A stretch of 11,086 nt of DNA from a virus. Its lineage: Duplodnaviria > Heunggongvirae > Uroviricota > Caudoviricetes. The notes beneath the pieces were generated by a model. That model worked only from the letters and a program-made list of their open reading frames with translations. It was not told where the DNA came from and ran no database searches. The stretch is from the IMG/VR virus record IMGVR_UViG_2585427794_000002, one strand, 5' to 3'. The position numbers and the translations under genes are program-made. Below, in pieces: positions 1-11,086 of this stretch. Positions within the stretch are counted from its first letter, which is position 1. Each line of letters opens with the position of its first letter.

Positions 1-2469
1 CAAGGTCCGGCAACTTCCGACTCCGGTATAGAAGTTAACCAGAATATAGCTGTCGCCAGAGCGGGTGACCTTATAAGCGCCTGATTCGGCATTCCAGGGA
101 ACGCCCCCATCCGCATCGGCATATGTATCCGTTGCCCTTCTGGCAAAAGCAGCCACATGCGCGGCGGTTAAAGTGATATCAGTAGAACCATCAAATGGAA
201 CACCGGATATTTTTCTTGCAGTCTGAAGTTTTGTAGCAGTTGCAGCATTACCAGTGGTGTTCTGATTACCCGTAGTGTTTACACCTGGAAGGTTAATATT
301 TGCAGAACCGTCGAAAACAACTCCACCGATAGATCTTGCCGTCTGCAATTTCGTGGCTGTACTTGCATTACCATTCAATGAACCAGTTAATCCACCTGTA
401 ACAGACAACGGACCTGAAACTGTTCCTCCGGTTGTTGGCAGTGCTCCAATATCTGATGGTGTAGGTTTCTGATGTGAGCTATACATCGTATAAACAACAC
501 CATAGGTAACGCTGGAAGGCTTACTCGCTGAATATGTTGGCGAGGTATAAACAGAAACTGTCGCATTTGCAGTACAATCCCAATGGATATTTACACGAGT
601 CGCATAATTGCCAATCTCAACGTAAATATCATATGTATCGCCGGATGTGTTGATCCAGGCGAAATTCGTTAATCCGACGGCTGTACGCTTCCACAAAGCC
701 CCGGTAATTCCTTTGGGGTTTCCATTGCCTGCTCGTAGAACCAGTTCTGAAATGCCTGCCTGATGTGGGGAACCGACGTTGTAACCAGCGCCACCAATCA
801 ATGCGATGTAAACGATGGAACTCGCTTGTGGCATGGTAACCGTAGCCAGTTTGAACCACCCAGCCCCGCCAGAGAAAGACATCGTTACTGAATTTAAAGT
901 ACCAATATCTTTCGGCGTTAATGTTATATCCGCAGTCAGTGCTTTTCCGTTAACTTTTCGGTTAGATGGCACCCTGCTATTCGCATTGTCATTGGCTGCT
1001 TTAACTGCTTTTGGCGTTGCGGCCAGCGATTCACTGGTGCTATCAACAGCACTGCTAAGTTTCACAACACCTTTAGTTGTAAGGCTTGCGTCTTCCATCG
1101 CAACTGCACCGGCAATCTCTTCAGCACGATCAGCAGCAGCTTCCGCACGGGTCGCAGCGGATTCAGCAGCAGTTTTGCTCTGAGATGCTGCCGTCGCACT
1201 GCCTGCCGCCTCTGTTGCTTTCGTGGATGCCGTCGTGGCGCTGCCCTTCGCTGCTGACGCCTGTCTGGTCGCCTCATCTTTTGAAGCAGACGCAGATGAT
1301 GCCGATGACGCTGCCGAACTGGCGGACGATGCGGCTGCCGTTTTTGAGGATTCTGCACGGGTTTCCGACGCTTTCGCATTCGTTTCGGATGTCTTCGCTG
1401 CGGAAGCAGACCTCGCTGCTGCGCTGGCCTGTACAGCGGCTTCGCCAGCCTTCGTTGTGGCTGTTGAAGCGGACGATGCAGCACTTTCTGCCGATTTTCC
1501 GGCGGCGGTGGCACTGGCTGAGGCCTGCCCGGCACTTGTTGACGCGGCACTGGCAGACGACGCAGCCGCTGTTTTTGAGCCTGCCGCAGCTGAGGCACTC
1601 TGTCCCGCTGCCGTTTCAGAAGCCTTGGCGTTCGTCTCGGACGTTTTTGCCGCCTTCGCAGAATTTGCTGTCGCCGTTGCCGAGGAAGCTGCGCTGCTGG
1701 CGCTCGAGGCTGCGCTCGTTTCTGATGATTTTGCCGCCTCTTTTGAAGCCGACGCATCCCGGGCTGAGGTGGCAGCTTCTGACGCTTTCGTGGTCGCGGT
1801 GGATGCTGAAGTGGCTGCTGATTGTTGTGACGCTGCCGCATTCGTTTCTGACGTTTTTGCCGCAGCGGCACTGGTGGCCGCCGCGCTTTTTGAGGACTCT
1901 GCAGCGGCAGCACTTTTTGATGCTTCAGTGGCCTTTGCTGATGCCGTTCCTGCGCTGGAAGACGCTGACTGAGCCGACGACGCGGCCTGTCCGGCTGACG
2001 TGCTGGCTGCGCGTGCTGAGCCTGCAGCATCAGTCGCATGGGTTGCCGCCTCACGGGCAGATGTGCTGGCATCACTGGCTGACTTCTTCGCGGCTGCCGT
2101 GTTCTGTGCCACTGCGGACGCGTTACGCGCCACCTCTTCCACCATCAGTTCAAAACGGCGCAGTGCCTCTGGCCGGACATCATCCTCCGTCATTGCACCG
2201 AGGAAATCATTCAGTGTGCCCGGCTTTGAGTCCTCATATACGGTGATAATCCCGGCGTGTGACGGCGGGAATCCCTCCACCAACAGACTGACGCTGTACT
2301 GACCATACTCGACGTCCATTGTGTAACGCCCGGCTTCATCCGGGTTTTCTGAGGCCACTGTGTTCACCACCACCGTGGTGCTGTTGCGCCTGGCCTTTAG
2401 CTGAATGGTGCAGTTTTGTATCGGCTTACCTGCGCCATCTTTCAGTACACCTGAAATCCGTACTGCCAT
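1..2469 (-). CDS. stf: Side tail fibre protein (Stf-like); partial, 3' end lies beyond the left window edge
   Basis: Hand translation of the minus-strand frame starting at ATG 2469..2467 is open for 823 codons to position 1. This frame is not in the ORF track because it has no in-window stop. N-terminus MAVRISGVLKDGAGKPIQNCTIQLKARRNSTTVVVN... closely matches the lambda Stf / Rac StfR N-terminus as I recall it. It is followed by a long Ala/Ser/Thr-rich low-complexity segment and distal tail-fibre repeats (GNASTATKLQTARSIGGVVFDGS...). A G-rich Shine-Dalgarno-like stretch (GGGGGGAAT) sits directly upstream of the ATG. Confidence 0.85.
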   Translation of the reverse strand, partial: MAVRISGVLKDGAGKPIQNCTIQLKARRNSTTVVVNTVASENPDEAGRYTMDVEYGQYSVSLLVEGFPPSHAGIITVYEDSKPGTLNDFLGAMTEDDVRPEALRRFELMVEEVARNASAVAQNTAAAKKSASDASTSAREAATHATDAAGSARAASTSAGQAASSAQSASSSAGTASAKATEASKSAAAAESSKSAAATSAAAAKTSETNAAASQQSAATSASTATTKASEAATSARDASASKEAAKSSETSAASSASSAASSATATANSAKAAKTSETNAKASETAAGQSASAAAGSKTAAASSASAASTSAGQASASATAAGKSAESAASSASTATTKAGEAAVQASAAARSASAAKTSETNAKASETRAESSKTAAASSASSAASSASSASASKDEATRQASAAKGSATTASTKATEAAGSATAASQSKTAAESAATRAEAAADRAEEIAGAVAMEDASLTTKGVVKLSSAVDSTSESLAATPKAVKAANDNANSRVPSNRKVNGKALTADITLTPKDIGTLNSVTMSFSGGAGWFKLATVTMPQASSIVYIALIGGAGYNVGSPHQAGISELVLRAGNGNPKGITGALWKRTAVGLTNFAWINTSGDTYDIYVEIGNYATRVNIHWDCTANATVSVYTSPTYSASKPSSVTYGVVYTMYSSHQKPTPSDIGALPTTGGTVSGPLSVTGGLTGSLNGNASTATKLQTARSIGGVVFDGSANINLPGVNTTGNQNTTGNAATATKLQTARKISGVPFDGSTDITLTAAHVAAFARRATDTYADADGGVPWNAESGAYKVTRSGDSYILVNFYTGVGSCRTL
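169..372 (-). repeat. Two tandem ~28-aa phage tail-fibre repeats inside stf (about 169..252 and 289..372)
   Basis: Encoded peptides GNASTATKLQTARSIGGVVFDGSANINL and GNAATATKLQTARKISGVPFDGSTDITL. The underlying DNA is a direct imperfect repeat (tgcattacc...ttgccgtctgcaa / tgcagcattacc...ttgcagtctgaag). Confidence 0.6.
1110..2130 (-). repeat. Low-complexity Ala/Ser/Thr-rich coding repeat region of stf with a recurring KTSETNA motif
   Basis: Near-identical DNA motifs gcattcgtttcggatgtcttcgc (1375..1397), gcgttcgtctcggacgtttttgc (1628..1650) and gcattcgtttctgacgtttttgc (1838..1860) each encode AKTSETNA in the stf frame. GC-rich codon-periodic repetition generates spurious long ORFs in other frames on both strands. 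Confidence 0.65.
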
Positions 2470-2480
2470 ATTCCCCCCAC

Positions 2481-2507
2481 AAAAAAGCCCGCCTGAACCG
2501 GCGGGCT
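2481..2507 (-). terminator. Rho-independent terminator downstream of lom
   Basis: Minus-strand transcript reads GCCCGCC-GGUUCA-GGCGGGC followed by UUUUUUG. It lies between the lom stop (2534) and the stf start (2469). Confidence 0.6.
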
Positions 2508-2533
2508 GTCATAACACTGTGTTACCTGGCTAA

Positions 2534-3133
2534 TCAGAATTTATAACCGACACCAACGATGAAACTGTTGGTACGCCAGTCACCGCTGCCGGAGCCTTCA
2601 TAAGCGACGTCAACGGCCACGGATTCGGTCGGGTTAAACTGCACGCCAGCTCCCCACGCCAGAGACGTGTTGCTGTGGCGACCGTCATCACTTCCGGTCA
2701 GCACATCGTGCGTTTTCCCCTTGTTGTCAGTTACGCGGATATAATCCCCGGAGAAAGTCGACACACGGCTGTAAGCCATACCCGCCATCGCATACGCGCT
2801 GAACCATTCATTCACGCGCACAGACGGCCCCGCCATCACGCTGAACCAGCGATTACGCACGGAATCCTCATGCCAGCGGGTATCGCTGTAATGCGTTTTT
2901 TGCTCATCTTCAGCGTTGGCATAACTGAATGACGTAATCAGCCCCAGCGTGTCCGTAAACTCATAACGGTATTTCACGTTAATCCCGTTCAGATTTTCGC
3001 TGCCGGGAGCGTTCGTACGGGCATGAAGATACCCTGCGCTCAGTGTGGCCTGCTGCTCAGACGCCCATGCAGGCGCACCGGATACGGCCAGACAGATGGC
3101 TGCGGACAAAATGGCTGCACAAACTTTACGCAT
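2534..3133 (-). CDS. lom: Lom-like outer membrane protein (Ail/Lom/PagC family beta-barrel)
   Basis: 199-aa ORF with a signal peptide (MRKVCAAILSAAICLAVSGAPAWA) and C-terminal ...YEGSGSGDWRTNSFIVGVGYKF matching my recollection of lambda Lom. Position immediately after J matches lambda gene order. RBS GAGAGG lies upstream of the ATG. Confidence 0.9.
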   Translation of the reverse strand: MRKVCAAILSAAICLAVSGAPAWASEQQATLSAGYLHARTNAPGSENLNGINVKYRYEFTDTLGLITSFSYANAEDEQKTHYSDTRWHEDSVRNRWFSVMAGPSVRVNEWFSAYAMAGMAYSRVSTFSGDYIRVTDNKGKTHDVLTGSDDGRHSNTSLAWGAGVQFNPTESVAVDVAYEGSGSGDWRTNSFIVGVGYKF

Positions 3134-3157
3134 AATTACCTCTCGCTTTTCTGCAAT

Positions 3158-3181
3158 AAAAAAGGCGCCATTTCTGGCGCC
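3158..3181 (-). terminator. Rho-independent terminator-like hairpin between J and lom
   Basis: Minus-strand transcript reads GGCGCC-AGAAAU-GGCGCC followed by UUUUUUAUUG. It sits 20 nt past the J stop and about 25 nt before the lom start. Confidence 0.55.
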
Positions 3182-3200
3182 CGTATATGGGTTATAAAAT

Positions 3201-6200
3201 TCAGCTGATACTGATGCCTGCGGTGGCTTTCTTCATCACCACAACCAGCAAATCGCTGATACTTGCTGTGGGATACCAGTCATTTACCAGCCATGCTGAC
3301 ACCGAAAACTCCAGCGTCATGTGGCCGTGACCAGCTGGCATATCAATAACACCACTGTAAATCAGCGTATTATCCAGCGCGGTACGGTTATAAATTTCAG
3401 CACCATTTTTCTTCACTATCAGGCGGCATGAGGAGTAAATATCAGTATGCTCTCTCTCATGTTTAGCACCGCTGAATGCCACCGCCGGAATAACAATCTG
3501 CCGGTCAAACGGCTGATCGTCATAAATCCTGACGGTAATGGTCCCTGATGGCCACCGCTCCGGTGCCCGGGAGTCCCGCGGGAAAGCCTTACCCACTGTT
3601 TTGACAATATCGCCTTCAATCTGGTTGGCTGACAGTTTCCCTTTAATCTGACAGTTCTCATTTATCGTAACGTTGTTGAGCGTCCCGGCGTTCGCATTCA
3701 CACTGCCACTGATATCTGCATTTTTAGCGGTCAGCTTTCCGTCCGGTGTCATGGAAAATGCAGGAGGATTACCGCCGCTGGTAATGGTCGGAGCCGTCAG
3801 GCGTTTCAGGAACACGTCGTTCATGAATATCTGATCGCCCTGACCAACAAACATCGGCTTTGTGTTGCCATTCGCAGGATTAATCATCGCAATCCGATCA
3901 GCAGCCAGAAGCACCTGACTCTGCATACCTGCTGGCGTATTCTCAATACCGGCTCCGATACCCGCAATATAAAGGCGTCCGTCCTTCATCTGCTGCAGTT
4001 TCACGGCCCACATGCTGTTCAGGTTATTATTTGTATCAACCTGAACTTTCTGTATCTGCTGGATTGCCGCGCTCTGATTTTCCAGTTTTTTATTGACGGT
4101 CTGCGTGATTTCATTGCTGACATTCGTAATGGACGTCCTGATTTCAGCCAGGTCAGGCGCAAGCTGACCGTTATCAATCTGCGTCCACAGCTCCTGGGCC
4201 AGATGTGTTTTCCCGATTTCTCCTTTGAAAAAATCCAGGTAGCCTTCCGCATCATCGCTCGCCCGACCGACAGCCTCCACGAATGCCGATTTGCCGACTG
4301 TGTTCACACTGCGAACGTAAAAATAATAATCATGGCCCGGCTTAATATTGATACTGGCGGCTATCCAGTACAGCGCCGTACCAAGATAGCGGGCTGTGGT
4401 TTCAACCTGCCTGATATCCGCAATCCGCGTTTCCGAGAACCAGAACTCAAACTGTACCGTCGGATCATAAACCGCAAGATGCGGCGTGGCAGTTATCTGA
4501 AAATAGCCCGGCGTCAGCTCAATCCGCGACGGCGCTGCCGGGGCGGCAATCCGGAACGATACCGACGTCGGATCGCCCTGCTGTCCCCACGCATTTACCG
4601 CCCGGACCGTCAGCATGTAACGCCCCAGCGCCAGCTGCCTGAAGCGGTATGTGGTTTCCGTCGTCCGGGCCGTGCTGACCAGCCGCTCACTGCCGTCATC
4701 CGCTGTTACGGTCAGACGGAGCAGGAAGCTCACACCCTTCACCACCTTCGGCGTGTCCCAGCGCGCCAGCACCTGATATTCCCCGCTGTCTGCGGTGACT
4801 TCGGCGGTCAGGTGCTGCACCGCTGGCGGCGTGACACCATTCACCGTGCCGCTCTGGTCACCGTCAAAGTGCGCCCCGTTATCCACGATGGCTTCTTTTT
4901 CCGGTACATGCTGCACGGCGGTGATGGCATACGTGCCGTCGTCGTTCTCACGGATACTCACGCAGCGGAACAGGCGCTGGCGCAGCGTCGGCAGCTTCAG
5001 CCCCCACACGCTGTATTCAGCAACACCGTCAGGAACACGGCTCACTTTCACCTTCACGCCGTCGGTGACGGACTGAACCTCCACGCTGACCGGATTGCCA
5101 CTTCCGTCAACCAGGCTTATCAGCGTGGTACCGGAGGATGGCAGCGTGATTTCACGGTCGAGCGTCAGCGTCCGGGTCTGGCTGTTTACCGCCAGCACGC
5201 GCCCGCCGATGCTGATACCCGCATAGTCATCATCACAGATTTCAATGACATCGCCCGGCACATGGCGAAGCCCTTCTGCGCCCACGCTGAAGTCCACAGT
5301 CTGCGTTTCCAGCAGTTCTGTTTTAATCAGCCACAGCCCGGCGCGGTGTGCCTGCCCCCGGCTGGTACAGCCAAAAGCATCCATTTTCGTGACGTTACGA
5401 CCGTAACGGAGAATGGCCTGCGTATCTTCAACAAGCTCTGTCGCCGTCTCCCAGCCGTTATTCGGGTCAATCCAGTTCACCTCAACGGCATTATGGCGGT
5501 CCTTCAGGGCGCTGAAGCTGTAGCGGAACGGCGCACCATCATCCGGCATCACCACATTACTGCGGTTATAGGTCCACACCTTATCCGACGGTCGGTCCTG
5601 CACGAACGTCAGCGTCTGCCCGTTCCATACCGGCATACAGCGCATCGCAGAGCAGAAATCACTGAGCACATCCCACGCCTTGCGCTGTGTGGTCAGGTAC
5701 GCATTACAGGTGATGCGCGGCTCCGTGCCGCCAAAACCGTCCGGCACCGACTGATCGCAATGCTGGCCGATGACATACAGCGCCCATTTGTCCACATCCG
5801 CCGCACCAAGACGTTTCCCCATGCCGTAGCGCGGATGGGTCAGCATATCCCACAGACACCAGGCCATGTTGTTGCTGTATGCTGGCTTAAACGTTCCGTC
5901 CCAGATACCGCTGTATTGCCGCGTCTGCGGGTTATAGTTCGACGGCACCTGCAGAATACGCCCGCGCAGATGATAATTACGGCTCACCTGCTGGCTGCCG
6001 AACTGCTCCGAGTCCACCTGCACGCCGACCAGTGCCGTGTTCGGGTAGCCCTGTTTCACATCGATGATTTCGGTGTATGACGACCAGAGCGTTTTGTTCT
6101 GCAGCTGGTCTGTGGTGCTGTCCGGCGTCATCCTGCGCATCCGGATATTAAACGGGCGCGGCGGCAGGTTATCCACCACCACCGAGGCCAGATACTGCGA

Positions 6201-6680
6201 GGTGGTTTTGCCCTTAATGGTGATGTCTTTTTCCGTCACCCAGCCACCGTTACGCTGTATCTGAACCAGCAGGCGGACTTCCGACGGATTCCGGTCCCCC
6301 TTTGAGGTGGTTTCCACCAGTGCCTGCACACCGAAGGTAAAGCGCAGACGGTCGATGTTTGCCGACGTGATGGTCCGGGTGATCGGCGTGTCATATTTCA
6401 CTTCCGTACCCAGCACCGTCTCGGAGCCGGAGGATTCAAATCCCTCCGGCGGTGTCTGCTCCTGCTCACCTGCCCGGAACACCACCGTGACACCGGATAT
6501 ATTGGTATTCCCCTCACTGTCCAGCACCGGCGTACTGTTCAGCAGCACGCTTTTTAATCCGTCCACCGGACCTTCAATCGGCCCTTCGCTGATGGCATCA
6601 ATCGCACTCAACAGCTGCGTGGATTTCAGGTTATCTTTCGCTTCGCGCGGGGTATGCCCCTTACTGCTGCCTTTACCCAT
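3201..6680 (-). CDS. J: Tail tip / host specificity protein J (central tail fibre)
   Basis: 1159-aa ORF. N-terminal two-thirds ([45 protein letters not shown]...) is near-identical to lambda J as I recall it. Size and position (60 bp after I, followed by lom) match lambda. RBS GGAG lies upstream. Confidence 0.95.
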
Positions 6681-6702
6681 TCGTCATGCTCCATAAACGA
6701 CA

Positions 6703-6722
6703 AAACCGCCCGGAGGCGGTTT
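6703..6722 (-). promoter_or_regulatory. Intergenic stem-loop between I and J (possible attenuator or RNA-stability element)
   Basis: Perfect 8-bp inverted repeat AAACCGCC / GGCGGTTT with a 4-nt loop in the 60-bp I-J gap. On the minus-strand transcript the hairpin is followed by UUUUGUCGUUUAUGGAGCAUG, which contains the J RBS and start. Confidence 0.3.
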
Positions 6723-6740
6723 CACATAAAACATTTTGCA

Positions 6741-7382
6741 TCAGCGACCAATCACCACAACCTGACCACCGTCCCCTTCGTCTGCCGTGCTGATCTCCTG
6801 AGAAACCACCCGCGACCCCACACGCATTTCACCGTACAGAACAGGCAGAACATTGCCCTGAGCAACCATGTTATCCAGTGAAGAAAAATAGGTATTCTGT
6901 TTGCCGTTATCCGTTGTCTGTGTGCGGGGGGTTTTGGGTTTAGGGGCCAGCATCTGTGCAACACCGCCAAGCGTCATACTGGCACCGAGAGAAAACAGCA
7001 GATTACTCGCCATAATTCCTCCCCCCGGCATCCATATAGCAACCGCCATAACAGCCGCCCCCAGCACAGCCTGAAACACACCGCCACTTTTGGCTCCTGC
7101 CAGACGCGGCACGATATGGATCACGGCACCATTTTCCAGCGGCTCATTAAGACGGGCAGACAATTCGGTTTCACCTGCATCACGCCCGGCAATGCGTACC
7201 TGGTACCAGCCGTCGCTCAGTTTCTGACGAAACGCCGGGAGCTGAGTGGCCAGCGCCCGGATGGCTTCGGCCCCCGTTTTCACACGAAGGTCGATGCGGC
7301 GGCCAAATCGTTGCAAATCCCCGTAAAGGCAGATGCGTGCCATGCCCGGTGACGCCAGAGGGAGTGTGTGCGTCGCTGCCAT
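6741..7382 (-). CDS. I: Tail tip assembly protein I
   Basis: 213-aa ORF (MAATHTLPLASPGMARICLYGDLQRF...; C-terminus ...VSQEISTADEGDGGQVVVIGR) matching lambda gpI as I recall it. Contains a hydrophobic Gly/Ala-rich segment. Overlaps the 3' end of K by 103 nt in a different frame, as in lambda. Confidence 0.9.
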   Translation of the reverse strand: MAATHTLPLASPGMARICLYGDLQRFGRRIDLRVKTGAEAIRALATQLPAFRQKLSDGWYQVRIAGRDAGETELSARLNEPLENGAVIHIVPRLAGAKSGGVFQAVLGAAVMAVAIWMPGGGIMASNLLFSLGASMTLGGVAQMLAPKPKTPRTQTTDNGKQNTYFSSLDNMVAQGNVLPVLYGEMRVGSRVVSQEISTADEGDGGQVVVIGR

Positions 7383-8023
7383 TTGTCGGTATACCTCTCT
7401 CGTTTGCTCAGTTGTTCAGGAATATGGTGCAGCAGCTCGCCGTCGCCGCAGTAAATAGCGGCATGATTCGGCACCGATGAACCAAAACAGCACAGCAGCA
7501 CATCGCCCGGCTGCGCCGCTGACAACGGCACCTGATACAGCCCTGTAGCCTCCAGATTATCCAGATAGAGATTCTGACCGTTACGCCACCAGTCATCCCC
7601 GCGATGAAAATCCGGCATCTCAATCCCCGCCAGATGGTAAGCATCCCGGAACAGCGTGTAACAGTCCGTCACCCCGTGCTCAAAGCGCCGCCCGGTGAGA
7701 TGCGGCACACAGCGGAATTTATGAATCTCACCCCGGCAGACCAGCCACCACGGCAAATCACTCTGTACCTGCAGCCGCCGGTCGGCCTCACTCAGCCAGG
7801 GCAGACCACCGGGGTGGCTGTGGACCAGCGCCACAATCTCTCCCTGCATTTCTGCACTCAGCCAGTCCTCCGGCGACATCCGGAAATACTCCTCCGGCTC
7901 ACCGGAGATATTCACGCAGGGAAAATATCTTTCCTCCTCCGGCGTTCTCACCACGAAGCCGCACGACTCCGCTGGCGCACATCGCCGGGCGTGCGCCAGA
8001 ATCGCTGATTCTGTCTCTGTCAT
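7280..8023 (-). CDS. K: Tail tip assembly protein K (JAMM/MPN domain plus NlpC/P60 domain)
   Basis: 247-aa ORF starting 5 nt after the L stop. JAMM-like motif HSHPGGLPWLSEAD (H-x-H-x7-S-x2-D). NlpC/P60-like Cys in GVTDCYTLF and His in VPNHAAIY. An alternative internal start at 7879 (Met49, preceded by GGAGGAG) would give a 199-aa product. Confidence 0.85.
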   Translation of the reverse strand: MTETESAILAHARRCAPAESCGFVVRTPEEERYFPCVNISGEPEEYFRMSPEDWLSAEMQGEIVALVHSHPGGLPWLSEADRRLQVQSDLPWWLVCRGEIHKFRCVPHLTGRRFEHGVTDCYTLFRDAYHLAGIEMPDFHRGDDWWRNGQNLYLDNLEATGLYQVPLSAAQPGDVLLCCFGSSVPNHAAIYCGDGELLHHIPEQLSKRERYTDKWQRRTHSLWRHRAWHASAFTGICNDLAAASTFV

Positions 8024-8028
8024 GGGAT

Positions 8029-8727
8029 TTACTGCGAAAGTTTGTTAATGGAAAGGAAGCTGCCAAAGTTGCCGACATTATTGCGAAACTTACAGCCACT
8101 CAGGCATTTGCTGCATTTATCCTTCGTGATATCGGACGTCGGCTGGTCATATTCATCCGCGACCGCCGGACCGCTATAACCGCACTCATCGCCGCGATAG
8201 GTCCAGGTGCAGGTGTTGGCCAGCATGATACGTCCCGGAAAAACAGCGCCATCCGTTTCAGTCGGCGTGGACAGTACAAAAGAGGCACTGACCGCGCTCA
8301 GTTCGCTGCACTGCTCGATGCGCCAGCGGCTGATCACCTCCTGCTCCGGATCGGCTTCGCTGTTTCCGTTGACGAAGTTCACCGCATCCAGAAAGCGGGC
8401 GTAAACCTTACGCCGGACCACCGTTCCGCCGACCAGACTCTGCAGATCTTCCGCCATCCCGGTGATCATGCCGTGCAGGTTAGAGACCGTCAGTGTCGGA
8501 CGGGCAGCACTGCCCTTGCCGTTCATCTCAAATCCACTCCCCTGAATGGGATAGGCCTGATACTGCCGACTCTGCCAGGTGACAGACTCACCTTTTTCGT
8601 TCTGCTCATTACAGAAAAAGTAGCGATCCCCGCCTACCTCGGTCAGGTCGATTTCCCAGAGCACCACGCTGGCCGACTGCTCCGCACGAATGCATTCATT
8701 CAGCGTTTCCTGTTGTATGTCCTGCAT
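8029..8727 (-). CDS. L: Minor tail protein L
   Basis: 232-aa ORF, the same length as lambda gpL. C-terminal cysteine cluster (CTWTYRGDECGYSG...CSKCLSGCKF). Start codon overlaps the M stop (TGATG). Confidence 0.9.
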   Translation of the reverse strand: MQDIQQETLNECIRAEQSASVVLWEIDLTEVGGDRYFFCNEQNEKGESVTWQSRQYQAYPIQGSGFEMNGKGSAARPTLTVSNLHGMITGMAEDLQSLVGGTVVRRKVYARFLDAVNFVNGNSEADPEQEVISRWRIEQCSELSAVSASFVLSTPTETDGAVFPGRIMLANTCTWTYRGDECGYSGPAVADEYDQPTSDITKDKCSKCLSGCKFRNNVGNFGSFLSINKLSQ

Positions 8728-9065
8728 CAGATCACCACTTCGTCAAACTGACACGAAAAATCGGTATAGGTGATATGTTCTGTCGCTGACCACGTTCGAC
8801 ACACCACTCTGATTTTTCTGTTAATACCCGGCGGGCGCCAAAAAAAAGATTTATAGCCTTCATGCCGGGCTAAAAATTTTTCAAATGAATCACGTTCATT
8901 CGCCTCAACTTTGAAATCACAGGTGAAAACGCGCAGAGAATGATTAAGTCCATTTGGACTTCGTTGCTCATAACCATCGCCAAATCTTACAGTTTTTATC
9001 GATGGTTTATTTTCTGTTTTCATTCCATCCTCTGGTAACCAGTGAAATTCTTCCGTATTAGCCAC
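8727..9065 (-). CDS. M: Minor tail protein M
   Basis: 112-aa ORF containing VRFGDGYEQRSPNGLN and ...KSFFWRPP..., resembling lambda gpM (VRFGDGYSQRAPAGLN ... KSFLWTPP). Start overlaps the H stop by 8 nt. Confidence 0.9.
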   Translation of the reverse strand: MANTEEFHWLPEDGMKTENKPSIKTVRFGDGYEQRSPNGLNHSLRVFTCDFKVEANERDSFEKFLARHEGYKSFFWRPPGINRKIRVVCRTWSATEHITYTDFSCQFDEVVI

Positions 9066-10822
9066 TTAATATTCCCCCATCACGTCGCATATTTAACAGA
9101 TTGCCCTGCACCCGCTGATCAACCATCCCCATAAGTGCTTTTATTGCCTGAGGGCCAATCTCTCCATTCTGGCCGTCATTTTGAATAGTGATTTGGTATA
9201 CAGGGGCATAGGTAATATCTCCGCCTCCATTACCACTTTTACTATTAATAGCTCTGACACCAAGAGAACCATCGGAAGTTCGTGTTAATGGCATAATGGC
9301 TTCCGGTCCAGCCTCACCAAAAACACCAGCCCCTTTTGCAAAAGCAAAAAATTGCGGGGAATCATAAATACCGTTCGAATACGTGCTCAATGACGGAGAC
9401 TCATAAACACCGCCCTTTGCATTCGGAATAAATTTACTAATAGCACTCCCGATAGTTCCTAAAATCCCCCCAGAAGAACTGTTACTAATGCTGTCGAAAA
9501 TCCCAGTAATTGAAGCCTTTAATGCCATTCGACTAAGATCCGAAATCACGGAAGTAGCGAAAGAACGAAAATTTGCCTTGCCTGTCGTGACAAAATCACC
9601 CAGCGCATCGGTCATCCCATCAAACATCTGAGTCGTGGTTGATTTTATCTGCTCACTGATATCCTTAGTGTCATCCAGCCAGTTATTGAATCCCTGGGAG
9701 GCACTACTAACCCAGTCTCCTGCCTGAATATCGAGCTGCTCGTTTTTCTGTCTGACAATTTCTTTTTCCCGTTCCAGAGCATCATTCAGAGCCTGCATTT
9801 TCTCTTGAAAAACATGATCTGACATTCCACGGGATTTATCTGCATAGTCACGTTCAAGTTGCAGACGCTGATTGTTATATCCATGTTCAATCCGCAGTAA
9901 TTCCTGCTGGCGTTGCTGATTTTTATCGCCAACCCCATAACCAGCAATCTGAATATCATACCCCTGCTGACGATTATCAATCGAAGCCTGCAATGAATCA
10001 CGCCATGCTGTTATTTCGGCGGATTCCTTGATTAGCCTGTTATTCTTTTCAATCGCAACATTTTTCTCCATCAACGCGGTTATTTCTTCCCGGTGTAAGA
10101 GAAGCGATTTCTGATCCTGGGTTAATTTCGATGATGGTCGTGACTCTAGGTCGGCAATCCGCTGACGCCACTTAACCAGTTCCTGTTCAGAGGAACTTAA
10201 TTTAACGGTCAACTCAGCTTGTGAACTTAGTAACGCATTCTGTTGATTCAGATGATCAATCATTCGTTGGGCTGCATCATCAGAATAACCTTTCGCCTTT
10301 GGTTGCTTTGGATCTTTATAACGCTCATTTATTTGAGCGATAAGATTATTATATTCTTCCTTTGAATACTGATTCTTTAGCTTTTCCAGTTTTGCAAGTT
10401 CACTAGCTCTCTGCTGCTCCCGGGTCTGATATTGTTTTGAAAAGGCATCTGCTCTCTGTCTGAGTTCAATTCCTTCCTGTTGTCGCTTGTTGTAATCGTT
10501 TATTGATGAATTTAGTACGTCCTGAGCAATTTTTTCTGCTTGAAGTACGCCCAATTGCTGCTTTAATCGTGCCAGCCTTTTATTTTGAGCTCCGCCATCT
10601 CCAATGCCACCTAACCCGAAAACTCCGGGTCGGGTATTTTTTTCTATTTCATCAATTTGACGGAGAACATCTGAGATTTTTTGATCAAGGGAGGCCTCAC
10701 GGCCAATATCCAGCATGGAATCCCATGCCCATTTTGCGGAGTCTGCGACAGCTTTCCATGCAGTCTCAAGATAACCAAGATTTTCTTTAATCTGGTTGGT
10801 GCGCTGGATCATTGAGGATGAG
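9058..10822 (-). pseudogene. H: Tail tape-measure protein H, 5'-truncated by IS1 insertion (C-terminal ~588 codons retained)
   Basis: The minus-strand ORF resembles the middle and C-terminal parts of lambda gpH (e.g. ENLGYLETAWKAVADSAKWAWDSMLDIGR vs lambda ENMGTLETWADRTARAFKSMWDAVLDIGR; C-terminus ...MRRDGGILSG vs lambda ...MRDGGLFSGGGR). The 5' end of the ORF-track ORF (MESLPSSS, TTG start) is encoded by the IS1 inverted repeat, so authentic H sequence begins only at 10822. Confidence 0.85.
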
Positions 10823-11086
10823 GGTAATGACTCCAACTTATTGATAGTGTTTTATGTTCAGATAATGCCCGATGACTTTGTCATGCAGCTCCACCGATTT
10901 TGAGAACGACAGCGACTTCCGTCCCAGCCGTGCCAGGTGCTGCCTCAGATTCAGGTTATGCCGCTCAATTCGCTGCGTATATCGCTTGCTGATTACGTGC
11001 AGCTTTCCCTTCAGGCGGGATTCATACAGCGGCCAGCCATCCGTCATCCATATCACCACGTCAAAGGGTGACAGCAGGCTCATAAG
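10823..11086 (-). mobile_element. IS1 insertion sequence, right end (partial; continues beyond the window)
   Basis: Sequence from 10823, GGTAATGACTCCAACTTATTGATAGTGTTTTATGTTCAG..., is the IS1 terminal inverted repeat and adjacent sequence as I recall it. The minus-strand ORF encodes the InsB C-terminus ...[18 protein letters not shown]. Confidence 0.95.
10838..11086 (-). CDS. insB: IS1 transposase InsB, C-terminal part (5' end outside the window)
   Basis: Translation [81 protein letters not shown] matches the IS1 InsB C-terminus as I recall it. The reading frame continues upstream past the window edge. Confidence 0.9.

Follow-up and report, generated by a model that had tools for sequence, protein, structure and literature searches.

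A heptad-phased segment of a lambda-type side tail fibre gene as a probable coiled-coil rod varying mostly by whole heptads

In an 11,086-nucleotide stretch of DNA from a Caudoviricetes record (IMG/VR IMGVR_UViG_2585427794_000002; hereafter ‘the window’), we see that the segment at positions 1102–2130 very probably encodes the coiled-coil rod of a lambda-type side tail fibre, varying in length between alleles mostly by whole heptads. Five direct observations carry this reading: the periodicity of the segment, its homology to lambda Stf, a prediction of helix, the quantised length classes found amongst homologues, and the sequences of recombinant junctions. A first-pass annotation had described a low-complexity, Ala/Ser/Thr-rich shaft at positions 1110–2130 (aa 114–454), and the composition agrees with this (39% Ala, 24% Ser, 11% Thr); the label ‘low-complexity’, however, captures the bias but not the order, the segment being an in-phase heptad rod.

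The reading frame of the gene remains open, in translation, from position 2469 down to base 1. At the N-terminus of its product we find the PF08400 / gpStfN collar domain of lambda-type Stf: the Pfam match spans aa 1–134 and covers the full profile (E = 1.6e-71), with residues 1–94 aligning residue for residue to the solved lambda Stf chain (9e7m/9mgh; E = 1.1e-49). The product also matches PHROG tail-fibre families. Its gene lies downstream of H-M-L-K-I-J and lom (the neighbouring ORFs being assigned by Pfam), which is the order seen in lambda, and in E. coli PK8241, 99.6% identical to the window, the complete gene is 3228 nt long, with tfaR and pinR after it; it thus occupies the tail-module position after J/lom and before the tail-fibre assembly gene. 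Assignment as a lambda-type side tail fibre (stf) gene is supported by these features taken together, namely the PF08400 N-terminus, the alignment with the lambda Stf collar, the place after J and lom, and tfaR downstream. The hairpin located between lom and stf consists of an 8-bp stem, 7 of its pairs GC, plus a T run, and is recognised by pattern match only; an Rfam scan of the window gave zero matches, and no promoter-like sites were found within 900–3300.

On either side of the shaft the sequence changes character. Ahead of it, L, F, V and V of the heptads PEALRRF and ELMVEEV fall at the two positions held by Ala within the shaft itself. Beyond it lies a conserved motif (our C-terminal anchor for measuring shaft length) that matches residues 105–151 of phage Mu tail fibre protein S (5yvq, 8ju3; E = 2e-7), and which is present in homologues as 1–5 tandem copies of a 44-aa unit. 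Pfam returns no match to PF03406 (Phage_fiber_2) in the window’s 823 aa at E ≤ 0.1; in those homologues that carry this family it appears, from the layout of the repeats, to fall in the 44-aa post-shaft units, outside the shaft proper.

Table 1. Coordinates of the features discussed in the text (positions in the window; aa, residues of the stf product).
Feature	Position	Strand	Remarks
stf-like side tail fibre gene, 5′ part	1..2469	(-)	823 codons; ATG 2469-2467; 3′ end beyond the window’s left edge
N-terminal collar (tail-attachment) domain, linker and first hydrophobic heptads	2131..2469	(-)	aa 1-113
Shaft	1102..2130	(-)	aa 114-456; 49 uninterrupted heptads; consensus x-x-S-A-x-x-A
KTSETNA heptad, copy 1	1837..1857	(-)	aa 205-211; opens the 15-heptad unit that L015 carries in duplicate
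KSSETSA heptad, diverged copy of the KTSETNA motif	1711..1731	(-)	aa 247-253; left endpoint of the 16-heptad deletion
KTSETNA heptad, copy 2	1627..1647	(-)	aa 275-281; site at which the mosaic L017 changes over to the L023-type shaft family
KTSETNA heptad, copy 3	1375..1395	(-)	aa 359-365; right endpoint of a natural 16-heptad deletion (L027, P0128 class)
15-heptad block absent from lambda Stf	1246..1560	(-)	aa 304-408; single 105-aa gap in the window-lambda alignment
Shaft end and conserved post-shaft motif	970..1110	(-)	aa 454-500; ...KGVVKLSSAVDSTSESLAATPKAVK...
Terminator-like hairpin between lom and stf	2486..2507	(-)	17 nt upstream of the stf ATG
Antisense ORF, 386 codons	1086..2246	(+)	spurious; stop-free beyond codon-composition prediction
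Antisense ORF, 249 codons	1223..1972	(+)	spurious; frame of lambda’s annotated orf206b
Sense-strand +1-frame ORF, 337 codons	1062..2075	(-)	spurious

Straight after the N-terminal domain we see a seven-residue periodicity of the form A-x-x-A/S-x-x-S. When the shaft is laid out as a table of heptads, S occupies its consensus position in 37 of 49, the first core A is found in 35 of 49 and the second in 46 of 48. Self-identity of the protein reaches 0.38–0.47 at every multiple-of-7 lag and drops below expectation at other lags; against 1000 shuffles, the autocorrelation gives z = 6–10 at all 17 multiples of 7 aa tested, a degree of internal repetition that goes far beyond compositional bias, and the strongest 18 lags in the DNA are all multiples of 21 nt. 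Tandem Repeats Finder recovered no more than short, weak arrays, the copies being too diverged for it, and the periodicity was accordingly demonstrated by autocorrelation.

The true unit of repetition is this heptad (21 nt), rather than one of 210/253 bp. An AKTSETNA motif was said to recur at 1375, 1628 and 1838, in near-identical DNA spaced by 210 and 253 bp. KTSETNA does indeed occur three times and one spacing is 210 nt, but the copies start at 1375, 1627 and 1837, making the other spacing 252 nt (both multiples of 21), and the DNA is not near-identical; the 21-mers share 76–86% identity, falling to 66–71% when extended to 59 nt. The longest exact direct repeat anywhere in the shaft is 14 nt, a length attained by 23% of heptad-column-preserving shuffles, and repeats above the level of the heptad are weak (whole-shaft protein lag of 11 heptads, z = 3.2; DNA lags not significant). 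The 15-heptad block absent from lambda Stf resembles upstream blocks at offsets of −16 and −22 heptads (52–54% amino acid identity) and, at the DNA level, at −24 heptads (52.7% identity), with p about 0.002–0.003 against column shuffles; judged on this resemblance, the block is an old, diverged internal duplication.

Amongst 124 distinct homologous shafts, each bracketed by the same two anchors and compared with the window as reference, 121 differ from it by exact multiples of 7 aa, the in-register lengths forming six classes at −32, −16, −15, −14, 0 and +15 heptads; the Stf of lambda is shorter than the window’s by exactly 105 aa (15 heptads). The predicted length polymorphism in repeat units amongst related prophages is therefore present, and is quantised in heptads. 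The remaining three shafts (−3 aa, +3 aa and −253 aa) are out of register and each derives from a single protein cluster; the last of these, a 239-aa protein (P0122), may be an assembly error. Change by whole heptads is thus a strong tendency, with 3/124 exceptions, rather than a rule. One homologue (P0155) has a very different, E/A-rich shaft between the same anchors, and this too is of in-register length. A single heptad phase runs from ~aa 112 to the end of the shaft in every close homologue (80 IMG/VR loci), and also in most of the more distant representatives, the shafts ranging from ~30 to 442 aa.

This diversity of length surfaced only with the N-terminal domain alone as query, the first protein search having retrieved near-identical shafts only, 107/120 of them of the same length. 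An apparent +44 aa class, derived from local-alignment anchor distances, was discarded: it represents an extra copy of the 44-aa post-shaft repeat, with the shaft unchanged. Most matches outside Escherichia and Shigella proved to be lambda-like contigs within unrelated assemblies; several were ~48.4 kb in length and at low (about 1–10x) coverage, a pattern suggestive of contamination.

The recombinant junctions are found at heptads of similar sequence. In the −16 class, KSSETSA (aa 247) is joined to KTSETNA (aa 359) through a common GAAACGA microhomology, and in the −14 class STSAREA (135) is joined to ATSARDA (233). The +15-heptad class, known from one contig (L015), is a tandem duplication of 15 heptads whose two copies differ at 2/315 in-register positions; its junction was not contiguous among the matches listed from complete E. 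coli genomes. When junction 84-mers were compared with those genomes, the −14-heptad junction was the sole one seen as a single contiguous 100% match (H69); the search joins two parental pieces into one place, and so gives no frequencies. In a mosaic locus (L017) the change from one shaft family to another falls exactly at the KTSETNA heptad of copy 2: around this switch (heptads 233–275) each heptad shares 18–21 of its 21 nt with the window, and past it 15–21 of 21 match the other family (L023) over six heptads. Overall, homology at the junctions consists of 7–12 nt microhomologies inside similar heptads, with STSAREA/ATSARDA and A[ST]SA[AS]AA as further endpoint heptads in use.

Because the homology at these junctions is only 7–12 nt, we infer that the rod changes length by microhomology-mediated deletion or duplication, and not by classical unequal crossing-over between near-identical repeats. 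Every heptad would be a diverged copy of one 21-nt unit, leaving in-register microhomologies of 7–14 nt scattered along the gene; it is at these that deletions, duplications and inter-prophage exchanges would take place, the K[ST]SET[SN]A heptads being amongst the endpoints used. In survivors the rod would nearly always have changed by an integral number of heptads (~1 nm apiece), steps that would keep the coiled-coil register continuous between the flanking domains. The in-register bias could result from the placement of microhomologies alone, without selection on register; a change in length may itself be of adaptive value.

The first-pass annotation had viewed the repeats as substrates for unequal recombination or slippage, a proposal that holds in so far as length varies by repeats, but not for crossing-over between near-identical copies. 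Its mechanism, in which long near-identical repeats at 1375, 1628 and 1838 would undergo unequal crossing-over of the RecA type, we consider unlikely. Two K[ST]SET[SN]A heptads are indeed fused in one deletion class, one mosaic does switch at KTSETNA, and related stf loci, which could pair, number 2 per E. coli genome at the median and 15 at most. Efficient RecA-dependent exchange in E. coli nevertheless needs a minimum of roughly 23–27 bp, a figure below which all of the observed junctions fall; the copies have diverged to the identities given above, the longest exact repeat is no longer than column shuffles produce, and endpoints other than the KTSETNA-like heptads are used too.

It had been suggested that this region also explains the spurious long ORFs in other frames on both strands; all three that overlap the shaft are indeed spurious, but composition accounts for only two of them. 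An open run as long as ORF 1223–1972 arises in 30% of codon shuffles, and this ORF has a sub-threshold Pfam match only, whilst the frame of ORF 1062–2075, for which no Pfam match was found, is fully open in 17% of codon shuffles. ORF 1086–2246, by contrast, has 0 stops where about 10 are expected, and none of 2000 codon, column or synonymous shuffles reaches zero; its length exceeds the prediction from codon composition, owing to a near-total lack of T|A codon junctions (1 versus 16.8 expected). Broken down by type, C-T|A junctions number 0 against 9.8 expected in the window’s shaft, 1 against 11.2 in L015 and 0 against 4.1 in the lambda-like L060, and other T|A junctions number 1 against 3.9 (p = 0.06; no significant depletion), 6 against 6.0 and 2 against 2.5, respectively. 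The unrelated shaft family L023 shows no depletion (7 versus 8.2 expected). The 91 junctions that precede A-starting codons comprise 62 different codon pairs with C, G or A, and almost never T; since so many different pairs avoid T, a founder effect or simple co-inheritance looks insufficient as the source of the T|A depletion.

It is quite unlikely, in our estimation, that the codons of lambda-type Stf shafts are under an unrecognised constraint, acting at the nucleic-acid level, that removes C-T|A junctions. Possible causes of the depletion include selection against a nuclease or restriction target, selection against antisense TAG on grounds unconnected with a conserved protein, and selection for a property of the 21-bp-periodic DNA that controls repeat recombination. 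That ORF 1086–2246 might be a real overlapping gene, shaping codon choice in the shaft, is highly improbable. Such a gene would be in keeping with the stop-free frame that synonymous shuffles fail to reproduce, and with the stronger depletion of C-T|A (antisense TAG) than of other T|A junctions in the window, L015 and L060; but 30/34 distinct same-length homologues have 1–5 stops in the frame, and four-fold synonymous diversity is not reduced (0.156 in the shaft versus 0.178 in the N-domain), the third positions of stf codons being the second positions of the antisense codons. The ORF has no Pfam match, and the stretch free of promoter-like sites includes the region upstream of it; its limits coincide with the shaft, and its predicted product is implausible (Leu/Arg/Pro/Trp-rich). 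An overlapping antisense gene was accordingly rejected on conservation and synonymous diversity, and the stops in homologues, together with that diversity, exclude a conserved antisense gene as the cause of the depletion.

Returning to the protein, Viterbi phase tracking follows a single heptad phase across aa 112–457 (346 aa unbroken). An AF2 single-chain model of the fragment aa 91–477 is all helix, with predicted helices at 5–165 and 169–386 of its 387 residues (mean pLDDT 73.7); the alpha-helical conformation of the Stf proximal coiled coil / PCoil is thus seen here by prediction only. No PDB structure covers the shaft, the solved lambda Stf spanning residues 1–94 only. The shaft is homologous both to the proximal coiled coil of lambda Stf, a trimer, and to the PCoil domain of E. 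coli prophage fibres.

It is very improbable that the segment is instead a mere biased, disordered Ala/Ser/Thr linker, whose repeats are chance products of low complexity. Those three residues do make up 74% of the total, and both the weak Tandem Repeats Finder arrays and the insignificance of DNA repetition above the heptad level would fit; but the homologous domains are helical and trimeric by experiment (PMC12617516, PMC3368898), the AF2 model predicts helix, 46/48 heptads carry Ala at position 6, and the lag-7 signal is never reproduced by composition-preserving shuffles. Autocorrelation, heptad position composition and the unbroken phase together refute the disordered-linker reading. Many phage fibre shafts are beta-structured. 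Least probable of all, however, is that the present shaft forms such a fibre (triple beta-helix or beta-spiral) with no coiled coil, as its commonness elsewhere and the resemblance of the distal half of lambda Stf to T4 gp37 (PMC12617516) might suggest, given a period of 7 with small residues 3 and 4 apart (a coiled-coil signature), an AF2 model that is all helix, the trimeric helical bundle with which the homologous lambda rod begins in cryo-EM (PMC12617516) and the alpha-helical nature of PfN-PCoil by CD (PMC3368898).

In the coiled-coil reading that we favour, the collar domain would dock on the tail tip and be followed by ~49 heptads in the form of a parallel, trimeric, alpha-helical coiled coil, with core positions a and d nearly all alanine (an ‘alanine zipper’) and with Leu/Val/Phe heptads capping the rod at both ends in the same register. 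It would serve as a stiff spacer, roughly 50 nm in length, that keeps the receptor-binding distal half off the tail; both the trimeric state and the length are put forward by analogy with the lambda and PCoil literature.

The coiled-coil nature of such segments and the multiples-of-seven length rule have already been published, the latter in 2012. The value of the present analysis is as a worked example, in which apparent low-complexity noise with three false ORFs would turn out to be a precisely phased coiled-coil rod, natural alleles indicating that rod length is tuned in ~1 nm steps and that heptad motifs are the sites at which distal receptor-binding modules are exchanged. For annotation, antisense ORFs over the shaft, lambda’s orf206b included, should not be called; when lambda-type fibres are engineered as chimeras, fusions should be placed so as to keep the heptad register, K[ST]SETNA-type heptads being exchange points that nature already uses.

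The closest comparison is with lambda Stf itself, whose domain map places a trimeric proximal coiled coil at residues 102–393, and for which cryo-EM reveals a trimeric bundle over the first ~120 residues; Stf trimers sit on the tail tip of Ur-lambda, where they give faster adsorption via a surface receptor, a role known for Ur-lambda only (PMC12617516). Lambda and the window have in common the N-terminal collar domain, the place of the gene after J and lom, the heptad register, many identical heptads (two KTSETNA copies amongst them) and the post-shaft motif, with DNA that is 84.7% identical over 1561–2469. They differ in that the window’s rod is longer by 15 heptads, i.e. 105 aa, inserted as one block (aa 304–408) and probably worth ~15 nm of extra length, and in that its distal half, past aa ~500, is unrelated to the OmpC-binding tip of lambda.

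The PCoil domain was described in the collagen-like tail fibre proteins EPclA/B of E. coli prophages (Ghosh et al. 2012, PMC3368898) as an Ala/Ser-rich A-x-x-A/S-x-x-S heptad region after PF08400, with allele lengths that differ by multiples of seven; it is alpha-helical (CD) and trimeric (SEC-MALLS; EPclA) (PMC3368898). Our shaft resembles it in following PF08400 (PfN), in its Ala/Ser-richness, in its periodicity and in its multiples-of-seven allele lengths, and the L022-type loci amongst our homologues are of the PCoil kind. Saying this, PCoil is about 120–145 aa long, Glu-rich and followed by collagen GXY repeats, whereas the window’s shaft is 343 aa long, richer in Thr/Lys, and leads into the Mu-S-like motif and a beta-rich distal fibre.

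A stable rod of Leu-poor heptads has a likely model in the alanine zipper of Braun lipoprotein Lpp-56, in which Ala fills a and d of a three-stranded, parallel coiled coil; the likeness is one of core pattern, and Lpp has 56 residues compared with about 350 in the window’s rod. In the fibre genes of T-even and P2/Mu phages, short conserved motifs (His boxes) act as exchange points that shuffle the distal receptor-binding parts. The window’s shaft behaves similarly, in that a KTSETNA heptad joins two shaft families; unlike those mosaic fibres, its motifs would be heptads of the coiled coil itself, such that exchanges also change the length of the rod in quantised steps.

The minus strand of the window carries a lambda-like tail module, in which Pfam assigns a tape-measure protein, M, L, K, I, J and an Ail/Lom protein. 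Downstream of these lies the stf-like ORF. Its residues 1–134 match PF08400 (‘prophage tail fibre N-terminal’; E = 1.6e-71), and residues 1–94 align nearly residue-for-residue with the lambda Stf collar domain, whose structure is solved (9e7m/9mgh), at E = 1.1e-49. The same 3.2 kb is present at 99.6% identity in many complete E. coli genomes, where the full gene measures 3228 nt, with tfaR and pinR next after it; relatives of stf are found in 4968 of the 5426 complete E. coli genomes, at a median of two places in each. From PF08400, the collar match and these E. coli counterparts, the ORF is a lambdoid prophage's side tail fibre gene, in agreement with the first-pass annotation. Terminator-like GC-rich hairpins with T runs lie on the minus strand in the lom/stf gap (2486–2507, ending 17 nt before the stf ATG) and the J/lom gap (3163–3182); these are pattern matches only, their count being no higher than in shuffles. 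Translation of the distal fibre also reveals two diverged copies of ATKLQTAR.I.GV.FDGS..I.L (window ~160–380, aa ~697–770), a motif matching several PHROG tail-fibre families.

Coordinates of the features discussed in the text
Feature	Window position	Strand	Residues	Remark
J	3201–6680	-		Pfam
Ail/Lom protein	2534–3133	-		Pfam
stf-like ORF	ATG at 2469	-		823 open codons to the window's left end; translation
KTSETNA copy	1837–1857	-	aa 205	
KTSETNA copy	1627–1647	-	aa 275	
KTSETNA copy	1375–1395	-	aa 359	
44-aa post-shaft unit	~970–1072		aa 466–500	one copy in window, five in L007
ORF	1062–2075	sense +1 frame		fully open in 17% of codon shuffles
ORF	1223–1972	antisense		reproduced in 30% of codon shuffles; frame of lambda orf206b
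ORF	1086–2246	+ (antisense)	386 codons	composition insufficient

The segment 1110–2130 (aa 114–454) is 39% Ala, 24% Ser and 11% Thr, and its repetition is that of a heptad. Protein self-identity stands at 0.38–0.47 at all lags that are multiples of seven residues (z = 6–10; 1000 shuffles) and under expectation at the others, whilst the strongest DNA autocorrelation lags (18/18) are all multiples of 21 nt; the internal repetition first claimed from reading the sequence thus exists, with a lag-7 signal far beyond compositional bias as judged by shuffling. Set out in rows of seven, aa 114–456 form 49 uninterrupted heptads with the consensus x-x-S-A-x-x-A (Ser at 37/49, Ala at 35/49 and Ala at 46/48), and phase-tracking by Viterbi keeps to one phase between aa 112 and aa 457. 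The flanking heptads (PEALRRF and ELMVEEV before; EEIAGAV and AMEDASL after) place Leu, Val or Phe at the shaft's two Ala positions, which suggests that these are the a and d core positions of a coiled coil.

Some details of the KTSETNA copies need correction. There are indeed three, and one spacing is 210 nt as first reported; the other is 252 nt rather than 253, which puts the copies 10 and 12 heptads apart, respectively, and the repeat unit is smaller than first supposed. Nor are the copies ‘near-identical’ in DNA: identity is 76–86% over 21-mers and 66–71% over 59 nt, and exact direct repeats within the shaft reach 14 nt at most, not above heptad-column-preserving shuffles. Higher-order repetition is weak, with a protein signal at 11 heptads (z = 3.2) and no significant DNA signal among whole-shaft lags above the heptad level. 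The 15-heptad block missing from lambda resembles upstream blocks at offsets of -16 and -22 heptads (52–54% aa identity) and, in DNA, at -24 heptads (52.7%; p about 0.002–0.003 across offsets); it is an old, eroded block duplication.

Homologues were gathered with the N-terminal domain alone as query, giving 80 IMG/VR loci and 150 representatives clustered at 50% identity. Every close homologue keeps one heptad phase from about aa 112 to the shaft end, over shaft lengths of about 30 to 442 aa; a few distant representatives (e.g. protein clusters P0172 and P0208) change phase. Between the same N- and C-terminal anchors we compared 124 distinct shafts, and the length polymorphism expected by the first-pass annotation is present: 121 depart from the window's length by whole multiples of seven residues, in classes of -32, -16, -15, -14, 0 and +15 heptads, and lambda Stf by one gap of exactly 105 aa. 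The three out-of-register shafts (P0061, P0112 and P0122) are each represented by one protein cluster; the first kind has a 3-aa deletion within ASSASSAASSASSA, another a 3-aa AAG duplication, and P0122, a 239-aa protein, a 253-aa deletion that may be an assembly error. Indels of 3 aa are the size of coiled-coil stutters and stammers. A further cluster, P0155, has an unrelated Glu/Ala-rich shaft between the same anchors and its length is still in register, which points to a constraint on the register between the flanking parts.

Directly after the shaft, homologues carry one to five tandem copies of a 44-aa unit, KGIVQLSSATNSTSE.LAATPKAVKAAYDLANGKYTAQDATT.Q (locus L007 and clusters P0057 and P0087), to which residues 105–151 of phage Mu protein S match; this makes it a second module of the fibre that varies in length, independently of the shaft. 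The post-shaft motif KGVVKLSS...ATPKAVK likewise matches phage Mu fibre protein S. Separately, assemblies labelled Pseudomonas, Shewanella, Oceanobacillus, Neobacillus, Kitasatospora, Desulfosporosinus and others contain lambda-like sequence (L088–L095, L100 and further loci), often at low (about 1–10x) coverage and in several cases as contigs of about 48.4 kb; almost certainly, lambda DNA has contaminated these public assemblies.

Natural recombinants support the idea that the repeats mediate variation in fibre length between related prophages. In the -16 class (L027, P0128 and three others) the sequence runs with the window as far as AAATCATCAGAAACGA, within KSSETSA (aa 247), and resumes after KTSETNA (aa 359); both sites share the core GAAACGA. 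The -14 class joins STSAREA (135) to ATSARDA (233); it occurs against two backgrounds (L007 and L069), and a complete E. coli genome (H69) matches it contiguously at 100%. The +15 locus, L015, is a tandem duplication of 15 heptads whose copies differ at 2/315 in-register positions, its junction falling within GCCAGTGC(C/T)GCG between heptads 198 and 303; this duplication is seen on one contig. Mosaics are represented by L017, L026 and L032: around its switch (heptads 233–275) L017 agrees with the window at 18–21/21 nt per heptad, and past it with the L023 shaft family at 15–21/21 nt for six heptads. Read from such junctions, the KTSETNA motif is a real exchange point, one of several. RecA exchange needs a minimum length of homology, and the junctions use 7–12 nt, which favours microhomology-mediated deletion, duplication or slippage over unequal crossing-over of the RecA type; of the two routes first proposed, slippage is therefore kept among those preferred and unequal recombination becomes the less favoured.

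Three long alternative-frame ORFs all coincide with the shaft, and Pfam returns no meaningful match for any of them. Attributing them to the shaft's composition, as had been done, suffices for 1062–2075 and 1223–1972 but not for 1086–2246, where about 10 stops are expected under codon, heptad-column and synonymous shuffling alike and every one of 2000 shuffles contains at least one. This frame is stop-free because T-ending codons are almost never followed by A-starting ones (T·A; 1 vs 16.8 expected), and the shaft's 1029 nt hold 2 TA dinucleotides against 33 expected; J (73 vs 76.7) and distal stf (43 vs 46.6) show no such avoidance. The depletion is chiefly of C-T·A (0 vs 9.8 expected in the window shaft), is shared by L015 and the lambda-like allele (L060), and is absent from the unrelated L023-type shaft. 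A conserved antisense gene is excluded by 1–5 stops in 30/34 same-length homologues and by a four-fold synonymous diversity of 0.156 in the shaft vs 0.178 in the N-domain. A simple founder effect looks insufficient as the source of the depletion, since 62 different codon pairs are used across the 91 junctions concerned. In lambda itself (L081, NC_001416), orf206b is annotated as a hypothetical gene antisense within the stf shaft (2292–2912); its frame, equivalent to 1223–1972, is kept open by codon composition alone, and it is probably an annotation artefact.

A single-chain AlphaFold2 model is helical throughout aa 91–477 save for one fold-back break; a similar fold-back in a lambda Stf model was called an artefact by its authors (PMC12617516). 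A structure search found no solved structure covering the rod. The shaft is a homologue of the trimeric ‘proximal coiled-coil domain’ (102–393) that follows the collar (1–91) and linker (92–101), and precedes the hinge and distal parts, of Ur-lambda gpStf as seen by cryo-EM/cryo-ET (PMC12617516). It is equally a homologue of PCoil, the Ala/Ser-rich region after PF08400 in E. coli prophage collagen-like fibre proteins, which has the periodicity A-x-x-A/S-x-x-S, is an alpha-helical trimer by CD, SEC-MALLS and EM, and differs in length by multiples of seven (PMC3368898). Four of our loci (L022, L024, L046 and L051) encode such EPclA-type proteins (PMC3368898), which share the N-terminal domain but have a short Glu/Ser/Ala heptad shaft that leads into long collagen-like G-X-Y repeats. 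The shaft observation is real once unit, strand, spacing and DNA identity are corrected; set against a published Ala/Ser heptad coiled-coil rod that follows PF08400 and varies in length by multiples of seven, and an allele that many sequenced genomes carry, our additions are modest—the C-T·A depletion, explicit junctions, and the use of K[ST]SETNA heptads as endpoints of deletions and mosaics.

Follow-up and report, generated by a model that had tools for sequence, protein, structure and literature searches.

How is a gene for an outer-membrane protein expressed when it is embedded in the late tail operon of a lambdoid prophage, with a hairpin on either side of it and almost no space for a promoter of its own? 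The question is raised by the stretch of DNA analysed here (the window, 11,086 nt), in which the gene lom lies between the tail-tip gene J and the side tail fibre gene stf. The genes and hairpins of the window described below are on the minus strand. As a gene of lysogenic conversion, lambda lom is in the textbooks, and the feature is to that extent already known. A first-pass annotation, made from the letters of the window alone, had described lom as a moron-like cargo gene bracketed by terminators, and we analysed the gene, its two hairpins, the limits of the DNA that carries it, and the space available for a promoter.

The window matches E. coli chromosomes at 99.6-99.7%, with at least 80% of its length covered in 400 genomes. 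In strain PK8241 the matching region adjoins tfaR, pinR, ydfK, uspF and ompN, which places it at the Rac prophage locus; judged by these matches, the host element is a Rac-type lambdoid prophage of E. coli. Prophages at the Rac locus carry lom annotated as "Ail/Lom family outer membrane beta-barrel protein", and lomR of K-12 is taken to be the corresponding Rac gene, split by IS5 in a prophage from which J is lost. The tail genes of the window are H (tape-measure, 9058-10836), M (8727-9065), L (8029-8727), K (7280-8023), I (6741-7343 according to the PK8241 annotation; in the window the frame stays open to 7382) and J (3201-6680), which encodes a tail-tip/host-specificity protein of 1159 aa and lies directly upstream of the lom cassette. 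J has seven J-specific Pfam domains, including Phage-tail_3, Ig_J, FNIII-A_GpJ, Ig_J_second, Phage_Tail_Tip and Ig_GpJ_C, and matches the solved lambda J with E = 0. Downstream of lom, stf (1..2469) is open for its first 823 codons and leaves the window at the edge; its N-terminus matches Pfam phage_tail_N ("prophage tail fibre N-terminal", 3.3e-68) and the tail fibre N-terminus in PDB 9e7m. H is cut by IS1 in the window genome, 7.7 kb upstream of lom; unlike H, both J and lom are intact.

The lom gene (2534-3133, 199 codons plus stop) encodes the precursor of an eight-stranded outer-membrane beta-barrel of the Ail/Lom family, as judged from Pfam, PDB relatives and an alignment of alleles. All 199 residues of the product align to positions 1-199 of the Pfam profile Ail_Lom (PF06316; E 5.7e-125), at 415.1 bits against a curated cut-off of 23. 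The signal peptide and C-terminal Ail/Lom-type signature claimed by the first-pass annotation are both present, and we read them by eye from the translation: codons 1-24 (3062-3133) encode MRKVCAAILSAAICLAVSGAPAWA|SEQQ, with MRK, a hydrophobic core and AWA|S at the cleavage site, and the protein ends in FIVGVGYKF, an aromatic beta-signal with a terminal F. The nearest solved structure is that of lambda Lom (PDB 9wso, 4.6e-48), which was not matched by J or Stf queries, followed at about 1e-19 by Ail (3qra, 1.4e-19), OmpX (1qj8 group, 3.6e-19) and their relatives. By sequence, the lom product thus belongs to the same fold family as Yersinia Ail, E. coli OmpX and Salmonella PagC/Rck (PF06316/PF13505), and among Lom alleles variable stretches alternate with conserved blocks. 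Ail, OmpX and PagC/Rck are encoded by stand-alone genes with their own regulated promoters; lom, unlike them, is embedded in a phage late operon. It is preceded by a 21-nt leader, GCAGAAAAGCGAGAGGTAATT (3134..3154), which is conserved across loci and contains the Shine-Dalgarno sequence GAGAGG, a predicted strong ribosome-binding site.

Two hairpins fill the only two intergenic gaps around lom, at the positions that had been claimed for them (3158..3181 and 2481..2507). The upstream element, T1 (3155..3182), reads GGGCGCCAGAAATGGCGCCT on the coding strand at 3182-3163, followed by TTTTTATT; it has 8 pairs (6 G-C), a 4-nt GAAA loop and a run of six T, such that the stem passes into T6-A-TT at 3163-3155. 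The downstream element, T2 (2481..2507), reads AGCCCGCCGGTTCAGGCGGGCT at 2507-2486 and then TTTTTG; its stem, AGCCCGCC...GGCGGGCT, has 8 pairs (7 G-C), a 6-nt loop and a T6 run at 2486-2481. The T-run of T1 ends at 3158 and the ATT after it at 3155, and lom begins with its ATG at 3133, in keeping with the earlier estimate that about 25 nt separate the upstream terminator from lom. Neither element has a T-run on the opposite strand, so that the anatomy of an intrinsic terminator is found on the coding strand only. T1 folds at -15.7 kcal/mol, compared with -7.9 +/- 2.4 in shuffled sequences (z -3.2; 0 of 200 as good). The 64-nt segment around T2 is unexceptional as a whole (z -1.3), and its centroid structure is the same 8-bp hairpin. 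Under lax criteria there is no excess of terminators in the window (13 sites vs 11.2 +/- 4.0 expected by chance). Under strict criteria (a T-run and no fewer than 8 pairs, 6 or more of them G-C), a scan of the 11-kb window returns exactly T1 and T2 vs 0.095 sites expected, and two or more strict sites occur in 1.5% of 200 dinucleotide shuffles. T1 also covaries across loci: six of its eight pairs are altered on both sides and pairing holds in 97.9% of cells, a score reached in 0 of 500 shuffles, with slid controls at 38-60%. Its compensatory stems include GCGCC/GGCGC, GCACC/GGTGC and GCGTC/GACGC, and wholly different stems are found in lambda, Citrobacter and another allele group. T2 shows single wobble-compatible changes only, because the sequences are too similar. 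We therefore regard T1 and T2 as predicted intrinsic terminators. An Rfam scan of the window gave sub-threshold matches only, which we set aside: fragments of isrG antisense to stf, and Trp_leader over T2, a match owed to the shape of the terminator that scored 27 bits where 41 are required.

Relatives without lom define the limits of the unit that carries it. A search with the end of J fused to the start of stf found the two genes directly adjacent in phages 3W, 1H12 and ev017, whose sequences we aligned, and in Tritos; phages 2E9 and ev203 have the same short J-stf span in the search. The empty spacer measures 58-60 nt from the J stop to the stf ATG and reads GGGCGCCAGAAATGGCGCC-TTTTTTATT, then TGTGGAGTGAATATG (stf). 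In 3W, 1H12 and ev017 the hairpin in this spacer is the T1 of the window. TGTGGAGTGAATATG comes after T1 in lom-less phages and after the T-run of T2 in lom-bearing ones. The J-stf join in lom-less phages thus runs through the T1 of the window, and the unit that is present or absent is a cassette of 673 nt (2482..3154), which runs from the 21-nt leader, GAGAGG included, through lom and a further 26 nt to the T2 hairpin and its T-run. The empty junction, ...TTTTTTATT|TGTGGAG..., is identical in 86 IMG/VR contigs, and in 85 of these lom is absent from the 3 kb around it; the filled 5' junction is found exactly in at least 120 contigs. The same variants of the J 3' end occur in both the filled and the empty state.

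These empty sites and the strict scan together uphold the description of lom as a facultative gene bracketed by terminators between J and stf, with one correction. Both flanking hairpins are real, and T2 lies within the cassette; T1, in contrast, stays in place in phages that lack lom, so the upstream terminator is not specific to the cargo. Since T1 is present with or without lom, a terminator always lies directly 5' of the stf ribosome-binding region (GTGGGGGGAAT, 2470..2480): this is T2 in lom-bearing phages, where the region directly follows the T-run of T2, and T1 in lom-less phages, where it bears the same relation to a terminator. All empty sites carry a window-type T1 and may therefore descend from one deletion and not represent the ancestral state. 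The single junction shared by the 86 contigs, taken with that T1, slightly favours a single deletion that would later have spread by recombination.

To see how far this arrangement extends, we collected lom loci from genomes and IMG/VR. Among 212 unique loci, 207 have a J-like ORF upstream and 202 a short J-lom gap, with 61-71 nt between the J stop and the lom ATG. A hairpin with a T-run is found in this gap in 200 of the 202, and between lom and stf in 166 of the 168 unique loci where stf comes after lom. About 200 unique loci, that of lambda among them, thus share the layout J - T1 - lom - T2 - stf, across 7 lom allele clusters and many clusters of the J C-terminal (receptor-binding) domain. 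A deep split divides the lom clusters into one group of 199 aa and another of 206-207 aa, with about 45% identity between the two. Where different lom alleles stand beside one J cluster, each brings its own J-lom spacer in full, along with T1, which makes T1 a shared boundary and not purely a part of the backbone. The T1 loop occurs in both orientations between palindromic GGCGCC arms.

Lambda itself has lom in the same position, order (J - lom - stf/orf-401), spacing and Pfam family as the window: J is followed by a hairpin with a T-run, about 29 nt with the Shine-Dalgarno sequence GAGAGG, lom, a near-identical T2 and the stf start. The two lom products are about 45% identical (206 vs 199 aa), the T1 stem of lambda is unrelated to that of the window, and the J receptor-binding domains differ. 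In Gifsy-2-type Salmonella prophages the same J/stf junction holds other cargo. The slot of STM1049.2n contains an unrelated 80-aa ORF with a signal-peptide-like N-terminus, about 38 nt from the J stop to its ATG and with its own terminator directly 5' of the stf ribosome-binding site, and Gifsy-2-type empty sites consist of J, a single hairpin with T7, and stf, the hairpin sequences being different from those of the window. Taken together, the filled and empty Gifsy-2-type sites suggest that the terminator directly before stf is constant and the cargo varies.

We searched for a promoter that could serve lom. A consensus scan found no sigma-70-like site on the coding strand in 2000-3800, and across the whole window such sites are fewer than expected by chance. 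A weight matrix run over the 400 nt before lom in four allele groups (those of the window and lambda and two others) gave background-level scores only, at unrelated positions; the matrix frequencies were approximate, and the scores are accordingly rough. Both scans address sigma-70-like sites, and non-consensus or activator-dependent promoters may escape scans of this kind. Within the cassette itself, the leader offers 21 nt 5' of the ATG, which is too short for a promoter. PhoP-box-like repeats and extended -10 motifs, noted by eye in the spacer, proved to be weak half-sites, which lom-less phages share. In lambda, T1 is followed by a -10-like TATTAT; the window has none. In the literature that we searched, we found no mapped promoter or transcription start for lom. 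The first-pass annotation had also proposed that the GC content and codon usage of lom be compared with those of the flanking tail genes; this test for foreign composition was negative. GC and GC3 are 0.553 and 0.61 for lom, 0.561 and 0.663 for J, and 0.558 and 0.625 for the stf N-terminus, and the relative synonymous codon usage of lom correlates with that of the pooled tail genes at 0.77, similar to L, K and I.

Based on these observations, we consider it probable that lom is a promoter-less, self-terminated cassette, expressed mainly by Q-antiterminated late read-through, with T1 and T2 acting as insulators in the repressed prophage. During lytic growth, Q-modified RNA polymerase would pass T1 and T2, and lom would be a late product like its neighbours J and stf. 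As long as the prophage is repressed, T1 would stop un-antiterminated transcription arriving from the tail genes, and T2 would keep any lom transcript out of stf-tfa. Expression of lom in the prophage state, which is documented for lambda, would then have to come from leak-through at T1, or from a weak or activator-dependent non-consensus promoter at the J 3' end or T1. Because of the IS1 in H upstream, late read-through may be impaired in the window genome.

The literature on lysogens speaks against a promoter-less cassette. Lambda lom has repeatedly been reported as one of the few genes expressed from the repressed prophage, as the first-pass annotation noted, and it is listed among morons (PMC1151598, PMC7067206, PMC3594210). 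In phi24B, lom RNA is made constitutively and independently of induction (PMC3342100, PMC4651098), which argues for some promoter close to lom. Lom could be a classic moron, that is, an autonomous gene driven by a constitutive promoter that overlaps T1 or the end of J, insulated by both terminators, whose expression in the prophage benefits the host through adhesion or serum resistance. The flanking terminators and the optional presence of the gene are as this reading expects, and in lambda the TATTAT lies about 20 nt before the ATG. We nevertheless find it rather unlikely. In the window and three other allele groups no sigma-70-like site rises above background or is conserved in position, the cassette has only its 21 nt 5' of the ATG, and a transcript that started upstream of T1 would meet a strong terminator. 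T1 is also there without lom, the composition of lom is not deviant, and one array study of a lambda lysogen did not detect lom and remarked that little is known of its promoter (PMC2147009). Measured against the Juhala/Hendrix definition as summarised in PMC3594210, the moron-like character of lom stands as regards optional presence and an own terminator, T2; its composition, in contrast, is like that of its neighbours, and the sequence scans found no promoter of its own. The comparison with established morons is similar. Like lom, the HK97/HK022 morons (e.g. HK97 gene 15) and lambda bor are extra genes between genes that are adjacent in relatives, with an own terminator, an envelope protein as product and a proposed benefit to the lysogen (PMC3594210). 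Lom is unlike them in that no promoter of its own was found, its composition is not deviant, and T1 is shared with the lom-less state. The TATTAT/TATAAA just past the T1 of lambda, a better -10-like sequence with no equivalent in the window allele, also counts against the promoter-less reading.

A second alternative concerns function. Lom made late might alter the cell surface and stop unproductive adsorption of progeny or related phages to infected cells and debris, lysogenic conversion being secondary. The apparent lack of a promoter would suit such a role, as would the place of lom in a late operon that depends on Q, with a receptor-binding gene (J, stf) on either side. Over-expressed lambda Lom protects strongly against lambda-vir and not against T7, Lom at prophage levels gives no protection, and a late anti-adsorption role has been proposed on this basis (PMC12366544). 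According to the passages that cite Liu 2013 in PMC9836094 and PMC12366544, Lom expression climbs strongly late in infection, and the former speaks of strong expression in the lytic cycle. On the other side, lom is dispensable for plaque formation (PMC10695390) and often missing from otherwise similar phages, and the same (window-type) lom allele stands beside at least 7 J C-terminal clusters, while one J cluster is combined with three lom clusters. We saw no matching of lom and J specificities across the lom loci, a sample biased by how the loci were collected. A mainly lytic function of Lom is thus compatible with the architecture of the locus and unsupported by lom/J allele matching, and we regard it as possible but doubtful. 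The hairpins, finally, might not be terminators at all. They could serve to stabilise or process RNA 3' ends and so adjust the relative levels of J, lom and stf message, or they could be mere scars of the recombination that moves the cassette: Q antitermination would be expected to overcome any terminator in this operon, the cassette limits coincide with T-runs, and the T1 loop found in both orientations within GGCGCC arms hints at rearrangement at the DNA level. This we consider very improbable. Both elements have every part of a canonical intrinsic terminator, with an 8-bp stem rich in G+C, a short loop and U6, and have them on the coding strand alone. The pairing of T1 is preserved through compensatory changes, and in loci of lambda, Citrobacter and Salmonella hairpins of unrelated sequence, always with a T-run, take its place.

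The promoter-less cassette can be placed in a wider, more tentative frame. The J/stf junction of lambdoid tail operons might be a conserved, terminator-bounded cargo slot for promoter-less envelope genes (lom in Escherichia, the gene of a small secreted protein in Gifsy-2-type Salmonella prophages), each with its own 3' terminator, such that stf always has a terminator directly 5' of it, and expressed chiefly by Q antitermination, with Lom primarily a late-lytic surface modifier; we would not put this above a working suggestion that is more apt to fail than to hold. It would give Lom an anti-readsorption or exclusion role, as in PMC12366544, and not that of a promoter-driven lysogenic-conversion moron.

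In sum, lom is here a well-known gene in a well-known place, and the limits of the cassette and the missing promoter refine this picture only modestly. Comparison with relatives shows an optional insert of 673 bases with its own terminator and no recognisable promoter, which makes the feature ordinary, and genome annotation is unchanged, since hundreds of E. coli genomes already have the gene under its correct name. The refinement matters for expression. Lom is called a textbook case of a gene expressed in the lysogen, yet its promoter has not been pinned down (PMC2147009). The cassette limits and the lack of space for a promoter sharpen the question to a choice between leak-through at T1 and an atypical promoter that overlaps T1 or the J end, and they also bear on the recent proposal that Lom blocks adsorption late in infection (PMC12366544).

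In some loci the surroundings of lom, the gene for an Ail/Lom outer-membrane protein, depart from the usual order of J, terminator, lom, terminator and stf. A minority of loci, about 30 in all (including L059, L095, L102, L076 and L080), lack both stf and T2, the terminator-like hairpin and T-run after lom, but keep the same lom allele and, upstream of it, the same J and the same T1, the corresponding hairpin after J. The place of T2 and stf is taken there by unrelated DNA. It can form a long, imperfectly paired hairpin (ACGCAGGTTCATCC...GGGGTGAACTGCGT) that has no T-run, and the C-terminus of Lom becomes ...GYRF. A single contig, L193, carries an empty J-stf junction, one without lom, together with a lom homologue (84% identity) approximately 1.8-2.4 kb upstream of that junction, in the place where J is expected. 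We interpret this arrangement as a rearrangement. Several lom copies (L011, L014 and L019, Shigella flexneri; lom allele cluster cl3) are approximately 90% identical in DNA yet give low or partial protein matches; such copies, from Shigella and from a single IMG/VR contig, are probably frameshifted pseudogenes. In Salmonella, the same J/stf slot in Gifsy-2 (L109, 2167-2500) holds an 80-aa ORF with its own terminator, and the N-terminus of this ORF resembles a signal peptide (MTMSRVISLAAGLSLSVLFSTAAVA...). The slot is empty in related loci, with a single hairpin of different sequence (loci observed for this slot: L109 and L392-L431).

The two non-coding stretches that flank lom also vary. The loop of T1 (window equivalent 3164-3181) is inverted in seven loci, including L038, L045 and L054, which have GGCGCC-ATTTCT-GGCGCC instead of the usual GGCGCC-AGAAAT-GGCGCC. 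Because its arms are the palindrome GGCGCC, the entire hairpin appears to have been flipped at the DNA level with its stem unchanged. On the other side of lom, after the T-run of the terminator and ahead of the stf ATG, a homopolymer of variable length forms the stf ribosome-binding region: it is G6 in the window (2473-2478) and G11 in L048, and most relatives have GGGGTG or GGAGTG at this position. The variable length of the G-run could alter stf translation. Within stf itself, codons ~120-500 (~970-2110) form a low-complexity stretch of ~380 aa in which Ala, Ser and Thr are abundant, with a GC2 of 0.77. We note that spurious long ORFs in other frames and strands overlap this stretch (1086-2246 on the plus strand and 1062-2075 on the minus strand), and that sub-threshold Rfam matches to isrG also lie within it, on the plus strand.

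The solved structure nearest to the C-terminal domain of the window J (3201-3800) is the chain 'A8 gpJ 713' (9wca/9wcb, E 4e-189), with lambda J (8xcj, 1e-167) ranking behind it for the receptor-binding region; lambda Lom is present in a recent entry, 9wso. An antisense open frame of 625 aa runs through J (4203-6080, plus strand), with no evidence of being a gene; it is likely a by-product of J codon bias.

GC and GC3 change abruptly at ~8727, the M/L boundary, from 0.41-0.435 and 0.35-0.38, respectively, in H and M to 0.56-0.59 and 0.56-0.67 in L, K, I and J, a discontinuity that far exceeds anything at lom. On this compositional evidence, the M/L boundary looks like a mosaic joint within the tail operon. 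Farther upstream, an IS1 element cuts the tape-measure gene H of the window; close relatives carry an intact H of 3234 nt. The inverted repeat GGTAATGACTCCAACTTATTGATAG marks the start of the IS1 element at 10824, and the IS1 region (10824-11086) includes an ORF for the C-terminal part of InsB (10838-11083, minus strand). With H interrupted in this way, the prophage copy in the window is predicted to be tail-defective, and its late operon is broken 7.7 kb upstream of lom.

Follow-up and report, generated by a model that had tools for sequence, protein, structure and literature searches.

Probable simple insertion of IS1 into the tail tape-measure gene of a putative Rac-type prophage in Escherichia coli 6-175-07_S4_C3

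Rac-type prophages and the tail module under study

The Rac prophage of E. coli K-12 has lost most of its head and tail genes and keeps a tape-measure remnant (tmpR) and an IS5-interrupted lomR. The tail tape measure is one continuous ruler, as established for lambda H, and the late operons of lambdoid phages are transcribed by a Q-modified, termination-resistant polymerase. The prophage of E. coli strain PD4 carries intR, xisR, ralR, recT, recE, racC, kilR, sieB, trkG, ynaK, head genes, ydaY, tfaR and pinR, sits between ttcA and uspF/ompN, and is typed as a full-length Rac prophage. Its intact tape-measure gene, like that of strain 7/2, measures 3234 nt and encodes 1077 aa annotated as 'phage tail tape measure protein'. 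The intact allele is also found in ten deposited phage genomes (98.4–99.8% identity), and the uninterrupted gene therefore belongs to phages already recovered. Between the tail tube and tape-measure genes of the PD4 prophage lie ydaY (119 aa, no Pfam match; locus positions 1428–1787) and an unannotated gap of about 470 nt, which together occupy the place of the lambda G and G-T frameshifted chaperones; ydaY may be a G-like chaperone of this prophage.

The window, that is, the whole stretch of 11,086 nt analysed here, matches base for base the reverse complement of a whole draft contig, JORK01000073.1 (GCA_000713175.1), of E. coli 6-175-07_S4_C3. Positions 1–10822 are 99.6% identical to the tail module of the PD4 prophage, with 42 mismatches and no gaps. 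Through this relative the interrupted prophage can be typed as a putative full-length Rac-type lambdoid prophage, the Rac location and marker genes being those seen in PD4 and the window itself holding tail genes only. The window ends in the side tail fibre gene on the left and in IS1 on the right, both of them repeats, and both ends are assembly breaks, not biological boundaries. Its right end lies where the assembly broke within IS1, and JORK01 contains no rightward extension. Three more draft assemblies of the same project (four in all) contain the identical junction, base for base, and these three likewise break about 240–260 bp into IS1.

Downstream of the tape-measure gene, the genes from M to lom are intact and the side tail fibre gene is cut by the contig end (Table 1). 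A 249-aa ORF lies antisense within the tail fibre gene (window 1223–1972, plus strand); it is present in public gene calls, lacks a Pfam match, is placed like orf206b in the lambda stf region and is probably spurious. An Rfam scan of the window gave no match. Contig JOSG01000022.1 has the identical IS1/tape-measure junction, and its J, lom and tail-fibre region is only 87–97% identical to window 21–4222, with J called at 1132 aa versus 1159 aa in the window. Recombination appears to have replaced the host-range end of the tail module in this lineage, which shares the insertion.

Table 1. Coordinates of features in the 11,086-nt window.
Feature	Position	Strand	Basis
Side tail fibre gene (stfR-like), first 823 codons, cut by contig end	1..2469	-	Pfam phage_tail_N, E 1.6e-71; PD4 homologue 3228 nt
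Lom/Ail outer-membrane protein homologue, intact	2534..3133	-	Pfam Ail_Lom, E 5.7e-125
Tail tip attachment protein J homologue, 1159 aa, intact	3201..6680	-	Seven gpJ-related Pfam domains; gpJ in PD4
Tail assembly protein I homologue, intact	6741..7343	-	Pfam Lambda_tail_I, E 1e-24; start from PD4 annotation
Tail protein K homologue (JAB + NlpC/P60), intact	7280..8023	-	Pfam Prok-JAB, NLPC_P60
Minor tail protein L homologue, intact	8029..8727	-	Pfam Phage_tail_L, E 7e-98
Minor tail protein M homologue, intact	8727..9065	-	Pfam Phage_min_tail, E 1.2e-31; PD4 CDS coordinates match after offset
Tail tape-measure gene, 3′ fragment (last base of codon 490, codons 491–1077, stop)	9058..10822	-	PD4 comparison and Pfam
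Candidate 9-bp target-site duplication, one copy: GAGGATGAG (plus strand), CTCATCCTC (gene strand), gene nt 1470–1478	10814..10822		Junction-ORF test
IS1 right terminal inverted repeat (IRR), GGTAATGACTCCAACTTATTGAT	10823..10845		Read directly
3′ 264 bp of IS1 (IS1A type), ends at contig end	10823..11086	-	264/264 identity to annotated IS1A copies
IS1 transposase, C-terminal 81 codons (InsB part), stop codon 10838–10840	10838..11083	-	Pfam DDE_Tnp_IS1

The IS1 end and the interrupted gene

Read directly on the plus strand, the junction is ...CATTGAGGATGAG / GGTAATGACTCCAACTTATTGATAGTG..., the stroke standing between 10822 and 10823. The terminal 23-mer fits the form of the IS1-family terminal repeat of about 23 bp (GGT(G/A)ATG...), is identical to the annotated IS1 IRR, and also terminates the IS1 copies of two other loci (L009 and L010, the latter from E. 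coli PSS-13). Over positions 10823–11086 all 264 bases agree with IS1A copies of E. coli LR-29-1 and PD4, both recorded as 'IS1-like element IS1A family transposase' with programmed frameshift; the LR-29-1 copy measures 768 bp. The window takes in no more than the 3′ third of the element and ends before reaching the frameshift site and the insA part. Its minus-strand ORF matches profile positions 51–131 of 131 of DDE_Tnp_IS1 (E 1.2e-44), and in the gene calls of the source contig this domain lies upstream of the tape-measure fragment on the same strand, so that the transposase is co-directional with the tail genes. IS1 is thus confirmed here in coordinates, strand and frame, far above chance.

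The gene cut by this end retains its 3′ 55%. The retained coding sequence starts at window 10822 with gene nt 1470, the last base of codon 490, and encodes residues 491–1077; the N-terminal 490 residues are absent. Compared with the last 588 residues of the PD4 protein, the kept fragment shows 2 aa differences, and it matches Pfam TMP_4 and Tape_meas_lam_C (E 5.8e-25 for the latter). The absent part includes the conserved hydrophobic MRMLPAQ...GLAYY segment, and the break point falls at about residue 277 of lambda H in the alignment with gpH. The sequence-only reading had drawn the same boundary, with the IS1 right inverted repeat running from 10823 and the authentic frame resuming at 10822 without its N-terminal part, and both positions prove exact to the base. 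It had also named two findings that would speak against it, and neither is seen within the window: the DNA from 10823 onward is IS1 by both the Pfam match and the identity to IS1A, and 9058..10822 lacks 490 N-terminal residues relative to PD4 and does not hold an intact H.

That reading had called the interrupted gene H. As a tape-measure gene it is rightly named, and by sequence comparison it is a genuine gpH homologue: the 1077-aa protein aligns with lambda gpH in BLASTP (28% identity over 854 columns, lambda residues 57–850, E 3e-77) and, in the solved structure of the lambda tail, matches the chain for gpH (PDB 8iyk_H, E 4.5e-70), and its gene lies directly upstream of, and overlaps, M, followed by L-K-I-J. 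The label does not extend to lambda H itself, which is ruled out by the 28% identity and the unequal lengths (1077 versus 853 aa, with an extension of about 210 aa). The G+C content of the tape-measure gene is 0.45 versus 0.55 for the rest of the tail module; along the window, positions 9001–10800 range from 0.42 to 0.46 and the other tail genes from 0.53 to 0.65.

The GenBank protein KEM48528.1 of E. coli 6-175-07_S4_C3 (592 aa, 'tape measure protein, lambda family') starts at TTG 10836 within IS1. Its first four codons are IS1, and the fifth (10824–10822) consists of two IS1 bases and one tape-measure base. KEM48528.1 is a gene fragment, not a whole tape measure.

Origin of the junction

A simple insertion predicts a particular protein at the other side of the element. 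With a 9-bp duplication of CTCATCCTC, which is single-copy in the intact tape-measure gene, followed by the IS1 left inverted repeat (IRL, GGTGATGCTGCCAACTTACTGA), the 5′ ORF should consist of residues 1–493, then VMLPTY and a stop. This 499-aa protein is present exactly in the protein collection (P0121), its terminal VMLPTY and stop being the translation of IRL; the 5′ and 3′ junctions are known from separate assemblies. P0121 is found on 18 contigs of up to 19.8 kb, and its accessions (KEK92568.1, KEL06674.1, KEM09163.1 and KEM13601.1) belong to E. coli 4-203-08_S3_C2/C3, of the same project and isolate series. Versions of the 5′ junction protein with an 8-bp or 10-bp duplication were absent from the protein collection, as were 5′ junction versions on P0005- and P0022-type N-terminal alleles and opposite-orientation 3′ ORFs (MAASPSSS-type). 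The candidate duplication ending at 10822 that had been noted earlier (GAGGATGAG) is thereby borne out, since its complementary 9-bp junction ORF exists exactly. Rebuilding the frame without IS1, as that reading had proposed, likewise succeeds: residues 1–493 of P0121 and the window fragment give the full 1077-aa protein, with 2 differences from the intact PD4 allele.

The 3′ fragment KEM10349 falls between the 5′ fragments KEM09163 and KEM13601, which are 4438 accession numbers apart. If accession blocks are contiguous per genome, KEM10349 would come from the same genome as one of these 5′ fragments; we infer the co-occurrence of both junctions from the shared sequencing project and this accession proximity. 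A search of all 5426 complete RefSeq E. coli genomes for the 3′ junction failed to find the site, and synthetic 5′ junctions with both IS1 end types were not found in the same set. Every match covering at least 80% in these searches consisted of two separate pieces, that is, of IS1 at other sites. An exact 32-mer spanning the junction had 0 matches in species-representative genomes.

These observations are best explained, and very probably so, by a simple IS1 insertion into the tape-measure gene of a Rac-type prophage in E. coli 6-175-07_S4_C3. In such an event IS1 (IS1A type) would have transposed into the gene between nt 1478 and 1470 of the duplicated CTCATCCTC, with its transposase co-directional. 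The 5′ junction DNA would then read ...GAAGAATACTCATCCTC / GGTGATGCTGCC... (probe form GAAGAATACTCATCCTCGGTGATGCTGCCAACTTACTGA), and the 1077-aa protein would be split into the 499-aa N-terminal ORF (1–493 plus VMLPTY and stop) and a promoterless C-terminal fragment (491/494–1077). The N-terminal half would lie on another contig because the short-read assembly broke in the repeated IS1.

Three other origins of the junction were weighed. In an IS1-mediated adjacent deletion or rearrangement, the 3′ fragment would be joined to unrelated DNA and the 5′ half, perhaps with the head genes, lost or moved. Such joins have parallels in PSS-13 and TW01221, where an IS1 that lacks a target duplication stands directly between tape-measure nt ~2082 and the 3′ end of lom, and in ETEC1717, whose second IS1 cuts the tape-measure gene at about codon 90, and the other side of the element lies outside the window. 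We nevertheless consider a deletion quite unlikely, because it would not leave the exact reciprocal 9-bp junction ORF that same-project isolates carry on contigs of up to 19.8 kb, and because the P0121 accession numbers bracket one 3′ fragment. Less probable again, and distinctly so, is a larger composite element flanked by two inverted IS1 copies with their IRR ends outward, of which the window would hold the outer end of one. Its expected product, residues 1–493 followed by the VMTPTY read-through of an IRR end at the same site, does exist as a 499-aa protein (P0133), but this comes from Logan/ENA only, whereas all assemblies with the window junction are NCBI records and the IRL-type P0121 occurs in NCBI records of the same project; P0133 is more simply a plain opposite-orientation insertion in other strains. 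Finally, the contig end inside a multicopy repeat is a place where misjoins can arise, and the gene could then be intact in the cell. That the IS1 end was misjoined to the tape-measure fragment is nonetheless scarcely credible, given that the junction is the same in four separate assemblies, falls exactly at the IS1 terminal base and has a reciprocal counterpart with the 9-bp duplication.

Consequences for the prophage and comparison with known systems

The tape-measure gene is split, and its 3′ fragment is cut off from its start and upstream sequences. By comparison with lambda H, the prophage would probably make no functional tape measure and hence no tails by itself, because the tape measure has to run through the tail tube as one polypeptide. 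Lambda H has been scored as essential (PMC10695390). A scan for sigma-70-like promoters over 10300–11086 found no site, leaving an outward IS1 promoter for the 3′ fragment unsupported, and the one terminator-like site in the same interval is on the non-coding strand and within chance expectation. The ATG at 10812 is an alternative start for a 584-aa C-terminal fragment; its nearest GGAG is 18 nt upstream and therefore too distant for normal Shine-Dalgarno spacing. Independent expression of the 3′ fragment is, on these sequence features, unsupported.

Tailed particles might still be produced despite a real insertion, through complementation by another lambdoid prophage or cooperation of the two fragments. 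Several lambdoid prophages are common in E. coli isolates, every downstream tail gene is intact, and the ATG at 10812 could start the C-terminal fragment. We think this unlikely: the interval around that start has neither a sigma-70-like promoter nor a GGAG at a suitable distance, the tape measure acts as a single continuous ruler, and cross-complementation requires a compatible tape measure with matching tip and chaperone specificity. Loss of tail formation by the prophage alone therefore stays our preferred reading. Two features make the insertion look recent: no damage is seen in the genes from M to stf, and only a few closely related isolates carry the allele.

It had further been proposed that IS1 may lower transcription of M, L, K, I and J by polarity. 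This part of the sequence-only reading is doubtful, because Q antiterminates late transcription in lambdoid phages and the Q protein of lambda suppresses polarity. In a recent review, lambda Q is named 'a proven polarity suppressor', and Q complexes are said to keep late transcription free of interruption (PMC12360218). In the PD4 prophage a DUF1133 gene just upstream of the lysis genes gives a borderline Phage_antitermQ match and is Q-like. Judged from Q antitermination, polar loss of downstream tail transcripts after induction would probably be small.

IS1 was found in the same tape-measure gene in LR-29-1, EEC_W5, ETEC1717-1730, OY757949, CUVM53, LR-48 and ET734. Proteins with IS1-derived tails (P0005, P0026 and P0060) mark insertions at residues 351, 585 and 659, and further sites at about nt 1800, 1920, 1929, 1936, 2038, 2082 and 2159 were deduced from the spacing of matched pieces, those at nt 1920, 1929 and 2082 being confirmed directly at sequence level. 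In complete E. coli genomes, IS1 breaks the gene in either orientation at some ten positions besides that of the window. With the protein tails included, the sites range from gene nt ~1050 to 2160, and where checked these are simple insertions with 8–9-bp duplications. In ETEC1717 the gene is hit twice by IS1: one copy has the target duplication CAGTATTCA, and the other is the copy at about codon 90. In PSS-13 (locus L010, 2255–3100) only the final 78 nt of lom remain at the join; M, L, K, I and J are deleted along with the rest of that gene, an arrangement reminiscent of the tmpR-lomR remnant in K-12 Rac. P0133, known as a protein alone, suggests an independent opposite-orientation IS1 insertion at the same 9 bp.

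IS1 prefers AT-rich targets. One could go further and see in CTCATCCTC a true IS1 hot spot, hit in both orientations (P0121 of the IRL type, P0133 of the IRR type), with AT-rich Rac tape measures inactivated repeatedly and above chance. We regard this as a speculative and rather doubtful extension; if true, it would amount to a recurrent, possibly selected, route by which E. coli disarms a Rac-type prophage while its other genes are kept.

The event itself is a textbook case of IS1 entering a prophage gene that is non-essential and an instance of routine prophage decay, known in kind and adding nothing beyond known biology; no paper on IS1 in a Rac tape-measure gene turned up in a literature search. 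The IS1 junction explains where the contig ends and corrects the annotation of KEM48528.1 to a gene fragment, with little import beyond annotation, and it singles out a Rac-type prophage that probably cannot form tailed virions on its own.

Set against the described systems, the element is an ordinary IS1 of the IS1A isoform of E. coli and Shigella: it agrees in its 264-bp sequence, canonical IRR and InsB C-terminus, and apparently also in the 9-bp target duplication, to which both junction ORFs point, and shows no difference across the 264 bp. The other insertions in complete genomes concern the same gene and the same element and differ in site, the site of the window occurring in 0 of 5426. 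Lambda gpH has in common with the Rac tape measure the C-terminal Tape_meas_lam_C domain and the gene order H-M-L-K-I-J-lom-stf; it measures 853 aa, whereas the 1077-aa Rac protein is extended at its N-terminus by about 210 aa of coiled coil. The Rac prophage of K-12 shares with the PD4 relative intR, xisR, recET, racC, kilR, sieB, trkG, ynaK, ydaY, tfaR and pinR, as well as the chromosomal neighbourhood of ttcA and ompN/uspF. Together with the other IS1 hits in this gene, the locus provides a small, well-resolved example of insertion sequences turning active prophages cryptic. In contrast to K-12 Rac, the whole tail module is present in the interrupted prophage and the tape-measure gene alone is broken.
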